64,000 nt of DNA from assembly GCA_948938605.1 (NCBI GenBank), contig CARAIG010000079.1:15-64014 (forward strand). Reading direction: 5' to 3'. This document shows positions 1 through 64,000 of this stretch, one piece after another. Origin of the DNA: an uncultured Eubacteriales bacterium. Lineage in GTDB: Bacteria; Bacillota; Clostridia; Christensenellales; CAG-314. A model generated the notes under the pieces. The model was given only the letters and a program-made list of their open reading frames with translations. It searched no databases and had not been told where the DNA came from. The number at the start of each line of letters is the position of its first letter. Within the stretch, counting starts at the first letter, position 1. The translations under genes were made by a program, and so were the position numbers.

Positions 1-195
1 AATTTTTAGTAAAAATTTTGAATTTTTTATATATTTATATATAAATATCCGCGCGTATGTAATAAAAGTTTAAAAACAACTATTAACATTAAAAGTCCTA
101 CAAATACAAAATTTAAGCCGACATTAATTTACACATAAAACCGCCACAAAACAAACGCATTTAAAATAAGCACTTTACCAAAACAAAAATACGAT

Positions 196-233
196 AAAAA
201 AAAGACAAGTTATCCGCTATGCAGATACTTGCC
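196..233 (-). terminator. Rho-independent terminator after the nuclease/lipoprotein operon
   Basis: On the minus strand, a GGCAAGT / ACTTGTC stem (one G.U pair) is followed by a T8 run (A-run 196-203 on the plus strand). Confidence 0.5.
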
Positions 234-252
234 TTTTAATGCTGCTAATAAA

Positions 253-855
253 TTAACGGGTAAAATTATAATCCAAACTGACATTCGAATCGTTTAAAAC
301 GTAGTTAATTGTTATGCTTTTAATATAACTTCCCGACATACGTACATCCACCGTCATATCCGTTCCGTCAAAGTTATCGTCTTGCATAAACTTTTTAGGT
401 TCGCGCACAAGTGCGCTGATACCGCTACTGCCCGCTTTTATTTCACCGAAATAAGCGGTTCTAAACACCATCGAGTCGTAATCGGCTACACCAAGCAAAA
501 TCGATTGTGACAATTCGCCGCCGTCAATGGAAATTATTGCATCATCTTTAATCACAGCCGAACCTTTAATTACTGAAATAAATTCCGAAGGCACGCTATT
601 ATCGGTACCGAAACCGTTTAAACACTCGACTTCATACGAAATGTCAGTATTCCCGTCGACGTTAGTAATTATAAATTTAGATTTAAGCGTAACTTCGTCG
701 CTTGCAGTACTTACGTTAAGTTCTATTTTGGAATATTCCGAATTTAACGCCATATTAATTTCACGCAGTTTGTCGGAAGTGTTCACGCACGAAGCAAAAC
801 AACCTACGGCAACAATTAAAACCAATATTACACAAATTAAAGAAATTTTTTTCAT
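253..855 (-). CDS. Putative lipoprotein, function unknown
   Basis: 200-aa ORF with an N-terminal signal peptide and a lipobox-like VAVGC. It starts 14 nt after the nuclease stop on the same strand. Confidence 0.55.
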   Translation of the reverse strand: MKKISLICVILVLIVAVGCFASCVNTSDKLREINMALNSEYSKIELNVSTASDEVTLKSKFIITNVDGNTDISYEVECLNGFGTDNSVPSEFISVIKGSAVIKDDAIISIDGGELSQSILLGVADYDSMVFRTAYFGEIKAGSSGISALVREPKKFMQDDNFDGTDMTVDVRMSGSYIKSITINYVLNDSNVSLDYNFTR

Positions 856-868
856 ACCGTCGCCCTTC

Positions 869-2629
869 CTAATTAAACTTACGGTTTAAAATAATTACTA
901 TTGCCGCAGCCGCCAAGGAAGCGCTGCATATAGCGTATACGCCCGTTTTAACGGCGCTTTCCATTGTTGAGTTATGCTTGTTAACATCGGCGTTATAATC
1001 GGCAATGGCGTCTTGTAACGTTTGATACGCGCCTTGCGCGCTGGGATTGTTCTTTTCCGTTGCACTTAAATTGTTGTACGCTTCAAGCGCCGCTTTAATT
1101 GCGTCAAACCGCGCTTGCAACGTCGTAGCCGAAGTTACTGCGTTAACGCTTGTAACAAATCCGCTAATATGCTCGGGCGGAGCGGATACCGTAACCGTCC
1201 AGTTACCCGTTTGTTCCAAATCACCAAATTTACACTTGATTTTTGTAGTTGTTTGCATCAACGTAGGCTGATTAGTATCGGCATCAACCCATTTAAATTG
1301 CTTTAAGTCGTTTACGGACGAAAAATTTGCAGAGGAATTGTCGTCATAAGTAACTTTTACGGTAATTCCCGCAGGGTTAAATGTCTGCCCTGCTTGATAC
1401 TGAGTAGTAGTCGGCGTACCTGACAATTCGATTTTTACCGCTTTTTTTACGTTAACGGTAACGGTTGCTTTAATAGCGGGATTGTTTACGCTTGTTGCGG
1501 TAATCACTGCAGTCCCGTTTGAAACCGCCGTAACTTTTCCGCCGTTAACGGTTGCAACCGCCGTATTCGACGAACTCCACGTAACGTCGGCATTAGCGTT
1601 GGACGGCGTAGCCGTAACCGTCAATGTTTGTTCGGCGCCTGCCGTCAAACTAATTGTATTAGGTGTAATAGCCAAGCTTTCCAAGTCGGGACGTTCCTCT
1701 CCGTAATCGCCGTATTGCGCCACCACTTGTTTCAAAGCGTTGTTGTAACTATTTCCGTCGTTACAGTAAATTGCCGTAGCGTATTCGGGGTGGTCGATAA
1801 ACGGATTGCGGTTGCCTTGCATTTTAAACACTGCTTCGTTGCGGCGGATTTCCTCGTCTGTGGGCGGTTCCTGCAAGTGCCACTTCATCAAAGTTGAAAT
1901 TTTGCCTATCGTCTTGTTGCTGCCGGCGGAGTCGACAAACGTTAAATTGTATTGATCGCCCCAACGTGTTTGCATATAAAACAATATACGAGCGGTTGCT
2001 CCGCGGTAGCCTTGACCGGGATAAAAGAACGAACCGTTCGAATAGCATAAACTGGGATAGTTGGTTTTGCCGTTTTCCTTAACTAAGTTGCTTGACGTTT
2101 GCGGCACTTCGTCAAAGGACTTGCTGCCGCGCGTAGAGTTAAGGTTTGTTTCGGTAGGGCGCAAGTGATGCGCGTCTGCGCCGGGACCGCTTTCGGCGGG
2201 AAACGCATTTCCGCTGTTTTTAGGCCAAACGTGCTCGCGGTTGGTCGCACCGCTTGTTCCGCCAAAACTACTAAAAGGAACGGACGTACCGCTATAAAAC
2301 CAAATAATGTTTCCGTTTTTATTAGGATCGGCGTCGGCTGTTTTAAAAGCGTTTGCAAGCCCCGAATAGGTTGTATACGTTTTGTGAGTTTGGGTAATTA
2401 AATCCCTAACTTGACCGCGCAAATCGCTTCCCGACAGTTTAGTATTAATGTTGTTGTAATAACTGCCGTTATAAGACAGGGTCCAATCGGCAGAAGAACT
2501 TGCAACAGCCGTCTCAGCACTTGCGGACAAGTCCGAACCGTATACGGCTAGACAGGGAAATACAATGCCCAATACTAACGCAAAAACAATTAACAACTTA
2601 AAAGACAATGTCAATTTTTTGCACATCAT
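869..2629 (-). CDS. Extracellular endonuclease I family nuclease with a Big_2 Ig-like domain and C-terminal TM anchor
   Basis: Motifs NREHVWPKN, HHLRPTETNLNSTRG and GNRNPFIDHPEYA are typical of endonuclease I. A Big_2-like segment (ITPNTISLTAGAEQTLTVTATPSNANADVTWSSSN) and a hydrophobic C-terminus are present. The start is placed at ATG 2629, 7 nt after a GAGGTG RBS. Confidence 0.7.
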   Translation of the reverse strand: MMCKKLTLSFKLLIVFALVLGIVFPCLAVYGSDLSASAETAVASSSADWTLSYNGSYYNNINTKLSGSDLRGQVRDLITQTHKTYTTYSGLANAFKTADADPNKNGNIIWFYSGTSVPFSSFGGTSGATNREHVWPKNSGNAFPAESGPGADAHHLRPTETNLNSTRGSKSFDEVPQTSSNLVKENGKTNYPSLCYSNGSFFYPGQGYRGATARILFYMQTRWGDQYNLTFVDSAGSNKTIGKISTLMKWHLQEPPTDEEIRRNEAVFKMQGNRNPFIDHPEYATAIYCNDGNSYNNALKQVVAQYGDYGEERPDLESLAITPNTISLTAGAEQTLTVTATPSNANADVTWSSSNTAVATVNGGKVTAVSNGTAVITATSVNNPAIKATVTVNVKKAVKIELSGTPTTTQYQAGQTFNPAGITVKVTYDDNSSANFSSVNDLKQFKWVDADTNQPTLMQTTTKIKCKFGDLEQTGNWTVTVSAPPEHISGFVTSVNAVTSATTLQARFDAIKAALEAYNNLSATEKNNPSAQGAYQTLQDAIADYNADVNKHNSTMESAVKTGVYAICSASLAAAAIVIILNRKFN

Positions 2630-2876
2630 TTTTATACACCTCGACAAAGTGTTTGTATTTAAGCATAATTTTACAATATATGCTTAGCGGTTGTATATAT
2701 TATTATACTCTTATTTTTACTTTAACTCAATAGTTTTCGTCAAAAATTAGCCATTAAATTTATTTATGCAAATATGGATAAATGCACATATAAAAATACC
2801 TAAACTTAGCAACGTGAGATTAGAACCCTGCAAACCGAACAAGCGCATATTGCGCTTTTGCTGACAAAAGCACTAC

Positions 2877-2914
2877 AAAAACCCCCGTTTGCAATAATAC
2901 GCTCAAACGGGGGG
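2877..2914 (-). terminator. Rho-independent terminator after the two-component operon
   Basis: Minus strand: a GCCCCCCGTTTG ... CAAACGGGGG stem followed by a T-run. Confidence 0.7.
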
Positions 2915-2930
2915 CAATTATTTAAATAAA

Positions 2931-4163
2931 TTATTTTTCTACGGAGTCCTTTTTTTGTTTGTATATCGGCAATTCGGCAGTAAAAGTTGTACGTCCGTTA
3001 ACATAACTTACGGTCAAATCGCCGTCGTGATTTTGACAAATAGTTTTTGCAATTGACAACCCCAAACCGTTACCGCCCTTATCGGTGTTGCGCGATTTGT
3101 CCACAGTATAAAAACGGTCAAATAGATGTTCGATATTTTCGTCGGTTAATTCGTCGCTGTCGTTGGCAACCGTTAAAACTGCTTTTTTGCCTGCCGTCAC
3201 AAGCGATAAGTAAATATTGCCTTTTCCTTGCGAGTACTTATTAGCATTGTCCAACAATATAGTAACAAGCTGTTTAAATTGTCCCGCATTTCCGTAAACC
3301 TTGGCATTTTTGCAAATTTCATAACGGAATTCCTTGCCGTTTTCATAAAATACAGCGTCGTAACCCAATGCGGACGTTTCGATGCAATCGGACAAATTTA
3401 CAACTTCCTTCGGCGCTTGGTGTCCGTCGTCGTGCTTAGCAAGGAACAGCAAATCGGCAACCAAGTCCGCCATACGTTTGCTTTCGGCGCGGGTATTTTC
3501 AATCCACTTCATTTGACTTGCCACCGTTTCGTCTTGGTGTGACGCTATAATTTCGGTATTAGCCATAATTACCGACAACGGAGTTTTAAGTTCGTGCGAA
3601 GCGTCGGCGACAAATTGCCGTTGTTTGCTCCAACTGTCTTCGACGGGTTTTAGCGCAATTTTAGCAAGCGACAAACTTATTACAAAGTAGCACGCAATAC
3701 CTATCAACAGCGTTCCGCCGCTAATTATCAAGTACGGCGCATTGTTGCGTCGGCTTAACGAACCGTTGCTTAAAACAATTTTTACCAAGCCGTCTTCGGT
3801 ACGTTTGTTGTATTTCAGTTTCAACAGCGACAGCCAACCCACGTCTACATTCGACGAAACAACCTTTTCAATATAGCCGTCCAATTCATCCATATTTAAA
3901 TCGACATCCTTACCGACGCCCTTGTACACAATGCTGTTATTTTCCAAGCTGTAAACGGCAATAACCATTTCGTCAAATATAGGGTTAGCGTCCATTGTTT
4001 CGTTTTCGTAGTCGAAATCCAACGCCATAGATACCCGCGCTTTACGTTCGTCGTCCAAACGGTTAAAGCCCATAGCAAACATCAACACTTCGGCTACAAA
4101 AAACACTATACACACCGAAATGACGTTTATGGCAATTATTTTTTTGCGAAGTTTACTAATCAC
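2931..4163 (-). CDS. Sensor histidine kinase
   Basis: H-box FVADASHELKTPLS, G-box GGNGLGLSIAK and N-terminal TM segments. It overlaps the upstream response regulator by 4 nt. Confidence 0.85.
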   Translation of the reverse strand: MISKLRKKIIAINVISVCIVFFVAEVLMFAMGFNRLDDERKARVSMALDFDYENETMDANPIFDEMVIAVYSLENNSIVYKGVGKDVDLNMDELDGYIEKVVSSNVDVGWLSLLKLKYNKRTEDGLVKIVLSNGSLSRRNNAPYLIISGGTLLIGIACYFVISLSLAKIALKPVEDSWSKQRQFVADASHELKTPLSVIMANTEIIASHQDETVASQMKWIENTRAESKRMADLVADLLFLAKHDDGHQAPKEVVNLSDCIETSALGYDAVFYENGKEFRYEICKNAKVYGNAGQFKQLVTILLDNANKYSQGKGNIYLSLVTAGKKAVLTVANDSDELTDENIEHLFDRFYTVDKSRNTDKGGNGLGLSIAKTICQNHDGDLTVSYVNGRTTFTAELPIYKQKKDSVEK

Positions 4164-4834
4164 TCGGTCTTCTCCAAATAGTATCCCAAAAGTCTTTTTG
4201 TCATAATTGTTACGCTGCTGCCCACAAAAAACAGTTTTTTACGTAAAAACGACATATACGCTTCCACGTTGTTTTCGGTAATGTCCGAATCGAGCCCCCA
4301 TATTTTGGATATTATTGTATCCTTGGAAATGACGTGGTTTGCGTTCATCATCAAAAAGCGCAATATTTCGTATTCTTTTGCGCCTAACGTTACCGATTTT
4401 TGTCCGCAAGTCAATGTATAATTAGACGTATTAAGAGTAATATCTTCGAACTTCAATTCGTCAAAAACAAGTTCGGTTTGTCTGCGCGTTAAAGCGCGTA
4501 TACGCGCAAGCAATTCCTCCGAAGCAAACGGCTTTGTAAGATAGTCGTCCGCTCCGCAGTCCAAGCCTTTTACGCGGCTGGCGACTTCGTCCTTAGCGGT
4601 AAGCATAAGTATAGGCACGTTGCATTTGTTTTGACGCAGTTTGCTTGCCACTTCAAAGCCGTCCATATTGGGCATCATAACATCCAAAAGGATTACGTCG
4701 TAATCGCCGTTCTTAGCATAAAAATAGCCGTCTTCGCCGTCGTATACTACGTCTACTACAAATTTGTTACGTCTAAGTAATTCGCCCACCGCGTCGGCAA
4801 GCTTAATTTCGTCGTCAACTACTAAAATTTTCAT
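4160..4834 (-). CDS. OmpR-family response regulator
   Basis: Receiver domain (MKILVVDDE, DVMMPNMDG, LTAKD) plus a C-terminal winged-helix domain (EYEILRFLMMN...). Confidence 0.85.
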   Translation of the reverse strand: MKILVVDDEIKLADAVGELLRRNKFVVDVVYDGEDGYFYAKNGDYDVILLDVMMPNMDGFEVASKLRQNKCNVPILMLTAKDEVASRVKGLDCGADDYLTKPFASEELLARIRALTRRQTELVFDELKFEDITLNTSNYTLTCGQKSVTLGAKEYEILRFLMMNANHVISKDTIISKIWGLDSDITENNVEAYMSFLRKKLFFVGSSVTIMTKRLLGYYLEKTE

Positions 4835-4910
4835 ATTGTCCCTCGCATTTCAGGTTGTTATAACTATATACTAAACCCTGTCGCTTAAATAACGCTGAAC
4901 GTTGTTTAAA

Positions 4911-5555
4911 CTACATTTTTAGCACAAACTCAACAATTTGCTGCGGACTGTCGGCAAGTAATGTTGCCCCGCAATCTTGCAAAAACTTTCCGTCGCGGTA
5001 TCCCCAAGTAACGGATATACACTTAACTCCCAAATTTTTAGCGGTTGCAATGTCGACATCGCTGTCGCCGCAATACACTACATCGTTTACGCCAACTCCC
5101 AGTCCCGTCATTAATTGCTGCACTTTTGCGGGATTGGGTTTTGTTAAACTGTCGCTTGTGGTTCCGCAAACGTAATCTATTAATCCGTTAAAATGATTAC
5201 TGCAAAGAGAGCGCGCCGCACCTTCGTCCTTATTGGTATGAACTGCAACAACACAACCGCCCTGCTTTAAACGGCATAACATATCGCAAATGCCGTAGTA
5301 CGGATAAGTATTGTCGCCGTTGTGCTGCGAGTAAAAACTGCGTTGCAAAATCAACGCCTTGTCTTTAAGTTCTATGCGGTTTTGCGTGACTGCCCTTTCC
5401 ATTAGTTTAGCCACGCCGTTGCCTATCATCATACGGACTTGGTCGCACGTGTAACGGTTTAACCCCAATTCGTCCATAGCAAAGTTTACGCTGTCGGTTA
5501 AGTCCTGCAACGTGTTTAAAAGCGTGCCGTCAAGGTCGAATACTGTCAGTTTCAC
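4911..5555 (-). CDS. HAD-superfamily phosphatase (phosphoglycolate phosphatase-like)
   Basis: HAD motif I FDLDGTLLNT and motif IV GDSDVD. It overlaps sdaA by 4 nt. Confidence 0.7.
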   Translation of the reverse strand: MKLTVFDLDGTLLNTLQDLTDSVNFAMDELGLNRYTCDQVRMMIGNGVAKLMERAVTQNRIELKDKALILQRSFYSQHNGDNTYPYYGICDMLCRLKQGGCVVAVHTNKDEGAARSLCSNHFNGLIDYVCGTTSDSLTKPNPAKVQQLMTGLGVGVNDVVYCGDSDVDIATAKNLGVKCISVTWGYRDGKFLQDCGATLLADSPQQIVEFVLKM

Positions 5556-6754
5556 TTGTTGCCTCCTATAAGTTTGGCAAGCCCGCCTATGGACGTTTCG
5601 CGGTAGTTTTCCGACAAGTCGTGACCCGTTTCGTACATTGCATTTACTACGGTATCGAACGACACCTTGCGGCTGTCCGCAAGGAACGTTGCCAAACTTA
5701 CCGCATTTATCGAACGCATTGCCGCAACGGCATTACGCTCGATACAGGGTATTTGCACAAGTCCGCAAACGGGATCGCACGTCAACCCCAAATGGTGTTC
5801 CAACGCCACTTCGGCGCTGTACTCTATTTCGTCCAAAGTCATACCGTACAGTTCGGCAAGCCCCGCCGCCGCCATACTGCACGCCGTACCTATTTCCGCT
5901 TGACAGCCGCATTCCGCCCCCGCAATGGAAGCGTTGGTTTTTACGACGTTGCCGACAATTCCTGCGGTAAGCAGTGCGCGGTAAATTTGTTCGTCGCTGA
6001 AATTGTGCTGTTCGCGGGCATACCTAAACACAGCAGGCAGCACTCCGCTTGCACCGCACGTCGGCGCGGTAACTACCACTCCGCCCGATGCGTTTTGCTC
6101 CCCTACGGCAAAAGCGTAGGAAGCGACAATCCGGTCTTCGCGCGACTGAGCCGTTTCCCTGCGGGCGCAATTAGTAGCAAGCGTTTTAGCGCGGCGAACG
6201 ACGTTGAGTCCGCCCGGAAGTATCCCTTCCGCACATAAGCCTTCGTTTACGGACGACATCATAACTTGCCATATTTCCCGCATATAGTCTAAAATGCCGT
6301 CCCCTTCGCACTGCAAAGCATACTGCCAGTAACGCATATTGTGTTGTTCGCAATAGCGTTTTATTTGTTCAAACGTGTTTAAAGCGTATACGTCTTTACC
6401 TTCGGCAAAAGTTTCGCCTTCGACAAGGACTTCCCCGCCGCCTATGCTGTATGCGCGCATATGACACGTTTGCTTGCTGCCCGTATATCCGTCAAAATCC
6501 ATAGTGTTGGGGTGTTCCCGCTTGGTATCTTTATTAAATACAATTGTTACTTTGCGCGGCGCAAATGCCCGTTCGATTGCGACGTCGGTGCAATGTCCCT
6601 TGCCCGTTAACGCCAATGAGCCGTACAACGTAACAATGTAACTGTCGTAACCGTCATATTGACACAAAAACCTTTCCGCCGCTTTTACAGGTCCCATAGT
6701 ATGCGAACTGGACGGTCCTACGCCTATTTTGTATAACTGTTTTAGACTTTTCAT
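5552..6754 (-). CDS. sdaA: L-serine dehydratase (iron-sulfur dependent, single chain)
   Basis: N-terminal GVGPSSSHTMGP plus the C-terminal alpha-domain cysteines (APTCGASG, CGCQAEIG, CDPVCG). The start is moved to ATG 6754, which follows a GGAG RBS. Confidence 0.8.
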   Translation of the reverse strand: MKSLKQLYKIGVGPSSSHTMGPVKAAERFLCQYDGYDSYIVTLYGSLALTGKGHCTDVAIERAFAPRKVTIVFNKDTKREHPNTMDFDGYTGSKQTCHMRAYSIGGGEVLVEGETFAEGKDVYALNTFEQIKRYCEQHNMRYWQYALQCEGDGILDYMREIWQVMMSSVNEGLCAEGILPGGLNVVRRAKTLATNCARRETAQSREDRIVASYAFAVGEQNASGGVVVTAPTCGASGVLPAVFRYAREQHNFSDEQIYRALLTAGIVGNVVKTNASIAGAECGCQAEIGTACSMAAAGLAELYGMTLDEIEYSAEVALEHHLGLTCDPVCGLVQIPCIERNAVAAMRSINAVSLATFLADSRKVSFDTVVNAMYETGHDLSENYRETSIGGLAKLIGGNK

Positions 6755-6833
6755 ATTTACTCCGATTTGTATTTTGTCCCAAAGGGCAAGGATGTTGCGC
6801 TTGCTTAATACTGCAAGCAAGCGTCTGCCTGCC

Positions 6834-7274
6834 CTACTTGTTTTCCCAAACGATAGTTACCGGTCCCCGGTTGGACTGGTCAATTGTCATATCCGCGCCG
6901 AATACGCCCGTCTTTGTAGGCACTCCTAAACCGGTTAAAATATCGGCGGTTTTAAGATACAGCGCATTTGCGCGGTTCGGTTCTTCCGCATTGAAAAAAC
7001 TGGGACGGTTGCCCTTAGACAAATCGGCGGCAAGGGTAAACTGCGACACAAACAAAACTTCGCCGCCTATATCCAAAACGGACAAATTCATTTTGCCTTG
7101 TTCATCTTCGAATATGCGCAACTTTGCAAGTTTGTTGGCAAATACGGCGCACAAACTTTCGTCGTCACCCTGTTCCACGCAAAAGTACACAACTAGCCCT
7201 TTGCCTATTTGCGAAATCAATTTGCCGTCAACCGACAGCACTGCATTGTAAACACGTTGAATAACCGCTTTCAT
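6834..7274 (-). CDS. dtd: D-aminoacyl-tRNA deacylase
   Basis: 146 aa. N-terminal MKAVIQRV, then SQFTL and GPVT motifs characteristic of Dtd. Confidence 0.85.
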   Translation of the reverse strand: MKAVIQRVYNAVLSVDGKLISQIGKGLVVYFCVEQGDDESLCAVFANKLAKLRIFEDEQGKMNLSVLDIGGEVLFVSQFTLAADLSKGNRPSFFNAEEPNRANALYLKTADILTGLGVPTKTGVFGADMTIDQSNRGPVTIVWENK

Positions 7275-7386
7275 AATTACACCGTAAAACGTTATTTGTT
7301 AAAGTATAACACAAACGCCTTACATTGAAAATATTTTTACACAAAAATAACCGCAAAGATTTAACTTTGCGGTTTAACTTTTGTAT

Positions 7387-7590
7387 TTATTCTACAAACA
7401 AATCCTTAATATACAAATTCATTGCACGTGCAATTTTAAATAATGCAATTATATTTAAGTTTTCTTGCTGTTTAATAACTTTATCATATGTACTTATTGA
7501 AATTCCACATCTTTTGCAAAACGTTTTCTTACACAAGCCGTTTTTTGTCATATACTCGTGTATCAAGTCTGTATTTATTCTACTGTCCAC
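7387..7590 (-). CDS. XRE-family HTH transcriptional regulator (small)
   Basis: HTH_XRE-like pattern (IHEYMTKNGLCKKTFCKRCGISISTYDKVIKQQ). The start is re-set to GTG 7590, 7 nt after an AAAGGAGG RBS. The longer ORF start at 7641 lies inside its own promoter. Confidence 0.65.
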   Translation of the reverse strand: MDSRINTDLIHEYMTKNGLCKKTFCKRCGISISTYDKVIKQQENLNIIALFKIARAMNLYIKDLFVE

Positions 7591-7612
7591 TAATACACCT
7601 CCTTTGTCCAAT

Positions 7613-7641
7613 ATTATACTGCACATATTTGTGCAAGTCAA
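7613..7641 (-). promoter_or_regulatory. Sigma-A type promoter with a palindromic operator in the spacer
   Basis: Minus strand: TTGACT (7641-7636), 17 nt, TATAAT (7618-7613). The spacer contains the perfect palindrome TGCACA-N4-TGTGCA (7620-7635). Confidence 0.6.
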
Positions 7642-7685
7642 GCCAATTGCGCAAATTTGTGAAATAATTGTTGCAAGGTGACATT

Positions 7686-7886
7686 ATGAACTATGGCGAA
7701 GCATTAAAGTATCAACGTGAAGAAGCAGGTTTAAGTCAATTAGAGTTGTCCGCTAAAACGGGCATATCTCACCAAAACATAAGCCGATGGGAAAACGGTA
7801 AAGTATTACCGAACATTGATTTTTGCGTTAAGTTAGCAAACTTTTACGGAATATCGTTAGACGAACTTATCGGACGAAAAATATAA
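7686..7886 (+). CDS. XRE-family HTH transcriptional regulator (Cro/CI-like, 66 aa)
   Basis: LSQLELSAKTGISHQNISRWENGK is a typical HTH_3 sequence. ATG 7686 follows an AAGGTG RBS. The gene is divergent from the other small HTH gene. Confidence 0.8.
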   Translation: MNYGEALKYQREEAGLSQLELSAKTGISHQNISRWENGKVLPNIDFCVKLANFYGISLDELIGRKI

Positions 7887-7913
7887 CAGATTTAAAATAA
7901 AGCATTACCTACA

Positions 7914-7948
7914 AAAAGGCACGAAGTAATTTCGTGCCTTTTTATTTT
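7914..7948 (+). terminator. Rho-independent terminator (bidirectional-looking)
   Basis: AAAGGCACGAA-GTAA-TTCGTGCCTTT followed by TTTATTTT. Confidence 0.75.
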
Positions 7949-7992
7949 CCTGGATTGCTTCGCTTTGCTCGCAATACTCACCTGCGGTTCGT

Positions 7993-8022
7993 GGCGTTCG
8001 CAAGTCTGCGACTTGCTCGGCT
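7993..8022. repeat. Dispersed intergenic repeat core, copy A
   Basis: GGCGTTCGCAAGTCTGCGACTTGCTCGGCT. Its reverse complement matches 59673-59700 at 28 of 30 positions (two 1-nt indels). Confidence 0.7.
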
Positions 8023-8160
8023 AAGGACGGCTCAATAGAAAGTGACATCCACAACATAGCGCATTAAATCAACCCAACCGCATACAAGTAGGTTCGAGTT
8101 GCAGGTGCTTACATTCCAACAACTGTTCAATTAACGTCGCCGATTTTATCACAGAGCGAA

Positions 8161-8228
8161 GGTATGTTCGTTTTTCGCACTTTCGCAGTGAGTGCAACGA
8201 ACGGAGACGGAGAAAAAACGGACATACC
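8161..8228. other. Long imperfect hairpin in a convergent intergenic region
   Basis: 15-bp stem GGTATGTTCGTTTTT / AAAAACGGACATACC (one G.U) enclosing a 5-bp hairpin GCACT/AGTGC. No U-run follows on either strand. Confidence 0.5.
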
Positions 8229-8236
8229 TGAGCGAT

Positions 8237-9973
8237 TTACCACTTATCGCGAAGGAAGCGTTTTTCGTCTTCTTTAAGGTCAAGTCCCAACGTTCCGCCG
8301 GGGTTCATAAGGTTGTCGGGATCGAAGTGCTTTTTAAGCGTTTTGTAAATTTCCATTTGACGGGTACCGATTTGTCCTTCGAGCCAAGGCGCAAAGAATT
8401 TGCCTATACCGTGATGGTGCGAAATTGCCGCACCGCTCTTTTGAATGTGGTCGAGTATTCCGCTCCAATAGTTTACAAAGTCGTCCAGTTCGGTCATCTT
8501 TGCAATGAAAATGAAGTACAGGTTAGCCCCTTGGGGATAGCAGTGAGACATATGCGTCATACAAATCGTATTGGGACGGCTGTGGCAGTATTCGCGTACA
8601 AGTTGGTGTACGTGTTCCATTTGGCTCCAAGTAACCGAACATTCCAATGTGTCGGTCATTACGCCGAAGTCCTGCATTGTGTCGCGCAAATACGGGTCGT
8701 TAAAGCGTCCTTTTTCCCAAGCGGAAGTAACCATACCGGTCAAACTCATTGCCTTGTGCTTTTTGCAAATGCGTTTGACGTTTTTGGCTATGTTTTTGCA
8801 AAAGCCTTTTTCGCCGTCGGTAAAGCCAAGGAACAAGCAACGTTTGTGCGGTTTGTACCCCAAACCGTTAAGCATTTTGCCCAAAATACTTTCGGATACG
8901 CCGTACAAGTGCATCATCATATCCGTTTCCTCGGGGTCGCTCAAACGGAATACGCTGGGGCGTCCGCATTCGCACTGCATAATTTCGCGCGCCGCGTCCA
9001 TTGCCGTTTCCCAGTCCTTAAACATAAAACTGAACTTATAGTGGTTTTTCGGCATATGACGGAAAACTTTTAACGTTACGTGCGTCAGTACGCCGAAGGT
9101 GCCTTCACTGCCCATCATAATTTGGTTGATGTCCGGTCCCGTAGCCTTAGCGGGATACGGTTCGGTTTTAACAATGCCCGTAGGCGTTGCGTATTCCTGC
9201 GCTATTACTATATCTTCGATTTTACCGTAATAGGTGGAGTTTTGTCCCGCACCGCGCGTTACAGTCCAACCGCCGACGCTGCTGTATTCGAACGATTGCG
9301 GGAAGTGTCCGCAAGTGTATGCGCGTTTTGCGCCGAACAGTTTAACGGCATTATTGAGCGTTTCTTCAAGTTTAGGTCCGCTCATACCCGCTTCCACCGT
9401 TATGGTTTGGTCGGTTTCGTTAAAGTCGATTACTTTGTTAAAGTGCCTGCGCATATCCAAACTTACGCCGCCGCAAATGGGTTCAACGCCGCGAGTTACC
9501 GACGAACCGCCGCCGTAAACGTAAAGGGGGATTTTGTGCTTTGAAACAAACGCTACGATTTTTTCGATTTGTTCCTTGCTTTCGGGGTAAAGCACTGCAT
9601 CGGGAACGTTGTCCGCAATGTGTTGGCGAAGGCGCAGCAAGTCGAACATTGTTTTGCCGTACGCTACACTTAAACGGTCGTAGTCGTCGGTGGATATGTT
9701 GTCTTCACCGACAATTTCGCGCAGTCCTTTTAAAATATCGACGGACAGCCCGCAAGGTTTAGTCAATTTTACTTCTTCCAGTCCCAACGGTTCGTCGTAA
9801 TTTTTAAAATCGTCGTCGGTTAAGTGGAAAATTTCCTTCATCAACTTGTAAAGGTTTTCCTTAGGAATTTTATTAAACGACGGATCGCCCCATTTAAAAA
9901 TGGAACGGTAACTGCGCTTAGGCGGATTTTCAAGATACCATTTAGGCTCAAAGCCTTTATAGGGTTTGCTCAT
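8237..9973 (-). CDS. FAD-linked oxidase, alkyl-DHAP-synthase/GlcD-like
   Basis: 578 aa with an FAD_binding_4-like region (PLYVYGGGSSVTRG) and an AGPS-like C-terminal half (HHHGIGK). An AAAGGAG RBS precedes ATG 9973. Confidence 0.65.
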   Translation of the reverse strand: MSKPYKGFEPKWYLENPPKRSYRSIFKWGDPSFNKIPKENLYKLMKEIFHLTDDDFKNYDEPLGLEEVKLTKPCGLSVDILKGLREIVGEDNISTDDYDRLSVAYGKTMFDLLRLRQHIADNVPDAVLYPESKEQIEKIVAFVSKHKIPLYVYGGGSSVTRGVEPICGGVSLDMRRHFNKVIDFNETDQTITVEAGMSGPKLEETLNNAVKLFGAKRAYTCGHFPQSFEYSSVGGWTVTRGAGQNSTYYGKIEDIVIAQEYATPTGIVKTEPYPAKATGPDINQIMMGSEGTFGVLTHVTLKVFRHMPKNHYKFSFMFKDWETAMDAAREIMQCECGRPSVFRLSDPEETDMMMHLYGVSESILGKMLNGLGYKPHKRCLFLGFTDGEKGFCKNIAKNVKRICKKHKAMSLTGMVTSAWEKGRFNDPYLRDTMQDFGVMTDTLECSVTWSQMEHVHQLVREYCHSRPNTICMTHMSHCYPQGANLYFIFIAKMTELDDFVNYWSGILDHIQKSGAAISHHHGIGKFFAPWLEGQIGTRQMEIYKTLKKHFDPDNLMNPGGTLGLDLKEDEKRFLRDKW

Positions 9974-9987
9974 TGTAATTACTCCTT

Positions 9988-11523
9988 TTAGTTATTATGC
10001 TTATCCATATGCAAATAAAGTTTTTGCAATTTTTTGTATAATTTCATATAGACGTTTTTGTATAAGTCGTCGTATATTTTTACGTTTTGCGGATTGGGCG
10101 TAAATTCGTCGACAAACCGCACCATTCCCTTTACTGCGTCTTCGGCGCAACCGTACACTCCGCAAGCGGTAAAGGCAACTATTGCGCAACCTAACGCACA
10201 AGTTTCGTGCGTTTGAACGCGCTTTACGGGCTTATTGAAAATGTCCGCAGCGATTTGACAAATAAGGTCGCTTTGGGCTCCGCCGCCCGAAACCGTAATA
10301 AAATCTATTTTTTGATGTCCCCTGCGTTCCAACCGTTCAAGCCCTTCGCGCAACGCATAGTCTATACCTTCGATTATGGCTTTGTAAACGTGGGCGCGGG
10401 TATGCCAGTCATTAAAACCTATTACCGAACCGCGTGCTTCGGGGTGAGTTAGTCCCCCTTGCCAAAACGGTTGTAAAATAAGTCCGTCGCTGCCTGCGGG
10501 AATTGCTTCCATTTCCTCGTTCATAAGTTCTTCGACGCTTTTGCCCGTTTCTTCCGAACGTTTTTCCAAATGTTGGGCAAATTGTTTTTTAAACCAACTT
10601 ATCATCCAATAACCGCGGAATATTTGCACTTCGGGGTTATAGTACGCCTTAACGACCGACGGATAGCTGGGCATAAACGTTTCCGGCTCGAAATACTTTT
10701 TAGTGGAAAACTGCACAGTACTGCTTGTGCCGAACGATATGCTTGCAACGTTGCGGTCGATACATCCGCCCCCCAACGTTTCGCAACTTTTGTCCGATCC
10801 GCTTGCAATTACTTTAAGCCCTTGTTTAAGTCCTGTAATTTTAGCGATTTGTTCATCGATTGTACCAACAGTGTCGCCGGGATCGCACAGCGGTATCATT
10901 TTTTCTAACGGCAAATTAAATACGGGAAACAGCAATTCGCCTTTTTTTAACCAGCGTCTGCGTTTATTGAAAAACGGTAAATGTCCTATTATAGACGCGT
11001 ACGAATCCACAAGATTCCCCGTCAATTTATAATTAAGATACCCCGATATTAGGACGACTTTGTCTACCTTAGCCCAAACTTCTGGTTCGTTGTCCTGCAC
11101 CCAATTGGTAAATACGCGTCGGCGTATAGCTTTAATCGGACGGGACATACCTACCAATCCAAACAAAAATCGTTGCTTAAAAGGAAGTTTTTTAGACGTA
11201 TCCGCAACGCGCATATCGCTCCAAAGTATACAGTTGCGCACGGCATTCCTGTCCTTATCCAAAAGTACGGCGGTATCGCGGAAAGTATCAACAGATATTG
11301 CAATAACGCTTTCCATAAGTTCGGGCTGTTTGTCCCTAATTGCTTTTGTAATGTCACACAAAACATCCCAATACATATCGGCGGACTGTTCCATATATCC
11401 GCTTTCCTTACATATGTAAGGTTTGTACTTGATTTGTTCCTTAATTAGCAAATTACCCTTGTCGTCGAAGATTATACCGCGCATACTTTGCGTGCCGACA
11501 TCTATAACTAATACGTTACTCAT
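9988..11523 (-). CDS. FGGY-family carbohydrate kinase
   Basis: N-terminal VLVIDVGTQSMRG plus FGGY_C-like GGGAQSDLICQIAADIF. The start is set to ATG 11523, which follows an AGGAGG RBS. Confidence 0.75.
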   Translation of the reverse strand: MSNVLVIDVGTQSMRGIIFDDKGNLLIKEQIKYKPYICKESGYMEQSADMYWDVLCDITKAIRDKQPELMESVIAISVDTFRDTAVLLDKDRNAVRNCILWSDMRVADTSKKLPFKQRFLFGLVGMSRPIKAIRRRVFTNWVQDNEPEVWAKVDKVVLISGYLNYKLTGNLVDSYASIIGHLPFFNKRRRWLKKGELLFPVFNLPLEKMIPLCDPGDTVGTIDEQIAKITGLKQGLKVIASGSDKSCETLGGGCIDRNVASISFGTSSTVQFSTKKYFEPETFMPSYPSVVKAYYNPEVQIFRGYWMISWFKKQFAQHLEKRSEETGKSVEELMNEEMEAIPAGSDGLILQPFWQGGLTHPEARGSVIGFNDWHTRAHVYKAIIEGIDYALREGLERLERRGHQKIDFITVSGGGAQSDLICQIAADIFNKPVKRVQTHETCALGCAIVAFTACGVYGCAEDAVKGMVRFVDEFTPNPQNVKIYDDLYKNVYMKLYKKLQKLYLHMDKHNN

Positions 11524-11594
11524 ACAACTCCTCCTAAAACAGCCGCATTTGCAAATTAAAATTTGCGGCGTTGACAATTAATTGAAATGTCCGC

Positions 11595-11942
11595 TTAGTA
11601 CATCTCGGTAGTAGTTATTACGTTAACTTCCGTTCCGCAAACATTCTTAATTAAAATTGTACCGATTGGAACTTTTTTGTCAAGAGTAAATTTAGATAAA
11701 ATTGCAATTAATTCGAAAATTTTGTCTTTGGGAATTTCGCCGTCGGTGCGTACCGACACAACGGGATAGTCGCTAACCGTTGTGCGTACCGAGCTGGTTA
11801 TACTGCGCGTAGGACACGTCAGTTCGGTTTTGGCAAACGCTTCGCCCCGCTTGCACTTTGCGCCCGCAACGGATATTTCGCCGTTGTTGTTTTCCACAGT
11901 AAGTCTGCACCCGTTGGGGCAAACGATACATACCATATCCAT
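11595..11942 (-). CDS. DUF1667 domain protein (small partner of GlpA-like dehydrogenases)
   Basis: 115 aa with N-terminal CIVCPNGCRL...CKRGE cysteine motifs. It is adjacent to two FAD oxidoreductases, as in known DUF1667 operons. Confidence 0.65.
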   Translation of the reverse strand: MDMVCIVCPNGCRLTVENNNGEISVAGAKCKRGEAFAKTELTCPTRSITSSVRTTVSDYPVVSVRTDGEIPKDKIFELIAILSKFTLDKKVPIGTILIKNVCGTEVNVITTTEMY

Positions 11943-11943
11943 T

Positions 11944-13179
11944 TTAAGCGTCCTCCAATGTAACGGTTATATTGTTTAAATTGCTTGCCTTGCTAAAATC
12001 GACAACTATCCTTTCCATTTCGGGCGGAAGCAGTTTTAAATAACGCTTTGTAAACACCGTTTCGCCGTTTGACGTTATTGTAAGCCGTTGATTGCCTAAA
12101 TCATCGCTTGCCCTAAAATACATTACTACCTTGTCTAGGTCGGAATTAACATCCAACATTTGGGGAACTACGTACATTATTTTTCCGCTAACGGAAATGT
12201 TTGTCAACTTACGTTCGCCGTTGTGTTTGCAGGCGTTAACTCCAGCAATTTCGCCGCTTTCGGATACGTAGTCGACAAGGTCGTTTACGTGCAATGCATT
12301 TCCGCAAGCATAAACGTTGTCGGTTAATGTTTGACAGTTTTGGTCGACAAACGCGCCTTTGGTTTTGTAGTCCAGTTTAACAGACAAGTCGTTCGCAATT
12401 TCGTTTTCGGGGATAAGCCCTACTGCAAGTATCAACGTGTCGCATTCGACGATTTGCTCGGTTCCCGCAATAGGACGCATTTTGTCGTCCACATCGGATA
12501 TTTCCACTTTTTCCAACCTGTCGCGACCGAATACGCGCGTTACAGTCTTGGACAAATGCAAGGGAATGTCGAAATCGTGCAAACACTGATGAATGTTACG
12601 CGTAAGTCCCGACGGCGTGGGTTTTGCTTCGTAAACGCCCAAAACCTTTGCTCCTTCGAGAGTTAAACGCCTTGCCATAATTAAACCTATGTCGCCGCTG
12701 CCCAGTATTACCGTACGACGCCCCGGCATAACGCCCAGTATGTTTACAAGGTTTTGCGCCGCGCCTGCGGTATAAACGCCCGAACAACGGTCGCCTTGAA
12801 TAAATATTCCGTTTTTAGTACGTTCGCGGCAACCAGTTGCAAGTATGATTTTGTCGCACGTAACGTTTTTTACACCGTTTTCGCACACATATGTCAATTC
12901 GAACATATCTGCACGTCTAACGTTTGTAACAAAACTGAACAACGCCACTTCCACATTGGTTTTGGCAAGTTCCTTTACAAAACGGTCGGCGTATTCCGGT
13001 CCTGACAATTTTTCGCCGAAACGGACGACTCCGAATCCGTCGTGAATGCACTGCTTCAAAATTCCGCCTAAACGCTGCTCGCGTTCGATTAACAAAACTT
13101 TCGCCTGTCCGCTTGCCTTAATTGCCGCCGCAAGCCCCGCAGGACCGCCGCCGATTATTACAATGTCGTAATGTTGCAT
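11944..13179 (-). CDS. FAD/NAD(P)-dependent pyridine nucleotide-disulfide oxidoreductase family protein
   Basis: Dinucleotide-binding motifs DIVIIGGGPAGLAAA and VILGSGDIGL. Confidence 0.75.
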   Translation of the reverse strand: MQHYDIVIIGGGPAGLAAAIKASGQAKVLLIEREQRLGGILKQCIHDGFGVVRFGEKLSGPEYADRFVKELAKTNVEVALFSFVTNVRRADMFELTYVCENGVKNVTCDKIILATGCRERTKNGIFIQGDRCSGVYTAGAAQNLVNILGVMPGRRTVILGSGDIGLIMARRLTLEGAKVLGVYEAKPTPSGLTRNIHQCLHDFDIPLHLSKTVTRVFGRDRLEKVEISDVDDKMRPIAGTEQIVECDTLILAVGLIPENEIANDLSVKLDYKTKGAFVDQNCQTLTDNVYACGNALHVNDLVDYVSESGEIAGVNACKHNGERKLTNISVSGKIMYVVPQMLDVNSDLDKVVMYFRASDDLGNQRLTITSNGETVFTKRYLKLLPPEMERIVVDFSKASNLNNITVTLEDA

Positions 13180-13192
13180 TTTTATATCCGCC

Positions 13193-14911
13193 TTAAATTT
13201 CCTTGATATTTCCTATTGCTATATAACTGCCGTTGTCGCACTTGTTTACGTCCTTTATGTCGACTTTAAGTTCGTCGGCAATGGTTTTTAACACCATTGG
13301 CATACAAAAACCGCCTTGACAACGTCCCATACCTGCGCGTACGCGGCGTTTTACTCCGTCGATTGTGGCAACGCCCAACGGATTGTTAATTGCTTGCTTA
13401 ATTTCGCCAAGACTTATTTGTTCGCAACGGCAAATTATTTTGCCGTAGTCGGGATTGTCCGTTATCAATTTGTCAAGTTCGGATTCTTCTAAATTTTTAG
13501 CAATTACGGGAGCAATACGCTTTGGATTGTAGTTTGCGTTTTTCTCGACCGTTTCGCCGCGACTTTTTAATAGTTCTACCGTCATTTCCGCAACGTCTAC
13601 GCTAAATGCGGGCGCAGCGGTAAGACCGGGCGATTGAATACCCGCAACGTGAATAAGGTTACTTATTTTACGGCTCCGCTCTATAATAAAATCTTCTTCG
13701 TAAGTGGATGCGCGAACTCCCGCAAAATACGCAATGATATTGCCGCGTTGCAGCGACGGACAACACTTGTTTTGCTTTTCAAACACTTCGTTGACGTCAC
13801 TCATTGCCGTTGTGGTATCTTCCCGTTCGGGGACTTCGTGAGCGTTAGGTCCAAGCAAAATGTTGCCGTCCACCGTCTTAATGATTCCGCCGCCCTTGGT
13901 ATTTTTATTTTGTTTAAGGGTTTTAAGCGTTGGCGCAAGACTAATTGCGTTGGTAGGCAGACCCTTGCCTTTGGGATCCATTAACAAATCTACGCCTTTA
14001 CGCGGGTGTATGCTAAAATATCTGTCCCCCGCCATTTCGGCAATTTTGTCGGCAAAAACCCCCGCACAGTTAATTACGCACTTGGATGTAAACGTTCCGC
14101 GGTTGGTTACAACACTTGTAATTTCCTTGTCGTTATGTTCTAACGACAATACCGCCGTATTAAGCGACACCGTAACGCCGTTTTGCTGTGCGTTTTCGGC
14201 ATAGGCTATCGTTAGCTTATAAGGGCTTACTGCGCCCGTCGACGGTATTTTAAGCGCACCGACTGCGTAGTCCTTTACTTGCGGTTCGATGTTGCAAATT
14301 TCCTTTTTGCCAATCATTTTGACGTTTGGGATATTGTGCTTTTTAGCCCTGCTCAAATAACTGCGGCCAAGCAGTTGAATAAATTTGGACGAAAACACGA
14401 CATACTGTCCCGCACGTTCGAATTCCACGCCTAAGTCACTGCAAACTTGCTGATACATTGCGTTGCCTTTTACTCCGTAATGCAACTTTTTGCATTGATG
14501 TTTTAAGTCGATACCGGCATGCACCATTCCGTCGTTTGCGCCGCTTGCACCGTGCGCAACGTCGGAATGCTTTTCCACAAGCAGTACCTTTAACTTATAC
14601 TTAGACAATTCCCGCGCGACCGAGCAACCCGATATTCCGCCCCCTATTACAACTACGTCCCATTGGGTTTTGTCAAGCGACTTGTCGCAAACGGAAGGAA
14701 GCATCGGCGGCTGTTCGGTATACCCCGACAACTTTATGTCGTTGACAACGTGCTTGCCGCTTTTTTTGTCAACAAACATCTTACCTATTTTAACAATGGT
14801 TTGCCAATCGTTACATTCGCCGCTAAGTATTACGCTGCGTTCGTCTTGCACAGCGTTTACCTTTACGCCGTATATTTTGTAAACCCGATTGACCGTTTTA
14901 GTTAAATTCAT
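13193..14911 (-). CDS. FAD-dependent glycerol-3-phosphate dehydrogenase-like oxidoreductase with a BFD-like [2Fe-2S] domain
   Basis: DVVVIGGGISGCS (DAO family) and C-terminal CRCEQIS...GRCQGGFC (BFD-like). There is a ~90-aa N-terminal extension. The start is set at ATG 14911, which follows a GAGGTG RBS. Confidence 0.7.
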   Translation of the reverse strand: MNLTKTVNRVYKIYGVKVNAVQDERSVILSGECNDWQTIVKIGKMFVDKKSGKHVVNDIKLSGYTEQPPMLPSVCDKSLDKTQWDVVVIGGGISGCSVARELSKYKLKVLLVEKHSDVAHGASGANDGMVHAGIDLKHQCKKLHYGVKGNAMYQQVCSDLGVEFERAGQYVVFSSKFIQLLGRSYLSRAKKHNIPNVKMIGKKEICNIEPQVKDYAVGALKIPSTGAVSPYKLTIAYAENAQQNGVTVSLNTAVLSLEHNDKEITSVVTNRGTFTSKCVINCAGVFADKIAEMAGDRYFSIHPRKGVDLLMDPKGKGLPTNAISLAPTLKTLKQNKNTKGGGIIKTVDGNILLGPNAHEVPEREDTTTAMSDVNEVFEKQNKCCPSLQRGNIIAYFAGVRASTYEEDFIIERSRKISNLIHVAGIQSPGLTAAPAFSVDVAEMTVELLKSRGETVEKNANYNPKRIAPVIAKNLEESELDKLITDNPDYGKIICRCEQISLGEIKQAINNPLGVATIDGVKRRVRAGMGRCQGGFCMPMVLKTIADELKVDIKDVNKCDNGSYIAIGNIKEI

Positions 14912-15223
14912 AACTGCACCTCTGCCGTTAATATTCATTAGCGAACTTTAATTGCAAAATCCGTTCATTTTTGTATACCATTATTATACATCAATCATAA
15001 GCGAAAAGCAATACCAATATTTTTTGCGTTTAATGAAATTCTGTTCACTTATGTAGTTGTATTCAATTTATACACCTAAAAACAGTTTATTACTAATATT
15101 AAATTTTGGTACTAATGGCTTCAATGCGTTACGCGCCGTTAACAAAAATTGACGTGTTTTTATTTCAACATCCTGTTACTTTACTCATTTAACAAATTTT
15201 AGATTTTATGCTAAAATACTAAT

Positions 15224-16654
15224 ATGAATAATTTAGCGACAAATACAGCCGAAAAACATTATATAAAAATGACGCAAACGCCCGTTGCCAAATTAGTGGT
15301 ACTGTTGGGAATACCCACTACCGTATCGATGCTCATTACCAATTTGTACAACCTTGCGGATACGTATTTTGTAGGAACGATTAAAAACCCGTCGGCGCAA
15401 GGCGCAATCGGCGTGCTGTTTACGTTGCAATCTATTATTCAAGCGGTTGCGTTTATGTTGGGACACGGTTCGGGTTCGTATGTGGCAAAGGAACTTGCCG
15501 ACAAAAACATTGACAAAGCCAGCCGTTATATATCGTCGGCGTTTTTCCTTGGCGGAATATTCGGATTTGTGTTTATGGCAATAGGACTTGCGACTTTAAC
15601 GCCGTTTATGCGGCTACTCGGCTCGACCGAAACAATACTGCCCTACGCCAAAGATTACGGAATGTGGGTTATAATATCTTGTCCGTTCCTTGTGTGTTCG
15701 TTGATACTTAACAACTGCCTGCGTTACGAAGGCAAAGCGTTTTACGCAATGATCGGACTTGTTTCGGGCGCTGTAATTAACGTTGCGGGCGACTACTTGT
15801 TTATTAGCGTGCTTAATATGGAAGTGTTCGGTGCAGGACTGTCTACGGCTATTTCGCAAACGATAAGTTTTGTAATACTGCTTGTGTTGTATATTAAAAA
15901 GGCTCAAAGCAAAATTTCCTTTAAGCACATAAGCCGCGATGTAAAACTGTACCTTGCAGTATGCAAAGTGGGACTGCCGTCACTTATACGTCAAGGACTA
16001 AATTCAATTTCGTCGGGACTGCTAAACAACTTGTCAAAAATTTACGGCGGCAAAGTAGGACTTGCCGACGAAGTAATAGCCGCAATGAGCGTTGTAAACC
16101 GCTGTTCGTCCTTTATTATGTGTATAGGACTAGGCATAAGCCAAGGTCTGCAACCCGTAGCGTCCTTTAACTACGAGGCAAAAAAATACGCACGAGTAAA
16201 ACGCGCGTTAATAGTTACCGTTGTAATTGGCTTTTTAACGGTACTGTGCATATGTACACCTGTATTTATATTTGCGGACAAGGTTATTTGGCTGTTGCAA
16301 AAATCGCAAACGGTAATAGATATAGGTGCGCCCGCACTTAGGTACGCAACGTTAGGGTTAATATTCGTGCCGTTGTTTACGCCCGTTAATATGCTGTACC
16401 AAAGCATACGCAAGGCGTGGACGGCATCGCTGTTGTCGCTGTTGCGTAACGGATTGACGTTTATACCTATACTAATTGTAACAACGTCTATTTGGGGAAT
16501 ACTAGGCATACAAATTTCCCAACCGATTGCAGACGCATTGACGGGACTTATAAGTTTGCCGTTTATAATACACTTTTTAAAAACCACTCCAAGCATAGAC
16601 GAAGCAGACGGTACAAGCGAACAATATGCCGAAGACGAAAACAATCAAAACTAA
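15224..16654 (+). CDS. MATE family efflux transporter
   Basis: 476 aa with about 12 TM segments and the N-terminal PTTVSMLITNLYNLADTYFVG pattern typical of MatE. Confidence 0.8.
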   Translation: MNNLATNTAEKHYIKMTQTPVAKLVVLLGIPTTVSMLITNLYNLADTYFVGTIKNPSAQGAIGVLFTLQSIIQAVAFMLGHGSGSYVAKELADKNIDKASRYISSAFFLGGIFGFVFMAIGLATLTPFMRLLGSTETILPYAKDYGMWVIISCPFLVCSLILNNCLRYEGKAFYAMIGLVSGAVINVAGDYLFISVLNMEVFGAGLSTAISQTISFVILLVLYIKKAQSKISFKHISRDVKLYLAVCKVGLPSLIRQGLNSISSGLLNNLSKIYGGKVGLADEVIAAMSVVNRCSSFIMCIGLGISQGLQPVASFNYEAKKYARVKRALIVTVVIGFLTVLCICTPVFIFADKVIWLLQKSQTVIDIGAPALRYATLGLIFVPLFTPVNMLYQSIRKAWTASLLSLLRNGLTFIPILIVTTSIWGILGIQISQPIADALTGLISLPFIIHFLKTTPSIDEADGTSEQYAEDENNQN

Positions 16655-16669
16655 CAGTTATCAAATAAT

Positions 16670-16697
16670 AAAAAACGCCCTTTCTCAGGCGTTTTTT
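16670..16697 (+). terminator. Rho-independent terminator after the MATE gene
   Basis: AAAACGCC-loop-GGCGTTTTTT. Confidence 0.65.
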
Positions 16698-16770
16698 ACT
16701 TTTAATGATTTATTATTTTTTTGATACGCAAAGGGGCGTTTCAGTTATTTACGATTTTAAATGATTGCTT

Positions 16771-17322
16771 TTACTGAGCGTTAAACCACTTCATAAACTG
16801 TTCGAACTGGGCGTGCAGTTCCTGCTCGGTTCCGTTGTTGGTAACATAGTAGTCCGCTTTTGCAATAGGACCGCCCTTTTCGCTATTTTCAATTTCCGCA
16901 ATGTCGCGACTGTCCACTTGTTCGCTTGTTAAGGGACGTACGGTGCGGTTTTTTAACCTGTCTTTGCGAATTTGGTTGTTTGTAACTACCGCCAACACTA
17001 TTAAGTCTTTGCCCAACAATTCCTTTAATATTTTATATTCCGACCAGCTATACAGCCCGTCAAGCACCACATTGCCGTTTTGTAATTTTTGACAGATTTC
17101 TTCTTTAAGCAATATTGCAAAAGCTCCATTGCCGTGTTTGTCGCGCAATCCTTCGCGCATAGCGCGTTCGTTTGCTTCGTTTACTTCGATGCCTTGTTTT
17201 TTCAGTTGCGAAACGGTAACTCCGCCGAAGTATACTTCCGACCAGCCCAAATTTTTAAAATATCCGCACAGCACGCTTTTGCCCGAACCGCACATTCCTA
17301 CTACCGCTACCGCTTTACTCAT
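16771..17322 (-). CDS. P-loop nucleotide kinase-like protein (dephospho-CoA kinase / UPF0200-like)
   Basis: Walker A GMCGSGKS and the overall pattern of small archaeal-type AAA kinases (DGLYSWSEY..., RDIAEIENSEKGGPIAKADYYV). ATG 17322 follows an AAAGGTG RBS. Confidence 0.55.
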   Translation of the reverse strand: MSKAVAVVGMCGSGKSVLCGYFKNLGWSEVYFGGVTVSQLKKQGIEVNEANERAMREGLRDKHGNGAFAILLKEEICQKLQNGNVVLDGLYSWSEYKILKELLGKDLIVLAVVTNNQIRKDRLKNRTVRPLTSEQVDSRDIAEIENSEKGGPIAKADYYVTNNGTEQELHAQFEQFMKWFNAQ

Positions 17323-17405
17323 AAGTAACACCTTTTTCCCTTAAAAACCTAATTGAATTTTCGGTTTGATTGAAAACATTTACCGTTTTATTTTACATCA
17401 AATAT

Positions 17406-17441
17406 TAAAACAAAGCAAGCGCATTTAAAGCGTTTGCTTTG
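17406..17441 (-). terminator. Rho-independent terminator after the thioesterase gene
   Basis: Minus strand: GCAAAGCAAACGC-loop-GCGCTTGCTTTG followed by TTTT. Confidence 0.6.
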
Positions 17442-17456
17442 CTAATATTTTATTTA

Positions 17457-18191
17457 TTAATTTGCCAACGTAAATTTGACGGTAAAAGACGTTTCGCCGT
17501 CACGTTCGCCCACGACGTACACTGCGTTGTTTTCCCGCTTGGAATATATCTTTACCACATCACCGCATTTAAGTTCCTTGTGGTAAACAATTTCCGCTTC
17601 GGCAATCCGTTCCGTTTGGGACAAGACGTCCAATGCGTAATTGACGTAGTTAGTATTATTGACGTGCTTGTTTAAGTCCAAGTCGGTTCGGCGTATTTGA
17701 CGCTCGTAACTAAGGCTGTAACTTTCGTCCTTGCGTACCCTGTCAAAATTGTTGTCGCAACCGCATTCGGCTGTGTCGAAGTCAAAATTGTAATATTGCG
17801 CAACGGTTTCGCGCGAAGCGATTTTACGGCTGTCGCGTTCCACTATCATCCACAAAGTACTGCTGCTAAAAAGCAACTCGCCCTGTCCGTCCACGCCTTC
17901 AAAACGGCGTTCCAAGTATAATCTGTTTGCGGCAACGGGCCAAGTGTACAATTTAAACCCGCTTTCCTTGCGTGTGATCGGTTTGTGAAAAACAATCTTA
18001 ACTTTGCTTAACACCCAAAACAAACCGTTTTCGTCCATACGATCCCAACCGATACCCAACCTATCGGCGTGAGTAGTTGCCGCACCTTGCGTAATTTCCA
18101 TTAAGCGACGTATGCTTATGTCAGACGTTACATCAAAGTCGCTCGAATACAATGCGCAATCCATTGTTAAAAAAGTTTTTTGCGGAAGCAT
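17457..18191 (-). CDS. Acyl-ACP thioesterase
   Basis: 244 aa with length and pattern (double hot-dog fold, DLDLNKHVNNTNY) typical of the bacterial FatA/B-like acyl-ACP thioesterase family. Confidence 0.7.
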   Translation of the reverse strand: MLPQKTFLTMDCALYSSDFDVTSDISIRRLMEITQGAATTHADRLGIGWDRMDENGLFWVLSKVKIVFHKPITRKESGFKLYTWPVAANRLYLERRFEGVDGQGELLFSSSTLWMIVERDSRKIASRETVAQYYNFDFDTAECGCDNNFDRVRKDESYSLSYERQIRRTDLDLNKHVNNTNYVNYALDVLSQTERIAEAEIVYHKELKCGDVVKIYSKRENNAVYVVGERDGETSFTVKFTLAN

Positions 18192-18342
18192 AGTTTTATC
18201 TTTTCCTTTTGTCCGTTACATTCAATCAGATAATTGTTTGTAACAAGTATTTACAAAATATTATATCCTTTTTGCCAAATTTGTCAAAAAGAAAACCGCG
18301 ACTCGTTAAAAAACACTAAAAAAGTTAAAGATATTAAAAGTA

Positions 18343-18371
18343 TTGACAGCATATAAATTATAGTGTATACT
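18343..18371 (+). promoter_or_regulatory. Consensus sigma-A promoter of the ATPase leader
   Basis: TTGACA (18343-18348), 17 nt, TATACT (18366-18371). Confidence 0.65.
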
Positions 18372-18384
18372 TACGCTAATTTAA

Positions 18385-18517
18385 TACCGTGAGGGAGTAA
18401 TTTGCGTCATTAGACGTAACAACTGCCGTCAACCGACATTAAAGCAATGTCCGGTACTGTTTAAAAAATGAGACTCACGCAACCTACAAAAGTATTTTAG
18501 GGTTGCGTGAGTTTTTT
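18385..18517 (+). promoter_or_regulatory. Riboswitch-like leader with an intrinsic terminator (best guess yybP-ykoY Mn2+/Ca2+ class)
   Basis: A TACCG...CGGTA closing helix, a GAGGGAGUAA loop, GUCAACCGACAUUAAAGCAAUGUC, then a 12-bp terminator stem ACTCACGCAACC/GGTTGCGTGAGT plus T6 (18472-18517). All of this lies about 110 nt upstream of a P-type ATPase. Confidence 0.4.
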
Positions 18518-18625
18518 ATTATCGTTTTTTAGCAAGGCTGAGCAAATGCCGGCAAAACATTATTGTTGTCAAATCATTTTAAACAATGCGGATCAAAAAA
18601 ACAAACCGCAAAAAGGAGCATATGG

Positions 18626-21304
18626 ATGAACGAATACAAACTAACCGTCGAACAAACTTTAAACGAAGTAGAATCGACCGCAGACGGATTGACTGGCGCA
18701 CAAGCGGGTGAGCGCTTAAAGACAAACGGCGCAAACGTACTTACGCAAGGCAAAAAAACTCCGTTAATTGTAAAGTTTTTAAAACAATTAGCCGACCCGA
18801 TGATACTAATTTTGCTAATAGCAGCCGTAGTAAGTTTAGTGCTGACCATTGTAAATAATGCCGACCCCTCAAACGAAAAGGAATCGTTTGCCGACGTAAT
18901 TATAATTTCAATAGTCGTAATACTTAACGCCACGTTGAGCGTAATTCAAGAAGGACGCGCCGAAAAATCACTTGCCGCACTGCAATCGATGACAAAAGCG
19001 CAAGCAAAGGTAAAGCGCGACGGCAAATTGATAACAGTCGACAGTGCCGACTTGGTTGTAGGCGACGTTATAATACTCGAAGCGGGCGACAGCATTCCCG
19101 CCGATTGCAGGATAATTTTTGCCGCAAGTTTAAAAGTAGAAGAATCGGCTTTAACGGGCGAAAGCGTACCCGTAGACAAAAACGCATTGCCATGCGAAGC
19201 CGACACGCCCCTTGCCGAACGCAAAAATATGCTTTATTCGGGCAGCAACGTTGTTTACGGACGTGCCGAAGCGGTAATCACCGCTACCGCTATGCAAACC
19301 GAAATGGGTAAAATTGCAAGCGTCATTGCCAACGCTCGTGACGAAAAAACCCCGCTGCAAATTAAAATGGCGCAACTGTCGCGCATATTGACATATGTGG
19401 TAGCGGGCATATCTTTGTTTATATTTGCCTTTAACTTGATTATAAAAGGGGTACAGGTCGATTCCGTAATGGACAGTTTGTTCACTGCAATAGGACTTGC
19501 GGTAGCTGCTATTCCCGAAGGGTTGGCAACGGTAGTTACAATCGTACTGTCAATCGGCGTAACTAATATGAGCAAACAACACGCCATTATCCGCAAATTG
19601 ACGGCAGTCGAAACGCTGGGCTGCGCCCAAATCATTTGCAGCGACAAAACGGGAACGCTGACGCAAAACGTAATGACCGTAACCGAAACCTTTACCAACG
19701 ACGAACAAGTTTTATGTTACGCAATGAGTTTGTGCAACGACTGCGTCGTATCGCAAAGTAACGTGCAAGGCGAACCCACCGAAAAAGCGCTTGTAAATTA
19801 CGGGCTTAAAGCCGGATACGACAAATCGCAAATCGAACTGACGCTACCGCGAATTGCCGAAGCCCCGTTTGACTCCGAACGCAAAATGATGTCCACGTTG
19901 CACCAATGGAACGAACAAGTAGTTCAGTTTACAAAAGGTGCGCCCGACGAAATAATTAAGCGTTGCAACAAAATTCTTGTTAGCGGCAAAGCGCAGACAA
20001 TGCAAGATAACCAACGTCAACAAGTGCTTGAACACAACAAACAAATGGCGGACAAAGCGTTGCGCGTGCTTGCTTGCGCGTATGTAGTTTACGACAAACT
20101 GCCCGACGACATAACACCGCAATCTATCGAATGCAATATGGTATTTGTAGGATTGTGCGGAATGATCGATCCTGTGCGCGAAGAAGTAACCGCAGCAGTA
20201 CTCCAATGCAAAACCGCCGGCATACGCCCGATTATGATAACGGGCGACCACATCGACACCGCCGTTGCCATAGCCAAACAATTGGGAATAATCACAAGCC
20301 CCGATCAAGCGTTGCTCGGCTCCGCACTGGACGGACTGACAGACGAACAGTTTGAACAAACAATAGCAAATTATTCGGTTTACGCCCGCGTCCAACCCGA
20401 ACACAAAGTACGAATTGTTCAAACGTGGAAAAAACTAGGCAAAGTGTGCGCTATGACGGGTGACGGCGTAAACGACGCACCCGCAATTAAATGCGCCGAC
20501 ATCGGAGTAGGTATGGGAATTACTGGGACGGACGTAACAAAAGCCGCCGCCGATATGACGTTAACCGACGACAATTTTGCCACTATCGTCACCGCCGTTG
20601 CCGAAGGACGGCGTATTTACGAAAATATACGCAAAGCCATACAGTTTTTGCTGTCCAGCAATCTTGCCGAAGTAATTGCGGTATTTGCGGCTACGCTATG
20701 CGGTTTTACTCTGCTTAAACCTGCGCATTTGTTGTGGATAAACCTGATTACCGACACGTTGCCCGCAGTTGCACTAGGTACCGAACAACCCGAAGCCGAC
20801 ATTATGAACCGTCCGCCGCGCAGTAAAAAAAGCGGCATATTTGCCGACGGTCTCGGAGTGAACGTACTGCTGCACGGACTTTTAGTGGCTGGCATTACGC
20901 TTGCGGCGTATTTTGTAGGACACCATTTACAAGGCGTAACGGAAGTTAAAGGGTTAGTAAGCGAGCAAGGAATGACAATGGCGTTTTTGACAATGAGCGC
21001 AACCGAACTGTTCCACTCCTTTAACGCGCGCAGTATGCGCAAAAGCCTGTTTGCAACAAAAAAACAAAACAAACTGTTATGGATAGGTCTGTTAAGTTCG
21101 TTAGCGCTGTCTACTGCGGTAATATTTATCCCCGGCGTAAACACTGCTTTTGGCTTTGCAAACAGCGACGGCATAGCATATATAAACATTACCGAGTACT
21201 TAATTTCCATTGCGCTTGCATTTGCAATAATACCGCTTGTTGAAGTACAAAAATTGATAGCAAACGCAATAAGCTTTAAAAAAGACAAACGTAAACAAAA
21301 ATAA
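18626..21304 (+). CDS. P-type cation-transporting ATPase (P2-type, Ca2+/Mn2+ exporter-like)
   Basis: Motifs DKTGTLT, TGDHIDTA, TGDGVNDAPA and a Cation_ATPase_N/C architecture. ATG 18626 follows an AAAGGAG RBS. Confidence 0.9.
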   Translation: MNEYKLTVEQTLNEVESTADGLTGAQAGERLKTNGANVLTQGKKTPLIVKFLKQLADPMILILLIAAVVSLVLTIVNNADPSNEKESFADVIIISIVVILNATLSVIQEGRAEKSLAALQSMTKAQAKVKRDGKLITVDSADLVVGDVIILEAGDSIPADCRIIFAASLKVEESALTGESVPVDKNALPCEADTPLAERKNMLYSGSNVVYGRAEAVITATAMQTEMGKIASVIANARDEKTPLQIKMAQLSRILTYVVAGISLFIFAFNLIIKGVQVDSVMDSLFTAIGLAVAAIPEGLATVVTIVLSIGVTNMSKQHAIIRKLTAVETLGCAQIICSDKTGTLTQNVMTVTETFTNDEQVLCYAMSLCNDCVVSQSNVQGEPTEKALVNYGLKAGYDKSQIELTLPRIAEAPFDSERKMMSTLHQWNEQVVQFTKGAPDEIIKRCNKILVSGKAQTMQDNQRQQVLEHNKQMADKALRVLACAYVVYDKLPDDITPQSIECNMVFVGLCGMIDPVREEVTAAVLQCKTAGIRPIMITGDHIDTAVAIAKQLGIITSPDQALLGSALDGLTDEQFEQTIANYSVYARVQPEHKVRIVQTWKKLGKVCAMTGDGVNDAPAIKCADIGVGMGITGTDVTKAAADMTLTDDNFATIVTAVAEGRRIYENIRKAIQFLLSSNLAEVIAVFAATLCGFTLLKPAHLLWINLITDTLPAVALGTEQPEADIMNRPPRSKKSGIFADGLGVNVLLHGLLVAGITLAAYFVGHHLQGVTEVKGLVSEQGMTMAFLTMSATELFHSFNARSMRKSLFATKKQNKLLWIGLLSSLALSTAVIFIPGVNTAFGFANSDGIAYINITEYLISIALAFAIIPLVEVQKLIANAISFKKDKRKQK

Positions 21305-21357
21305 TATTGCAAATTCCGTTTTAAATATTTTGTTCCAGCAAATTATATGTACAAAAA

Positions 21358-21386
21358 ACAGCAAACTCAAAAAGTTTGCTGTTTTT
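21358..21386 (+). terminator. Rho-independent terminator after the ATPase
   Basis: ACAGCAAAC-loop-GTTTGCTGT followed by TTTT. Confidence 0.7.
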
Positions 21387-21487
21387 CGTCTAATATGCAA
21401 TTATCAATAATTTTTTACTAACGGGCGCAATTGCCGTCCGCAAACAAATAAGCCGTCTGTTAAATACGCAGTAGCACGACTTTTATT

Positions 21488-21934
21488 TTAGCGGAACAAG
21501 CCCGACAGTCCGACAACTAAGCCTGCGCAAATACCTACGACTACTGCAAGCACTATCCACCAAGCGCCTTTCTTTTTACCTTGTTTACGGTTAGCAATGG
21601 CTTCGGGATTGTCGTTATTGTCAAACAAAAAAGCGTTTCCGTGCGACAAACTGAATTTGTTTTTACCTGTCAACGTAATATCTTCGCTGCCTTCGGGCAG
21701 TTGGTAAAAGTCGTTACAGTAATCTTTGCTTACCGTATCGGCAATTACATACACCTTTGCAGCGTTGTCGCTTATTTCAAATGTTTTGGTTTCGCCGTTT
21801 TTAAGTGTTCCGATCGAAGCGCACGCCACGCCGTTTATTGAAATATCCCCCGCATTAGGCGTTTCGATACATACAGTCATAGTCATTAACGACGCAACAA
21901 ACGTTTTGCGCCTTTCGATAGTAAGTTTTCGCAT
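21488..21934 (-). CDS. Hypothetical protein with a C-terminal TM anchor
   Basis: 148-aa ORF with the C-terminal hydrophobic helix WWIVLAVVVGICAGLVVGL. No family recognised. Confidence 0.5.
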   Translation of the reverse strand: MRKLTIERRKTFVASLMTMTVCIETPNAGDISINGVACASIGTLKNGETKTFEISDNAAKVYVIADTVSKDYCNDFYQLPEGSEDITLTGKNKFSLSHGNAFLFDNNDNPEAIANRKQGKKKGAWWIVLAVVVGICAGLVVGLSGLFR

Positions 21935-22115
21935 ATATTACCCCTTTTGAATTTTATTTGTCGGTAATGTTTTTTACCATAGTAATTATGGCATATTACT
22001 TTTATTATGTCAATAATGAAATTAACACAAATACGTTTTATGTATAAAAATCACTCTCTTATACCTAGCAACGCAATATTACACCCTAAATTGTAAAAAC
22101 AAAAAAAGCGATAAT

Positions 22116-22199
22116 AAAAAAAAGTCCCCGAAACTCGCCGTTCGGGGCACTGTCGCAAAGACTTGCAACCGGCTTAAACGGTAAAAACCGTTTAACTGC
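22116..22199 (-). ncRNA. Candidate small RNA, copy 1 of a tandem pair
   Basis: Own promoter TTGACT (22234-22229), 17 nt, TATAAT (22211-22206). Two internal hairpins. Terminator CCCCGAA-loop-TTCGGGG plus T8. Confidence 0.55.
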
Positions 22200-22251
22200 T
22201 CATTTATTATACAGCATCGACAAGATAAAGTCAACAAATAATTGAAACAAT

Positions 22252-22330
22252 AAAAAAGTCCCCGAAACTAAACCGTTCGGGGCGCTGTCACAAGTCAGTG
22301 ACGGGGATAAACGTTAAAACCGTTTAACTG
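22252..22330 (-). ncRNA. Candidate small RNA, copy 2 of a tandem pair
   Basis: Own promoter TTGACT (22365-22360), 17 nt, TATACT (22342-22337). Same three-hairpin layout as copy 1. Terminator CCCCGAA-loop-TTCGGGG plus T6. Confidence 0.55.
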
Positions 22331-22386
22331 TTTATTAGTATACAACATTGACTAAGCAAAGTCAATTAAACAAACCGATCAAATAA

Positions 22387-23091
22387 TTAATCGTTTGCAA
22401 TCAAGTCCTTTATTACCTCGCCCGCAACAATCAGTCCCGCAACCGACGGCACATAGGATATACTTGCGGGAGTTTGACGTTTTTCCGACTGTTCGGGGTT
22501 AACGGGCGCAAGGGGCTGTTCTTGCGAGTACACTACTTTTAAATGTTCGATACCGCGTTTTTTAAGTTCCTTGCGCATAACTTTTGCAAGGGGACAAACG
22601 CTTGTTTGGTAAATGTCCGCAACTTTAAATTCGGTTGCGTCCAACTTGTTTCCTGTTCCCATACAGGATATTATCGGGGTATTTTGTTCAAAGCAAATTT
22701 CGGCAAGCAGTAATTTCGAAGTTACGCTGTCTATTGCGTCGACAACGTAGTCGAATGTAGAAAAGTCGAATCGACAAACGCTTTTTCCGTCAAAACGTAC
22801 TTGTAATGCGTAAACGGTGCAATCGGGATTGATGTCGTTAATGCGTTTTTGCGCAACGGCGACTTTTGCTTGTCCCACAGTCGAATGCAGTGCGTAAAGT
22901 TGACGGTTGACGTTGCTTAGCGCAATAACGTCGTCGTCTACAACGGTTAGGCTGCCTACTCCCGCACGCGCAAGCGCTTCGACGGCAAAACTGCCCACTC
23001 CGCCCAAACCGAACACCGCAACGTGTTTTGTACGCAATTTTTTAACGGCGTCTTCGCCTATTAACATTTCCGTCCTGCAAAATTGGGACAT
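22387..23091 (-). CDS. tcdA: ThiF/HesA-family E1-like enzyme, tRNA threonylcarbamoyladenosine dehydratase-like
   Basis: Dinucleotide fold VAVFGLGGVGS and ThiF-family length. ATG 23091 follows a GAGG RBS. Confidence 0.6.
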   Translation of the reverse strand: MSQFCRTEMLIGEDAVKKLRTKHVAVFGLGGVGSFAVEALARAGVGSLTVVDDDVIALSNVNRQLYALHSTVGQAKVAVAQKRINDINPDCTVYALQVRFDGKSVCRFDFSTFDYVVDAIDSVTSKLLLAEICFEQNTPIISCMGTGNKLDATEFKVADIYQTSVCPLAKVMRKELKKRGIEHLKVVYSQEQPLAPVNPEQSEKRQTPASISYVPSVAGLIVAGEVIKDLIAND

Positions 23092-23183
23092 AGTACTACC
23101 TCGCATAAAATTATTGCAATTCCGCAAACTCCAAGTAATAACACAAGCGCGCGGTTACGCGTATACTGACAAGAGGGCAAACA

Positions 23184-24038
23184 GTGAATTGCAAAGTTAT
23201 AGTTAATGCCGACAGCGGCAATTACAACCGTTTGGATTTAGACAAACTGCTTAATAATTTGGGTTGCGTAAACACCGTCGTCGAATTAATCGACAGTCAT
23301 AGCGATTGGTCTGCCGACGGGTGCGACACCGTAATTGTTTGCGGCGGGGACGGAACGTTACATAACGCGCTAAAAAAATGTCCCGACAAACACATTGTTT
23401 ACGCTCCTTGCGGAACTCTCAACGAATTTGCCAAAACTTGCGCCGCCGTCAATTCGGTAGGCAAAGTAAACGACGAACCTTTCGGTTACGTCTGCGCAAC
23501 AGGCAGTTTTACCGAAATAGGATATTCCGCAAACAACAAACACAAAAAACGTTTTAAAGCGTTAGCGTATTTACCGCAAATACTGCAAACGTACCGCAGT
23601 CACGAAATATCCGCCGAACTTACAATTGACGGCAAAACGTACAAAGACAATTACACATTGCTTATGGTACTTAAAAGCAACCGTTGCTTCGGTTTTAATT
23701 TTAACAAAAGTTACTCTAAAAACAACGGATTGTACCTTATTGCAATTAAGTCGAAAGGAACTGACAATTTTACTAACCGCTTCAAAATGTTTTTTCCGTT
23801 TTTCCGCGTGTTTTTTTGCGGCGTAAAAGCCCCTAAAACGACAAACGGTTTTACAGTAATACCGTTTAAAGATTTAACGGTAAAACTCAAAACGCCGCAA
23901 AATTTTTGTTTAGACGGCGAAAAACGCGTTTTATCGGGTAAATTACACTTTTGCGAACAAACACTCAGCAATGAAATTGCCGTCGTTAAAACGCCGTTTA
24001 AACGCCGAGTTTTTGCACCAAGTCGGAAGCCCCTTTAA
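23184..24038 (+). CDS. Diacylglycerol/lipid kinase family protein (YegS-like)
   Basis: DAGK catalytic motif VIVCGGDGTLHNAL. GTG start follows an AGAGGG RBS. The 3-prime end overlaps the convergent HAD gene by 41 nt. Confidence 0.65.
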   Translation: MNCKVIVNADSGNYNRLDLDKLLNNLGCVNTVVELIDSHSDWSADGCDTVIVCGGDGTLHNALKKCPDKHIVYAPCGTLNEFAKTCAAVNSVGKVNDEPFGYVCATGSFTEIGYSANNKHKKRFKALAYLPQILQTYRSHEISAELTIDGKTYKDNYTLLMVLKSNRCFGFNFNKSYSKNNGLYLIAIKSKGTDNFTNRFKMFFPFFRVFFCGVKAPKTTNGFTVIPFKDLTVKLKTPQNFCLDGEKRVLSGKLHFCEQTLSNEIAVVKTPFKRRVFAPSRKPL

Positions 24039-24561
24039 ACAGGATCGGGGTTATGCCGAACCGCTCCAAATCCCTTAAATTGTTGGGATTGTCGTCGGTA
24101 AAATATATGTTGTTAAATTGTTCGGTAAAGCTGTCTACGCACAGTTTGTAAAACTCGCAATCGGGCTTAGCATAGCCGTACGCAGCCGACACGAATACCT
24201 TGTCAAACAACCCGAACAAGCCGTATTTGTTAAACAAATAATCTATGTAAGACGTTGCCGCATTGGATAATAAAGCGATGCAGTGTCCCTGCGCTTTTAA
24301 CTGCTTAATAACGTCTACCGTATCGGCAAATAAACATTCGTAACTTGCCCATTCTCTTTTAGCCTGCTCGACGCTTACGTTGCTCAATTCCGCCAAAGTA
24401 ACAAACATATCGTCCATTGTTATAACGCCTTTATCCAAATTGCGAAAAACAACGCTACGCATATATTTTTTTTGTTCGTCATTTAAATATTTATCTGTAA
24501 ACAACGACGAAACTTCGGAAATTATTACTCCGAAACAATCGAAAATATACAAATTTCTCAT
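23998..24561 (-). CDS. HAD-superfamily hydrolase (atypical motif I)
   Basis: N-terminal IFDCFGVI (first Asp present, second Asp replaced) and later LSNA and TDDNPNN motifs. Confidence 0.55.
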   Translation of the reverse strand: MRNLYIFDCFGVIISEVSSLFTDKYLNDEQKKYMRSVVFRNLDKGVITMDDMFVTLAELSNVSVEQAKREWASYECLFADTVDVIKQLKAQGHCIALLSNAATSYIDYLFNKYGLFGLFDKVFVSAAYGYAKPDCEFYKLCVDSFTEQFNNIYFTDDNPNNLRDLERFGITPILFKGASDLVQKLGV

Positions 24562-24605
24562 TATATTCTCACACCTTTATTGCATTTAAAAATTCATCAA
24601 ACGGT

Positions 24606-25619
24606 TCATTTATTGTACCCTTTGGGGTTTTTTGTTTGCCAGTTCCACAACGACGAACACATATCGTCCATTGTTAAATCGGCTTGCCAGCCAAGTTCCC
24701 TTTTTGCCTTTGCGCAATCGGCATAACAAGCGGCAATATCGCCGTCCCTGCGCCCTACTATTTTGTACGGTACGTTATGCCCGCACGCTTTGCTAAACGA
24801 ATCGATAACTTGCAGTACCGAATAGCCGTTGCCTGTACCCAAGTTATAAACGTACACGCCGTTGTCCTTTACCCCGCAAATTGCGGCGACGTGTCCTTTT
24901 GCAAGGTCGACTACGTGGATATAATCGCGTACGCCCGTTCCGTCGGGAGTGTTGTAGTCGTTGCCGAAAACGTTAACTTGGGGCAGTTCACCTATTGCAA
25001 CCTTTGCAACAAACGGCGTAAGATTGTTGGGTATACCCTTGGGATCTTCCCCGATAAGTCCGCTTGGATGCGCGCCGACAGGGTTGAAATAACGCAACAA
25101 CACCACGGTCCAGTTGTTATCCGACTTGTATAAGTCGGTCAATATTATCTCTTGGAAATACTTGCTCGTTCCGTACGGATTGGTTGTCCCGCCCGTTTTG
25201 CATTCTTCCGTCAACGGCAGCACTTCGGGGTCGCCGTATACGGTTGCGGACGAAGAAAAGACGATTTTTTTACAATTGTGCGCCCGCATAACTTCCAACA
25301 ATACAAGTGTTCCGTACAAATTGTTGTCGTAATACTCTAACGGTTTTGCGCAACTTTCGCCCACTGCTTTAAGTCCCGCAAAGTGAATTACGCAGTCGAT
25401 TTTTTGCTCATCGAAAACTTTGTTCAACAAATTTCTGTCGCGAACATCCCCTTCGTAAAAAACAACATCGCGTCCCGTAATAGTTTTGATACGGTTAAGC
25501 ACTTCGGGCGACGAATTGGAAAAGTTGTCTATTGCAACAACATCGTGCCCTTTGTCCAAAAGTTCCACACAAGTGTGCGAACCAATATAGCCGGCACCCC
25601 CGCTAACAAGTATTTTCAT
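24606..25619 (-). CDS. galE: UDP-glucose 4-epimerase
   Basis: MKILVSGGAGYIGSH, the YGTSK catalytic motif, 337 aa. Confidence 0.9.
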   Translation of the reverse strand: MKILVSGGAGYIGSHTCVELLDKGHDVVAIDNFSNSSPEVLNRIKTITGRDVVFYEGDVRDRNLLNKVFDEQKIDCVIHFAGLKAVGESCAKPLEYYDNNLYGTLVLLEVMRAHNCKKIVFSSSATVYGDPEVLPLTEECKTGGTTNPYGTSKYFQEIILTDLYKSDNNWTVVLLRYFNPVGAHPSGLIGEDPKGIPNNLTPFVAKVAIGELPQVNVFGNDYNTPDGTGVRDYIHVVDLAKGHVAAICGVKDNGVYVYNLGTGNGYSVLQVIDSFSKACGHNVPYKIVGRRDGDIAACYADCAKAKRELGWQADLTMDDMCSSLWNWQTKNPKGYNK

Positions 25620-25656
25620 TTTAAACCTCCTGTTTTGTTTAACATCGATTTATAAA

Positions 25657-27000
25657 TTATTGCGTGCGTCTAACAAGCAAAACCACTGTTTCCACTTGAT
25701 CGGTTTGCGGAAAAAGATCGTACGGTTCGACATAGGTAACTTTATATCCCGCCGACAACTGCGCTATATCGCGGGCTAATGTTGCCGAATCGCACGAAAC
25801 GTACACTATGTTATCGACTTGCGCCGACAAAATCGTGTTGCACACCGTTTCGCCCAGACCTTTGCGCGGAGGGTCAACCACCATAGTTATGCGTTTGCCG
25901 TTAAGTTGGTTTGTAAGTTTTGGCAGTTCGACGTTAACGTCACCGCATATATTAGTTATGCGTTTACCGTTAATTTCAGCAAGTGCGTTTGCATCGTCTG
26001 CGGCGGAAGGCTCGATTTCGATTGCGTAAGTATCGAACCTGTCGTCTGCCAGTACGTTAGTCAGCACTCCCACTCCGCTGAAACAATCGATTAACGCTTG
26101 CGTTTGCGACGTATTCAACAATTCCTTTACCTTGCTGTAAATGGCGTTTTTAACTTCGTCATTGACTTGGAAAAAGCTTTCGATTTGCAAGCGGAATTTA
26201 ACGCCCAAATGTTCGCTTTCGATGTATTTCAGCCCGTAAATATAACGTGTTGTTTTACCTAAAATTACGTTGTTTTTATTGTTGTTTATGTTTATAAACA
26301 AACCGAATTTGTCAAACGATTTGTTTAAGCGGTCTATTAAAGGCTGTAAATCGTGCTTAAATTCGCCGTTTACTACAAGTGCAACAAGTAACTGTCCGTC
26401 GATATAACGCGCCACCAAATGCCTAACTTCCCCTTTAAAAGTACGTTCGTCATACGGGGCTATTTTATATGCGTTTAAGTATTCGGTAACTTCGTTTGCA
26501 AGCGTCGTTGCCCAACTTCCGCACAGCAAACAGCCGTTAGTTTTAACTGCCTTGTGGGTGCCTTTTTGGTACATTCCAGCATACGCCTTGCCTTGCGTTC
26601 CGCATATGGGCAAGCTGATTTTATTGCGGTATTCAAGTTGCTTGGGCGAAGGAAAACAAGGTAAAACGTCACAGTCGGTTTTGCCTATTTTGCGCAGATT
26701 TTGCATTACTTTGTTACGCTTAAAATTAAGCTGTTCGGCATAACTCATACGGGACAATACGCATCCGCCGCATTTGCCGAAATGTTTACACTTGGGGTTA
26801 ACGCTTAAAGGCGACGTTGTTATAAATTCAACAATGCGGGCGTAGGCAATGTTTTTCTTTACATAAGTAACCTTAACCTTAGCCGTTTCGCCTGCGAGCA
26901 TATTAGGGACAAACACCGTGTAACCGTCGACATATCCGACTGTTTCGGAATTGGCGTAGCTTTCGGCAGTATATGTAATTATATCGTCTTGTTTAAGCAT
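25657..27000 (-). CDS. 23S rRNA (uracil-5)-methyltransferase RumA/RlmD family
   Basis: TRAM-like N-terminus, a CKHFGKCGGC 4Fe-4S cluster motif, and a SAM methyltransferase C-terminus (DPPRKG, VYVSCDSATLARD). Confidence 0.8.
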   Translation of the reverse strand: MLKQDDIITYTAESYANSETVGYVDGYTVFVPNMLAGETAKVKVTYVKKNIAYARIVEFITTSPLSVNPKCKHFGKCGGCVLSRMSYAEQLNFKRNKVMQNLRKIGKTDCDVLPCFPSPKQLEYRNKISLPICGTQGKAYAGMYQKGTHKAVKTNGCLLCGSWATTLANEVTEYLNAYKIAPYDERTFKGEVRHLVARYIDGQLLVALVVNGEFKHDLQPLIDRLNKSFDKFGLFININNNKNNVILGKTTRYIYGLKYIESEHLGVKFRLQIESFFQVNDEVKNAIYSKVKELLNTSQTQALIDCFSGVGVLTNVLADDRFDTYAIEIEPSAADDANALAEINGKRITNICGDVNVELPKLTNQLNGKRITMVVDPPRKGLGETVCNTILSAQVDNIVYVSCDSATLARDIAQLSAGYKVTYVEPYDLFPQTDQVETVVLLVRRTQ

Positions 27001-27002
27001 AG

Positions 27003-28076
27003 TTAAATTTTAAAAGATATTACAAAGGTACTGCCCTTGCCCGCTTCGCTGCGGACGGAAATACTGCCGTCCAAAACTTCTACGATTTTTTTGACTATTG
27101 ACAAACCTAAACCGTTGCCTTGCGTAGTATGCGACTTGTCGCCTTGATAAAATTTGTTGAAGATATTTTGCATAACTTCGGGGGACATTCCGCACCCGTC
27201 GTCGGTAACGGTAACAATCACGCAATTGTTTTCGATTTTGCACCCTACCGATATATTACCGTTTTCATCGGTAAATTTAACCGCATTTGTCAGCAAATTA
27301 ACCCACACTTGGTTGAGCAATTTGGAGTTGCTTTCTATTTGGACGTTTTCGTCGATATTTGCTTCGAGTGTAATATTTTTTTCGCGGCACTGTCTGTCAA
27401 ACATCAGCACGCATTGACGCAATTGTTCGTCCAAACTAAAACGTTCCTTTACTACGACTTGCGTATCAAGGCGGTTAAGCAGCAATACGCTTTCAGACAG
27501 TCCTACAAGTCGATCCGATTCGGAAATAATTATATCCAAAAATTCTTCCTTTTGTTCGTCGGTCAAAGTCGGATCTTTAAGCAATTTTGCAAAACCCGAA
27601 ATCGATACGATAGGCGTTTTAAATTCGTGCGAAAAATCGCTTATAAAACCTTCGCGTAACGTTTCGACGCTTTCCAACTGCTGAACCATATTATTGAAAT
27701 TATCGGCAATACCGAAGTTGGAAAATATTGAACTGTCCTTTATTCGTACCGTAAAATCGCATTCCGCCGCCCGCTGCAACGCTTCGAGATACGGTCTGCT
27801 TGCCCTAATCATTATTGCGGAATATGCAAACGACAGCGCAAGTCCGAATATAACGCTCATACCCATAACTATTACCGCAAATACAAGTATGTTATCTTCG
27901 TCTACGCGCATCCATTTGGCTACAAGCGCCGACATACCGAATGTTATAATAGACGAAATCGTAAGCAACAAAAACAACCCCAAAACAACAATTAAAGTTA
28001 TGCGGTTGAATATCTGATTGCGTTTTACGCCGTCAACCTTTTTAGCATTTTTATTATTTAGTTTATTTTTACTCAT
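27003..28076 (-). CDS. Sensor histidine kinase
   Basis: H-box FISDFSHEFKTPI and G-box GNGLGLSIVKK. The ATG 28076 start overlaps the response regulator stop by 8 nt. Confidence 0.85.
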   Translation of the reverse strand: MSKNKLNNKNAKKVDGVKRNQIFNRITLIVVLGLFLLLTISSIITFGMSALVAKWMRVDEDNILVFAVIVMGMSVIFGLALSFAYSAIMIRASRPYLEALQRAAECDFTVRIKDSSIFSNFGIADNFNNMVQQLESVETLREGFISDFSHEFKTPIVSISGFAKLLKDPTLTDEQKEEFLDIIISESDRLVGLSESVLLLNRLDTQVVVKERFSLDEQLRQCVLMFDRQCREKNITLEANIDENVQIESNSKLLNQVWVNLLTNAVKFTDENGNISVGCKIENNCVIVTVTDDGCGMSPEVMQNIFNKFYQGDKSHTTQGNGLGLSIVKKIVEVLDGSISVRSEAGKGSTFVISFKI

Positions 28077-28746
28077 CGTGTCGTACCGCCTTGTATCCAA
28101 GTCCCCTAACGGTGACAATTTCAAACTCCTTAGTGTCGGCAAAACGGGTGCGCAAACGGTTAATATGCACGTTTACCGTATGCTCGTCGCTTTCGGCGTC
28201 CATCCCCCATATTTCGTCCATAAGCTGCATACGCGTAAATACCCGTTCGGGATAGGAAAGCAACTTATACAACAGTAAAAATTCCTTTTGCGGCAAAGTT
28301 TCGGTCGAGTCGTCGATAATTATGGAATAGGAATTGTAATCCAACGTAATTTTACCGATAACCAACTTGTTTTCCGCAACGATTTTGCTGCGCCTTAGCA
28401 ATGCTTTTATGCGCAACAACAGTTCTTCGAAATCGAACGGTTTTGTCATATAGTCGTCAATACCGACTACGAAGCCTTGTTTAATGTCGTTAACTGCGCT
28501 TTTTGCCGATAACATAAGCATAGGCATTTGGCTGCCGTTTTCGCGCAACGTCTGCGCCAATTCGTATCCGTCCATTTTAGGCATCATTACGTCCAAGACC
28601 ATTAAATCTATATGATTGTGATCCAACACGTCTAACGCTTCGACGCCGTTGGTTGCTTCCAAAGTGGAATAACCGTAATTTTTTAAAATAGTAGTTATTA
28701 ACTTACGTGTATTTTTGTCGTCTTCGACCACCAAGATATTTAACAT
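28069..28746 (-). CDS. OmpR-family response regulator
   Basis: LNILVVEDD, DVMMPKMDG, and a winged-helix C-terminus. ATG 28746 follows a GAGG RBS and is preferred over the upstream GTG. Confidence 0.85.
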   Translation of the reverse strand: MLNILVVEDDKNTRKLITTILKNYGYSTLEATNGVEALDVLDHNHIDLMVLDVMMPKMDGYELAQTLRENGSQMPMLMLSAKSAVNDIKQGFVVGIDDYMTKPFDFEELLLRIKALLRRSKIVAENKLVIGKITLDYNSYSIIIDDSTETLPQKEFLLLYKLLSYPERVFTRMQLMDEIWGMDAESDEHTVNVHINRLRTRFADTKEFEIVTVRGLGYKAVRHDE

Positions 28747-28930
28747 AGTATTTATTGCCTCGCGATTATACACTGTTATATATTAATTATATACCAAATA
28801 CTTAAAAACGTAAATAGTTTGAATAATAATACAATCGTATCGACGGCAAAAATCGAATTAAATTTAATTATTTAAATTTGTTAACAAAAAATTTGTATTC
28901 GTTTAAGAAAACTGTGTTATAATTTATATA

Positions 28931-29723
28931 ATGAAAAAGAATAAGCCTTACAAAATTAAATATCCCAACCAGCCCGTTTGGAGTTGCTTTGCAAAATTTT
29001 TGCATTTGGTATTTAAACGCCCCGAAATAATTAACACAGCAGGCGAATTGCCCACTAATGCAATTTACGTAGCAAACCACAGCGCAATGGCGGGACCTGT
29101 TGTTTACAATTTGTACTTTCCCGTACCGCACGCTCCTTGGGGCGCATATCCTATGCTAGGCGGATACAAATCCCGCTTCCGCTACTTGCGCGACGTTTAC
29201 TTCATTCAAAAACGCGGAATGAACAAAGCGTTTGCTTCTTTCCTTGCCACGTTCGAAGCGTGCTTTTCCATTTGGATATACAAAGGAATGCACGTGATAC
29301 CCAGTTTCCCCGACGGAAGATTACTTAAAACGTTGCGCATAAGTTTAGACCACATCGAAAACAACCGCGCGGTAATGGTTTTCCCCGAACACTCCGAAAC
29401 GGGATACCACGAAACGCTTACGGGATTTTCGGCGGGGTTTGTCGTACTTGCGGAAAGGTATAAAAAAACTACACGGGCAAGACATACCCATATACCCCAT
29501 TTACTACCACAAGGAATTAAACAAAATGGTAGTAGGCAAACCGCATACATTGGACGAATTTAAAGATAAAAATATGACGCGCAACGACATAGCAAACGAA
29601 TTTTGCAAATTCACCAACCAACTGTTTGCCGATTACATCGACGTAAAGAAAGATACGCAGCAGCCCGTAACGGACGACGTCAACATAGTAGACATTGTTC
29701 CGTCCCAACCTAACGAAACATAA
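28931..29723 (+). pseudogene. PlsC-like acyltransferase interrupted by a +1 frameshift in an A7 tract
   Basis: Two overlapping ORFs (28931-29563 and 29439-29723) read continuously as ...AERYKKLHGQDIPIYPIYYHKE... if A7 (29462-29468) is read as A6. An NHSAMAGP/FPEHSETG acyltransferase-like pattern is present. Confidence 0.6.
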
Positions 29724-29741
29724 TATATCGATACAATAATT

Positions 29742-29782
29742 AAACAAGCGGAATCCTTAACAAAGGAATCCGCTTGTTTATT
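29742..29782. terminator. Bidirectional rho-independent terminator
   Basis: AAACAAGCGGA ... TCCGCTTGTTT 11-bp stem with A/T runs on both sides. Confidence 0.7.
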
Positions 29783-29784
29783 AA

Positions 29785-30024
29785 TTCGTAATGCGCAATT
29801 ATGGCTGAGATTAATTTAATTGCGGAGGGCAAGAGTCTGCCACCCTACGATTATGTTTAACGCAGTAGACGCACCTTTTAAATTTATGTCTTCTAGTCCT
29901 AAGCCCGTAGAAACGAGCAAGACAAGGCAAACTAGGCGACCGTAAAGGAGCGTACTTAAACGTACGTGACTGCAACGGCGTCCGACGTTTAACGCAGTAT
30001 TGCGATGTTTATACGGGCTTAGGA
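29785..30024. other. Structured GC-rich element in a convergent gap (long ABC-operon 3-prime UTR or independent RNA/MITE-like repeat)
   Basis: 13-nt inverted repeat 29897-29909 / 30012-30024. 13-nt direct repeat GTTTAACGCAGTA at 29855 and 29987. Inner hairpin 29951-29966. Confidence 0.45.
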
Positions 30025-31992
30025 CAGTTCGAAAGCGCCGGTATACAGTTGATAATATTTTCCCTTTTGTGCAATCAAGTCGTCGTGATTGCCGCGTTCG
30101 ATAATTTCGCCGTGTTCAAGCACCATTATCGCGTTGCTGTTGCGAACGGTGGACAGGCGGTGCGCTATTACAAAGGTTGTACGTCCTTGCATTAATGCGT
30201 CCATACCTTTTTCGATAAGCCATTCGGTACGGGTGTCGATACTGCTGGTTGCTTCGTCCAAAATCAATACGGGAGGATCGGCAACGGCAGCGCGCGCTAT
30301 TGCAAGCAACTGGCGCTGTCCCTGCGACAAGTTTTCGCCGTCGCGCGTAAGCATTGTATTGTAGCCATCGGGCAAGTGCTTTATAAATTGGTGAGCGTTT
30401 GCCGATTTAGCAGCAGCTATACATTCTTCATCGGTTGCGTCAAGCCTGCCGTAACGGATATTATCCATAACGGTACCCGTAAACAAGTGGGTATCCTGCA
30501 ACACCATTGCAAGGGATCTGCGCAAGTCCGCCTTTTTAATTTTGTTGATATTAATTCCGTCGTAGCGGATTTTTCCGTCAGGAACGTCGTAAAAACGGTT
30601 AATTAAGTTGGTAATTGTGGTTTTGCCTGCGCCGGTAGAACCGACGAAAGCAATTTTTTGCCCCGGCTTTGCAAACAGCGAAACGTCGCGCAATACCGTT
30701 TTGTTTTCCTCGTAACCGAATGTGACGTCTTCGAAACGCACGTCCCCTTTAAGTTCGGTATAGGTAATTTCGCCCGTTTCGGAGTGGGGATGTTTCCACG
30801 CCCAACGTCCCGTGCGCTTAGCGCTTTCGGTGATGTTGCCTTGTTCGTCAACTTCGGCGTTAACAAGAGTAACGTAACCGTCGTCCACTTCAACGGGTGT
30901 ATCCAACAGTTTAAATACGCGCTCGCCGCCCGCAACAGCCATAAATATCATATTTATTTGTTGTGCGATTTGTTGAATAGGGTTGGATATATTGCGGATA
31001 TACATCAAGAATGCGGCGATTATTCCCACAAAACCTAAAGGTTCGCCGGATGAAATGGCAATGAATGCGCCTACAATTGCTATTGCAGCATAAAAGAAGT
31101 GCGACAAGTTATTCATAATGGGTCCCATTATGTTGGCGTAACCGTTAGCCTTAGCCGATACGGTTTGCCAGTAGGTGTTGATTTTGTCGAATTCCGCAAC
31201 AGCTATTTCTTCGTGGTTGAATGCTTTAACAACCTTTTGTCCTTCAATGAGTTCTTCGATGTAGCCGTTAAGTTTACCTACCGCTTCCTGTTGCGCGACG
31301 AAATTCTTTTGCGATTTACCGCCGATTACTTTTACGACGACAAGCATACACGCAAGCATAGCAATCATAACAAGCGCAAGTTGCCAACTTAACACAAACA
31401 TCATTGCAAACACGCCCACAATCGTCAAAACACTGCTAACAACCTGCGGAATGCAACGGGCTATAAATTCGTTCATTACATCGACGTCGTTAGTAAAACG
31501 CGTCATAAGTTCGCCGTGCGTGTTAGTATCGAAAACCTTAATGGGTAACTTTTGCATATGCGCAAACAATTCGTTACGAATAGTCGTCATTGTAGTTGTC
31601 GAAATAGAAACAAGCAAACGGTTGCAAATGTAGTTGGCTATAATGCCGATAACGTAGATTCCCGCTATCGTGCAAACCAATATAGTCAAATAAGTAATTT
31701 TGTCCGCAACGATATTGCCCGGTGCAAAACCGTAAGCAAAGTCATCGAGCCAAGCGATATTGGTTAAAGTCAAGTCGGGGCTAGGTTTTACCGCAGCAAG
31801 ACCGTTGAGCAAAGGAGCAAGAATAGCCGTACCGGCTATATTAGCAAAAGCGTTAATCAATACGCAAATAAACACTACTACCATTTTGCCCGCGTGCGGT
31901 TTTAAATATTTAAGCAAGCGCGCAACGGTACCTTTTATATTTTGCGGACGGGGAGCATTCATTCCCTTACCGCGTCCCATTGGTCTAGGCAT
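30019..31992 (-). CDS. ABC transporter permease/ATP-binding protein (exporter half-transporter, subunit 2)
   Basis: Six-TM ABC_membrane domain, Walker A GSTGAGKTT, signature LSQGQRQ and Walker B ILDEATS. Confidence 0.9.
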   Translation of the reverse strand: MPRPMGRGKGMNAPRPQNIKGTVARLLKYLKPHAGKMVVVFICVLINAFANIAGTAILAPLLNGLAAVKPSPDLTLTNIAWLDDFAYGFAPGNIVADKITYLTILVCTIAGIYVIGIIANYICNRLLVSISTTTMTTIRNELFAHMQKLPIKVFDTNTHGELMTRFTNDVDVMNEFIARCIPQVVSSVLTIVGVFAMMFVLSWQLALVMIAMLACMLVVVKVIGGKSQKNFVAQQEAVGKLNGYIEELIEGQKVVKAFNHEEIAVAEFDKINTYWQTVSAKANGYANIMGPIMNNLSHFFYAAIAIVGAFIAISSGEPLGFVGIIAAFLMYIRNISNPIQQIAQQINMIFMAVAGGERVFKLLDTPVEVDDGYVTLVNAEVDEQGNITESAKRTGRWAWKHPHSETGEITYTELKGDVRFEDVTFGYEENKTVLRDVSLFAKPGQKIAFVGSTGAGKTTITNLINRFYDVPDGKIRYDGININKIKKADLRRSLAMVLQDTHLFTGTVMDNIRYGRLDATDEECIAAAKSANAHQFIKHLPDGYNTMLTRDGENLSQGQRQLLAIARAAVADPPVLILDEATSSIDTRTEWLIEKGMDALMQGRTTFVIAHRLSTVRNSNAIMVLEHGEIIERGNHDDLIAQKGKYYQLYTGAFELS

Positions 31993-33934
31993 TGTCTTCC
32001 CCTCCTTTCTTTACGCTTTTTTTAGTTGTTTTGGTTTTAGGCGCAGTTTTAGCGCTAGCCGTTTTAGTACTCTTTTTAACGGTTTTCGTTTCAACAGGCT
32101 GTTCGGTTGCGCCGTCTTCGACGGTAGCTTTTTGTTGCGAATGGTACACTTCCTGATAAATCGAACACGTTTTAAGCAGTTGTTCGTGTGTGCCGATTGC
32201 GTTTATTTTGCCGTCGTCTAAAACCACTATTTTGTCGCAGTCTTCAACAGACGATATACGCTGAGCAATAATTATCGTCGTCATATCGGCTGCGTGTTCG
32301 CGCAAACCGCTGCGGATTTTTGCGTCGGTTGCGGTATCTACCGCACTAGTCGAGTCGTCCAAAATCATAATTTTGGGTTTTTTAAGTAACGCCCGCGCAA
32401 TGCACAAACGTTGCTTTTGTCCGCCCGAAACGTTTACGCCCCCTTGACCTAAGTCGGTGTCGTAACCGTCGGGGAAAGACTTGATAAATTCGTCCGCGCA
32501 CGCCGCTTGACACGCTTGTTCGATTTGCTCTTGCGTAGCGTCCTTATCGCCCCACAGCAAGTTTTCGCGGATTGTTCCGCTAAACAAGACATTCTTTTGC
32601 AAAACCATAGCAACGCCTTCGCGCAAGTTGAACAGCGAATATTCCCTTACGTCCGTTCCGTCAACCAACACTTGCCCGTTAAGTACGTCGTAAAAACGGG
32701 GGATAAGTTGAACAAGACTGCTTTTGCCGTCGCCTGTACCGCCGATAACGCCTACAATTTCGCCCGACTTGATGTCAAGGTTAATATGTTCCAACGTCAA
32801 GTTGTCGGCATTGTTGGAATAGGAAAAGTCCACGTCGACGAATTGAATACTTCCGCTGTTTACCGTTTTGTCGTTTTCGCCGTCTTTAATGTCGGGTTCG
32901 GCATCCAAAACTTCCCACAAACGGTCGATACTTGCCCTACTCATAACAAGCTGCACTGCTATAAAGCAAATCATCATAACGGACATAAGTATTTGCGTGC
33001 AGTAAGTCATCATTGCCGTCAACGTTCCCGATTCGATACGACCGTTTGCAATGTCGACACCGCCTATTACAAGCAAGGATATGATTGCGCCGTACATAAT
33101 GACCGAAACAAGCGGGTTCATTAAAACCATCAATTTTTCCGCTTTAAGTTGTGCTTTGCGGACTTCTTCGGTTTGAGCGCGGTATTTTTCCTCCTCGTAG
33201 TCCTCGCGTACAAACGCCTTGACAACGCGGATAGCAACCAAGTCTTCCTGTACGCCCGCATTCATAGAGTCGTACTTTTTAAGCATCGATTTAAACAACG
33301 GGTGAACGCGACTTGCAAGGAAAAACATTACTACGCCCAACAACGGCACTGCTATCAAAAATATCCACGCAAGATTGGGCGCCTTGATAAACGCCATTAC
33401 GGCAGAAAATATCAACATCGAAGGCGCACGGATAACCGTACGGATAATCATCATAAAGGACTGTTGCGCGTTGTTTACGTCGGTTGTGGAACGGGTAACA
33501 AGACTTGCCGTCGAAAATCTGTCGACGTTCGAAAACGAAAAACTTTGAATTTTACTAAACAGGCGCGAACGGATTGTTTTGGAAAATCCCGCGCCGGCAA
33601 CGGCGGCAAGTTTGCCCGCAAGCGCGCCGAACGTTAACGACAGCACTGCCGATATTACCATAAGCACGCCGTAGGTGATTACTATATCGGTAAGCATAGT
33701 CGAAGTTATAACTGTACCTGCCGTAGCCGTAACCACCTTAAAGGACGAAAACTGCAAGTACATTATGTTTTCTTTTAACGGATTGGGTTGCGAAAACAAC
33801 TGCATAGTGTTAAGTATATTGGACATAAACATAGGAAGTATTACTTCCAAAGCCGTTTCCAACAATACAAACACAACTGTCAGTATCGACTGCTTTTCGT
33901 ACCCTTTTCCTCCTTGTAACAATTTTTTTATCAT
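31985..33934 (-). CDS. ABC transporter permease/ATP-binding protein (exporter half-transporter, subunit 1) with a Lys-rich C-terminal tail
   Basis: Walker A GGTGDGKSS, signature VSGGQKQ, Walker B ILDDSTS. It overlaps the partner gene by 8 nt. The C-terminal ~55 aa are K/T/A-rich and low-complexity. Confidence 0.9.
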   Translation of the reverse strand: MIKKLLQGGKGYEKQSILTVVFVLLETALEVILPMFMSNILNTMQLFSQPNPLKENIMYLQFSSFKVVTATAGTVITSTMLTDIVITYGVLMVISAVLSLTFGALAGKLAAVAGAGFSKTIRSRLFSKIQSFSFSNVDRFSTASLVTRSTTDVNNAQQSFMMIIRTVIRAPSMLIFSAVMAFIKAPNLAWIFLIAVPLLGVVMFFLASRVHPLFKSMLKKYDSMNAGVQEDLVAIRVVKAFVREDYEEEKYRAQTEEVRKAQLKAEKLMVLMNPLVSVIMYGAIISLLVIGGVDIANGRIESGTLTAMMTYCTQILMSVMMICFIAVQLVMSRASIDRLWEVLDAEPDIKDGENDKTVNSGSIQFVDVDFSYSNNADNLTLEHINLDIKSGEIVGVIGGTGDGKSSLVQLIPRFYDVLNGQVLVDGTDVREYSLFNLREGVAMVLQKNVLFSGTIRENLLWGDKDATQEQIEQACQAACADEFIKSFPDGYDTDLGQGGVNVSGGQKQRLCIARALLKKPKIMILDDSTSAVDTATDAKIRSGLREHAADMTTIIIAQRISSVEDCDKIVVLDDGKINAIGTHEQLLKTCSIYQEVYHSQQKATVEDGATEQPVETKTVKKSTKTASAKTAPKTKTTKKSVKKGGEDNA

Positions 33935-34057
33935 ATATTTTCCTCGAATCTCTATTATTTTTTCAGTTGCATTTTACACATCATTATATACTATTTAAAA
34001 CTTTATGCAAACTGAATTAACTTAAAAGCGCTGATGTTTTTTTGTCATTTATTACCA

Positions 34058-34095
34058 AAAAATACAAGCAAACGTCGGTTCGCTTGTATTTTTAA
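34058..34095 (-). terminator. Rho-independent terminator after the MacB-like gene
   Basis: Minus strand: ATACAAGCGAAC-loop-GTTTGCTTGTAT followed by a T-run. Confidence 0.65.
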
Positions 34096-34106
34096 ATTTG
34101 GCAACG

Positions 34107-36860
34107 TTATTCGGAACGCAAACTTTCGACAGGATCTTTCTTTGCTGCTAAACTTGCGGGGATAAGTCCCGAAATAAGCGTTAATACAATACTTACTCCA
34201 ATCATTATAAACGCTTGCCAAATAGGCAGTGATGCAATTGTGTAAATACCGAATAGCGAACCCAAAATAAGGTTGATTACCAACGATATTCCGTAAGTTA
34301 ACAATATACCTATAACGCCGGAAGCTCCGCCGATAATAAACGTTTCGGCAATGAACAAATTGGATACGTCTTTTTTGCGTCCGCCGAGAGAACGTATAAC
34401 GCCGATTTCCTTGATACGTTCGATTACCGATACATAGGTAATAATTGCAATCATAACGGTAGATACTACCAACGACAGCGCAGTAAACGCAATTAACGCC
34501 ACAGTAATTATATCGATAAATTGGTTAATCATTCCTATTACTATTTCCAACGTATCGGTGTACATTATGTCTTCGCGCTCAGTTGGCGCAACTTCAACGC
34601 CGTTAATCGTCAATGTTTTGTCACCGTTCCATTCGTTAAGGTAATCAGTTACTAAATTTTTATCGTTAAAACTAAGCGGATATATGGCTATTGTGCTGGG
34701 AATGCTTACTCCGCCCAAATCGCGCTTCGACAGCGAATACTCCATTTCCGCATTGCCGTTATTCATCATTGCGCTCATCATTGCTTGCATTGTGTCCATA
34801 CTGCCCACAATGCCGATTTCGTCATATCTGTCAATGCCGTTTTCTGCATTTTCATTACGCATTGCAAACGAATAATTATACGTTACGCAATTGAGCATAT
34901 CGGCAAGGCTCGGCTTGCTGTCCGCATTTACCTTAATGGAAAAACTTTGCTTGTTGTTGTCATTAAGATATTTAACTATTTCGGACGATTTACCCGTTTC
35001 AAGCACTTCGTCTATTAACTTTTCGGTGTAATAGAATCCCGATTTTAAAGCGCCGTAATTAATTGTGTCTTTGGGACGCAAAATAGCGGTAATCGTCAAT
35101 TCCTTGGCACCGTCTTTTTTAGACATTTCTTCGACGGTAGGATTGTATGTAAACCTTGTATATTCGCCAAACGACTGCTTGTTGTAAATGTCATCGTTGG
35201 GATACCAGGTAAACTTTTTACCTAATAAGTCTTCGTATGAAATCCTTTCGCGGAATTTAGCGGGATTATTTTCGGCATCAACGGCATTTTCCACAAGATT
35301 TACAAATTCGTCTTGACTGAAATATCCGTATTGCGCAAGCAGCAAATCGGTCAATGAAGTCTTGCTGTCCAATACAATCATAATTTCGTCCGCTTCGGTT
35401 GCAATTTTACCGTCGCCCAAAATATCGTACTGCGACAGTATGTAGTCGGAATTGTTTGGAGCAATGCGGAAACTTTCGGTAAACATAGATATGTATGCTG
35501 CATATTGCGCGTATTCCGTCTTGCTTAACATTTTAGAGTACAATGTGTTAGCGGCAGACAACGACATATTTTTAGTTCCGTCAACCATACTGAAATCGGT
35601 ATACAAATTATTTGACAGATTGACTCCGTAACGTTTAATCATTGCCGAATAGTACTCGGAAGGCATTTGATCGACAAAATCGACATACTGCTGAGTAATT
35701 TTGTTTGTATAAACGACGCTTGCCATATCGCTCCCGCGGGAAACAAGGTATTCGACCATTTTATCGACGTTAACAAACCCGTTAAGAACTTTCATTTCAT
35801 CGTCGCCGCTATTCATCATATTGTTCATTGCGGTATTGATTGCGTCAAAATTCATTGCTTCGGCGGAAATCGTAATTGGGTTACCGCTTAACATATCGTC
35901 TTGCATGCTTGCAATGTATCCCTTAACACCGCTGGAAACTCCCAAAACGGTGGCTACGCCGACAATTCCGATAGAGCCCGCAATACATACCAAAATAGTA
36001 CGTTTTAGTTTAGACCACAAGTTCCTTGCCGACAGTTTAAATGCGCCCCAAGCCGACAATTTTGCCTTTTTCTGTTTTTTATCCTTTTTGCCATTTACGG
36101 GTTGTTGTTCGACAATATCGTTTGACGCAGACGGGCTTTCGGTAGCGGTTGATTCAACCGATTGTAAGTTTGTTTGTTCCCCGTCATAAGGATTGCTGTC
36201 GTGAACTACTTCACCGTCCAACAAATTGATAATACGCGTGGAATACCTTTCGGCAAGTTCGGGGTTGTGCGTAACCATTATGACAAGACGTTCGTCGGCA
36301 ATTTCCTTGATAATGTCCATTATCTGCACCGAAGTCGTAGTATCCAACGCCCCCGTAGGTTCGTCCGCAAGCAAAATTTCCGGTTCGTTGACTATTGCGC
36401 GCGCAATTGCTACGCATTGACATTGTCCGCCCGAAAGTTGATTAGGCTTTTTACGGTATTGACCTTTTAACCCTACTTTATCCAACGCTTCGTGAGCGCG
36501 GCGGACGCGTTCCGCTTTGTCCACGCCCGAAATAGACAACGCCAATTCGACGTTTTCGGATATGGTTTGGTGAGGAATAAGGTTGTAACTTTGAAATACA
36601 AAACCTATGCTGTGGTTACGGTAGTTATCCCAATCGCGGTCGGTAAAACGCTTGGTGCTTATATCATTTATAAACAGTTCGCCGTCGGTGTAATGGTCAA
36701 GTCCGCCTATAATATTAAGCAACGTGGTTTTTCCGCAGCCGGACGGTCCTAAAATGGAAACGAATTCGTTTTTACGGAAAGTTAAATCCACGCCTTTTAA
36801 TGCGTGTACCGTTGTGTCCGCAACATGATAGTCTTTGATAATTTTACGTAATTTAAGCAT
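34107..36860 (-). CDS. Fused ABC ATPase + FtsX/MacB-type permease with a large extracytoplasmic domain
   Basis: N-terminal ATPase (GPSGCGKTT, LSGGQCQ, LLADEPTGALD), a Lys-rich linker, TM1, a ~450-aa extracytoplasmic region and a C-terminal FtsX-like 3-TM bundle. Confidence 0.85.
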   Translation of the reverse strand: MLKLRKIIKDYHVADTTVHALKGVDLTFRKNEFVSILGPSGCGKTTLLNIIGGLDHYTDGELFINDISTKRFTDRDWDNYRNHSIGFVFQSYNLIPHQTISENVELALSISGVDKAERVRRAHEALDKVGLKGQYRKKPNQLSGGQCQCVAIARAIVNEPEILLADEPTGALDTTTSVQIMDIIKEIADERLVIMVTHNPELAERYSTRIINLLDGEVVHDSNPYDGEQTNLQSVESTATESPSASNDIVEQQPVNGKKDKKQKKAKLSAWGAFKLSARNLWSKLKRTILVCIAGSIGIVGVATVLGVSSGVKGYIASMQDDMLSGNPITISAEAMNFDAINTAMNNMMNSGDDEMKVLNGFVNVDKMVEYLVSRGSDMASVVYTNKITQQYVDFVDQMPSEYYSAMIKRYGVNLSNNLYTDFSMVDGTKNMSLSAANTLYSKMLSKTEYAQYAAYISMFTESFRIAPNNSDYILSQYDILGDGKIATEADEIMIVLDSKTSLTDLLLAQYGYFSQDEFVNLVENAVDAENNPAKFRERISYEDLLGKKFTWYPNDDIYNKQSFGEYTRFTYNPTVEEMSKKDGAKELTITAILRPKDTINYGALKSGFYYTEKLIDEVLETGKSSEIVKYLNDNNKQSFSIKVNADSKPSLADMLNCVTYNYSFAMRNENAENGIDRYDEIGIVGSMDTMQAMMSAMMNNGNAEMEYSLSKRDLGGVSIPSTIAIYPLSFNDKNLVTDYLNEWNGDKTLTINGVEVAPTEREDIMYTDTLEIVIGMINQFIDIITVALIAFTALSLVVSTVMIAIITYVSVIERIKEIGVIRSLGGRKKDVSNLFIAETFIIGGASGVIGILLTYGISLVINLILGSLFGIYTIASLPIWQAFIMIGVSIVLTLISGLIPASLAAKKDPVESLRSE

Positions 36861-37082
36861 TGTAAATATCTCCTGTTATAGTGTCGTCTAACCGTCAATG
36901 CCAAACATTTTCACTTAAATATCTTAGACATTTTTAAATGTAATGTCAAGCAAATACTCCTTATATTACTATGCAAATAATAAACTATAAAACTGAAAAT
37001 TTGTTTAAAATCACTTTTTTAATAAGCAAAATTTATTGCATTATACTTAATTTCTATATTATAAAAATGACACTAAAAATTG

Positions 37083-37149
37083 TTGACACATACCCTGATA
37101 ACGGTGCTATAATATGCCCGTTATTTATGATGTGAAATATAATTCACAT
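37083..37149 (+). promoter_or_regulatory. Promoter plus a 20-nt near-palindromic operator upstream of the LRR lipoprotein gene
   Basis: TTGACA (37083-37088) and extended -10 TGCTATAAT (37105-37113). Palindrome ATGTGAAATATAATTCACAT (37130-37149) lies in the 5-prime UTR. Confidence 0.45.
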
Positions 37150-37182
37150 TATAAAAATAATATAAAATAAAGGGGAAAAAAT

Positions 37183-39306
37183 ATGAAAAAGTACTTACGG
37201 ATTATTTCAGTCGTAATCGCTCTTGTAATGGTATTGGCAATTGTTGCCGCATGCTCGCAAACTACATATACCGTTACTTACAAAGACGGCGACAGTACCG
37301 TTTACACGCAAAAAGTTTTAGAAGGCGAAAAAGCCGCTAAAATTGCCGCACCGCAAAAACAAGACTACAATTTTGTAGCATGGCAATTAAACGATGCGGA
37401 CTACAATTTTGATACGCCCGTAACAAGCGACATTACTTTGTCGGCAAAATACGCTCCTAATACGCCCGACGACGGTTTAAGCGAATCGGTTCGCAACGTA
37501 TTGAACGAACTTGTTCCGAATGCGGAATTTGCAGTAAAATCGGCAACGATGTTAAATAACGTTAAAGCAATTTACACCGCAACAAAAGACGGTAAAGTGA
37601 CAAATATTATTTATTTGGAAAAAGAAAACACTTTTATCAAACCCGTTAAATTATACGTAGCGGTAGACAACGACAACAAAGTAGCCGCATTAAAAGTAAC
37701 AAGCGATTTCCATTCGGCAAATACATCGCTTAAACCCGGCGATCTCGGCATTATCGGTTCAAACAGCAGCACATTGGAAGCAAACTTCGACAAAGTAACA
37801 GGCGCTACGGTAACGTCTAATACAGTTAAAGAACTTGCGTTGATTGCACTTGAACAAGCAGCCGCTCTCAACGGCGGTTCGCAACAACCTGTCGATCCCG
37901 ACAACCCGTTAGTTATCGACAACGGTTTCCAATTCAACAGCAAAACAGGCGAAATCGTAGATTACGTAACATCCGCAAAAGCGCTGCTTATTCCATCGGA
38001 AATTCGCGGAGTAAAAGTAGTAACTCTCGGCGAAAACCTGTTTAAAGGCGACAACACTATCGAAACAATTATTATTCCCACATCGGTAACGGAAATAAAA
38101 TTCGGCGCTTTCCAAGATTGCACAAAATTGCAACACGTTATTTTCGAACAAAGAGAAGCCGCCGATCCCATTGCTTTCGGCACAAATTTATTTAAAGGCT
38201 GCACCGCATTGGAAGAAATAACTTGGCCGTCCAACGCGAAATCATTGCCGAGTTATGTTTTCGAAGACTGCACAAGTCTTACTACTGTTTACAACTTAGA
38301 CAAAGTTATGAATGTTGGCGTAGGCGCATTTAAAGGCTGCCAAAAACTCGAAAACGTTAATCTTGCAGGTTGCTACGTTATAGGCAGCAGCGCATTCGAA
38401 AATTGCGCTTCGCTTGCAAACATTACAATTGCAAACACAGTCAATTCAATAGGCGAAAAAGCATTTGCAAATTGCTCGTCTCTTACGGAATTTAACATTC
38501 CCGCATCGCTTAACACTATTAACCTTAATGTTTTAGAAGGCTGCGACAAACTCGCTAAAATCACAGTTGACGCCGCCTCGACAAAATATACTGCAAAAGA
38601 CAACGTATTGTATACTGTAAACTCGGCAAAAGACGCTACAAGTTTATATTTCGTTCCGTCGTTTGTTACAACATTCGAATTGCCTGCAACGGTTACAAGT
38701 ATTGCTTCGACTGCATTCAACTCCTGCGACAAATTAACGGCAGTAACAGTAGAAAGCGGTTCAACAAAATATGCGGCTGTTGACGGCGTTTTGTACCAAA
38801 TCAACGCAAGCGGAATCAAAACAAACCTTACTTACGTTCCTGCCAAATATCAAGGACAAGTAACTTTGTTTGAAGGAACTTCCTTTATAGACACAAACGC
38901 TCTTGTAAACGCAACCGGTATAACCAAGATTGTTATAGAAGAAAACAACGTAAACTTTGTAGAATTGGATCACGTAATTTACCGCAAAGCAAACGCTACC
39001 GCTACAACGTTTACCCTTGTTACCGCTAACCGCGATTACGAAGGAATTGTAACCATACTTGACGGCAACGCCGATTACACCCTTTCGACAATTTCCGCAG
39101 GCGCATTTGCCAACAGCAAGATTACGGGCATTAGATTTACCCAATCCAAACATACTAATGTCAGTTTAAATCAAACCATCTTTAAAAACGTTAACGAAGG
39201 ATTTAAAATTTATGCCGACGCGTCGTGGAAAATTACTCTTACAGGCACTGCTTACAGCAAATGGACGCAAGTAGCCGATATGATAGAGTGGACAACAGCG
39301 GAATAA
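37183..39306 (+). CDS. Surface lipoprotein: Listeria-Bacteroides repeat + FMN_bind domain + BspA-type leucine-rich repeats
   Basis: Lipobox IVAAC, a TYTVTYKDGD...FVAWQ repeat, an FMN_bind-like segment ending in FDKVTGATVTS, and many LRR_5-type repeats (IPTSVTEIKFGAFQDCTKL, etc.). Confidence 0.75.
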   Translation: MKKYLRIISVVIALVMVLAIVAACSQTTYTVTYKDGDSTVYTQKVLEGEKAAKIAAPQKQDYNFVAWQLNDADYNFDTPVTSDITLSAKYAPNTPDDGLSESVRNVLNELVPNAEFAVKSATMLNNVKAIYTATKDGKVTNIIYLEKENTFIKPVKLYVAVDNDNKVAALKVTSDFHSANTSLKPGDLGIIGSNSSTLEANFDKVTGATVTSNTVKELALIALEQAAALNGGSQQPVDPDNPLVIDNGFQFNSKTGEIVDYVTSAKALLIPSEIRGVKVVTLGENLFKGDNTIETIIIPTSVTEIKFGAFQDCTKLQHVIFEQREAADPIAFGTNLFKGCTALEEITWPSNAKSLPSYVFEDCTSLTTVYNLDKVMNVGVGAFKGCQKLENVNLAGCYVIGSSAFENCASLANITIANTVNSIGEKAFANCSSLTEFNIPASLNTINLNVLEGCDKLAKITVDAASTKYTAKDNVLYTVNSAKDATSLYFVPSFVTTFELPATVTSIASTAFNSCDKLTAVTVESGSTKYAAVDGVLYQINASGIKTNLTYVPAKYQGQVTLFEGTSFIDTNALVNATGITKIVIEENNVNFVELDHVIYRKANATATTFTLVTANRDYEGIVTILDGNADYTLSTISAGAFANSKITGIRFTQSKHTNVSLNQTIFKNVNEGFKIYADASWKITLTGTAYSKWTQVADMIEWTTAE

Positions 39307-39323
39307 TAAACTACTCCTACTTT

Positions 39324-39360
39324 AAAGAGCGAAGAATTTTAAAATTCTTCGCTCTTTTAA
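39324..39360. terminator. Bidirectional rho-independent terminator
   Basis: AAAGAGCGAAGAATTTT/AAAATTCTTCGCTCTTT, a perfect 17-bp palindrome. Confidence 0.75.
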
Positions 39361-39417
39361 TTCCTATGGGAATAGCCCGTTACCGCTTCCTATTATTTTG
39401 CAAAACCGTTTTATACG

Positions 39418-42400
39418 CTATCTTTCCACAAACAATACATTGCTTTCCCCTAAAATATCGGCGAGTTCGTACTCGATACCGCTGCAACGGCGGACTTTGT
39501 TAGGCAAAATGTACGTTTTGCCTTCCAACTTGATTTTTACGGGGACGTCGCCTTCGTAGTCGTGAAGAGTATCAAGCAATTTATTATACTTTTCTTCGTC
39601 GCGGACATCCATTTTAAGATACAACGTAACTTTTGTTGCGGGTATTTCTTCCGCGGGCGTTTGTTCCTTGTTTTCGGCGCGGGGATTGACAAGTTCGCGG
39701 ACGTTGATTTTGTAGCCGTCGCGCGATTCGGCAATACTGCCTTTAATTACCACAAACGAATCGGCTGCAAACAATGTTTTGTATTTTTCGTACGTTGCGC
39801 CGTATAACGCCACTTCGATAGAATCAAATTTATCTTCCATAACGGCAAAGCCCATACGGTTGTTTTCCTTGCCCACCACTACGCGTATTTCCCGCAATAT
39901 TCCGCCGGTTGTTACAAAACGTTTGTTTACTTCGGGATGGACATACGTTGTTTCGCCGTCATCGTTTTCGACGGGGATTTGCGCTGTTTCGGACGTGTTA
40001 AAGTCGAAGCGGAACTTGCTTGCAATTTCATCATAGTCGTCCAAAGGCGAACCTGTCATATAAAGTCCTAACACTTCGTTTTCGTAGTTATATAGTATTT
40101 GCTTGGGAAATTCCTTTACTTGCGGACGTTCGACCGTTGCGCTTTGCGCAAGGTCGGGAATCATATCGAACAATGAAATTTGTCCGTCGGCGTTGCGCTT
40201 GCGGCGTTCCATTACGTCGTTTAATTCTTCCGCATACCACTGCATCATATCCGCCCTTGTACGGTTAAAGCAGTCAAAAGCGCCGCCCTTAATAAAGTTT
40301 TCCACTAAACGCTTGTTTATGAAACTTGCGCACCTTTCAAACAAGTTGGTCATATCGGCAAATTCACCGCCGCGTTCGCGTTCGTCAACTATCTGTTTAA
40401 CCACGCCAACGCCGATATTTTTAATTCCGCCCAAACCAAAACGGATAGAGCCGTCTTCAACGCGGAATTCGTCCCGACTTTTGTTAACGCAAGGGGGCAA
40501 AATTTTAATACCGATCGACTTGGCGTATTCCATATATTTTTTAATTTGCGAAATATCGGTAATACGGTTATTCAGCAATGCGCAGATAAATTCGACGGGA
40601 TAGTAATTTTTAAGCCAAGCCGTTTGATAAGTTACGTAAGCATAACACGTCGCGTGCGACTTGTTAAAAGCATATTGCGAAAAGTCGTCCAACTGCTTGT
40701 ATATTGCCAAAGCTACGTCTTCGGGTATTCCGTTATTTACACAACCGGGAACAGTCTCCGCCTTTTTAGCCTTTTTAATGATTTTTTCGTCGGTAGCAAG
40801 TTTACCGTCCGCCCAAGTTCCGCCGTGAACAAACAGTTCGCCCAAGTCCTTCATCATTTGAGCTTTTTTCTTACTCATTGCATAACGGACGTTATCCGCA
40901 AGCGCGGTGGAAAACCCTGCAAGTTTTTGTACAAGTTGCATAACTTGTTCCTGATAAACTATACAGCCGTTTGTAACCGACAGTATGCTTTCCATTGACG
41001 GATGCAAATACTGTATTTTGGATTTGTCGAATTTACATTCAATATAGTTGCCTATATACTGCATAGGTCCCGGTCGGTACAAACTGATACCTGCGATAAT
41101 TTCTTCCAAACCCGTCGGCTTCATCTTGCGCATAAGGTCGCACATACCGCCGCTTTCAAGTTGGAAAATGCACATCGTATCGCCCGAACTTATAAGGTTA
41201 AATACGTTGGGATCGGAATAGTCGTCCTTGGAAAAGTCTACTTTTACGCCGCAGTCTTCATAAACGTAATCGCAAGCCTTTTTTATGTCGGTAAGCGTCC
41301 TAAGCCCCAAAAAGTCCATTTTAAGCAAGCCAAGTTCTTCTACTTCGACCATATTATACTGAGTGGTGACAATACCGCCCTTGGCTAAACTACCGCCGTT
41401 AGTCTGCAAAGGCACGTGATCAGAAACTTTTTCGCGACAGATAACAACGCCTGCCGCGTGCATACCTGTTTGTCGGGGCGAACCTTCCACGCGCAAAGCA
41501 ATATCGATTAACTTGTGTGTTGCGGGGTCGTTGTAGGCTTGTACAAGTTCGTCGGATATATACGTATCTTCGGGTTTTTTGTACGGCTTTTGTCCAAGCA
41601 GATGACGCAATGTATATTTAAAACCGTCGGGAACCATTTTAGCCAAACGGTTAGATTCGCTAATAGGCACACGCAACACGCGCGCAACGTCGCGAATGGC
41701 ATTTTTTGCCGCCATCGTGCCGAACGTAACAATCTGACAAACGTTGTCGTTGCCATACTTTTCGTGTACGTAGTCGATAACTTCGCCGCGCCTGTCCATA
41801 CAAAAGTCCACGTCGAAATCGGGCATAGATTTACGTTCGGGGTTAAGGAAACGTTCGAACATCAAGTTAAAGCGGAACGGTTCAACTTCGGTAATGCCTA
41901 TTAAGTACGCTATTACGCTGCCCGCGCCGCTACCCCTGCCCGGACCTACCGGTATACCGTTGGTTTTGGCGTAGTTAATGAAGTCCCACACAATAAGGTA
42001 GTAATCGACAAAACCCATATTGCATATAACGCTGTATTCGTATTCGATACGGTCGCGTATTTCCTGCGTGCAGTTAGGATACTTGACTTTAAGCCCCTCC
42101 TCCAACAAGTAACGCAAATATTCGGCAGACGTCATATTGTTTGGGGGCGTATACAGCGGCAGTAACTTTTCCTTGCCGAAGTCGACGTTACATTTTTCCG
42201 CTATTTCCAATGTATTTGTAATTGCTTCGGGGACGTTGGGAAAAAGTTTTTCCATTTCTTCACAGGTTTTAAGATAAAACTCTTCGCCTTGGAATTTCAT
42301 ACGGTCGGTATCGTCAACGTACTTACCCATTGCAACGCACATCATTATATCCTGAATTTCCGCGTCTTCCTTGTTTAGGTAGTGAACGTCGTTGGTTACG

Positions 42401-42996
42401 ACCACTTTAATGTCCAACTCGCGCGCAAGCGCAATCAACTGCGGCATTACCGCGTCTTCGTCCGCTATACCGTGACGCTGAATTTCAATGTAATAGTCTT
42501 CGCCGAACAGTTCCTTGTATTCAAGCGCCAACGCCTTGGCGTCATCGGGACGGTCTGCCAAAAACAGACGGGGCAGTTGTCCCGCAATGCAGGCAGACAA
42601 ACAAATAATACCTTCGCTGTACTTTTTTAACGTTTCGAAGTCGATACGCGGTTTATAGTAAAAACCTTCAACCCAAGCAATGGAGTTGAGCCTGCACAAG
42701 TTGTAGTAACCGACGTTATTTTTTGCAAGCAAAATAAGGTGGAAGTATTCCTTGTTTTCGTAGCCTACGCCGTGCAAATTTTCACACATATAAAATTCGC
42801 AGCCTATAATAGGTTTAATTCCCTTTTCCTTTGCCGCCTTTAAAAACTTCCAAGCGCAATACATATTGCCGTGGTCGGTAACTGCTATCGCGGGCATTCC
42901 GTATTCAATACACCTGTTAAGCATATCGTCGATTCGTGTTGCGCCGTCTAACAAACTGTATTCGGTGTGTAAGTGTAAATGTACAAAAGGTTTCAT
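39418..42996 (-). CDS. dnaE: DNA polymerase III alpha subunit
   Basis: PHP domain start FVHLHLHTEYSLLDGA, 1192 aa, with a polymerase core and OB-fold C-terminus. An AGGAGAA RBS is present. Confidence 0.95.
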   Translation of the reverse strand: MKPFVHLHLHTEYSLLDGATRIDDMLNRCIEYGMPAIAVTDHGNMYCAWKFLKAAKEKGIKPIIGCEFYMCENLHGVGYENKEYFHLILLAKNNVGYYNLCRLNSIAWVEGFYYKPRIDFETLKKYSEGIICLSACIAGQLPRLFLADRPDDAKALALEYKELFGEDYYIEIQRHGIADEDAVMPQLIALARELDIKVVVTNDVHYLNKEDAEIQDIMMCVAMGKYVDDTDRMKFQGEEFYLKTCEEMEKLFPNVPEAITNTLEIAEKCNVDFGKEKLLPLYTPPNNMTSAEYLRYLLEEGLKVKYPNCTQEIRDRIEYEYSVICNMGFVDYYLIVWDFINYAKTNGIPVGPGRGSGAGSVIAYLIGITEVEPFRFNLMFERFLNPERKSMPDFDVDFCMDRRGEVIDYVHEKYGNDNVCQIVTFGTMAAKNAIRDVARVLRVPISESNRLAKMVPDGFKYTLRHLLGQKPYKKPEDTYISDELVQAYNDPATHKLIDIALRVEGSPRQTGMHAAGVVICREKVSDHVPLQTNGGSLAKGGIVTTQYNMVEVEELGLLKMDFLGLRTLTDIKKACDYVYEDCGVKVDFSKDDYSDPNVFNLISSGDTMCIFQLESGGMCDLMRKMKPTGLEEIIAGISLYRPGPMQYIGNYIECKFDKSKIQYLHPSMESILSVTNGCIVYQEQVMQLVQKLAGFSTALADNVRYAMSKKKAQMMKDLGELFVHGGTWADGKLATDEKIIKKAKKAETVPGCVNNGIPEDVALAIYKQLDDFSQYAFNKSHATCYAYVTYQTAWLKNYYPVEFICALLNNRITDISQIKKYMEYAKSIGIKILPPCVNKSRDEFRVEDGSIRFGLGGIKNIGVGVVKQIVDERERGGEFADMTNLFERCASFINKRLVENFIKGGAFDCFNRTRADMMQWYAEELNDVMERRKRNADGQISLFDMIPDLAQSATVERPQVKEFPKQILYNYENEVLGLYMTGSPLDDYDEIASKFRFDFNTSETAQIPVENDDGETTYVHPEVNKRFVTTGGILREIRVVVGKENNRMGFAVMEDKFDSIEVALYGATYEKYKTLFAADSFVVIKGSIAESRDGYKINVRELVNPRAENKEQTPAEEIPATKVTLYLKMDVRDEEKYNKLLDTLHDYEGDVPVKIKLEGKTYILPNKVRRCSGIEYELADILGESNVLFVER

Positions 42997-43035
42997 TTGT
43001 TCTCCTATGCCGTATAAAAGCTGTCCGATTAAAAA

Positions 43036-43980
43036 TTATAAGGCTGTGTTAGCAAGTTCAATCAATTTTGCAAAACGGTGATTTGCTCCGCTTTTGGATA
43101 TTTGCAGTTTTGCCGCAATTTCGTCAAGCGTTGCTTCGGGATATGCTTCGCGCATATCGGCAACGTCCTTCAACTGTTGGGTAAGACTGTTGTACAATCC
43201 TTTTTGTTTTAATACGCGTATGGCGTGTAACTGGTTTTGCGCCGCCGCAACCGTCTTGTCGATATTTGCCACCGAACAGTTATTTTGACGGTTTATCTTG
43301 TTGCGCATACTGCGTCCTGCAATAATGTTGTCTAATTTCAAACGACTGTGCGTTGCATAAATATACGCTAAAAAATCCGCTATCTTTTCGCTGTCCTTTA
43401 AGTACAGGACTATATGGTTTTTACGTTCAAGCAATTTCAAGTCCAGCGCGCTGTACGAGTTTTGTACCGCACAGGCAAATGCCATATCGGAAAAACGCAA
43501 TTCAAGGTGATATTTAGCGGTATTTTTATTTTCTTCATTGTATATGTCCCCTACGGGAATAACAACCGAACCCGACGACAAAAACAGTCCTTGCATAAAC
43601 GCTTTTTTGCAGCACTCGTTTTGCGGAATGACGGAGTCGACGTTATCAAGCAACGCAAACGTATTATCGGCGTGACTTGTTAAAAACAGCTTGTCCCCTA
43701 AATTATCTTCGAAATTGCAACTGTATACCGCAACCCCTTTGACGTTAACGTTTCGGCTTTCGATTTGCGCATTGCAAGACAAATGCCTGTTTGCCAAGTC
43801 CTTGCACATTACCAAAAAGTCGTGATTGTCGCTTTCGACGGTAAAATAAAACTTTTTATATTCTAACGTTAGGGAACCTATGGCTTTTAAAACGGCAGTC
43901 AAAAAAGAGCGCGCACAGCACCCTTTGATATTTTTGACAGATTTTAAAACTTCACTTTTAACTTCCTGCGAAAACGTCAT
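43036..43980 (-). CDS. whiA: DNA-binding protein WhiA
   Basis: MTFSQEVKSE start, LAGLIDADG-like middle region and a C-terminal HTH (LDEIAAKLQISKSGANHRFAKL). Confidence 0.85.
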   Translation of the reverse strand: MTFSQEVKSEVLKSVKNIKGCCARSFLTAVLKAIGSLTLEYKKFYFTVESDNHDFLVMCKDLANRHLSCNAQIESRNVNVKGVAVYSCNFEDNLGDKLFLTSHADNTFALLDNVDSVIPQNECCKKAFMQGLFLSSGSVVIPVGDIYNEENKNTAKYHLELRFSDMAFACAVQNSYSALDLKLLERKNHIVLYLKDSEKIADFLAYIYATHSRLKLDNIIAGRSMRNKINRQNNCSVANIDKTVAAAQNQLHAIRVLKQKGLYNSLTQQLKDVADMREAYPEATLDEIAAKLQISKSGANHRFAKLIELANTAL

Positions 43981-44902
43981 TTCCGTCGTCCTTTGTAAAA
44001 TTTACCAAGCACACTTCTGTTTTAGCCGTTATGCCGTAACGGGCAAACAAAGTATCTTTTATATGTTGTATTATTAAGTATATATCTTTACTTTCGGCTT
44101 TGTCAACATTAACGACAAAACCTGCGTGTTTTTCCGAAACTTTTGCACCGCCGATTTGAAATCCCTTTAAACCCGCTTCGTCTATCAAACGGGATACCGC
44201 TACTTTGTCGTGGTAAAGCACGCACCCTGCCGAACGGTAATTCAAAGGTTGCGATTGGGATTTTTTACGGCGCATTTGGGATACTGTGTTTGCAACGTCT
44301 TGCGGGGTGGATTTTTCAAACTTGAAATCCGCTTCGAGCACTACGTATTCGCCGTTGTTTTTAAAAATACTGCTGCGCTTTGCAAACTTGCATTTGTCCG
44401 CCGACAGTTTGCATAACCTACCGTTATGCAATGCCGTAACGCTAACTACGACAGAATTTACGTCTTGGTTAAAGCACCCCGCATTTGTAACGACCGCACC
44501 GCCTACGCTTGCGGGCAAGCAAGCAAAAAATTCCCCGCCCGAAAGCCCTTTTTGCTGCAACTGTTTAGCTAACGTTACCGTCGATACCCCCGCTTGTACC
44601 CTTACGGTATTCTTGCGGAACTTAATACCGTTCAATTTAGATGTCGACACTACAACGCCTTCGTACGCTTCGTCCGAAGCGAGAGTGTTACTGCCCTTGC
44701 CCAATACAACGTAACCGACTTTTAGTTTTTGCAATTGGCGTATTGCGTAAACCGTCTTATCCGCTGTATCGGGATAGATTACAAGTTTGATTGTACCCCC
44801 TGAGCCGAAAGTTGTCAACTCGGCAAAGGACATATTTTCCTTTGTTTCTATCGATTTTTTTTTCATAATCGACGCAACAAAATTTAAAGTTGAACCGTCC
44901 AT
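43958..44902 (-). CDS. murB: UDP-N-acetylenolpyruvoylglucosamine reductase
   Basis: FAD_binding_4 (TFGSGGT...VLGKGSNTL) and a MurB C-terminal domain (RSAGCVL, GGAKVSEKHAGFVVN). Start is ATG 44902, 1 nt after the upstream stop. Confidence 0.85.
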   Translation of the reverse strand: MDGSTLNFVASIMKKKSIETKENMSFAELTTFGSGGTIKLVIYPDTADKTVYAIRQLQKLKVGYVVLGKGSNTLASDEAYEGVVVSTSKLNGIKFRKNTVRVQAGVSTVTLAKQLQQKGLSGGEFFACLPASVGGAVVTNAGCFNQDVNSVVVSVTALHNGRLCKLSADKCKFAKRSSIFKNNGEYVVLEADFKFEKSTPQDVANTVSQMRRKKSQSQPLNYRSAGCVLYHDKVAVSRLIDEAGLKGFQIGGAKVSEKHAGFVVNVDKAESKDIYLIIQHIKDTLFARYGITAKTEVCLVNFTKDDGNDVFAGS

Positions 44903-44903
44903 A

Positions 44904-46034
44904 CTAAATACCCAGCGTTGCTTTTGCCGTTTGACGCTGATTTGCAATTACACTGCTGTCGGCAAACGCATTAGGCACAAATGCGGCGGATAATCCTTGT
45001 TCTAACGCCACATACCGCTCGTCAGTATAGATAGACTTGTCATACGCGCAAAACAGCGACAAATTAACTAGACTTTGCTGTACTTCATCGGAAATCAAGT
45101 ATTGCAAATACGCTTGACAACTGCTCAACTTTTCACCGCAATTTGCATTAACTCCCACAAATTGAACCAAGTCGGTGTAACCAGACAACGGAACAAACCC
45201 TAAACTTTCGATTTTGCCGTTTTGTTCGCGTTGGTTTAAGCGGTACAAGTCGCGTTGGGTTCCCAACAGCGTTACCGCCGTTTTGTTGGAAACAAACTGT
45301 TCGTAAGCTTGGTATTGAGTGACGTCTTCGGCTATACTTGCCGCACTGCCCTTACCGCCCGACATTGCAAGCGCCGTCAACGGACTGTTAGACGGAGTAA
45401 AACCGCATATCATAGGACTCAACTCTATTGTATTTTTGCCTACTTTTCGCGTATACGTTTGCGTTAGCGCTTTGTTTAACAATTCGTCTTGGGCAAGCTG
45501 ACTTGTACGTGCAAACAAGCCGTACGCCCCCGCGTACAAGGGAAGCGCGTATTGTTTACCGTCGAACTGTCCTGCAAGCAACATATTTTCCCGCAAGTCG
45601 CGCGTGGAAACTTCTAACGGCGCAAGGTAATCCTTTACTACGTCCCCTACGCCCCTGCCGAAGCAAATGATATCGAACTGTTGATTATCGGCAAGTTTTT
45701 GTTTGAGTTCGTCAACAGTCAAGTTAGTTACGTGAACATATAAACCGGTATTTTGCTTTTCGAACTTGGCGGATTTGCTTGTAAGCCAACTTTGTCTGCT
45801 TCCCGAACCGCCCTCGAATGTTTCGACGTTCCACAACTCTATTATGCCTTTGTAACTTGCATTAGGTAAAGTCTGCGGTTTTCTCGGCAAATTGGGTAAC
45901 GCCCACATTAGGCACAATGCCGCAACGATTACCGCAATAACTGCAATTAACACGTACTTAGGCATATTTTTGCGTTGTTTTTTAACTTTAACTTGCTTGG
46001 GCGTTTTTTCCTTTACGACTTTAATTTTAGACAT
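44904..46034 (-). CDS. Membrane-anchored hypothetical protein, solute-binding-protein-like (tentative)
   Basis: Lys-rich N-terminus, a single TM (YVLIAVIAVIVAALCLMWAL), and a ~320-aa extracytoplasmic domain. Family not firmly recognised. Confidence 0.45.
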   Translation of the reverse strand: MSKIKVVKEKTPKQVKVKKQRKNMPKYVLIAVIAVIVAALCLMWALPNLPRKPQTLPNASYKGIIELWNVETFEGGSGSRQSWLTSKSAKFEKQNTGLYVHVTNLTVDELKQKLADNQQFDIICFGRGVGDVVKDYLAPLEVSTRDLRENMLLAGQFDGKQYALPLYAGAYGLFARTSQLAQDELLNKALTQTYTRKVGKNTIELSPMICGFTPSNSPLTALAMSGGKGSAASIAEDVTQYQAYEQFVSNKTAVTLLGTQRDLYRLNQREQNGKIESLGFVPLSGYTDLVQFVGVNANCGEKLSSCQAYLQYLISDEVQQSLVNLSLFCAYDKSIYTDERYVALEQGLSAAFVPNAFADSSVIANQRQTAKATLGI

Positions 46035-46310
46035 ATTTTTCTCCCGTCAACACAGTATAAATCTGCTTTGTATTTTAATTTATGACGGGTATTTGCTTTT
46101 TAAGCGTATGTTTATAGTCTAAATCCGTCAAAATTAGGCGTTTTGACGTTCAATAATGAAAAAATTGGGCATTTACTTTTTTTGCGGAATTATATATAAT
46201 AATTAAAGAAGAATTATTTTTACTGCGATGTATTTCAATTTTGAAAGTTTTTAAAATTGACGCAACGCATTAAAAATTGTTTTCCGACTATATACAAGGA
46301 AGAAAATTTT

Positions 46311-48116
46311 ATGAAACTTAATTACAAACGCACTTTGCTTGTAGGATTTGCATTTTTCCTTATTTGCGTGTTTTGGCAAGCGTACGACACCCTTGTACCG
46401 TTAATGTTGACAAACAAATTCGGTCTTGACCAAACTTGGTCGGGCGTAATTATGTCGTTGGACAACATTCTTGCGCTGTTTATGTTGCCGTTGTTCGGCG
46501 CGTTATCCGACAAAAAGGACACCCGCTTCGGTAAACGCACGCCGTTTATAGTAATCGGAACAATTTGCGCAATCCTTGCATTTGTAAGTCTTACGCTTGT
46601 AGACAACGCGCAGTTAAGCAAACTTGCCGCAGGCAATACCGAACTGTATTGGTCGACAAACTACACAGTGGAAAACAAGGAATACAACAGTATTACCAAC
46701 AAAGGCGTTGCGTCCGAATACGACATACACGACTACTCCGCACAAATACTGTTTAACAAAAACTTTGACGAATTGACGTCAGACGAACAAGCGCAAGCGG
46801 AAAGTTGGTACAAAGGGTTGGATTACGACCAATTTTACGTCTACGACGCAGACGCAATGGAATACAAAGCGTGCAAAACGATTAAAGACGAAAACGGCAA
46901 ATTGAGTTATTCGTATTTAGACGGAAGCGAAATAGAAAAAGGCGCACGTAGGATAAACGCATATTCGTCGACGGTATCTTCGGCGGAATCGTGTTTTGCC
47001 AAAGAAGTAAGCAACAGTAACATTTACTTGCTTGTAATATTCATAATCGTGTTGCTTGTAACCCTAGTGTCTATGGCAACGTTCCGCTCCCCCGCCGTTG
47101 CGCTAATGCCCGACGTTACGGTAAAGCCGCTACGCAGCAAAGGCAACGCAATAATCAACCTAATGGGAGCGGCAGGCGGAATAATCGTACTTGGGTTGGG
47201 AATGTTGTTCGGTACAGGTCAGGTTAAAAACCAAATGATGAGTTACACGCTGTTCGTTTCGGCAGTTTGCGGAATTATGGCTATTGCGTTGATTGTATTT
47301 ATTTTTACCGTCAAGGAAAAGAAATGGAACGCCGAAATGCTCGAACAGCAAGCAATACTCGACGCCGAAGACGAACAAGAAGCCGCCGAAAAAGAAATAC
47401 AGGAAATTGACGAACCCGTTTGCGCCGAAGTGTTAACGGAAAACGAAACATCCGATACAAAAACAACGACGCCGCCCGCAAAAACAAAGCAGAACAAACT
47501 GCCCAAAGACAAACTCGTTTCCCTTATTTTAATACTTGCAAGCGTAGCATTGTGGTTTATAGGATATAACGCCGTTACAAGTAAATACAGCGTGTATGCC
47601 TTAAACGTATTAAATATGGACTACAATTCAACGTTAATAATAGCTCAAGGAGCAGCCATTGCTTCGTATATTCCCGTAGGAATGCTATCAGGCAAACTTG
47701 GACGCAAAAAGACAATTTTAATTGGCGTAGCGTTGCTTACGGTTTCGTTTTTCGGAGCGATATTCATTAACAGTTCAAGTCCGTCGTGGCTTATGTGGAT
47801 ACTGTTTGCACTAGCGGGCATTGCTTGGGCAACGATAAACGTCAACAGTTTCCCGATGGTTGTGGAACTTGCAACCGGTAGCGACATAGGTAAATACACA
47901 GGTTACTACTACACTGCCAGTATGGCTGCGCAAGTAGTTACGCCTATACTGTCGGGTGCGCTTATGGATGCATTCGGCACAATGGGAATCCTGTTCCCCT
48001 ATGCTACGATATTTGTAGCGTTATCGTTTGTAACAATGCTGTTTGTAAAGCACGGCGACAGCAAACCCGAAAAACCCAAATCCAAACTGGAAATGCTGGG
48101 CGGCGCCGACGACTAA
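46311..48116 (+). CDS. MFS transporter with a large inserted soluble loop and an acidic central linker
   Basis: Multiple TM helices and the MFS loop motif GALSDKKDTRFGKRTP. ATG 46311 follows an AAGGAAG RBS. Confidence 0.75.
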   Translation: MKLNYKRTLLVGFAFFLICVFWQAYDTLVPLMLTNKFGLDQTWSGVIMSLDNILALFMLPLFGALSDKKDTRFGKRTPFIVIGTICAILAFVSLTLVDNAQLSKLAAGNTELYWSTNYTVENKEYNSITNKGVASEYDIHDYSAQILFNKNFDELTSDEQAQAESWYKGLDYDQFYVYDADAMEYKACKTIKDENGKLSYSYLDGSEIEKGARRINAYSSTVSSAESCFAKEVSNSNIYLLVIFIIVLLVTLVSMATFRSPAVALMPDVTVKPLRSKGNAIINLMGAAGGIIVLGLGMLFGTGQVKNQMMSYTLFVSAVCGIMAIALIVFIFTVKEKKWNAEMLEQQAILDAEDEQEAAEKEIQEIDEPVCAEVLTENETSDTKTTTPPAKTKQNKLPKDKLVSLILILASVALWFIGYNAVTSKYSVYALNVLNMDYNSTLIIAQGAAIASYIPVGMLSGKLGRKKTILIGVALLTVSFFGAIFINSSSPSWLMWILFALAGIAWATINVNSFPMVVELATGSDIGKYTGYYYTASMAAQVVTPILSGALMDAFGTMGILFPYATIFVALSFVTMLFVKHGDSKPEKPKSKLEMLGGADD

Positions 48117-48244
48117 GTAAAGTATTCGATGATAAAATCAACTGTCAGTTTAAATTGGCAAAAACATAAAACGCAGTAAAACCGACAGAAGACTAGGCAG
48201 TAACAATACTAAATTCATTTTTTAATAATTGCAGCAAACTAAAA

Positions 48245-48287
48245 ATACGGGGCTGTCACAGTACGTGACAACCCCGTATTTATTTTA
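48245..48287. terminator. Rho-independent terminator between convergent genes
   Basis: ATACGGGG...CCCCGTAT stem with an inner TGTCAC/GTGACA, followed by a T-rich tail. Confidence 0.7.
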
Positions 48288-48313
48288 TAAATTTTAATAA
48301 ATACAATAATATT

Positions 48314-49132
48314 TTACAAAGTATTAAGCAATTTGCAAAAGTCTACGCCGAAACGTCGGTCGGTACGCATTGTTGCCTGCGCCGAACGGGATACGAAATC
48401 GGCAGCAATTTCCGTTGCGCAAAACAAAGTTTTGCCGTTAATCAATTCACCTAACAACACCGAACTGAATATGTCCCCCGTCCCCGAAAAGTCTATATCT
48501 ACGCGGTTTGTCGTAACAACTTCGATACCGTCGTTTTGCAATACAAGGTTGCTTATTTTGTCCCCTTGATTAACTCCCGTAATGACGGCAGACTTAGTTT
48601 TTACAACAGTTAAAAATTTGCTAAAAACCTTTTGGCAACGGTGGATATAATCACTGTCGGATTTGTGTTTCGTCAATTCGTCGTAATCGACGTTGCACAG
48701 CAAACACGCTTCGGTAAGGTTGGGGGATATGCAATCGGCGCGCGTAACAAGCGACTTCATTGCGGACACATACGCATCGTCAAATACAGGGTACAGTTTG
48801 CCGTTGTCGCCCATAATTGGATCGACGAACAAGTAGCAGCCCTTGTTTAAAACATCGTCCACAACCGTTTTAACGCCGTTAAGCGTTGTAGTATCGTTAC
48901 AAAATCCAACATAAAACGCACTCGGCACAGCATTTGCGGCAATGCGTCTAGCAAAGTCCACCGTATCGGGATTAGGCATTACGGCAAAATTACTAAACCC
49001 CGTCTGAGACGAATAGCACGCAGTAACTACGGGCATACAGTAATGACCTAGATGTGTAAATATCGGTAAGTTTGCCGACAACGAACAGTTGCCCAAACCG
49101 GATATGTCGTTAAAAATTAAAATGTTTTTCAT
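48314..49132 (-). CDS. pdxK: Pyridoxal/pyridoxine/pyridoxamine kinase
   Basis: 272 aa, ribokinase-like PfkB/PdxK pattern (ISGLGNCSL..., DPIMGDNGKLY, GTGDIFSS). Confidence 0.7.
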   Translation of the reverse strand: MKNILIFNDISGLGNCSLSANLPIFTHLGHYCMPVVTACYSSQTGFSNFAVMPNPDTVDFARRIAANAVPSAFYVGFCNDTTTLNGVKTVVDDVLNKGCYLFVDPIMGDNGKLYPVFDDAYVSAMKSLVTRADCISPNLTEACLLCNVDYDELTKHKSDSDYIHRCQKVFSKFLTVVKTKSAVITGVNQGDKISNLVLQNDGIEVVTTNRVDIDFSGTGDIFSSVLLGELINGKTLFCATEIAADFVSRSAQATMRTDRRFGVDFCKLLNTL

Positions 49133-49155
49133 ACACTATATAAAGTCGTTCCAAC

Positions 49156-49878
49156 TTACTTAATGACGTTTTGTTCGTCAGGGTGCGGCTGTTCGGAGTT
49201 TTGAATGTCGGCAACCTGTTTACCGTTTTCTTTTTCATCGTCTTGCTGTGTTTCGGATTGAACTGTTTGATCGTCATTTTCCGTTTGCCCGACAATCGGT
49301 TGGTTAGGTTCGGACTGCAACGTTACGTTCAAATCAAATCCCAACATCGTTGCAAACGTACGGATAGGTATCATACGTAAAATAAACCATACGGCAAAGC
49401 CCACTATTATGCCTGCAAGCACACCCAAAAGCGCAAGCCAAGGCATATACGAAAACATTTCGGGAGTGTTGCTTACCAAACAAAATACAATGTTTTGCGT
49501 CAGATTGTGCAGTACTGCCGACACAATGGATATTGACACAATGCTTACCTTAGGATACACCAATTCCACCAAAACAGACGACGTCACCACACTTACCACA
49601 CCTGCGGACAAACTGTACATAAGGGTAGACATATTGCCCGTGAACATACTGCCCAATACAACGCGTACCACAACCAGCACAAACGCGTCAATGGGGCCCA
49701 ACAAAAATACGGCAAGCATTGAAAAGATATTGGAAAGTCCCATTTTTGCGCCGGGCAAAATCAACGGCGGAAAAAGACTTTCAACCATAAACATAATAAG
49801 CCCCATTGCGGTCAACACCGCAAGAGTAGCAATCCGTTTAGCGGAAAAATATTTAGTTTTAATTATTTCAGTTTTCAT
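49156..49878 (-). CDS. Gx transporter family membrane protein (heptaprenyl diphosphate synthase component I-like)
   Basis: About 5 TM helices (FPPLILPGAKMGLSNIF...) and an acidic/Gln-rich C-terminal tail. It is co-operonic with the ApbE/NusG_II gene, as is typical for this family. Confidence 0.6.
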   Translation of the reverse strand: MKTEIIKTKYFSAKRIATLAVLTAMGLIMFMVESLFPPLILPGAKMGLSNIFSMLAVFLLGPIDAFVLVVVRVVLGSMFTGNMSTLMYSLSAGVVSVVTSSVLVELVYPKVSIVSISIVSAVLHNLTQNIVFCLVSNTPEMFSYMPWLALLGVLAGIIVGFAVWFILRMIPIRTFATMLGFDLNVTLQSEPNQPIVGQTENDDQTVQSETQQDDEKENGKQVADIQNSEQPHPDEQNVIK

Positions 49879-49887
49879 ATTTGTACA

Positions 49888-51876
49888 TTATTGCGAAATT
49901 ACTTTTATCCGCGACGGCGAACACACTATCGCCCTGTCGGCAACCGTTAACGGCGGGAAGTTGTACACGCAGTCTTTGTCGGAACAAGTTGCGTCGGTCA
50001 TTTTTACCGACACTTCAACGCCGCGCGTAATTGTCATTACGTTATACTGTTCCTTACCGTCCTTTGTACGGTAAAACTTTACGTTAATATCGTTGCCGTC
50101 TTCGCTTACTTCGATGTTCCAGCCGCTTGAATTTTCCGAGTATACAACCCACTCGTTACGGGCGACGTTATATGCAAACAGCAATTCGCCTTCGTCGGAA
50201 TTACTGAAATCAACCACTTGCACCGCGCGTATCTGTTCGGTTTCGGCACCGAAAATTACGGCAAACAGCACTACGATAAGCAAAACAACAGCCAAATATA
50301 TTCCTACATCCCCTATTTTGAACGGTTTGTCGCGTTTGGCGTTTATTACGTTATTTGCAGTTTTTTTACGTCCCTTTACAATGTGTACTACTATTACGGC
50401 AACCACCAGCAACGCTAACACTACGCCGAGAGCGATTATCCAACCCGTATAACTTTCAGATTTTACCGGCGCTTTTGCCGATGCGTCATAAACGAAATTG
50501 CCGTTGTCGTCTACTTTAACCGACCAAGCGTATTCGTCAAACGTGTCGCCTTTAACAACTTCCGATTTGTCGTAGTTTGAAAGCAACTGTTTTCCGCCGT
50601 CGACAGTTTCGTAAGTGAGCAGTACTTTTATGCCGTTATCTTTTAAATAACCGTTCATAAAGTCGACTACCCGATCCCTGCCCATTACCGTCAACGCCGT
50701 TGTAAGACAGTCACCCATTGTTGCGGAATAGTTTTGCGGAGCAATTATAGTTATGGAATTTACTCCGGTTTGTGCGGGCTTGCCTAAACTTCCGTCTACA
50801 ATGTGCGAGTATTGTACGCCGTCAGTTGTGTACTTGCGTTCGTACTGCCCGCTGCTGGATACTGTGGCATTAAGCAAATGAGCCCCGACAACCGTAGGTT
50901 GATACAAAAAGTCCTTTTTGTATGGATCGTACGTAAGTAAAACATAATCGCCGCCGTCATAGTTTAAGCCGTATGTTTGACTGCTCGAACCTGCGTCAAC
51001 GTAAAAACGCGTAAGTCCCCTTTGCTTAAACATTTCCCTTATACCGTCGGCAACGTAGCCCTTTGCAATACCGCCCAAATCCAACCACTGCTCAAACGTT
51101 TCGCCGTCTACTTGCGCAGCTTGAACGTTTTTGGTTACGTAAAACTTGCCGTCGGACGAACTTAATTTTACCGCGTCTTCGCTAAAATCGGTAAAAGACG
51201 GATTACTGAATGCCTTTACGTATTTTTCGTCGGGCAACGGGTATCCGTAAGTTTTGTTGTCCCATACCCTGTCGTAAGGCAAATTACCGTTGCGACGATA
51301 CGTACGGGAGGAAAAGCCCCACAAATCGACCAGACGATATACAGCAGGATTAAACGCGCCGTTTGTAGCAATGTACATTTGACGCGCGGTATTAAGCATA
51401 TTGTAAACAGGTTCGCTAATTTCCACTGTTTCGCCGCACTTTGCTTGATTATAACGGTAAATATCCGAAAGCGGCGTACCGTCTGTGCCGTCGTACTGAG
51501 TATTTGCAAATCCGTCTATACCGTTAATATATTTGTTAATTTCCGTTGCCAAATTAATTAAGTACTTTTGCGAACTTTGCTGCGTAACGGTTAAATTGTC
51601 CGCTGCTTGGTTTATAGGGAAATCGATAGTAATTGCTTCGTCGCTGTAAATACGTACGTTTACTTCGATGCCGCTCCCGCCAAAATACAACCCGCGGTAG
51701 TTTACCCCGACTATACCGTTGGAATCGCTAACCGATTGAAGATCAAACCCCTGCCCTTGATAATAGTATATGTTGCGCGACGAAACGTCTTCGGCAAAAG
51801 CAGGCATAACAGCCGACGCCAAAGACAACACTGCAATCAACGCTATTAAAATCGTCAAGAGTTTTGCTTTTTTCAT
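49888..51876 (-). CDS. apbE: Secreted FAD:protein FMN transferase (ApbE) fused to a TM segment and a NusG domain II-like C-terminal domain
   Basis: Signal peptide, ApbE-like motifs (FNPAVYRLVDLWGF, LGGIAKGY, VSSSGQYERKY), two TM helices and a C-terminal CSDKDCV...IVCSPSRIKV NusG_II pattern. The start (51876 vs 51888) is uncertain and has no clear RBS. Confidence 0.65.
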   Translation of the reverse strand: MKKAKLLTILIALIAVLSLASAVMPAFAEDVSSRNIYYYQGQGFDLQSVSDSNGIVGVNYRGLYFGGSGIEVNVRIYSDEAITIDFPINQAADNLTVTQQSSQKYLINLATEINKYINGIDGFANTQYDGTDGTPLSDIYRYNQAKCGETVEISEPVYNMLNTARQMYIATNGAFNPAVYRLVDLWGFSSRTYRRNGNLPYDRVWDNKTYGYPLPDEKYVKAFSNPSFTDFSEDAVKLSSSDGKFYVTKNVQAAQVDGETFEQWLDLGGIAKGYVADGIREMFKQRGLTRFYVDAGSSSQTYGLNYDGGDYVLLTYDPYKKDFLYQPTVVGAHLLNATVSSSGQYERKYTTDGVQYSHIVDGSLGKPAQTGVNSITIIAPQNYSATMGDCLTTALTVMGRDRVVDFMNGYLKDNGIKVLLTYETVDGGKQLLSNYDKSEVVKGDTFDEYAWSVKVDDNGNFVYDASAKAPVKSESYTGWIIALGVVLALLVVAVIVVHIVKGRKKTANNVINAKRDKPFKIGDVGIYLAVVLLIVVLFAVIFGAETEQIRAVQVVDFSNSDEGELLFAYNVARNEWVVYSENSSGWNIEVSEDGNDINVKFYRTKDGKEQYNVMTITRGVEVSVKMTDATCSDKDCVYNFPPLTVADRAIVCSPSRIKVISQ

Positions 51877-52111
51877 AAGTAACGACATTTTAACATTTTT
51901 AAACAAAATTAGCAACCGATAGCGTAAAGTAAACATTTATTACCCTATAAATATTTAATATGGAACGTTTGCCGTATTGAAAATAAAGGGGAAACGTGAT
52001 ATAATTAAATATACAGTCACTCCAAATAAAGTTTAGCAACGGAACGCAGACTGTGATTATATGCAGTTGCTTTGTGCGTAACGCACAATTAAATAAAGGA
52101 AGTGTACAAAT

Positions 52112-52654
52112 ATGCGAGTTTTTATTGCGTTGAACATTCCCGACAAAATGCGGGACAATTTGGAACGGTCGGCAAATCAATTTAAAACCCTTGCTACAAG
52201 CGGAAACTTTACCAAAAAGGAAAACTACCACGTAACGTTGCACTTTTTAGGAAACGTCGAACAAAACAATTTGATTTACATTCAAAGCGCAATGGACTCC
52301 GTAAAAAATTTACCCGCTCCCCGCCTTGCCGTAAATCAATTTGCCATACTTCGCGCAAGCAATATCGTGTGCGCGCGTTTCAACAAAAATGCAAACTTGA
52401 CGGAACTGCACGACGTCCTTGCCGACAAACTGGAACAATCGGGCTTTAACGTCGAACACCGTGCCTACCGCCCGCACGTTACAATGATACGCAAATACGC
52501 GTTTTCATTGCCGTTTAGCGAAGTTACCAAATGCGTAGACGTATACAACAAACCGTTTGATGCGCCACAAGTTGTACTGTACGAAAGCGTTTTTACCGAC
52601 AACGGCGTGACTTACCGCCCGCTGTACTCGGTCACATTGCCGATAGAAGAATAA
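52112..52654 (+). CDS. thpR: RNA 2',3'-cyclic phosphodiesterase (2H family, LigT/ThpR)
   Basis: Two HxT motifs (HVTLHFLG and HVTMIR) in a 180-aa protein. Confidence 0.8.
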   Translation: MRVFIALNIPDKMRDNLERSANQFKTLATSGNFTKKENYHVTLHFLGNVEQNNLIYIQSAMDSVKNLPAPRLAVNQFAILRASNIVCARFNKNANLTELHDVLADKLEQSGFNVEHRAYRPHVTMIRKYAFSLPFSEVTKCVDVYNKPFDAPQVVLYESVFTDNGVTYRPLYSVTLPIEE

Positions 52655-52673
52655 TTTTAAAGTAAAATATTAA

Positions 52674-52711
52674 GAGCGCAAGGATTTTTATAATCATTGC
52701 ACTCTTTTTTA
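52674..52711 (+). terminator. Rho-independent terminator after thpR
   Basis: AGAGCGCAA-loop-TTGCACTCT (one mismatch) followed by TTTTT. Confidence 0.5.
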
Positions 52712-52751
52712 GTTTGTTAAATTATATCTATTGTTAACTTAATTTTATTGC

Positions 52752-55700
52752 TTATTCCGCAGTTGTTTGCGGTTCGCTCTTTTCCTTTTTAACGTTTACT
52801 ACGTAGCTGAGATTTGCTATATTAAGCAACATATCGGCTAAAACGTCCTTTTTAATGTTGATACGTTCTTCAAATACTATCCAACGTCCGTCCGATTCGT
52901 CGCTGTGCGGCAAACTCAACAGCAAACTTACATAAGTGGCCGTTTTTACGTCTTGCGGCAAATCGTCGTAGTTTAATATTTCGTCGTCGTGCTTTACCAC
53001 CACTTTGCGGTCGCTTTCGATAAGCGTGTAACCGCCTTCCACAAATGCGTTAAGGTACTGCGTGGCAACCGTTAAAGTTGCGTTGATTTTGTCGCGGATA
53101 AGCAATCCTATCAAATCGTTGTGATCGATTGTAGCGCGCAAGTTGGTCAACGTCCTTGCTTCGGCTGCGGCGGCAGTTACCTTCATACGGGCTGTGCTTG
53201 CCGCAACGTAGTTATCCAGTTGAAGTTTGCGTTCCTGCTGCAATTCGTCTTGACGTCTGCGCAATACCGCAAGTTCGTTTTCCTTTGCAACGATTTCATC
53301 GCTAGACACATTTTCGACAGGACGGCTTTGCAGTAAATTGTACAAATTGTCGATTTTTTCCGCAAGCAAAGTGCGGGTAGAATCGTATTCGTTTACCGCC
53401 TTGCGCAAGTCTTCGACATTGCCTTCCAAATCTTCTGCCGTTACCTTGTCTATATCCAACCCTTTAAGGTTAAACTCAAATTGCAGTTCTTGGTGCAATT
53501 CGGCGTATTCGCCCACCTTACTTTCGTACAGCCATTGAGACTTTTCCATTTCAAGGCGCTTTTGGAAAACGGCTTTTTCCGTTTCCGCCTTGGAATCAAG
53601 CAACATTTGACGTTCGCTTTCCACATCGCCCAAGTCGTACTTGAAGTTAGCAAGCGCTTGTTCGATATCGTCGCTGCCTGCGTATTTCTTGGCTTTGTCG
53701 TTAGATTCGGCAATCTGCTTTTCGTTAACTTGAATAGTCTTGGATATTTCCATTATTTCGCCGCGTACGTCGTCCAACTTGGATTCGATACTTTCAAGCT
53801 GACGGGAAACCGCCTTGTACTGCTCATAGCTTGCCGACAAGCGTTCGCCTATGTCGTTAAGTTCTTCCTTAACTTTATCGTTGGTGCTAACTAACGAATC
53901 AACCGACATATGCTCGCTGTCAAGCTGCTGCTGCGTTTCCTTTAAATATTTAAGGCGCGATTTCAATGCGGATATTTTGGCGCGCAGTCCTTCGGTTGCG
54001 CGTTTAAGTTCGGTCAATTCCGCTTCGCTGCGCACTGCGTCTTGCTGTACGTCCAACAAGTATTTTGTTCCGCCGTTTTCGCTGTTTAACGCTTTTAAGT
54101 AGTTAAATACCGTTTCGTTGCTGTTTTGCGAAAGTATTTCGTTATAACGATTATTTATGTTATTCTTTTCGGTTCTAAGCGTTGCCATTTCCGCTTGGTT
54201 TATTTCGAAATGACGCTTGATTTCCTTTAACGAGCCTTCTAATTGATACGAACGTTGCAGCAGCAATTCCCTGTCCATAGCGCGGTCGGTCAGTTCCTGT
54301 TCCAGCGCTTCGATTTCCTGATCGTGGAAATTTGCAGTAACAGCAAATACGCCCGACGCGTCGTCGCTGAATACCTTTTGACTGTTAATGAATACTTCGC
54401 GCTTAAATTCTTCCTGTTTGCGGAGCATTGTCTTGTTATATTCCGCTTCCAACTTTATTTTAGACTGGTCGACTTGGGAAAGCCTGTACTTGTAGTCTTC
54501 CAAGGCGCGTTCCAAATTGCGTTGCTTTTCCTGCAAGGATTGGTTGATTGTTTCGAGTTTGGAATACTTAGCGTCCAAAACTTGCAATATAGTATCCTTT
54601 GCTTTTAACGGAGTTACCGCAATGTCTATTTCCGCAACCGAGCGGAAACGCTTCATTTGCATAACCAAATTGCTTTCGCGTTCGGCAATTTGACTTTCCT
54701 TTACCGCTACTTCGCTTTGTAATTTTTCTATTTGCGATTCCACTTCGTCGATTTTTACGTCAACGCGGACTGTTTCCAACAATTCGCCAACCGATTTGGC
54801 AGGCACGTCAAACGCATCCAAACTTGTTTTAACGTCGCCTATGGACTTTTCAAGCTCGTCCATTTTGTTGGTATACATTACTTTTTCGGCGGACAAACGT
54901 TGTTGCTTTTCGTTAAGTTCCAACAGCTGTTCGTTAAGTTGTTTGTTCTTTTCGTACAATGCCGAAACGTAAGCAAGTTCGTTATTGATGGATTCGACGC
55001 GGGTACGCTTGTCCTGCGACAAAGCGTATTGACGGTTTTTATCCTCTAACTGCTGATTAATGCTGGCAAGTTCCTTTTCCTGCCATTCCAATTCGCTGGT
55101 AATTGCATAACGCTTTTTTTCGTATTCGGCGCGTTGTTCTTCGACGGAATGCAATGTCTTAACTTTGGGAATAAGAATTTCAATATCGTCGCGCAATTTT
55201 ACTTTTTGACGGGCTTGCTCGATTTCGTCCTGACGGGAAGTAAGCAAATTGTATTTTTGCTGTGTGTTTTCGAGATCGCGCGCTATGTCGTCGCGCAATC
55301 CGTTTGCTGCAAGACGGGCTTTTAAGTCGCTAAGCTCGGTAGTAGCCAAAGTAATGCTTTTAAACACTTCGTTGAGTTCGGCGTTTACTTCGTCCAACCT
55401 TTCGGGCGATACGGACAGTTTAGCGTCGGGACTTTCGGCATATGTTTTGACTTTTTGCAACGCCTTTTCCCTTAACGCGCGCGCTTCTTCGCTGCTGCGC
55501 AGTACGCTTGCCTGAACGTCGGCGAGCATTCTAAGTTCGTCAAACATCATCAAATTGCCGGCAAAATTGTCGACGGCAATATTGTTGACATAGTCGATTT
55601 TTAACATATCGTCCAATTTTTCGTGGATAATTTCTTCCACGTAACTGAGCGCGCGGGTACGGGCGACCACTTTCCATTGGTCGTCTTCCATCTTTTTAAG

Positions 55701-55946
55701 AACGGTACGCGTCGTTTCGTCGTCGTTGTGAAGGCGGCTTAACGAATACTTTTCCGAACCTACAAAAAATTCCACTTCGACGTCCATTACGCAATCGACT
55801 TCTTCCTTAAAACAGAACTCGATATAGTTGTTGAGTTTTCCGCCGTTGGTGGTTGCGAGTTTTTTGCCCTCGTCCGCAGTGCCGAATGTAAAAATGCGCT
55901 TTTCGTTATTACGATTGTCCAAAGCAATAACTTTGCTTATTCTCAT
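52752..55946 (-). CDS. Very long coiled-coil protein, SMC/Rad50/SbcC-like architecture with degenerate ATPase motifs
   Basis: 1064 aa from ATG 55946 (AAGGGG RBS). Small globular N- and C-terminal domains flank ~850 aa of heptad-rich E/K/L/Q sequence. No GxxGxGK[ST] Walker A. C-terminal LPQDV and WIVFEE sit where the signature and Walker B motifs would be. Confidence 0.6.
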   Translation of the reverse strand: MRISKVIALDNRNNEKRIFTFGTADEGKKLATTNGGKLNNYIEFCFKEEVDCVMDVEVEFFVGSEKYSLSRLHNDDETTRTVLKKMEDDQWKVVARTRALSYVEEIIHEKLDDMLKIDYVNNIAVDNFAGNLMMFDELRMLADVQASVLRSSEEARALREKALQKVKTYAESPDAKLSVSPERLDEVNAELNEVFKSITLATTELSDLKARLAANGLRDDIARDLENTQQKYNLLTSRQDEIEQARQKVKLRDDIEILIPKVKTLHSVEEQRAEYEKKRYAITSELEWQEKELASINQQLEDKNRQYALSQDKRTRVESINNELAYVSALYEKNKQLNEQLLELNEKQQRLSAEKVMYTNKMDELEKSIGDVKTSLDAFDVPAKSVGELLETVRVDVKIDEVESQIEKLQSEVAVKESQIAERESNLVMQMKRFRSVAEIDIAVTPLKAKDTILQVLDAKYSKLETINQSLQEKQRNLERALEDYKYRLSQVDQSKIKLEAEYNKTMLRKQEEFKREVFINSQKVFSDDASGVFAVTANFHDQEIEALEQELTDRAMDRELLLQRSYQLEGSLKEIKRHFEINQAEMATLRTEKNNINNRYNEILSQNSNETVFNYLKALNSENGGTKYLLDVQQDAVRSEAELTELKRATEGLRAKISALKSRLKYLKETQQQLDSEHMSVDSLVSTNDKVKEELNDIGERLSASYEQYKAVSRQLESIESKLDDVRGEIMEISKTIQVNEKQIAESNDKAKKYAGSDDIEQALANFKYDLGDVESERQMLLDSKAETEKAVFQKRLEMEKSQWLYESKVGEYAELHQELQFEFNLKGLDIDKVTAEDLEGNVEDLRKAVNEYDSTRTLLAEKIDNLYNLLQSRPVENVSSDEIVAKENELAVLRRRQDELQQERKLQLDNYVAASTARMKVTAAAAEARTLTNLRATIDHNDLIGLLIRDKINATLTVATQYLNAFVEGGYTLIESDRKVVVKHDDEILNYDDLPQDVKTATYVSLLLSLPHSDESDGRWIVFEERINIKKDVLADMLLNIANLSYVVNVKKEKSEPQTTAE

Positions 55947-56128
55947 AAGATACCCCTTATAATTTAAGTAAACTTTGCAATTTTGTTGATTAGACAGTTT
56001 TTTTGTGTTAGAATAAAATAACAAGTTAACAAAAAAGGCATAAAACGGGTATTTTATTCTACATCTACTTATCATTATACTCTATTACGCCAAAATAATC
56101 AATACTTTAACGACAAAAGAGGTAATTT

Positions 56129-57580
56129 ATGGCATTTTGCGACAAGGAAAAACAACTTGTCACCGACGGTTATACCGTAATAGACAACAAGTTTTTTTTA
56201 AACTATCTTCCCGACGCACCCGAAAAGTGCGTTGCGGTATATCTTTTGGGGCTTGCCTTGTCTAACAGTTTAGGCGACGACAACAGCATTGACGCTATCG
56301 CGCAAAAACTGGGCATTACGCCGGACGACGTATTGACGGCGTACCAGTACTGGGACGAATTGGGGCTTGTAACCATTTCGTACGACGCTCCCCAACACGT
56401 AACTTACCGCGCTCTTAAAGACGGAACAAACGCTTTGCGCAAAATAAGCCCTTCCAAATACAAAAAGTTTTCGCAGCAGCTTCAAGACTTGTTTGCGGGC
56501 GGACGCCAAATAAACACGTCGGAATACGACGCTTATTACCAATTTTTGGAAGACACCGCTTTCGAACAGGAAGCTTTGCTTGCCGTAATTAAGTATTGCA
56601 TCGAATTAAAAGGTAAATCGATAGGTTACCAATACATACTTACCGTTGCGCGTAACGAAATGCGTAAAGGAGCAACAACGCTTGCGGTAGTATCGGAACA
56701 CCTTAACTGTCAGCAAAAGTACGATGAGGACTTAAAACTGGTATTTAAACAATTAGGCTCAAACCGTAAATTCGAGCACGCAGATCGCGAAATGTATGAC
56801 AAATGGGTGCGCGAATTGGGCTTTACGCAAGACGTAATAGTCAACGTTGCCAAAAACTGCAAAAACGGCGGAATGGCAAAACTGGACAGTATGCTGTGCG
56901 AATATTACAAACGCGGCGCAATGTCCGTTAAGGAAATAGACGACTACACTGCCGAAAAAACACGTCTATATGACCTTGCCAAAAACATAAACAAAACAAT
57001 CGGCGTATATTACCAAAACGTCGAAAGTATAATTGACGAATATTTAGCAGGTTGGCTTAACAAAGGTTTTGAAGACGAAACTTTGCTGGAAATTGCAAAA
57101 TACTGCTTTAAAAGCGGAGTACGTACCCTTGCTGGACTTGCCGACATAGTGGACAAACTGTACAAAAACGGCATAACCACGTCACAAGCGTTGCGCGCGT
57201 ACATTTCCGCAATAGCACAGCAGGACGAACTTATAAAAGGCATTCTTACAAAATGCGGACTTGCGCGTAAAGTTACGGCAAACGACAGACTGCTTTACAA
57301 AACTTGGACGCAAATATGGAATTTACCATATGAAGTAATTTTGTTCGCTTCGGAAAAAACCACCGGCGCAAACAACCCCGTAGCGTATTTAAACAGGATA
57401 TTATCCGACTACAAACAAGCAGGCGTTGCAACGGTAGAACAAGCCAAAGCGCACAAAAACATTGAAAACAAAACCACCGCTACAAAAGTGCTTATCGGCG
57501 GACGGGATATGGAAAGACGTCCTTACACCGACGACGAACTTAACGCATTGTTTACCGTATTGGACGAAACGGAGGACTGA
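56129..57580 (+). CDS. Replication initiation/membrane attachment protein (DnaD-domain, Firmicute DnaB-like)
   Basis: 483 aa with N-terminal winged-helix-like FLNYLPDA...AVYLLG and repeated DnaB_2/DnaD-like modules. It sits immediately upstream of dnaI with a TGATG overlap. Confidence 0.7.
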   Translation: MAFCDKEKQLVTDGYTVIDNKFFLNYLPDAPEKCVAVYLLGLALSNSLGDDNSIDAIAQKLGITPDDVLTAYQYWDELGLVTISYDAPQHVTYRALKDGTNALRKISPSKYKKFSQQLQDLFAGGRQINTSEYDAYYQFLEDTAFEQEALLAVIKYCIELKGKSIGYQYILTVARNEMRKGATTLAVVSEHLNCQQKYDEDLKLVFKQLGSNRKFEHADREMYDKWVRELGFTQDVIVNVAKNCKNGGMAKLDSMLCEYYKRGAMSVKEIDDYTAEKTRLYDLAKNINKTIGVYYQNVESIIDEYLAGWLNKGFEDETLLEIAKYCFKSGVRTLAGLADIVDKLYKNGITTSQALRAYISAIAQQDELIKGILTKCGLARKVTANDRLLYKTWTQIWNLPYEVILFASEKTTGANNPVAYLNRILSDYKQAGVATVEQAKAHKNIENKTTATKVLIGGRDMERRPYTDDELNALFTVLDETED

Positions 57581-58455
57581 TGAACCGACTACAACTGATA
57601 AAAAACGCTCAACGCATTATTGACGAGCGCCGTTTTAAAGCGGAAGAACAACGCGACATTACGCTTCAAACATTGCGTCAATACGACGAATTCAAGCTTT
57701 GCGAAAAAAATTTACGCAAAGCGCAAATTGACTGCGACAGCGCAAAAACAGCGCAATTCAAAGCGCAACTCAAACAAATACTTAAACAACGCAATCTTAC
57801 CGAACAAGATATTCAACCCCGCTACCGCTGTCCGCATTGCAACGATACAGGTTACATAGACGGAACAATTTGCAGTTGCTTGCAACAGGAAATTTGCAAG
57901 TTGATTACTGCCGAAAGCAACGTTATTAACAACGGATTTACGTTTGCCAATTCTACCGAAACGAACAAACACAACATTGCCGTTTACAACAAGGTTAAGC
58001 AAATGTGCGACAAAATGCAAGGCAACCTACTGCTTGTAGGCAATACCGGTTCGGGCAAAACGTACCTTATTACCGCTTGCGTAAACAGCGCAATAGCCCA
58101 CAACCGCAGTGTGCTGTTTACTACCGCTTATACGTTAAACTCTATGTGTTTGGACGCGCATTTATCCGACCACCGCACAAGTCAATCCATACTGGATACC
58201 TTAATCGATGTAGACGTATTGGCAATTGACGACTTAGGCACCGAAATCAACTACAAAAACGTAACCGCCGAATATCTGTTTGCAATAATCAATGAACGTA
58301 TAGCCCGCCGCAAACAGACCTTTATTTCGACAAATTTAACGCTTGCCGATTTGCGCGACCGCTACGACGAAAGGTTGTTTTCGCGGCTTGTAGACGCAAA
58401 CATAACTACGGTTGCCCAACTGCAAGGGGCAGACAAACGGTTAAAAAACAAGTAA
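57580..58455 (+). CDS. dnaI: Primosomal helicase loader DnaI/DnaC family ATPase
   Basis: Zinc-ribbon-like CPHCNDTGY...CSC and AAA+ motifs Walker A GNTGSGKTY and Walker B LAIDDLG. Confidence 0.8.
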   Translation: MNRLQLIKNAQRIIDERRFKAEEQRDITLQTLRQYDEFKLCEKNLRKAQIDCDSAKTAQFKAQLKQILKQRNLTEQDIQPRYRCPHCNDTGYIDGTICSCLQQEICKLITAESNVINNGFTFANSTETNKHNIAVYNKVKQMCDKMQGNLLLVGNTGSGKTYLITACVNSAIAHNRSVLFTTAYTLNSMCLDAHLSDHRTSQSILDTLIDVDVLAIDDLGTEINYKNVTAEYLFAIINERIARRKQTFISTNLTLADLRDRYDERLFSRLVDANITTVAQLQGADKRLKNK

Positions 58456-58462
58456 TATATTA

Positions 58463-58497
58463 GACGACGGAAAACAATTTCCGTCGTTTTTATTTTT
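58463..58497 (+). terminator. Rho-independent terminator after dnaI
   Basis: ACGACGGAAA-loop-TTTCCGTCGT followed by TTTTTATTTTTT. Confidence 0.75.
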
Positions 58498-58715
58498 TAT
58501 AAAATTACCTATTGAAAACATTATAAGGTCGGTTAAACTATAACGCTAATATTTGTCAATTAATTAAACATAATAAAAATGTATAGATATTTGCAATATT
58601 TTTGTCAATGCCTATTGAAATAATATTTTAAATGTGATACAATGTACAATCATTAAATAAATTTACAATTTGTGGTGTCGTTTTTAAGCCGACACACATT
58701 TTTTTGAGGTAACAA

Positions 58716-59417
58716 ATGAACTGGCTTTTGGCTTTTGCCGACAACGGCTTTAACTTTTTTGAAGGCTTTGATTGGCGAACGGAATTGGTATATCTGTTTA
58801 GAATAGTCCTTGCAGGAATATTAGGTTTTTTAATAGGCGTAGAACGCTCGCACAGACAAAAAGAAGCGGGTATGGGTACGCACTTTACGGTAGGACTTGC
58901 TTCGGCGCTGTTTACAGTAATATCCCTAAAAATAGGCGAAATTGCAAACGGCGACGGCGCACGCGTTGCGGCGCAAGTAGTAACAGGCATCGGTTTTTTA
59001 GGAGCAGGCATTATATTCTTCCGCCGCGAAAACTTACACGGACTTACCACCGCCGCTATTATTTGGTCGACGTCTGCAATAGGTATGGCTTGCGGAGCGG
59101 GAATGTACATTGTTTCGGTAAGCGGAACTGCGTTGATTATAGTCTTGCAATTAATACTACACACTGCCCCGTTTAAACGTCACGGTCAACGTTTGTTGCT
59201 TGTACGTTTTTACCATTCGGACGAATTTCAAAAGACATTGCAGTTGTACTTCGGCATTACGCAATTCCACCGTTACAAAGTAACGCGTACAGCCGACGGC
59301 AAACTACAAGTAGACGCGGTTATCCGTCCCAATCAAAATTACCACGCCGAAAAGATAAACAACTTTATCGAAAATAACGACGCAATGATTTCTATCGAAC
59401 GCTTGGAAGACTTGTAA
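58716..59417 (+). CDS. mgtC: MgtC/SapB family membrane protein
   Basis: MgtC N-terminal membrane domain (ILGFLIGVERSHRQKEAGMGTH, GIGFLGAGIIF) plus a soluble C-terminal domain. A GAGGT RBS is present. Confidence 0.8.
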   Translation: MNWLLAFADNGFNFFEGFDWRTELVYLFRIVLAGILGFLIGVERSHRQKEAGMGTHFTVGLASALFTVISLKIGEIANGDGARVAAQVVTGIGFLGAGIIFFRRENLHGLTTAAIIWSTSAIGMACGAGMYIVSVSGTALIIVLQLILHTAPFKRHGQRLLLVRFYHSDEFQKTLQLYFGITQFHRYKVTRTADGKLQVDAVIRPNQNYHAEKINNFIENNDAMISIERLEDL

Positions 59418-59441
59418 AAATATTTTTAGTCAACTAACTGT

Positions 59442-59481
59442 AAAAAGTCCTTTTCGCAGACAAACGAAAAGGACTTTTTTA
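59442..59481 (+). terminator. Rho-independent terminator after mgtC
   Basis: AAAAAGTCCTTTTCG-loop-CGAAAAGGACTTTTTT. Confidence 0.8.
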
Positions 59482-59672
59482 CAACCAATATTTTTATATT
59501 TAATAATATGTCTGCTTTTTCTGCTTTTTTCAATTCTTTGTTAACGTAATCCAAAAAAATACACAACTGTTAAAAGCATTAAACTAAAATAGATATGTCG
59601 CAAAGCCGTATAAGACAAGCGAACGCCCAGTTAGATGTAATTTAGCGAAGCGCGAAACACAGCAGGATATGT

Positions 59673-59700
59673 AGCCGAGCAATCGCAGATTGCGAACGCC
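59673..59700. repeat. Dispersed intergenic repeat core, copy C
   Basis: AGCCGAGCAATCGCAGATTGCGAACGCC matches the reverse complement of 7993-8022 at 28 of 30 positions. Confidence 0.7.
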
Positions 59701-59703
59701 CCG

Positions 59704-59744
59704 CTCCAAAAAAGAACGCCCTACTTTACTAGGACGTTCTTTTT
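59704..59744 (-). terminator. Rho-independent terminator immediately 3-prime of the tRNA-Thr fragment
   Basis: Minus strand: AAAAAAGAACGTCCT-loop-AGGGCGTTCTTTTTT. Confidence 0.7.
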
Positions 59745-59791
59745 TGGAGCTGATGACGGGGCTCGGACCCGTGACCTCCGCCTTACCAAGG
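59745..59791 (-). pseudogene. tRNA-Thr(GGU) 3-prime fragment (about 47 nt; att-site remnant)
   Basis: Minus strand reads CC-TTGGTAA-GGCGG-AGGTC-ACGGG-TCCGAGC-CCCGT-CATCAGC-T-CCA. This gives an anticodon loop with GGT, a 5-nt variable loop, a perfect T-stem, an acceptor 3-prime strand and CCA. Upstream sequence cannot form the D-arm or acceptor 5-prime strand. The T-loop has C at the universally conserved U55 position. Confidence 0.7.
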
Positions 59792-59900
59792 ACGTGTCAA
59801 ATTTCAATGGGAAGTGGTCTATCAACAAAAGCACAATATATAGTGGTAGATGGCGGTTAAATATAAGCAAATATAGCGGTTTTTGTGCGGTCAATAAAAA

Positions 59901-59944
59901 ATGGTAGTCAATGTTTTTCCGATTTGACTACCAATGACTACCAT
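59901..59944. repeat. Putative integrase arm-type binding sites (3 x TGGTAGTCA)
   Basis: ATGGTAGTCA at 59901-59910. Reverse-complement copies TGACTACCA at 59925-59933 and TGACTACCAT at 59935-59944. They lie between the tRNA fragment and the int gene. Confidence 0.55.
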
Positions 59945-59990
59945 TTTTGCGTTTTAGGCAGTTTTAGAACGGCTTAAAATGCCTTTACCG

Positions 59991-60021
59991 TAAAAGAAAA
60001 TCGACGGTTTCAAGCCGCCGA
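59991..60021 (-). terminator. Rho-independent terminator after the integrase gene
   Basis: Minus strand: TCGGCGG-CTTGAAA-CCGTCGA followed by TTTTCTTTT. Confidence 0.6.
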
Positions 60022-60026
60022 TTTTT

Positions 60027-61256
60027 CTATTTCTTAAACTTATCTTCCAACTTGTCCGTCGCTTGTTTGAAGTAAGAACGATCAACGCTGTTATAAGTTT
60101 TTATCGTCGTAGTTACGTCCTTATGTCCTAACAGTTGCTGTATGACTTTCGGATTTTCCTGCGCCTCGAACAACATACTCGAATATGTGTGTCGTATCGA
60201 ATGGAAGTGAATATTATATTTGTCTAATCCCGTCTTTTTCATTAACCGTTTGAACATTGATCGCGTTCCGTAATACGTCCGCAGTTCGCCGTCGTCGTTT
60301 GAGAATACCAAATCGTCGGGCGCGGTAAACGATATACCCGTCAAGGCTTGCCGTTTTTCTCGGTTTTCTTTCCACCGTAACAGCGACTTTTTAAGCATAG
60401 CGGGCATAGGCACTTCCCGAACGCTGGCGCACGTTTTCGTATCAGATATAACGGTTTTACGTCCTATCACGTTAAAATCGGCGTCAAATTCGGGTATCTG
60501 GGTAATGGCGTTGTCAATCACTATAACGTCGTTGACGAAATCAAAGTCTTTCCATTTAATAGCAAGCACTTCGCCTATACGCATACCGCCGAATAACTGT
60601 ACCATACAAAGCGGCTCGAAAAACGGATGATTGCTTATAACCTCAAAGAACTGTTTGCGCACGTCGATAGGAATAGCCTTGTAATCGTCGTCTTTCTTTT
60701 CCTTATGCTCTTTTGTGGATTTGACTTTACATTCCGCTACGGGGTTGCTGTCAACAAACTTGCTCTTTTTCGCATAGGCAAAGAATTGGTTTAGCGTAAA
60801 CTTCACCTTGCGAACGGTGGCGAGCGCATAACCGGCAAACAACATTCTGTTCAAAAGCGACTGAATAATCGTATCGGTTATCTCGTCAAGTTTCATATTT
60901 CCTATTTCGGGGTAAATATGATTTTTTGCGTTAGACAGTATGCGCTCGAAAGTACGGGGGCTGACTTCCGCACGTTTGAAAGTAATAATCCATTGGTGCA
61001 TCAGAACTTGCAACGTGTCGTTTTTCACGGAAGCGTGTCCGCCTTTCAGTTTCGTACCGAGCAGCGTCGTCATTTTAACCGCAACTTCCGAGCGCGTTTT
61101 ACCGTAAATAACCTTTCTTATACGTTTGCCGTCGTCATCATAACCGAGCGTAACGGAAGCCGCCCAGCGTTTTTCGTTTTCACGGTAGTAAATGCAACCT
61201 TCGTTATTGCCGCGCCGTGCCGTGTTTTTCTTTTTAGCGTTTGCCATTGCCGTCAA
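60027..61256 (-). CDS. int: Tyrosine-type site-specific integrase
   Basis: N-terminal arm-binding-like domain (GCIYYRENEKRWAASVTLGYDDDGKR), a SAM-like core-binding domain and catalytic residues (GMRIGE, HSIRHTYSS, LGH...TYNS). Confidence 0.85.
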   Translation of the reverse strand: MTAMANAKKKNTARRGNNEGCIYYRENEKRWAASVTLGYDDDGKRIRKVIYGKTRSEVAVKMTTLLGTKLKGGHASVKNDTLQVLMHQWIITFKRAEVSPRTFERILSNAKNHIYPEIGNMKLDEITDTIIQSLLNRMLFAGYALATVRKVKFTLNQFFAYAKKSKFVDSNPVAECKVKSTKEHKEKKDDDYKAIPIDVRKQFFEVISNHPFFEPLCMVQLFGGMRIGEVLAIKWKDFDFVNDVIVIDNAITQIPEFDADFNVIGRKTVISDTKTCASVREVPMPAMLKKSLLRWKENREKRQALTGISFTAPDDLVFSNDDGELRTYYGTRSMFKRLMKKTGLDKYNIHFHSIRHTYSSMLFEAQENPKVIQQLLGHKDVTTTIKTYNSVDRSYFKQATDKLEDKFKK

Positions 61257-61488
61257 CTCCTTCGCAATATGCGCTCATCTGCCAAGTAACGAAAGCAACA
61301 ATGCTGACGACCTGACGCTTGCCGACCTGTATAACCGGAAACGATCTGCTTTTCATCAAGGTGCGGACGTTATCGCGCCCCAAACCGGTCAATGTAACAA
61401 TATCGTCGCAGTCCAAGAACGATTTACCGTATTCGGCGCTTATGCGTTTCGCTTCCGCTGCTATAATGCTCTCGACGTTGACGCTCAT
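61234..61488 (-). CDS. Small HTH DNA-binding protein (excisionase-like, 84 aa)
   Basis: IVTLTGLGRDNVRTLMKSRSFPVIQVGKRQVV has an HTH_17-like pattern. Its ATG overlaps the upstream stop as ATGA, and its 3-prime end overlaps int by 23 nt. Confidence 0.6.
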   Translation of the reverse strand: MSVNVESIIAAEAKRISAEYGKSFLDCDDIVTLTGLGRDNVRTLMKSRSFPVIQVGKRQVVSIVAFVTWQMSAYCEGVDGNGKR

Positions 61489-61685
61489 TCGCTGTTTTCG
61501 CTTATGTGCAAATAAGCCAACAATTCGTCGTAATTGAGAAGCACCTTTTTCCCAATCGTGAAAGAGTGGATAATACCTTTGCGGCAAAGTTGCCGTATAA
61601 AGTTGCAGGTAATCGCCGTTCCGCTGTCTTTCTGTTTGATAAGTTGCAGCGTTTCCTTCACGGTGCGTAATCTTGCCATTAACAT
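61485..61685 (-). CDS. xis: Excisionase-family HTH DNA-binding protein (66 aa)
   Basis: TVKETLQLIKQKDSGTAITCNFIRQLCRKGIIHSFTIGKKVLLNYDELLAYL matches the HTH_17/excisionase pattern. A strong AAGGAGG RBS lies 8 nt upstream of ATG 61685. Confidence 0.7.
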   Translation of the reverse strand: MLMARLRTVKETLQLIKQKDSGTAITCNFIRQLCRKGIIHSFTIGKKVLLNYDELLAYLHISENSE

Positions 61686-61920
61686 ACCGTTTACCTCCTT
61701 GTATCGGATTTGAACGTAAACGACGGTTATTGTGGAAAACCGTGCAATCCGTTCCGTTTGCGTCCAAATGCAGTATAACCGAAGGTCTGTGCAAAATGCG
61801 AGTAGGCGGTGGTTTAACTTCTGCCGAGTTTTGCGCTAATTTCGTGTTATAAGCGAATGACTTACACACTACATGCGGGAGTGGATGAGTTAGTTGAGTA
61901 ATCATATTTTTCTCCTTGTC

Positions 61921-62124
61921 TTTTATTTGTCTTTCGACAACCAAAGAGAAAATCGGGAAAAGCCTACGCCGTCAAGGACAAAGAAAAAATCATAGCGTTA
62001 GCATTTTTCAATTTGCTGTTTTACGCTATGATTTTTTCCCTTGCTTGGGTTTACGCGCTATTCAGTTTTAATCTTACGGCAACGGCTTTTTCCGATATAC
62101 AACCCTGTCGAAAGACAAATAAAA
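61921..62124. repeat. Perfect 19-bp inverted repeat pair flanking 166 bp (with an inner 16-bp hairpin terminator)
   Basis: TTTTATTTGTCTTTCGACA (61921-61939) and its exact complement TGTCGAAAGACAAATAAAA (62106-62124). Inner GAAAAAATCATAGCGT (61983-61998) pairs with ACGCTATGATTTTTTC (62023-62038). Confidence 0.7.
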
Positions 62125-62125
62125 T

Positions 62126-62734
62126 TCACAGTTCCTTTAACTGTTTTATTCTGTAAATATGGTAATAAAAATTATTCTTCTTTAAGCCGAGTAAATTCAT
62201 AGCCGTTTCGGAATTTATGCGCTTTTCTATGTAGTCGCAGGCAACGGAAAGAAATTCGTCCGTATATTCGGTCGGGCGTCTGCCGAACTTAACACCATTA
62301 CAGATAGCCGCGCGTATGCCTTCGGCTTGCCGTGCTTTTATGTTCTCTCGCTCGTTCTCCGCAACGAACGATAATACCTGTAATACCACGTCCGAAATAA
62401 ACTTACCTACAAGCGTTTCGGCTTTCGTGCGTGTATCTAAAAGCGGCATATCCAAAACAAATATGTCCGCGCCGATAGTATTCGTTATATACGCCCATTC
62501 CGCTATGATTTGGTCATAATTACGCCCTAATCTATCTATGGATTTAATAACAAGCAAATCGCCGTTTTTAAGTTTTTTCAAAAGCCGTTTATACTCTTTC
62601 CGTTCAAAGTCCTTGCCGCTTTTCTTGTCCGAGAATATGCGGCTTTTCTCTATTCCGAACTCAATAAATGCGACTAACTGCCGTTCTAAATTCTGGTCTT
62701 TTGCCGAAACTCTTGCGTATGCGTATGTATTCAT
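62126..62734 (-). CDS. Small serine recombinase (resolvase/DNA invertase family)
   Basis: Catalytic N-terminus YAYARVSAKDQNLERQ, then DRLGRN and a C-terminal HTH; 202 aa. ATG 62734 follows an AAGGGAG RBS. Confidence 0.85.
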   Translation of the reverse strand: MNTYAYARVSAKDQNLERQLVAFIEFGIEKSRIFSDKKSGKDFERKEYKRLLKKLKNGDLLVIKSIDRLGRNYDQIIAEWAYITNTIGADIFVLDMPLLDTRTKAETLVGKFISDVVLQVLSFVAENERENIKARQAEGIRAAICNGVKFGRRPTEYTDEFLSVACDYIEKRINSETAMNLLGLKKNNFYYHIYRIKQLKEL

Positions 62735-62826
62735 AGTTTGCGCTCCCTTAAAAATAAGTAAAATTATCTTTAAGGATAGCAAAAATCGGGGCTTGCGTTT
62801 ACCGTTACAAACCCCGAAAACAAAAA

Positions 62827-62959
62827 TTTTAGTAAATGTGTACTTTTCCTAAAACACCCGAAAACACCGAAAATAATATAAATTTGCCCTTAAATTATAT
62901 CATAAAAGCCACTAACAACGCAAGAATTTGATTGTAGTTAAAGTACACATTTACTAAAA
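62827..62959. promoter_or_regulatory. Candidate invertible promoter (inverton): 20-bp perfect IRs flanking 93 bp
   Basis: TTTTAGTAAATGTGTACTTT (62827-62846) and AAAGTACACATTTACTAAAA (62940-62959). Inside, on the minus strand: TTGCGT (62923-62918), 18 nt, TATAAT (62899-62894). Confidence 0.55.
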
Positions 62960-62987
62960 CTCGGAACGCTGAAAAAAGGAGTTTTAT

Positions 62988-64000
62988 ATGAAGAAAAAAT
63001 TGCTTGTTACAGTTCTTTCTCTCGTGTGCGTAATCGTTTGTGCGTTCGGGCTTGTCGCGTGCGACAGAAATAACGAGCCGCCCGCGCACACACATACCTA
63101 TTCGGAAGAATGGCAAAGCGATGCAAACAACCATTGGCACGCGGCGACTTGCGAACATACGGACGAAAAAGGCGACGTGGCAGCGCACGTTGACGCAAAC
63201 AACGACGGCAAATGCGATATTTGCGAATACGAGCCTATAACCGTAAAAGTCGGCGGTACATACTATTTCTGCGAGGACGATATTACCGATGATTTAATTT
63301 ATATCGTTTTCCACCAAACAGGCAAATGGACTGACGACGAAAACAATTCGGGCGAGTACACGGTGTTCGGCAATACCGTTACTTTATACATAACGGTTGA
63401 AGGCGAAAAAATCGAGTTTGCAAGCGGCACGGTAAACGGCGACGATATTATTCTCGATTTAGGCGCGGACGTTACTTACCGCAAGGGCGAAGACATAGGC
63501 AATAAGCCACAAGAAAAAACTCTGCAATACGCGTTAAGCGAAGATAGAACGTATTACGTTGTCAAAGGCATAGGCGGGCTTACGGGAGAAATCGAAATCC
63601 CCGACGAGTGGAAAAGAAAACCCGTCAAAGAAATTGCCGAAAACGCGTTTGCCAACTGTAAAGACTTAACGAACATAACTATCGGTGCAAACGTTGAAAC
63701 CATAGGCAAAAAGGCTTTTTACAAGTGCGCTAATCTTACGAACGCAATTCTCGGCGAAAAAATAGAAACCATTTTTGAAAGCACGTTTGAAGATTGCAGA
63801 AAACTTGAAAGCATTACTATACCGGCTACGGTAAAAAGCATAGAAAAACACGCATTTACTTGCTGCCTTGCTTTGAAAGACGTTCATTATACAGGTACGG
63901 CTTCCAAGTGGGCGCAAATAGATTTCTATTACGATTTCAACTCACGTGACGCACAGGTTTCCAACCCGTTAAGCGACAATAATATTTATATCGTCGGAAA
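62988..64000 (+). CDS. BspA-type leucine-rich-repeat lipoprotein (partial; runs off the window)
   Basis: Hand-translated open frame from ATG 62988 (AAAGGAG RBS) to the window end, with no stop. Lipobox GLVAC, a His/Cys-rich HTHTY...HWHAATCEHTDEKGD...DGKCDICEY module and LRR_5 repeats (IAENAFANCKDLTNITIGANVETIGKKAFYKCANL...). It is absent from the ORF track because it has no stop codon in the window. Confidence 0.75.
   Translation, partial: MKKKLLVTVLSLVCVIVCAFGLVACDRNNEPPAHTHTYSEEWQSDANNHWHAATCEHTDEKGDVAAHVDANNDGKCDICEYEPITVKVGGTYYFCEDDITDDLIYIVFHQTGKWTDDENNSGEYTVFGNTVTLYITVEGEKIEFASGTVNGDDIILDLGADVTYRKGEDIGNKPQEKTLQYALSEDRTYYVVKGIGGLTGEIEIPDEWKRKPVKEIAENAFANCKDLTNITIGANVETIGKKAFYKCANLTNAILGEKIETIFESTFEDCRKLESITIPATVKSIEKHAFTCCLALKDVHYTGTASKWAQIDFYYDFNSRDAQVSNPLSDNNIYIVG

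What the first reader, a model, noticed from the sequence alone, without database searches (positions are those of the whole stretch)
22116..22365. Two tandem paralogous ~80-nt small RNA genes, each with its own consensus promoter and terminator
Seen, on the minus strand between tcdA and a small membrane-protein gene, is a ~130-bp unit occurring twice.
- Each unit has -35 TTGACT and a 17-nt spacer. The -10 is TATAAT in unit 1 and TATACT in unit 2.
- The predicted transcript is ~80 nt with three hairpins:
  1. TAAACGG-loop-CCGTTTA in unit 1, and AAACG-loop-CGTTT in unit 2.
  2. A middle hairpin that differs in sequence but keeps its pairing: GTTGCA/TGCGAC in unit 1 versus GTCAC/GTGAC in unit 2.
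  3. A CCCCGAA/TTCGGGG terminator followed by T6-T8.
- Single-stranded stretches are conserved between copies (CAGTTAAACGG and GACAG-GCCCCGAAC).
- There is no plausible ORF; the longest is 3 codons.

Inference: these are independently transcribed structured sRNAs duplicated in tandem. I do not recognise the family.
Basis: partly seen in the sequence, partly recalled or inferred. Interest (0 to 1): 0.6.

Follow-up and report, generated by a model that had tools for sequence, protein, structure and literature searches.

The report
Orphan tandem copies of a mobile-element antisense sRNA
The two ~80-nt units are predicted small-RNA genes of an undescribed, covariation-supported family from gut Christensenellales-like bacteria; elsewhere the same RNA sits antisense inside a widespread integrated mobile element, so these chromosomal copies may regulate or block such elements.

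Summary
Two minus-strand units (22365-22252 and 22234-22116) each carry TTGACT-17-TATA(C/A)T, a three-hairpin ~80-84-nt transcript and a CCCCGAAC/GTTTCGGGG terminator with a T-run.

No Rfam family matches at E<=1. A covariance model found 82 copies (67 distinct) at 53 loci in gut Clostridia/Christensenellaceae-labelled MAGs. Covariation is strong:
- 98.7% of cells are paired.
- 14 of 18 pairs show compensatory changes.
- 0 of 500 shuffles reach this.
- G-U outnumbers A-C 20:4, which places the fold on the sRNA strand.

At 23 loci a single copy lies inside a ~10-13-kb integrated element (G2P-type rolling-circle Rep, IS30-like integrase, membrane P-loop ATPase). There it is the only opposite-strand unit and is antisense to an intergenic gap of the element's operon. 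The other 30 loci lack these element genes. Eight of them, including this window, are tandem arrays of 2-4 copies.

The modules (H1, H2, terminator) recombine freely. The 3' 57 nt of unit 1 differ by one base from an element-borne copy.

Best reading: element-derived, countertranscript-like antisense sRNAs kept as chromosomal orphans, possibly acting in trans on such elements.

The parts
22337..22365 (-). Unit 2 promoter: -35 TTGACT (22365-22360), 17-nt spacer, -10 TATACT (22342-22337)
   Evidence: 10 of 12 matches. The same promoter architecture is found in 63 of 68 family copies.
22252..22331 (-). Unit 2 predicted transcript (~80 nt). The start site is inferred to be about 7 nt after the -10 element.
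   Evidence: Covariance-model match of 92.6 bits with model R1 and 86.2 bits with model R2.
22308..22326 (-). Unit 2 hairpin H1 (TAAACG / CGTTTA)
   Evidence: All six H1 pairs covary in the family.
22287..22302 (-). Unit 2 hairpin H2 (GTCAC-TGACTT-GTGAC), the variable 'allele' module
   Evidence: This allele was not found elsewhere.
22252..22282 (-). Unit 2 terminator hairpin CCCCGAAC..GTTTCGGGG (22282-22260) plus T6 (22257-22252)
   Evidence: Four H3 pairs covary in the family.
22206..22234 (-). Unit 1 promoter: -35 TTGACT (22234-22229), 17-nt spacer, -10 TATAAT (22211-22206)
   Evidence: 11 of 12 matches.
22116..22199 (-). Unit 1 predicted transcript (~84 nt)
   Evidence: Covariance-model match of 88.5 bits (model R2).
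22175..22194 (-). Unit 1 hairpin H1 (TAAACGG / CCGTTTA)
22152..22169 (-). Unit 1 hairpin H2 (GTTGCAA-GTCT-TTGCGAC). The same allele occurs in element-borne copy L122 and in chromosomal copies G143 and L076.
22116..22147 (-). Unit 1 terminator hairpin (22147-22126) plus T8 (22123-22116)
   Evidence: (7 pairs, 5 of them G-C).
21305..22386 (.). Accessory interval between the conserved, convergent tcdA and P-type ATPase genes. It holds the two sRNA units and a patchily distributed 148-aa gene (21488-21934, minus strand, with its own promoter at 22013-21985).
   Evidence: Relatives G018, G005 and G031 keep tcdA next to the ATPase gene without these inserts. The 148-aa protein is found in 16 of 301 genomes of the order.

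Best explanation
The two units are predicted, independently transcribed sRNA genes. They belong to an undescribed three-hairpin family of about 85 nt, confined so far to gut Christensenellales-like Clostridia.

The family's other home is a ~10-13-kb integrated mobile element. All of that element's protein genes lie on one strand. The sRNA is the single opposite-strand unit. It sits in the gap between a ~150-aa basic protein gene, whose stop codon abuts or overlaps (0-23 nt) the sRNA terminator, and a ~30-aa membrane peptide plus ~750-aa membrane P-loop ATPase gene. These are followed by a G2P-type Rep gene and an IS30-like integrase gene.

There the sRNA is necessarily a perfect antisense partner of the element's polycistronic mRNA. 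Inferred mechanism: duplex formation starts at hairpin loops and leads to cleavage or decay. Convergent transcriptional interference may also act. Either would lower expression of the distal ATPase-Rep-integrase genes, in the manner of a plasmid countertranscript or a phage immunity RNA.

The window's copies are orphan chromosomal copies in an accessory intergenic insertion. Inferred role: they are expressed constitutively and pair in trans with transcripts of elements that carry matching modules, with H2 as the specificity module. This would give an incompatibility-, immunity- or anti-addiction-like effect. Carrying two different H2/terminator alleles would broaden the range.

Status of each step:
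- Shown: gene anatomy, family membership, covariation, the strand of the fold, element context, module exchange, and a near-identical element-borne counterpart of unit 1.
- Inferred: transcription, antisense action, and trans activity of the orphan copies.
For: Anatomy:
- Promoters, terminators and folds are as described.
- Such units are rare in this genome, 4 in 1.77 Mb.

Family:
- Homologues occur in 6 of 47 genomes of the genus and in other families of the order.
- A pattern scan of species-representative genomes gave 55 stretches.
- The model matched 82 copies, 67 distinct.

Structure:
- 98.7% of cells are paired, 14 of 18 pairs are compensatory, and 0 of 500 shuffles reach this. Slid-partner controls give at most 62.5% paired.
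- G-U 20 against A-C 4 places the fold on the sRNA-sense strand.
- The promoter is conserved in 63 of 68 copies.

Element context:
- 23 of 53 loci are in the element, always as a single copy and always opposite to the element's genes.
- The Rep matches PF23343 REP_ORF2-G2P and the integrase matches HTH_38 plus rve.
- The ~150-aa gene's stop lies 0-23 nt inside the sRNA 3' end in most loci.
- In G031 the element is an insertion relative to G000, and the sRNA is internal to it.

Cassette behaviour:
- Two elements that are 92-94% identical in DNA differ only in a 489/616-nt segment. That segment is the C-terminal part of the ~150-aa gene plus the sRNA body. Homology resumes at the sRNA promoter, and a different RNA sits behind the same promoter in L098.
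- Modules recombine. One H2 allele occurs with 4-6 H1 arms and 2 terminator stems.

Link to the window:
- Element-borne copy L122 matches unit 1 over linker, H2 and terminator (57 nt, 1 difference). Its H1 differs by compensatory changes.
- All 8 multi-copy arrays are outside the element.
- The window's array lies in an accessory interval.
Against: - No expression data exist.
- No antisense target of the window's sRNAs exists in the assembly of G000, which is 93.7% complete. G000 lacks the ATPase and the ~150-aa gene of this element type, so any trans target would have to be an incoming element.
- The H2 allele of unit 2 has no known element counterpart.
- Genomes with arrays do not cleanly exclude the element. 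It is absent in 3 of 7 and present in 4 of 7.
- The sRNA does not overlap a ribosome-binding site or a rep leader, so the repression mechanism is undefined.
- The element itself is unclassified. The ATPase has no Pfam, PDB or BFVD assignment beyond a RecA-like P-loop fold.
- Conserved C-rich single-stranded linkers could instead be seeds for host mRNAs.
Confidence: 0.5

Rival explanations
1. These are trans-acting sRNAs that regulate host mRNAs. The conserved C-rich linker between H1 and H2 (AUCCCCG, AAGCCGG; elsewhere AUUCCCG, ACACCUG) and the 5' YAG(G/U)U would act as seeds against G-rich Shine-Dalgarno regions, as in RsaE/RoxS, LhrC or csRNAs. On this reading the element copy is a 'moron' that reprograms the host, and the chromosomal arrays are domesticated multicopy regulators.
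For: - The single-stranded linker and the 5' end are among the most conserved unpaired positions in 67 sequences.
- Multicopy sRNA families with C-rich seeds are established in Firmicutes (general knowledge).
- The arrays lie in ordinary chromosomal contexts.
Against: - No Rfam match to RsaE, LhrC or csRNA models.
- A crude duplex screen of 1362 translation-initiation regions of G000 gave no outstanding target and was uninformative.
- The rival does not explain why discrete, sequence-conserved H2 loop alleles are shuffled among copies.
- It does not explain why the sRNA body is exchanged as a cassette together with the neighbouring element gene.
Confidence: 0.2
2. The copies are expressed but functionless relics. 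On this reading the window's units are leftovers of decayed or recombined element insertions that merely retain a strong promoter and terminator.
For: - G143's solitary copy still carries 15 nt of the element's downstream gene end.
- The window's interval is an accessory insertion.
- No target is present in G000.
Against: - Both units keep intact near-consensus promoters, all three helices and terminators.
- Eight independent loci keep 2-4 intact units with compensatory changes.
- Relics of about 130 bp would be expected to decay quickly.
Confidence: 0.15
3. The sRNA is the RNA partner of the adjacent ~150-aa basic protein. It would be either an antitoxin-like RNA for a PemK/MazF-like toxin or a protein-binding RNA. 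Chromosomal orphans would then neutralise that protein (anti-addiction).
For: - The sRNA body and the C-terminal domain of that protein are exchanged together as one cassette.
- All 15 members of the protein family hit Pfam PemK_toxin, but below threshold (best E 4.7e-4, 18.9 bits against a cut-off of 23.1).
- The convergent 3' overlap resembles type I toxin-antitoxin loci of Firmicutes.
Against: - hhalign against E. coli MazF gives no support (probability 0.6%).
- The AlphaFold model is unusable (pLDDT 40).
- There is no PDB sequence match.
- The protein is large and hydrophilic, unlike type I toxins.
- The RNA is not a processed repeat array upstream of the gene, unlike type III systems.
- Some element copies have the sRNA without this protein (L028, L040, L074, L083).
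Confidence: 0.12
4. It is a DNA-level element of the rolling-circle element (single-strand origin, packaging signal or recombination site), and the promoter and terminator are incidental.
For: Rolling-circle replicons use hairpin-rich non-coding regions (general knowledge). The sRNA occupies one of the few intergenic gaps of the element.
Against: - The fold is better on the strand opposite to the element's coding strand (G-U 20 against A-C 4).
- A canonical double-stranded promoter at a fixed distance and a U-tract terminator are conserved in 63 of 68 copies.
- Orphan arrays persist without any Rep gene nearby.
- The sRNA is internal to the element and not at its junctions.
Confidence: 0.03

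Closest known systems
Plasmid countertranscripts (ctRNAs) of rolling-circle and theta plasmids of Firmicutes (pT181 RNAI/II, pIP501 RNAIII, pMV158 RNAII; Rfam ctRNA_pT181, ctRNA_pND324, ctRNA_pGA1)
   Same: - It is a small (50-150 nt) untranslated RNA with stem-loops and an intrinsic terminator.
- It has a strong constitutive-type promoter.
- It is encoded antisense to an mRNA of a Rep-encoding replicon.
- It would be expected to act in trans as an incompatibility determinant.
   Different: - There is no sequence or structure match to any Rfam ctRNA model.
- The target is an intergenic gap about 2.6 kb upstream of rep, inside a long operon, and not the rep leader.
- No attenuator is visible downstream.
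- The host replicon is an integrated element.
- Orphan chromosomal arrays are not a ctRNA feature.
Phage immunity antisense RNAs (P1/P7 c4, P4 CI RNA, P22 sar; Rfam C4 antisense RNA)
   Same: - It is a mobile-element-encoded small antisense RNA whose short loop sequences set specificity.
- Heteroimmune alleles exist.
- Copies also occur in prophage remnants.
   Different: - It is unrelated in sequence and structure (no Rfam match).
- c4 and CI are processed from longer transcripts, whereas here each unit has its own promoter and terminator.
- Trans targets are not identified.
Type I toxin-antitoxin antisense RNAs of Firmicutes (bsrG/SR4, txpA/RatA, par RNAII)
   Same: - The arrangement is convergent, with overlap at the 3' end of a neighbouring protein gene on a mobile element.
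- The sRNA is structured and about 80-200 nt long.
   Different: - The neighbouring protein is about 150 aa and hydrophilic, not a hydrophobic peptide under 60 aa.
- The overlap with the ORF is only 0-23 nt.
- The window's copies have no convergent gene at all.
Multicopy sibling sRNAs (LhrC1-5, csRNA1-5, Qrr1-5, PrrF1/2)
   Same: - Several paralogous ~80-100-nt sRNA genes each have their own promoter and terminator.
- Some are in tandem.
- They carry C-rich unpaired stretches.
   Different: - Those families are core-genome regulons under a dedicated regulator.
- Here the promoters look constitutive, the distribution is patchy and linked to a mobile element, and the paralogues differ by exchange of whole hairpin modules.

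Membership tests
Any Rfam 15 family (including ctRNA families, C4 antisense RNA, RsaE/RoxS, LhrC, csRNA, riboswitches) | Covariance-model match at or near the family's gathering score | tested here: not met
   cmscan with permissive filters at E<=1 was run on window 18000-27000 and on 7 further loci holding 12 family copies. There was no match on any copy.
New family defined here (models R1 and R2) | About 85 nt with a 5' YAG(G/U)U, hairpin H1, a C-rich linker, variable hairpin H2, A(U/G)(U/C), and a GCCCC..GGGG terminator with a U-tract | tested here: met
   Both window units match end to end at 86-93 bits. The structure is supported by 14 of 18 compensatory pairs.
New family defined here (models R1 and R2) | Own sigma-70-type promoter ending 2-3 nt before the conserved 5' end | tested here: met
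   (63 of 68 copies, both window units included).
Plasmid countertranscript (ctRNA) | Encoded antisense to the leader of the rep mRNA of its own replicon | tested here: not met
   Element copies are antisense to a gap between the ~150-aa gene and the membrane peptide/ATPase genes. The rep gene lies about 2.6 kb further downstream. The window copies have no replicon around them.
Plasmid countertranscript (ctRNA) | Represses replication or acts as an incompatibility determinant in trans | not testable with these tools
   This needs an experiment. The only indirect lead is the near-identity of unit 1 to element copy L122 over 57 nt.
Type I toxin-antitoxin antisense RNA | Overlaps the mRNA of a small hydrophobic toxin peptide | tested here: not met
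   In the element the convergent neighbour is a ~150-aa basic hydrophilic protein. In the window there is no convergent ORF.
Type III toxin-antitoxin RNA (ToxI-like) | Head-to-tail short repeats in one transcript upstream of, and co-directional with, the toxin gene | tested here: not met
   Each unit has its own promoter and terminator. In the element the orientation is convergent.
Cis-regulatory leader or riboswitch | Lies in the 5' UTR of, and is co-transcribed with, a downstream gene | tested here: not met
   Many copies are followed by convergent genes. In the window the downstream gene has its own promoter about 100 nt after the unit 1 terminator.
Tubulavirales-like (filamentous-phage-like) prophage as carrier element | G2P/ORF2-type rolling-circle Rep | tested here: met
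   PF23343 at E 6e-12 to 1.7e-10, above the cut-off.
Tubulavirales-like (filamentous-phage-like) prophage as carrier element | Zot/pI-type morphogenesis ATPase and coat proteins | tested here: inconclusive
   The ~750-aa protein has a Walker A motif and a RecA-like fold. It has no Zot, FtsK or other assignment from Pfam, PHROGs, PDB or BFVD. A ~30-aa hydrophobic ORF is coat-like only by size.

The most novel reading that the evidence does not exclude
Chromosomal tandem arrays of promoter-sRNA-terminator units are a heritable, RNA-based immunity or incompatibility repertoire against a widespread family of integrative rolling-circle elements. Each unit would be a captured copy of an element's own antisense regulator. 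Its exchangeable H2/terminator module would set which element variants are silenced. Co-resident units with mutually complementary H2 loops (window CAAGUC/GACUUG; G065 and L042 CAAGUG/CACUUG; L091 exact inverse) would add a layer of sRNA-sRNA cross-talk or target mimicry.
Probability: 0.25. Interest if true: 0.8.

Novelty: new member of a known kind. Interest (0 to 1): 0.6.

Why it matters
Christensenellales are abundant, heritable members of the human and animal gut microbiota, yet no sRNA biology is known for them.

This finding gives a well-supported new RNA family of 67 distinct sequences with strong covariation. It ties that family to an uncharacterised but very common mobile element. The element's ATPase has at least 1,743 homologues in public metagenomes, all without annotation.

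If the orphan arrays act in trans, they would be a simple, programmable antisense defence or incompatibility system carried by the host. The family also offers a clean natural experiment in modular RNA evolution, with three helices that recombine independently.

Tried and rejected
- Leader or riboswitch of the downstream gene: rejected because of convergent neighbours and the units' own terminators.
- Second locus in G000 (C15): this is only promoter similarity to a tRNA operon promoter.
- Weak model hits in G021, G010, G168, G039, G125 and G146: these are terminators or coding sequence, not family members.
- att-site hypothesis, in which integration into the sRNA gene would explain the mosaicism: rejected because the sRNA is internal to the element in G031 and there is no partial copy at the junctions.
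- Conserved neighbour of the arrays: none found. The 148-aa gene is unrelated to other arrays.
- Extended antisense target in G000: none. The best hit was a 16-nt chance match in coding DNA.
- Host-target screen with duplexfold: uninformative.
- IMG/VR pattern scan: no hit.
- Identity of the ~150-aa protein: sub-threshold PemK hits only, with a poor AlphaFold model and no hhalign support.
- Identity of the ATPase: a good model (pLDDT 77) but no significant Foldseek match.
- Exclusion between arrays and elements: not seen cleanly.
- Literature searches for sRNAs or inoviruses in Christensenellales: nothing found.

Full report
1. THE OBSERVATION

On the minus strand between a ThiF-family (TcdA-like) gene (22387-23127; PF00899, E 3e-43) and a 148-aa gene (21488-21934) lie two units.
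- Unit 2 (upstream) has TTGACT, a 17-nt spacer and TATACT at 22365-22337.
- Unit 1 has TTGACT, a 17-nt spacer and TATAAT at 22234-22206.

Each promoter is followed by an ~80-84-nt stretch that folds into three hairpins. The last is CCCCGAAC/GTTTCGGGG, followed by T6 (unit 2) or T8 (unit 1). Fold energies against dinucleotide shuffles give z = -3.05 (unit 1) and z = -2.36 (unit 2).

A strict scan of the whole 1.77-Mb assembly asked for a consensus promoter plus a perfect terminator within 40-160 nt. It returns four units, and two of them are these.

2. IT IS A FAMILY, AND IT IS NOT IN RFAM

cmscan against Rfam 15 at E<=1 gives nothing on the units. It also gives nothing on 12 further copies found later.

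How the family was collected:
- BLAST in relatives found three homologues, each with its own promoter and terminator.
- A covariance model built from five sequences found copies in 6 of 47 genomes of the genus.
- A rebuilt model found copies in other families of the same order, including a four-copy array.
- A degenerate pattern for the terminator was scanned over one genome per prokaryotic species. It hit 55 stretches, nearly all in gut MAGs labelled Clostridia, Christensenellaceae or Christensenella.
- The model confirmed 82 copies, 67 of them distinct, at 53 non-redundant loci.

3. THE STRUCTURE IS REAL AND LIES ON THE sRNA STRAND

On the 67 distinct sequences:
- 98.7% of cells form standard pairs.
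- 14 of 18 pairs have compensatory double changes, in 166 cells.
- 0 of 500 column shuffles reach any of the measures.
- Sliding the 3' partners by 1-3 columns drops pairing to 25-62%.

The alignment was fitted to the model, which favours the structure. Even so, the per-pair spectra (for example AU:45 and GC:21; GC:34 and AU:33; CG:37 and UA:28) are unambiguous.

Wobble pairs (G-U or U-G, 20 cells) outnumber A-C or C-A (4 cells). The helices are therefore better on the sRNA-sense strand than on its complement.

63 of 68 copies carry TTGnnn-16..18-TAnnnT ending 2-3 nt before the conserved 5' YAG. 58 of them have TTGACT or TTGACA.

Common architecture:
- a short 5' tail;
- H1 of 6-9 bp;
- a C-rich linker (AUUCCCG, AUCCCCG, ACACCUG; AAGCCGG in unit 1);
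- H2, which is variable;
- A(U/G)(U/C);
- the terminator.

4. CONTEXT: A MOBILE ELEMENT

ORFs within 3 kb of all copies were clustered. At 23 of 53 loci the copy is single and sits in a conserved gene set, all of it on the opposite strand.

A complete example (L098/L099) and a G031 region show the order. Lengths are in aa:
- 184, 217, 84, 400, 214;
- ~697;
- ~150-198;
- the gap that holds the opposite-strand RNA unit (the family sRNA in G031/L097; a non-homologous RNA behind the same promoter in L098/L099, see below);
- a ~30-aa hydrophobic ORF;
- ~750-778 (multi-TM N-terminus plus Walker A);
- 83;
- Rep (PF23343 REP_ORF2-G2P, above threshold);
- an IS30-like integrase (HTH_38 plus rve).

In G031 this ~13-kb block interrupts a region that is collinear with G000 contig C42, so it is an insertion. 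The sRNA is internal to it.

The ~150-aa gene's stop codon lies 0-23 nt inside the sRNA's 3' end in most loci. The small hydrophobic ORF starts 50-150 nt beyond the sRNA's 5' end. No promoter-like site on the gene strand and no terminator in that direction separates the flanking genes in L064. The sRNA is therefore complementary to an internal segment of a probable polycistronic mRNA.

The element is common. The ATPase has at least 1,743 homologues, none annotated, and many are on 6-15-kb contigs.

Its class is unresolved:
- The Rep type is that of filamentous or plectro-type phages.
- The ATPase has no Pfam or PHROGs family and no PDB match.
- A reasonable AlphaFold model (pLDDT 77) has only weak RecA-like Foldseek hits.
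- IMG/VR holds no copy of the sRNA pattern.
- INPHARED has one unannotated fecal contig with the ATPase.

5. CASSETTE AND MODULE EXCHANGE

Elements L064 and L098 are 92-94% identical in DNA on both sides of a 489/616-nt block. That block is the C-terminal two-thirds of the ~150-aa gene plus the sRNA body. Homology resumes exactly at the sRNA promoter.
- The two proteins share only their first 33 residues.
- L098 has an unrelated RNA behind the same TTGACT-17-TATAAT promoter.
- The model finds no family copy there.

Other loci carry a second, unrelated promoter-hairpin-T-run unit right after the family copy, next to ~100-aa basic proteins of another type.

Within the family the three helices recombine.
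- The H2 allele GCCGATATTGGATTGCGGC occurs with at least four to six different H1 arms.
- H1 GTTGAGG occurs with three H2 alleles.
- Five H2 alleles each occur with two terminator stems.

6. THE WINDOW'S COPIES

The 30 loci without element genes include all eight arrays of 2-4 copies: the window, G113, G065, L042, L078, L079, L082 and L091. They have no shared neighbours.

In the window's genus, tcdA and the P-type ATPase gene are convergent neighbours in G018, G005 and G031. G000 has an extra ~1.08 kb there, which holds the 148-aa gene and the two units. The 148-aa gene is itself patchy (16 of 301 genomes) and is never next to the family elsewhere.

The two units share promoter and H1 but have different H2 and terminator loops.

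A metagenome scan with unit 1's H2 allele found contig L122.
- The copy there is element-borne, with the ATPase gene divergent upstream and the ~150-aa gene convergent downstream.
- It differs from unit 1 by one base over linker, H2 and terminator (57 nt).
- Its H1 differs by compensatory changes.

Unit 2's allele was not found.

Chromosomal copies in general are 73-97% identical to some element-borne copy, often with exact runs above 30 nt.

G000 lacks this element type, although it has two distant Rep homologues. It contains no extended complement of either sRNA.

7. INTERPRETATION

Shown: these have all the sequence hallmarks of real sRNA genes. They belong to a new, structured family linked to a mobile element, and in the element the RNA is a cis-antisense transcript.

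Inferred: in the element the sRNA down-regulates the distal genes (ATPase, Rep, integrase). It would do so by duplex-triggered decay and/or convergent transcriptional interference, like plasmid countertranscripts and phage immunity RNAs. The orphan chromosomal copies would act in trans on elements with matching modules. Confidence in this functional reading is about 0.5.

Rivals, with evidence in the Rival explanations section:
- host-mRNA regulation through the C-rich linker (0.2);
- expressed relics (0.15);
- RNA partner of the ~150-aa protein, for which a PemK/MazF-like hint is consistent (15 of 15 members) but sub-threshold and unsupported by hhalign or modelling (0.12);
- a DNA-level origin or packaging element (0.03).

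8. AN UNEXPLAINED DETAIL

In 4 of 8 arrays, two co-resident copies have H2 hairpins whose inner parts are mutually complementary over at least 6 nt:
- window: CAAGUC and GACUUG;
- G065 and L042: CAAGUG and CACUUG;
- L091: CCGCAGCGACUGCGG and CCGCAGUCGCUGCGG, exact reverse complements.

Only 4.5% of random non-co-resident pairs reach this.

Part of each match lies in stems, and G065 and L042 share alleles, so the events are not independent. Two explanations are possible:
- Loop inversion by recombination between the stem arms would produce this pattern.
- It could reflect sRNA-sRNA kissing, or mimicry of the complementary hairpin in an element's mRNA.

9. LIMITS

- No read data could be examined.
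- Start sites are predicted, not mapped.
- The organism and most relatives are MAGs.
- Genomes with arrays both lack (3) and carry (4, two with a stop in the ATPase gene) this type of element. No exclusion pattern can be claimed.

Noticed in passing
L021 1540-1660 (G005); L028 1640-1760; L083 2120-2240; L040 and L074 downstream of the family copy: Further sRNA-like units lie directly after family copies. Each has a TTGAC(T/A)-17-TA(C/T)AAT promoter, a structured ~70-100-nt body and a T-run. They are unrelated to this family and have no Rfam match. They lie next to ~100-aa basic proteins with a GHPA(Y/L)I...YKYL.FTHS motif. The element family seems to carry several interchangeable protein-plus-sRNA cassettes.
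   Followed up: partly
L098 7998-8268: An element 92-94% identical to L064 has a completely different antisense RNA behind the same promoter. Its neighbouring protein shares only the first 33 residues.
   Followed up: partly
window unit 1 H2 22152-22169 and unit 2 H2 22287-22302; L020, L042, L091: H2 hairpins of co-resident paralogues are mutually complementary (6-9 nt) in 4 of 8 arrays, against 4.5% of random pairs. This could reflect loop inversion or kissing pairs.
   Followed up: partly
L020 1090-1500 and 1650-2450 (G065): Long C/T-only low-complexity tracts flank the two sRNA copies. The ~500-bp repeat unit includes these flanks.
   Followed up: no
G000 contig C15 7114-7162 (L002 1500-1560): A tRNA operon promoter is 82% identical over 49 nt to the unit 1 promoter region (TTGACTTTTAATTTCGATTGCAGTATAAT). 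This suggests that the sRNA promoters resemble strong housekeeping promoters.
   Followed up: partly
window 21299-21389 (+): There is a sub-threshold Rfam hit to Streptococcus sRNA SpF25 (32 bits against a gathering score of 48). It coincides with the terminator hairpin after the P-type ATPase gene and is probably just a terminator.
   Followed up: no
G000 contigs C26 (~8970-9700) and C55 (~9590-10300): Two G2P-type Rep homologues (38-42% identity to the element's Rep) show that G000 carries other, different rolling-circle elements. No family sRNA is near them.
   Followed up: partly
G113 C9:101504-103711 and G342 C2:144693-146834: Element ATPase genes with an internal stop codon occur in two genomes that also carry sRNA arrays. 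In G113 the gene lies about 12 kb from the array on the same contig.
   Followed up: no
G000 contig C4 ~27128-27300: A promoter, a GAGGGAGUAA-containing leader and a strong terminator occur together.
   Followed up: no

Follow-up and report, generated by a model that had tools for sequence, protein, structure and literature searches.

A 64,000-nt stretch of DNA from an uncultured Eubacteriales bacterium, referred to here as the window, encodes a predicted membrane-anchored surface protein in which a domain of the flavin-carrying type is joined to an adhesin-like scaffold of leucine-rich repeats (LRR). The combination of FMN_bind and LRR is real, conserved, rare and horizontally mobile, and it is apparently undescribed. 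An earlier note on this DNA had suspected that the pairing is uncharacterised, and our literature search found no paper linking flavinylation with LRR proteins. We favor, with a probability of roughly 60%, the reading that this is an accessory, horizontally mobile lipoprotein whose ApbE-flavinylated redox module is docked at the cell surface by the LRR to a partner.

A lipoprotein with a repeat stalk, an FMN_bind domain and an LRR solenoid

The gene is an open reading frame at 37183-39306 (+ strand) whose translation gives 707 aa. Direct reading of the sequence places a ribosome-binding site, AAGGGG, 7 nt 5' of the ATG (37170-37175, +) and, further upstream, a candidate sigma-70 promoter (37083-37113, +) consisting of TTGACA at 37083-37088, a 19-nt spacer and an extended -10 element, TGcTATAAT, at 37105-37113. 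This promoter is absent from the list produced by a consensus scan because the scan limited the spacing to 16-18 nt. The protein begins with MKKYLRIISVVIALVMVLAIVAAC, which is matched by NCBIfam lipoprotein signals. The predicted signal peptide (37183-37254, +) carries the lipobox V-A-A-C, and Cys24 is the predicted lipidated residue and residue 1 of the mature protein; the translation thus agrees with the initial description of a 707-aa lipoprotein with lipobox IVAAC. The lipobox Cys is kept in 10 of 11 homologues, the remaining one being N-terminally truncated.

A Listeria-Bacteroides-type repeat had been reported in this protein, and Flg_new (PF09479) indeed matches aa 29-89 (37267-37449, +) with 43.3 bits against a cut-off of 27. 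This putative membrane-proximal stalk matches the InlB B-repeat 2y5p in Foldseek. At the other end of the protein, the reported BspA-type repeats correspond to an LRR_5 solenoid at aa 245-707 (37915-39303, +) with a conserved N-cap, FQFNSKTGEIVD, recognized by Pfam in three stretches (151.6 bits). Its AF2 model has a pLDDT of about 85-95 over aa 280-660, with most of the solenoid between 85 and 95, and Foldseek matched it to 4gt6 (E 8e-13), PcpA 4cp6, 4fs7 and TpLRR 6mlx.

The RnfG-like FMN_bind domain lies between these two regions, at aa 95-232 (37465-37878, +), as judged from Pfam, a fold match and hhalign. PF04205 matches aa 154-223 with 31.5 bits (E 2.9e-7), above the curated cut-off of 22, and in a genome-wide scan the lipoprotein scored 35.1 bits; the segment described as FMN_bind-like from its pattern is therefore recognized by the family model. 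The best PDB folds for modelled aa 95-232 were RnfG 7zc6_G (TMq 0.65, prob 1.00, with a modest E-value of 3.9e-3) and then RnfG 9eri_G. In this model the domain has a pLDDT of 70.5 and the flavinylation motif sits before helix 119-135 of the domain; the loop at aa 174-212, which carries the motif, is modelled at low confidence. A PDB search with the single sequence of aa 90-261 returned chance matches only, for example STAT3, so that a profile was needed. Since a word-indexed homologue search with the FMN-domain alignment retrieved two fragments only, the domain model was built on 8 sequences. The top hits of the profile search were the flavinylated FMN4 domain 8p2b and RnfG 7zc6_G, with TGAT aligned to the flavinylated SGAT/TGAT motifs of both, and hhalign against a relative's RnfG gave 86.5%. 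By modelling and profile comparison, the domain is predicted to be a complete RnfG-like fold.

The predicted flavin acceptor is invariant

The sequence F-D-K-V-T-G-A-T-V-T-S is present where the earlier note had placed it, and contains the predicted flavinylation motif D203-K-V-T-G-A-T209 (37789-37809, +), with T209 as the predicted FMN acceptor. Among 11 full-length homologues T209 and G207 are invariant, so that the acceptor Thr is not the unconserved residue that would have spoken against flavinylation. A208 is replaced by Val in two of the 11 (TGVT), and D203 is not conserved. Consequently, the description of the motif as perfect holds for the presence of DKVTGAT and for the acceptor Thr, and does not extend to Asp203. 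The consensus is D-x-x-[S/T]-G-A-[S/T], of which the Asp is dispensable by mutagenesis; Asp-to-Ala has minor effects and Ala-to-Val keeps about 50% of flavinylation in the tested substrates, i.e. changes of the motif Asp or Ala lower flavinylation and do not abolish it (PMC12052999).

Conservation extends beyond the motif. The start of the following helix, S-x-T-V-K-x-L, is invariant across homologues that are 37-73% identical, and G189 to A222 is the best-conserved stretch of the FMN domain. The acceptor Thr is kept in both FMN copies of the two-domain relatives, and TGST or SGAT is retained in remoter LRR-fused lipoproteins.

The number of FMN modules varies in this family. The window lipoprotein has one FMN_bind domain and the relatives L006, L007 and P0005 have two, which are near-identical to each other; the count is 1 or 2 even inside clusters at 90% identity. 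In a domain tree, the FMN domains of the family group with those of multi-FMN lipoproteins with 97/97 support. A direct recruitment of the domain from a Bacilli RnfG is unsupported, the 97/97 branch separating the family from the operon-encoded RnfG domains.

The fusion is rare, conserved and mobile

The FMN_bind and LRR_5 regions are kept as one unit over 37-73% identity, and relative to the Bacilli homologues both are similarly diverged (41-46% identity for the FMN domain, 40-45% for the LRR). LRR_5 fusion is also found in the remoter lipoproteins P0026 and P0029. A survey of such fusions, as the earlier note had proposed, found the fused family to be conserved and rare: of 106 genomes from a distant Bacilli order only 4 carry it, and it recurs in a few metagenomic clusters; this scattered occurrence points to horizontal transfer. 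Three weak matches in the window's own order were multi-FMN or other FMN_bind proteins with no LRR fusion, and no FMN domain was present at other loci with the N-cap pattern of the LRR or the Flg_new pattern. In a Rosetta-stone test for small FMN proteins beside LRR genes in the Bacilli order, all retrieved matches were RnfG within rnf operons.

The neighbors of the lipoprotein gene in the window are an ABC_tran-FtsX fusion, ABC exporters, dnaE, whiA and murB. The ABC-FtsX gene (917 aa; 34107-36860, - strand; Pfam) is divergently transcribed from the lipoprotein gene and accompanies it in L033. Three genomes of the same genus have neither gene beside dnaE, and by this comparison the pair is an insertion. 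In relatives, the neighbors are housekeeping or surface-protein genes that differ between lineages, and none of the genomes examined has a dedicated electron-transfer partner adjoining the lipoprotein gene. In a Bacilli relative the gene lies within a surface-protein island, between genes for an S8-protease-LRR_5 protein and a Flg_new-Big_2-amidase protein, which suggests that LRR_5 serves generally as a scaffold for display or docking, with varied payloads. The genome of the window itself encodes about 15 LRR_5 surface proteins.

Flavinylation machinery in the host genomes

The secreted ApbE announced at 49888-51876 is real: on the minus strand, an open frame at 49888-51936, with a likely start at 51876, encodes a signal peptide, an ApbE domain (150.2 bits), two TM helices and a C-terminal NusG_II-like domain whose Pfam match is weak (22.8 bits). 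It is the sole ApbE of the genome. Directly downstream of apbE is a gene for a Gx-family (Hpre_diP_synt_I) membrane protein (49156-49878, -; Pfam 118.9 bits), which bears a weak resemblance to an ECF S-component. The genome also encodes Rnf, and RnfG is its only FMN_bind protein besides the lipoprotein; a genome search turned up neither a NapH-like or PepSY_TM conduit nor a genuine fumarate-reductase-like enzyme.

A specific link between this ApbE and the lipoprotein gene was ruled out. Orthologues of the ApbE::NusG_II fusion, in the same dnaE-proximal synteny, are found in five relatives that do not carry the lipoprotein gene. Because the ApbE is ancestral, is present without the gene and lies in the Rnf operon of distant relatives, its 10-kb proximity to the lipoprotein gene is coincidental and it belongs to Rnf maturation. 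Indeed, an rnfCDGEAB-NusG_II-Gx-ApbE operon is present in all four Bacilli genomes that carry the fused lipoprotein, which is there the only extra FMN_bind protein. ApbE and Rnf are present in every genome carrying the lipoprotein; since both are found with or without the gene, this co-occurrence does not discriminate. ApbE is the predicted flavin transferase acting in trans on the lipoprotein. RnfG itself is expanded to 2-4 FMN domains in related lineages. The genome of the window has an unusually long RnfG with two domains, and the idea that this form co-varies with the lipoprotein was rejected, two gene-less genomes of the same genus having RnfG frames of 470-490 aa.

Discussion

In the following scheme we infer flavinylation, where the electrons come from, which way they flow and an LRR ligand. 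Sec export and lipidation of Cys24 would tether the protein to the external side of the cytoplasmic membrane, with just the small Flg_new domain between the lipid anchor and the RnfG-like FMN_bind domain. There the sole extracytosolic ApbE would covalently flavinylate Thr209, taking in FAD and leaving an FMN-phosphoester on the Thr. The 460-aa C-terminal solenoid would keep this redox centre, close to the membrane, in contact with a particular ligand or partner protein. The most plausible source of electrons would be Rnf, whose RnfG and RnfD both bear FMN and are exposed to the same compartment, or else diffusible flavins; from there they would travel via the covalent FMN, of which alleles have one or two modules, to the binding partner of the LRR. 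The variable number of modules, which resembles that of multi-flavinylated relay proteins, was counted in favor of a redox module. A bolder version, which we regard as quite improbable, makes the protein a contact-dependent electron outlet, in which the LRR binds a specific external partner and the Rnf-fed covalent FMN exchanges electrons only there; this partner may be a glycoprotein of the host mucosa, a particle from the diet or a protein on the surface of another microbe.

The lipoprotein could instead be an adhesin first, with an FMN_bind domain that is flavinylated and yet is no metabolic electron relay. It would then serve as a local sensor, store or scavenge flavin, or reduce small molecules or oxygen and so protect the surface of an anaerobe. 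The abundance of LRR_5 surface proteins in the genome, the surface-protein island of the Bacilli relative and the lack of electron-transfer genes linked to the lipoprotein gene all fit such a protein. However, its acceptor site shows the same strict conservation as that of bona fide redox FMN_bind domains, every ApbE-flavinylated FMN_bind domain characterised so far takes part in electron transfer (PMC8238504, PMC12052999), and the variation in FMN copy number is easier to reconcile with a relay than with a sensor. We consider this alternative unlikely. It is very unlikely, in our estimate, that the domain is a structural relic, unflavinylated in vivo and a mere stalk or spacer between anchor and LRR, as its modest Pfam score (31.5 bits), the low-confidence model of the loop around the motif, the variable Asp203 and the A208V of two homologues might suggest. 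Thr209, Gly207 and S-x-T-V-K-x-L are invariant, above the conservation of the rest of the domain, an extracytosolic ApbE is encoded in every host genome, and the substitutions at the Asp and Ala positions are those which, in the tested substrates, had minor effects and left about half of the flavinylation, respectively (PMC12052999).

Since RnfG is the best structural match of the FMN domain, no flavinylation-linked membrane complex other than Rnf was found in the genome and related lineages expand RnfG to several FMN domains, the domain might also be an accessory of Rnf, docking on the complex or replacing or extending RnfG, with the LRR organising Rnf-associated proteins rather than binding an external ligand. 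Nevertheless, in no case does the lipoprotein gene lie within or close to an rnf operon, its family stands apart from operon-encoded RnfG domains across the 97/97 branch, and close relatives that share this Rnf and the long RnfG lack the gene. An accessory role in Rnf therefore has, in our view, little chance of being correct.

ApbE-flavinylated proteins are now regarded as one of the main alternatives to cytochromes in the transport of electrons beyond the cytosol of bacteria. Reportedly (Light et al. 2018), one of them, PplA of Listeria monocytogenes, is an FMN_bind lipoprotein of Gram-positive extracellular electron transfer (EET). With PplA and similar EET lipoproteins (PMC8238504) the docked redox lipoprotein proposed here has in common the outer-face anchor, an FMN_bind domain with a [S/T]GA[S/T] site for ApbE/FmnB and a variable number of FMN domains, multi-FMN lipoproteins being the nearest domain relatives of the family. 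In contrast to PplA, which lacks both the LRR and Flg_new, the window protein combines a single FMN domain with a 460-aa BspA-type LRR solenoid and Flg_new; no Ndh2/EetA/EetB/DmkA-type locus adjoins its gene among the neighboring genes examined, and its electron source would be Rnf or diffusible shuttles. With RnfG/NqrC (7zc6_G, 9eri_G) it shares the fold, the position of the motif, which directly precedes the C-terminal helix, the compartment and the predicted modifying enzyme. It differs from them in being anchored by a lipid where they have an N-terminal TM helix, in lying outside the rnf operon, in its LRR fusion and, from RnfG, in forming a separate clade.

Multi-flavinylated proteins are extracytosolic, beads-on-a-string arrays of FMN_bind modules (Meheust 2021, PMC8238504; Tong 2023, PMC10339131; Huang 2024, PMC11334425), among them the FMN4 domain of 8p2b (Tong et al. 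2023, PMC10339131), and some of their clusters encode cell-wall-binding domains (PMC8238504, PMC10339131, PMC11334425). Two FMN modules are present in some relatives of the window protein, whereas the window allele has one, and the partner domain is an LRR_5 solenoid in the same polypeptide; these three papers and the part of their supplement that was searched make no mention of an LRR_5 partner domain. BspA-type LRR_5 proteins (Tannerella BspA, PcpA 4cp6, T. pallidum TpLRR 6mlx and the gut-commensal 4gt6 and 4fs7) have the same repeat, fold and surface location, and form large paralogous families in gut anaerobes, as in the genome of the window. Unlike the window protein, none of these five has a cofactor-binding redox domain.

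To our knowledge, most orphan FMN_bind proteins have no known acceptor. With the flavin module fixed to a protein-recognition scaffold, the acceptor or donor would be selected by binding, and the acceptor question for this flavoprotein becomes a pull-down problem. LRR_5 scaffolds in gut anaerobes appear to carry payloads, a flavin here and an S8 protease in the adjoining gene of a relative, and such payload-scaffold genes would move between Clostridia and Bacilli, using flavinylation machinery that the recipients already keep for Rnf. If the lipoprotein were indeed an electron outlet, strictly fermentative gut Firmicutes with small genomes would gain a targeted and transferable means of extracellular or interspecies electron transfer.

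Domain architecture and fold

The earlier note had described a lipoprotein combining a lipobox, a Listeria-Bacteroides repeat, an FMN_bind-like segment and BspA-type leucine-rich repeats, and each of these elements was borne out. An uninterrupted ORF at 37183-39306 (+) encodes 707 aa; its N-terminus, MKKYLRIISVVIALVMVLAIVAAC, carries the lipobox V-A-A-C24 and gave weak matches to lipoprotein signal families. Above the curated Pfam cut-offs, we found Flg_new at aa 29-89 (43.3 bits), FMN_bind at aa 154-223 (31.5 bits against a cut-off of 22, E 2.9e-7) and LRR_5 in three stretches (151.6 bits); the FMN_bind assignment thus withstood the HMM search. The flavinylation motif F-D-K-V-T-G-A-T-V-T-S is present in the sequence, with D203-T209 at nt 37789-37809. 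Upstream of the ATG we read a candidate promoter (TTGACA, 19 nt, TGcTATAAT; 37083-37113) and a ribosome-binding site, AAGGGG. Elsewhere in the window, a 1107-aa ORF (52752-56075 (-)) had no Pfam match at E <= 0.001, and an 868-aa LRR_5 frame runs off the end (62988-63998 (+) and beyond).

When aa 90-261 were searched exhaustively with phmmer against 1.84 billion representative proteins, only 42 relatives came back, in two groups: LRR-fused lipoproteins of like architecture, and proteins consisting of a single FMN_bind domain or several, [S/T]GA[S/T] being present in nearly all of this second group. In a PDB profile search the top matches, with weak E-values, were the flavinylated FMN4 domain 8p2b (E 0.13) and RnfG 7zc6_G (E 0.49), with residues 206-209 aligned to their SGAT/TGAT motifs; hhalign against a relative's RnfG gave 86.5% probability over the C-terminal half. 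The AlphaFold model of aa 95-232 (pLDDT 70.5), built like the other structure models on a shallow alignment (8 sequences), shows the elements expected of the fold: a helix, a five-stranded sheet, a loop and a C-terminal helix. In the PDB it came closest to the RnfG proteins of Clostridium tetanomorphum (the best; TMq 0.65, probability 1.00, E 3.9e-3) and Acetobacterium woodii. Both the domain and the full-length model have low confidence in the motif loop, aa 174-212, so the fine geometry of the site is not readable.

In the full-length model (pLDDT 78) the LRR region, mostly at 85-95, forms a long solenoid matching BspA-type surface proteins of gut commensals (4gt6, 4fs7, 4h09), pneumococcal PcpA and T. 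pallidum TpLRR; for the N-terminal repeat the match is the InlB B-repeat. None of the roughly 15 LRR_5 proteins of the genome resembles the window protein beyond 25-35% over partial lengths, whereas Bacilli homologues are colinear with its LRR at 40-45% over all 463 residues. It follows that FMN_bind and LRR are inherited as a single unit.

Distribution and history

The nearest relative, on Logan contig L033, is 71-73% identical and lies in the same gene order (ABC-FtsX, lipoprotein gene, dnaE); its flanks are 82-92% identical to the window, which means that the lipoprotein is evolving more quickly than the sequence around it. Three other species of the genus have dnaE immediately next to the ABC_membrane pair and lack both the lipoprotein gene and the 917-aa ABC-FtsX gene, which marks the segment 34107-39306 as an insertion; its G+C is ~0.37-0.42, versus 0.43-0.48 in the flanks. 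The ABC_tran-FtsX fusion (34107-36860 (-)) is divergently transcribed relative to the lipoprotein gene and shares its presence and absence within the genus; relatives hold several paralogues in frames of 790-1074 aa.

The gene is stable in its own species, where the exact protein was found on 22 contigs, the same number as DnaE, with strain variants one residue apart. A sample of 150 other genomes from the window's order contained no member of the family. Among GTDB species representatives, a pattern scan yielded four full-length members, all from uncultured gut Bacilli (Staphylococcus sp. CAG:324, Mollicutes UMGS116 and two MAGs); of the 106 genomes in that Bacilli order, no others carry the family. 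This patchiness across two classes, together with whole-length colinearity, indicates horizontal transfer. In Bacilli, one- and two-module alleles share 90%-identity clusters, those of P0005 and P0004 (770 vs 910 aa and 769 vs 904 aa), a difference of ~135-140 aa. Alleles with two near-identical modules lie at L006:7857-10571 and, in CAG:324, L007:8001-10733. This coexistence indicates that the flavin module was recently duplicated in tandem or deleted.

ApbE and Rnf

The genome (1.77 Mb, 93.7% complete) encodes a single ApbE, at 49888-51936 (-), with a signal peptide, an ApbE domain, two TM helices and a weakly NusG_II-like C-terminus; a gene for a Gx-family (Hpre_diP_synt_I) membrane protein comes after it (together 49156-51936 (-)). 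The Gx protein faintly resembles ECF S-components. The secreted ApbE pointed out in the earlier note is therefore present, but it is not specifically linked to the lipoprotein gene, as an ApbE::NusG_II fusion occurs in all five genomes of the same genus or family in which the lipoprotein is missing. In one of these, the fusion and dnaE lie ~8-10 kb apart on one contig, as in the window. In Staphylococcus sp. CAG:324, a distant family host, separate NusG_II, Gx and ApbE genes directly follow rnfC-D-G-E-A-B (L061:7094-14179). ApbE is accordingly retained for Rnf, with the lipoprotein as a later client, and the 10.6 kb between the two genes is coincidental. NusG_II and Gx look like Rnf/ApbE maturation factors, possibly serving flavin export.

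The sole other FMN_bind protein of the genome is RnfG, within rnfD-G-E-A. It is 465 aa long (L002:370-1767) and has two FMN_bind-like halves, the first with S-G-A-T and the second, which scores in Pfam, with a non-canonical T-G-T-T. RnfG frames span 470-490 aa in two same-genus genomes and ~200 aa in others, and two-FMN-domain RnfG occurs in many rnf operons of CAG:324's order (L063:6680-7666, L064:6912-7994, L065:6233-7318); P0007, a metagenomic relative sharing the same N-terminus, has four such domains. Neither a NapH-like or PepSY_TM conduit nor a genuine fumarate-reductase-like enzyme was found in the genome.

Acceptor site and proposed function

We favor, at a probability of about 0.6, an ApbE-flavinylated surface lipoprotein in which a membrane-proximal FMN centre, fed by Rnf or diffusible flavin, would be coupled to an LRR that docks a ligand; we infer all three of flavinylation, electron flow and ligand. 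The earlier note had made its proposal depend in part on conservation of the TGAT threonine. Among 11 aligned full-length homologues (37-73% identity), T209 and G207 are invariant, as are G189, G192, S195, F202, S212, T214, V215, K216, L218 and A222, and conservation is higher in the acceptor-site stretch, at 47-72% identity to the window protein, against 41-61% in the remainder of the domain. In place of Asp203 the homologues have V, S, A or K, and two of the 11 read T-G-V-T; according to a review of ApbE, Asp-to-Ala has only minor effects on flavinylation and Ala-to-Val leaves about half of it, while nothing short of losing the Thr abolishes flavinylation (PMC12052999). Of two distant LRR-fused lipoproteins, P0026 has T-G-S-T and P0029 keeps S-G-A-T. 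Set beside this record, a structural relic that is not flavinylated seems very unlikely.

Equally doubtful is an Rnf accessory, despite the RnfG-like fold: in the FMN-domain tree the LRR family groups with the multi-FMN lipoproteins P0017 and P0037, and a branch with 97/97 support parts them from operon-encoded RnfG domains. Somewhat less remote, though still unlikely, is an adhesin in which the flavin serves some purpose other than electron relay. In none of the lineages examined was an electron-transfer gene linked to the lipoprotein gene. In CAG:324 and UMGS116 it is flanked by an S8 subtilase-PA-Fn3-LRR_5 protein (2077 aa; L007:1568-7801 in CAG:324) and a Flg_new-Big_2-amidase_2 protein (2057 aa; L007:10928-17101 in CAG:324), forming a surface-protein island whose LRR_5 scaffolds carry different payloads. 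A flavinylated relay at the surface is predicted to work like PplA-type and multi-flavinylated Gram-positive lipoproteins (PMC8238504, PMC11334425, PMC10339131); unlike them, the window protein has an LRR solenoid in addition and no linked membrane apparatus. The main flavinylation survey mentions neither LRR nor leucine in its text, nor PF13306 in the part of its supplement covered here, and full-text literature searches for flavinylated with leucine-rich repeat, or FMN_bind with LRR_5, gave nothing relevant. The LRR-flavin fusion makes the acceptor question experimentally approachable.

Follow-up and report, generated by a model that had tools for sequence, protein, structure and literature searches.

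A probable promoter inverton beside a Sin-like serine recombinase on a mobile element of gut Clostridia

Phase-variable surface proteins shape colonization, immune evasion, and phage susceptibility, and to our knowledge almost all of what is understood mechanistically about them comes from Bacteroides and Proteobacteria. In the Hin, Gin, Cin, and Pin systems, the inverted segment is 1 to 4 kb long, the recombinase gene lies within or next to it, and a Fis-bound enhancer is required. Sin and beta work at compact sites of <100 bp with the assistance of an HU-type bending protein, and the beta recombinase can also invert DNA. The orientation of the fimS switch affects the recombinase transcript, an arrangement known as orientational control of fimE. 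The segment and enhancer traits have been described for Hin (PMC3798978) and the site architecture for Sin (PMC2428073). More broadly, >75% of catalogued invertons are <300 bp (PMC11602134), inverton groups are linked to invertase groups, and a Clostridia-dominated inverton group has been linked to tyrosine recombinases (PMC11892184).

Here, we describe a short segment in a 64-kb stretch of clostridial DNA (the whole stretch analyzed is referred to as the window) that lies between a small serine recombinase gene and a lipoprotein gene and is, very probably, a genuine promoter inverton.

The segment and its two orientations

The segment is bounded by a perfect 20-bp inverted repeat, TTTTAGTAAATGTGTACTTT at 62827-62846 and AAAGTACACATTTACTAAAA at 62940-62959, with 93 bp between the arms (62847-62939); repeat and interior had been recognized in the original prediction, and their coordinates all match the sequence. 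Among perfect inverted repeats with arms of ≥20 bp and spacers of ≤300 bp, it is the only one in the 64-kb window, and we estimate the chance expectation for such a repeat at about 2e-5.

In other assemblies, the 93-bp interior is reverse-complemented. Among 13 copies with an identical recombinase, 7 have the orientation of the window and 6 the opposite one, with interiors matching at 92 to 93 of 93 positions (as in loci L005 to L010) and identical flanks; these same copies show no substitutions over 1,000 nt on the cargo side, and one SNP plus one 10-bp indel over about 3,050 nt on the other. A variant element (90%-plus identity) is in the window orientation in 9/10 copies and flipped in one (L259). 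Of particular use is the pair L269 (flipped) and L267 (unflipped), which have a chromosomal flank in common and occupy the same insertion site; outside the segment, they match at 2,253/2,253 and 7,713/7,721 positions, about 99.9% identity. Near-identical interiors in opposite orientation are also found in diverged species (L028 versus L029 and L077 versus L079). The prediction of an inverton thus holds up in independent public assemblies, with flanks unchanged, and on this evidence both orientations of the segment exist in nature. Within each of seven insertion contexts of the exact-sequence element, orientation was constant; it is the variant element (L267/L269), rather than the strain of the window directly, that suggests ongoing switching within a population. 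Not every family member shows both states in assemblies, given that P0018 and P0048 were found in one orientation only, among 10 and 6 contigs, respectively, with enough upstream sequence. A metagenome scan recovered, among the matches listed, mostly a different human-gut subfamily and gives no orientation count for the element of the window.

All of this orientation evidence comes from assembled contigs, which show for each sample the predominant orientation alone, and inverted repeats can confuse assemblers. Nevertheless, it is extremely improbable that the two orientations are assembly artefacts of the repeat. The perfect arms, at 20 bp (9 bp in the variant), do not reach the length of the final k-mers or the reads (contig labels indicate assemblers run at k103 to k141, as well as SPAdes NODE and scaffold names), and both orientations are found inside one study and pipeline (L234 versus L005 to L010; L267 versus L269) as well as across the diverged species.

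A 19-bp inverted repeat downstream of the recombinase gene (61921-61939 and 62106-62124) was considered as a second invertible segment and rejected, because its orientation does not differ among the copies compared and it folds as one long hairpin.

Crossover sites, recombinase, and carrier element

The arms of the repeat extend to 28 nt with 89% complementarity (62827-62854 and 62932-62959), and the 28-mers match their own reverse complements at 22/28 and 20/28 positions. The proximal site, on the side of the recombinase gene (62827-62854), reads TTTTAGTAAATGT-GT-ACTTTTCCTAAAA with the central GT at 62840-62841; the distal site, on the side of the cargo gene (62932-62959), reads TTGTAGTTAAAGT-AC-ACATTTACTAAAA with the central AC at 62945-62946. 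They are in inverted relative orientation, 105 bp apart center to center. The inner half of the distal site (62932-62944) flips with the segment while the outer half (62947-62959) stays, and comparison of oppositely oriented copies finds the inner half-sites swapped. A logo of 57 unique sites from the family, TTKYAGTAAAAGT-GT-ACTTTTACTRMAA, is a perfect 13-2-13 dyad with asymmetry at the central GT only. In the variant element, the two arms have just 9 identical bp in common, GTGTACTTT, including the center, and thus exchange must fall within those 9 bp. Judged by sequence, such a dyad, with its central 2-bp overlap, has the architecture expected of serine-recombinase crossover sites. No second site pair is present elsewhere in the 64-kb window.

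The small serine recombinase gene (62126-62734, minus strand) encodes 202 aa, with its ATG at 62734 and a ribosome binding site (RBS), AAGGGAG, at 62749-62743. The protein matches PF00239 (Resolvase) at 1.5e-27, and 36 relatives all retain the catalytic residues R8, S10, D67, R68, and R71. The label Hin/Gin-type, given in the original prediction, has to be dropped: the closest solved relatives are Sin/Bin3 (1.2e-27) and gamma-delta (6e-20), both outscoring Gin (6e-13), and none of the NCBIfam invertase or equivalog cut-offs was reached. Pfam gave no HTH match in the C-terminal domain. In an AlphaFold2 model of moderate quality (mean pLDDT of 69 for the whole model), three C-terminal helices at residues 159 to 201 are predicted with pLDDT 85 to 95, and Foldseek alignments to gamma-delta, Tn3, and Sin chains in their DNA-bound form run over 191 to 204 columns; the modeled fold matches full-length chains of all three.

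These resolvase-like scores, together with the position of the sites directly upstream of the recombinase gene, where they overlap a promoter region, bring to mind the res regions of Tn3-family transposons, which likewise lie upstream of the resolvase gene and overlap the promoter region. One could imagine that the two sites are a res-like or autoregulatory region of a resolvase that maintains the element, with inversion an occasional by-product that has no function. We consider this very improbable. The pair consists of two equivalent, complete dyads, inverted relative to each other, instead of subsites in a graded series; neither orientation is rare, with 7:6 among the exact copies; the sites are flanked, in conserved geometry, by a promoter and by a cargo gene that lacks one; and in most relatives the module is found without the integrative element.

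In the window, such an element is present. A tyrosine integrase (60027-61256, minus strand; Phage_integrase, Phage_int_M, and Phage_int_SAM_3 domains) is encoded along with an excisionase-like HTH protein of 66 aa (61485-61685, minus strand), for which there are only weak matches, both below the cut-off (HTH_17, 0.0015; TIGR01764 excise, 0.0017); an 84-aa open reading frame (61234-61488, minus strand) adjoins the excisionase-like gene on the integrase side. The integrase-side end of the element is placed at 59740-59770, since identity with copies in other contexts ends at about 59740-59745; the other end is beyond 64000. The element occurs at near-identical sequence in at least eight chromosomal contexts, flanked by MgtC, IMS, YpsA/DUF4874, P-II, Fic, Flg_new, GDPD, and TIR_2. 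With these contexts and the integrase domains, the description of the lipoprotein gene as cargo of an integrative element is upheld. The hosts are mouse-gut Clostridia (Pumilibacteraceae or Christensenellales-like). In a cultured isolate, Anaerocaecibacter muris, the recombinase is 96% identical, the interior is nearly the same, differing by one substitution, and the copy adjoins a large serine recombinase in place of the integrase. A phage origin was considered and set aside: the 18-nt site-pair pattern had 14 matches in viral contigs, as could arise by chance, and no recombinase homologue accompanied any of them. Rfam returned only sub-threshold miRNA and snoRNA noise over 56000-64000, and ARAGORN found no tRNA in the window.

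Which enzyme, then, flips the segment? Most likely, it is the neighboring serine recombinase. In about 35 of 80 homologous loci, the site pair lies upstream of the recombinase gene at a distance that does not vary, only 2 of the 80 have an integrase homologue within 6 kb, and a distant recombinase subgroup has an altered site core, AAAGGTGTACCTTT. Across these loci, it is the small serine recombinase, and not the tyrosine integrase, that the sites accompany. The integrase is 1.5 kb from the switch, and a dyad with central asymmetry would also be compatible with the core site of a tyrosine recombinase. However, inversion by the integrase, or by a recombinase encoded elsewhere, is distinctly unlikely, given that in 78/80 loci the site pair and the serine recombinase remain together without an integrase homologue within 6 kb, that the A. 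muris copy is next to a large serine recombinase instead, and that the site core changes together with the recombinase subgroup. We imagine that a dimer of the serine recombinase would bind each 28-bp site, that two dimers would synapse, and that a 180° rotation of subunits at the central dinucleotide would invert the promoter DNA between them. It is worth adding that, for a serine-recombinase tetramer to join sites 105 bp apart center to center, the DNA between them would have to be looped very tightly.

Promoter, hairpin, and the genes on either side

Within the segment, on the minus strand (62894-62923), is a candidate promoter with a −35 element, TTGCGT (62923-62918), an 18-nt spacer, and a −10 element, TATAAT (62899-62894). 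Its positions had been given correctly, and an extended −10 TG at 62902-62901 (TGaTATAAT, 62902-62894), missed at first, adds to it; the term near-consensus, used originally, is generous for TTGCGT, which matches TTGACA at only 3/6 positions and so explains why the promoter is absent from a promoter-scan listing. The motif TTGnnn-N17/18-TGnTATAAT is kept inside the segment across diverged relatives, pointing either way depending on the genome; in the window, it points toward the recombinase gene. The interior also contains a local run of TTTTCGG repeats.

On the other side, the cargo gene (62975-64000, plus strand) runs off the end of the window; its RBS, AAAGGAG (62975-62981), and ATG (62988) are where they had been placed. 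The product is a BspA-type LRR_5 lipoprotein with an N-terminal signal peptide and lipobox (GLVAC), and full-length copies elsewhere have 506 to 1,067 aa. Only 28 nt separate the distal site from the ATG, with the RBS as the only content. Across the family, the cargo ATG lies 22 to 45 nt past the 12-nt core of the distal site (22 to 36 nt in lipoprotein loci), and this short, conserved gap leaves no room for a promoter belonging to the cargo gene itself. At the sequence level, then, the gene does appear to be promoter-less. From the direction of the promoter, we would expect the lipoprotein gene to be OFF in the window orientation. Inversion would move the −10 element to 62887-62892 on the plus strand, about 90 nt upstream of the ATG; derived anew from the segment coordinates, this geometry is the same as the one originally proposed, including a 5′ untranslated region of about 90 nt.

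The switch is separated from the recombinase gene by a terminator-like hairpin on the minus strand (62781-62817), with an 11-bp stem (62817-62807 and 62796-62786), a 10-nt loop, and a run of five T's (62785-62781). Folding of 62817-62786 gives −17.4 kcal/mol with a z-score of −2.8. The hairpin and T-run, part of the original prediction, are found at the same place in most relatives, where the stem sequences are unrelated and the structure is kept. This would be consistent with the hairpin insulating the recombinase gene from the OFF-state transcript. Such insulation is not universal, since no convincing hairpin was found in L011 to L013, L025, and L028 to L032. Directly after the T-run is an extended −10-like sequence, TGcTATCCT (62773-62781, minus strand), that may be the promoter of the recombinase gene itself; the T-run, a G, and nTATnCT recur in relatives, with TGGTATAAT at that place in a distant subgroup.

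Putting these elements together, we suggest that in the window state the promoter would fire toward the recombinase gene and the transcript would end at the hairpin and T-run after roughly 100 nt, the recombinase gene being served by its own weak extended −10 promoter past the terminator. In the flipped state, the promoter would read across the distal site and the RBS, producing the leader of about 90 nt and turning the lipoprotein ON. Promoter activity, termination, and the ON/OFF phenotype are all read here from sequence features.

More often than not, the promoter points at the recombinase gene: it does so in 20 of 31 species representatives, the other 11 having it face the cargo, and in 17/24 copies of the element of the window. 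In the OFF state, it would give rise to a discrete RNA of about 100 nt, and where the hairpin is weak or absent, readthrough into the recombinase gene is plausible. These observations might mean that the switch mainly controls the recombinase or makes a short regulatory RNA, the lipoprotein being transcribed from elsewhere. This is unlikely, in our judgment; no other cargo promoter fits in the conserved, RBS-only gap of 28 nt, the upstream neighbor is divergent, so that readthrough cannot supply the lipoprotein transcript, and the conserved extended −10-like motif past the terminator could serve the recombinase. Recombinase control and adhesin switching are not mutually exclusive roles.

A family of cassettes and its place among known switches

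The switch module recurs in many gut Clostridia, with center-to-center site spacings in classes of about 94, 105, and 115 bp. The segment had been considered unusually short; within this family, such a length is instead the norm. A literature search on the site motif and on serine-recombinase invertons in Clostridia/Christensenellales found no description of the family. It is a real possibility, although short of probable, that composition, spacing, an enhancer-free loop, and portability jointly define a large family of self-contained promoter-flip cassettes, apparently not described before, in gut Bacillota, with one copy in the window. Each cassette would combine a small serine recombinase of the Sin-like kind with a pair of 28-bp dyad sites, an extended −10 promoter between them, and a terminator acting as insulator. 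The spacings would correspond to about 9, 10, or 11 helical turns and no others, also in cassettes with interiors too diverged to align, and synapsis would proceed via a minimal DNA loop without a remote enhancer. One can envision the cassette as a portable switch, borne on mobile elements and placed ahead of adhesins, membrane proteins, or restriction-modification methylases. A-tract phasing was considered as an aid to looping and rejected (AAA/TTT periodogram, p about 0.07; the family mean has no 10.5-bp peak).

Small serine recombinases have recently been noted beside defense genes, in a role currently unknown (PMC13552941); portable cassettes, if our proposal is correct, would give some of these defense-adjacent enzymes a concrete function. 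The narrow and roughly helical-turn-quantized spacing bears on how a serine-recombinase tetramer synapses sites about 105 bp apart. Because the integrative element is found at many sites with its sequence essentially unchanged, a ready-made ON/OFF adhesin module can move between strains. The locus presents, down to the single base, a complete candidate switch (sites, enzyme, promoter, insulator, and cargo) from Clostridia lineages for which metagenome-assembled genomes are the main source of knowledge, and the A. muris isolate makes experiments possible. At about 250 bp plus a 0.6-kb gene, the compact cassette could also be useful as a genetic switch.

How does this locus relate to the described systems? 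Like Hin/hix and Gin/Cin/Pin, it has a small serine recombinase and two inverted dyad sites of about 26 to 28 bp with a 2-bp center, and, as with Hin, the promoter of the inverted segment would drive an adjacent surface-protein gene in one orientation. It differs from them in having sites 105 bp apart around a 93-bp interior, with the recombinase gene outside the segment, and in a recombinase that scores far better with Sin than with Gin (1e-27 versus 6e-13). An enhancer is not evident here, although enhancers of that kind are not recognizable from this sequence. Mpi of Bacteroides fragilis is also a serine recombinase that flips short polysaccharide promoters flanked by inverted repeats, switching surface features ON or OFF in a gut commensal. 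However, Mpi belongs to another phylum and acts in trans on many dispersed promoters, whereas there is one recombinase per cassette here, and the NCBIfam Mpi model, NF009949, gives our recombinase 40.6 bits against a cut-off of 272.

Sin (Tn552/pI9789) and beta are, like the enzyme of the window, small serine recombinases of Firmicutes, and Sin is the closest solved relative by sequence. They mainly resolve, and each of their two res or six copies pairs a crossover site with a separate accessory site; the window has two equivalent, inverted crossover sites, and the observed product is inversion of the promoter. The fimS switch of E. coli (FimB/FimE) is a short invertible promoter as well (314 bp) that controls an adhesin, and the orientational control of fimE finds a parallel in a promoter that faces the recombinase gene. 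In contrast to the switch described here, which is on a mobile element, fimS is chromosomal, uses tyrosine recombinases, and needs IHF and Lrp. Finally, the invertons collected by PhaseFinder and DeepInverton, along with the phase-variable genes on mobile elements of gut bacteria, resemble this locus in general architecture and ecology: inverted repeats around a promoter, an invertase close by, and surface-protein cargo in gut bacteria. We conclude that the switch, its probable enzyme, and its adhesin-like gene are a new and well-supported example of the already known promoter-inverton type.

Orientation of the promoter segment and its signals

The segment between the recombinase gene and the lipoprotein gene inverts, as the original prediction had proposed: both orientations are found in assembled contigs with near-identical flanks. 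The segment is bounded by a perfect 20-bp inverted repeat, TTTTAGTAAATGTGTACTTT (62827-62846) and its exact complement AAAGTACACATTTACTAAAA (62940-62959), with an interior of 93 bp. No other perfect inverted repeat of at least 20 bp with a spacer of up to 300 bp was found in a scan of the 64-kb window, and by our own estimate about 2e-5 such repeats would be expected there by chance.

The recombinase is widespread, occurring in 728 blocks of the assembly collection by exact-sequence look-up. Thirteen copies of the locus, including the window, encode an identical recombinase; seven are in the window orientation, and in the other six the interior is reverse-complemented at 92-93 of 93 positions. 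At one locus, L009, the interior is inverted and everything else is unchanged. These copies have zero substitutions in 1000 nt on the side of the driven gene (the cargo, here the lipoprotein gene), and one SNP and one 10-bp indel in ~3050 nt on the other side. They occupy seven distinct chromosomal contexts, within each of which orientation is constant; therefore, the identical copies alone show recent inversion events, not necessarily continuous switching. That gap is closed by a variant of the same element (recombinase at least 90% identical), for which nine copies have the window orientation and one is flipped (L269, the same contig as L259). The flipped copy and an unflipped one, L267, share an insertion site, whose flank contains TIR_2 and Band_7 genes, and match outside the segment at 2253/2253 and 7713/7721 positions. 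The arms of the variant have just 9 identical bases in common (GTGTACTTT), and thus strand exchange must fall within those 9 bp, which include the predicted central dinucleotide. Two further pairs, L028 and L029 as well as L077 and L079 (the latter two from a distant subgroup), have near-identical interiors that point opposite ways within each pair. One might suppose that assemblers had produced the two orientations as an artefact; this is unlikely, given that the repeats are shorter than assembler k-mers and that both states were found within single studies.

On the minus strand, the interior does contain TTGCGT (62923-62918), 18 nt and TATAAT (62899-62894), although the -35 element, put forward as part of a near-consensus promoter, fits TTGACA at only three of six positions, and for that reason a consensus promoter scan did not return the site. 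An extended -10 TG at 62902-62901 (TGaTATAAT) had been overlooked. TTGnnn-N17/18-TGnTATAAT is conserved in the interiors of relatives, pointing toward the recombinase in 20 species and toward the divergent gene in 11. In relatives, that gene always begins 22-45 nt past the core of the distal (cargo-side) site, leaving room for a ribosome-binding site only; in the window, the RBS (62975-62981) and the ATG at 62988 are where they had been placed. The minus-strand hairpin followed by T5 (62817-62781), read originally as terminator-like, has a folding energy of -17.4 kcal/mol (z = -2.8). In the recombinase leader of most loci, a GC-rich hairpin precedes T5-T8, with stems that are unrelated in sequence (TCGGGG..., GCGCGGAACG..., GTGCAGAGAG..., GGCTCCCGC...); keeping the structure without the sequence argues for a terminator. 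Directly after the T-run is a conserved, extended -10-like G-nTATnCT (TGGTATAAT in the distant subgroup), which we infer to be a candidate promoter of the recombinase gene itself.

The recombinase, its sites and their spacing

The recombinase gene (62734-62126, minus strand) encodes 202 aa with a Resolvase catalytic domain (1.5e-27), and the catalytic residues R8, S10, D67, R68 and R71 are invariant in 36 relatives. It is thus a small serine recombinase as predicted, but by sequence it falls outside the Hin/Gin invertase subfamily: among solved structures, Sin/Bin3 comes closest (1.2e-27), followed by the gamma-delta and Tn3 resolvases, with Gin farther away (6e-13). It reached no NCBIfam equivalog cut-off (Mpi model, 40.6 bits against a cut-off of 272), and a Pfam search found no C-terminal HTH. 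In an AlphaFold2 model (mean pLDDT 69), a C-terminal three-helix domain is confident, and in Foldseek the full length of the chain aligns with gamma-delta, Tn3 and Sin bound to DNA.

Species-representative genomes were scanned, giving 226 relatives. The 80 loci retained belong largely to gut Clostridia, Christensenellales-like and Pumilibacteraceae, from mice, chickens, rabbits and humans. About 35 of them have, upstream of the recombinase gene and at a constant distance from it, a site pair whose core is AAAGTGTACTTT / AAAGTACACTTT, and only 2 of the 80 have a tyrosine integrase homologue within 6 kb; therefore, the sites travel with the serine recombinase. The distant recombinase subgroup has a correspondingly changed site core, AAAGGTGTACCTTT.

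In the window, the arms extend to 28 nt (62827-62854 and 62932-62959), each nearly palindromic in itself. Across 57 unique sites from relatives, the consensus TTKYAGTAAAAGT-GT-ACTTTTACTRMAA is a perfect dyad of 13-bp half-sites whose sole asymmetry is the central GT. Serine recombinases bind as a dimer at each crossover site and make a 2-bp staggered cut at its centre. The 28-bp arms match the layout expected of two such sites; the predicted centres, GT at 62840-62841 (proximal, on the recombinase side) and AC at 62945-62946 (distal), are 105 bp apart and in inverted relative orientation. On the minus strand at 62809-62876, two or three copies of TTTTCGG(N)G, one every 9-10 bp, adjoin the inner half of the promoter-downstream site and recur just outside the proximal site; these repeats are conserved in relatives and could be a bend or an accessory-protein site.

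Spacing was compared in 127 cassettes (from genomes and the metagenome matches listed), grouped into 51 clusters, with interior identity between clusters below about 70%. The centre-to-centre distances of the 48 clusters at or below 120 bp, which are phylogenetically non-independent and for which the metagenome pattern admitted 90-120 bp only, are 94 bp (3 clusters), 103-105 bp (7), 107-108 bp (2) and 113-118 bp (36), with none at 95-102 or 109-112 bp. The distant subgroup (L077, L079, L086 and L090, recombinases 55-58% identical) spans 157-176 bp, with values of 157, 166 and 175-176 bp. Cassette length is thus kept within 1-2 bp despite sequence divergence, in classes about one helical turn apart, which fits a need for both sites to face one side of a very small loop. 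The rule has exceptions, namely the outliers at 107-108 and 118 bp. No phasing of A-tracts was found in the interior, and overall A-tract periodicity was non-significant.

Cargo and carrier element

Most often, the divergent cargo gene encodes a lipoprotein whose domains are LRR_5, Big_2 or unannotated. The invertible promoter of the distant subgroup precedes Eco57I-type or EcoRI-type DNA methyltransferase genes, which are candidate phase-variable methylases. A human-gut metagenome subfamily (L105-L224, for example L106 at 7988-8737; recombinases ~50-57% identical) has the same site core and 114-116 bp spacing among the matches listed, with the recombinase gene upstream, reading toward the cassette, and the cargo downstream on the same strand; the same interior was seen in both orientations. 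Its cargo is varied, comprising secreted and membrane proteins, and in L106 a 162-aa ORF with a P-loop (GSGKT) protein of 868 aa after it. In a related element with recombinase P0018 and a Big_2 lipoprotein cargo, four loci (L236, L238, L241 and L243; ~1165-1420 of the locus) have three sites and two tandem promoter cassettes, and other copies a single cassette. The extra 106-bp unit has its own promoter, TTGACA-N17-TGcTACAAT, and the centre of the middle site is AT, not GT.

In the window, a tyrosine integrase gene (61256-60027) and a weak excisionase-like ORF lie leftward of the recombinase, and the product of the right-hand gene is a BspA-type LRR_5 protein that bears a lipoprotein signal peptide. 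Gene callers disagree at 61234-61944, giving either one 223-aa ORF or two shorter ORFs in different frames, an excisionase-like one of 66 aa and another of 84 aa; the 223-aa ORF is probably spurious, since the sequences are the same across the differing calls. The gap separating the recombinase stop codon from the gene that follows contains a ~200-nt nested hairpin (61910-62135; -78.7 kcal/mol, z = -6.9), with outer 19-bp repeats at 61921-61939 / 62106-62124 and inner ones at 61983-61997 / 62023-62037. This hairpin was not inverted in any compared copy; possible roles are those of a terminator/insulator, oriT or origin-like structure.

Identity with other copies of the element stops at ~59740-59745; the other end lies beyond the window. 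The integrase-side end (59740-59800, minus strand) resembles the 3′ part of a tRNA (...GGTCACGGGTCCGAGCCCCGTCATCAGCTCCA), and ARAGORN and Rfam found no tRNA there. Copies inserted in different contexts differ from one another by several SNPs in its last ~25 nt, which might be an att region. The window and the identical contig L002 lack 10 bp (CTGCCTAATT) at ~59952-59961, in the stretch from the integrase stop to the end of the element, that are present in 11 of 11 other copies. What follows the LRR gene differs among other copies: either a sigma-70 region-4 protein together with several unannotated genes, or another set of genes. The LRR gene itself ranges from 506 to 1067 aa among otherwise (near-)identical elements and is often where contigs break (L225-L228, L253-L268), which suggests that the number of repeats varies rapidly in addition to the ON/OFF switch; in the window the gene runs past 64000.

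A contig of the metagenome-assembled genome GCA_949109915.1 matches the window at 100% identity. A cultured mouse-gut isolate, Anaerocaecibacter muris (Pumilibacteraceae; L252, GCA_965647185.1), has a 96% identical recombinase, an interior differing by one substitution, an LRR_5 cargo and the cassette in the window orientation. There, cassette and cargo adjoin a 506-aa large serine recombinase, not a tyrosine integrase, and the annotation gives the small recombinase 228 aa and a C-terminus that differs.

Proposed switch and comparison with known systems

We imagine that, in the window state, the invertible promoter would fire toward the recombinase gene, its transcript should terminate at the hairpin and T5, and the recombinase gene would rely on a weak promoter of its own; the lipoprotein gene, being promoter-less, should be OFF. 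Inversion would put the -10 at 62887-62892 on the plus strand, giving a ~90-nt 5′ UTR running through the distal site, and the lipoprotein should be ON. One can speculate that leaky termination in the window state raises recombinase levels and so biases switching toward ON, which we liken to the orientational control of fimE. Sin and beta recombinase use an HU-type bending protein, and such a protein would be the obvious candidate for helping a recombinase tetramer to synapse sites 105 bp apart.

Promoter invertons are known with serine (Hin, Mpi) or tyrosine (FimB/E, RecV, Tsr) recombinases. Invertons have also been catalogued computationally on a large scale; most of those catalogued are shorter than 300 bp (PMC11602134), and inverton groups have been linked to invertase groups (PMC11892184). 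Small serine recombinases adjoin defence genes in Bacillota, their function left open and inversion only speculated (PMC13552941, 2026). Our literature search for this site motif and recombinase family found no report. The promoter inverton switch described here is well supported and belongs to a known kind of system; given the known invertons and this literature, we regard it as an addition to them. If confirmed experimentally, the quantised spacing, the insulating terminator and the portability of the cassette could make this family a distinct variant.
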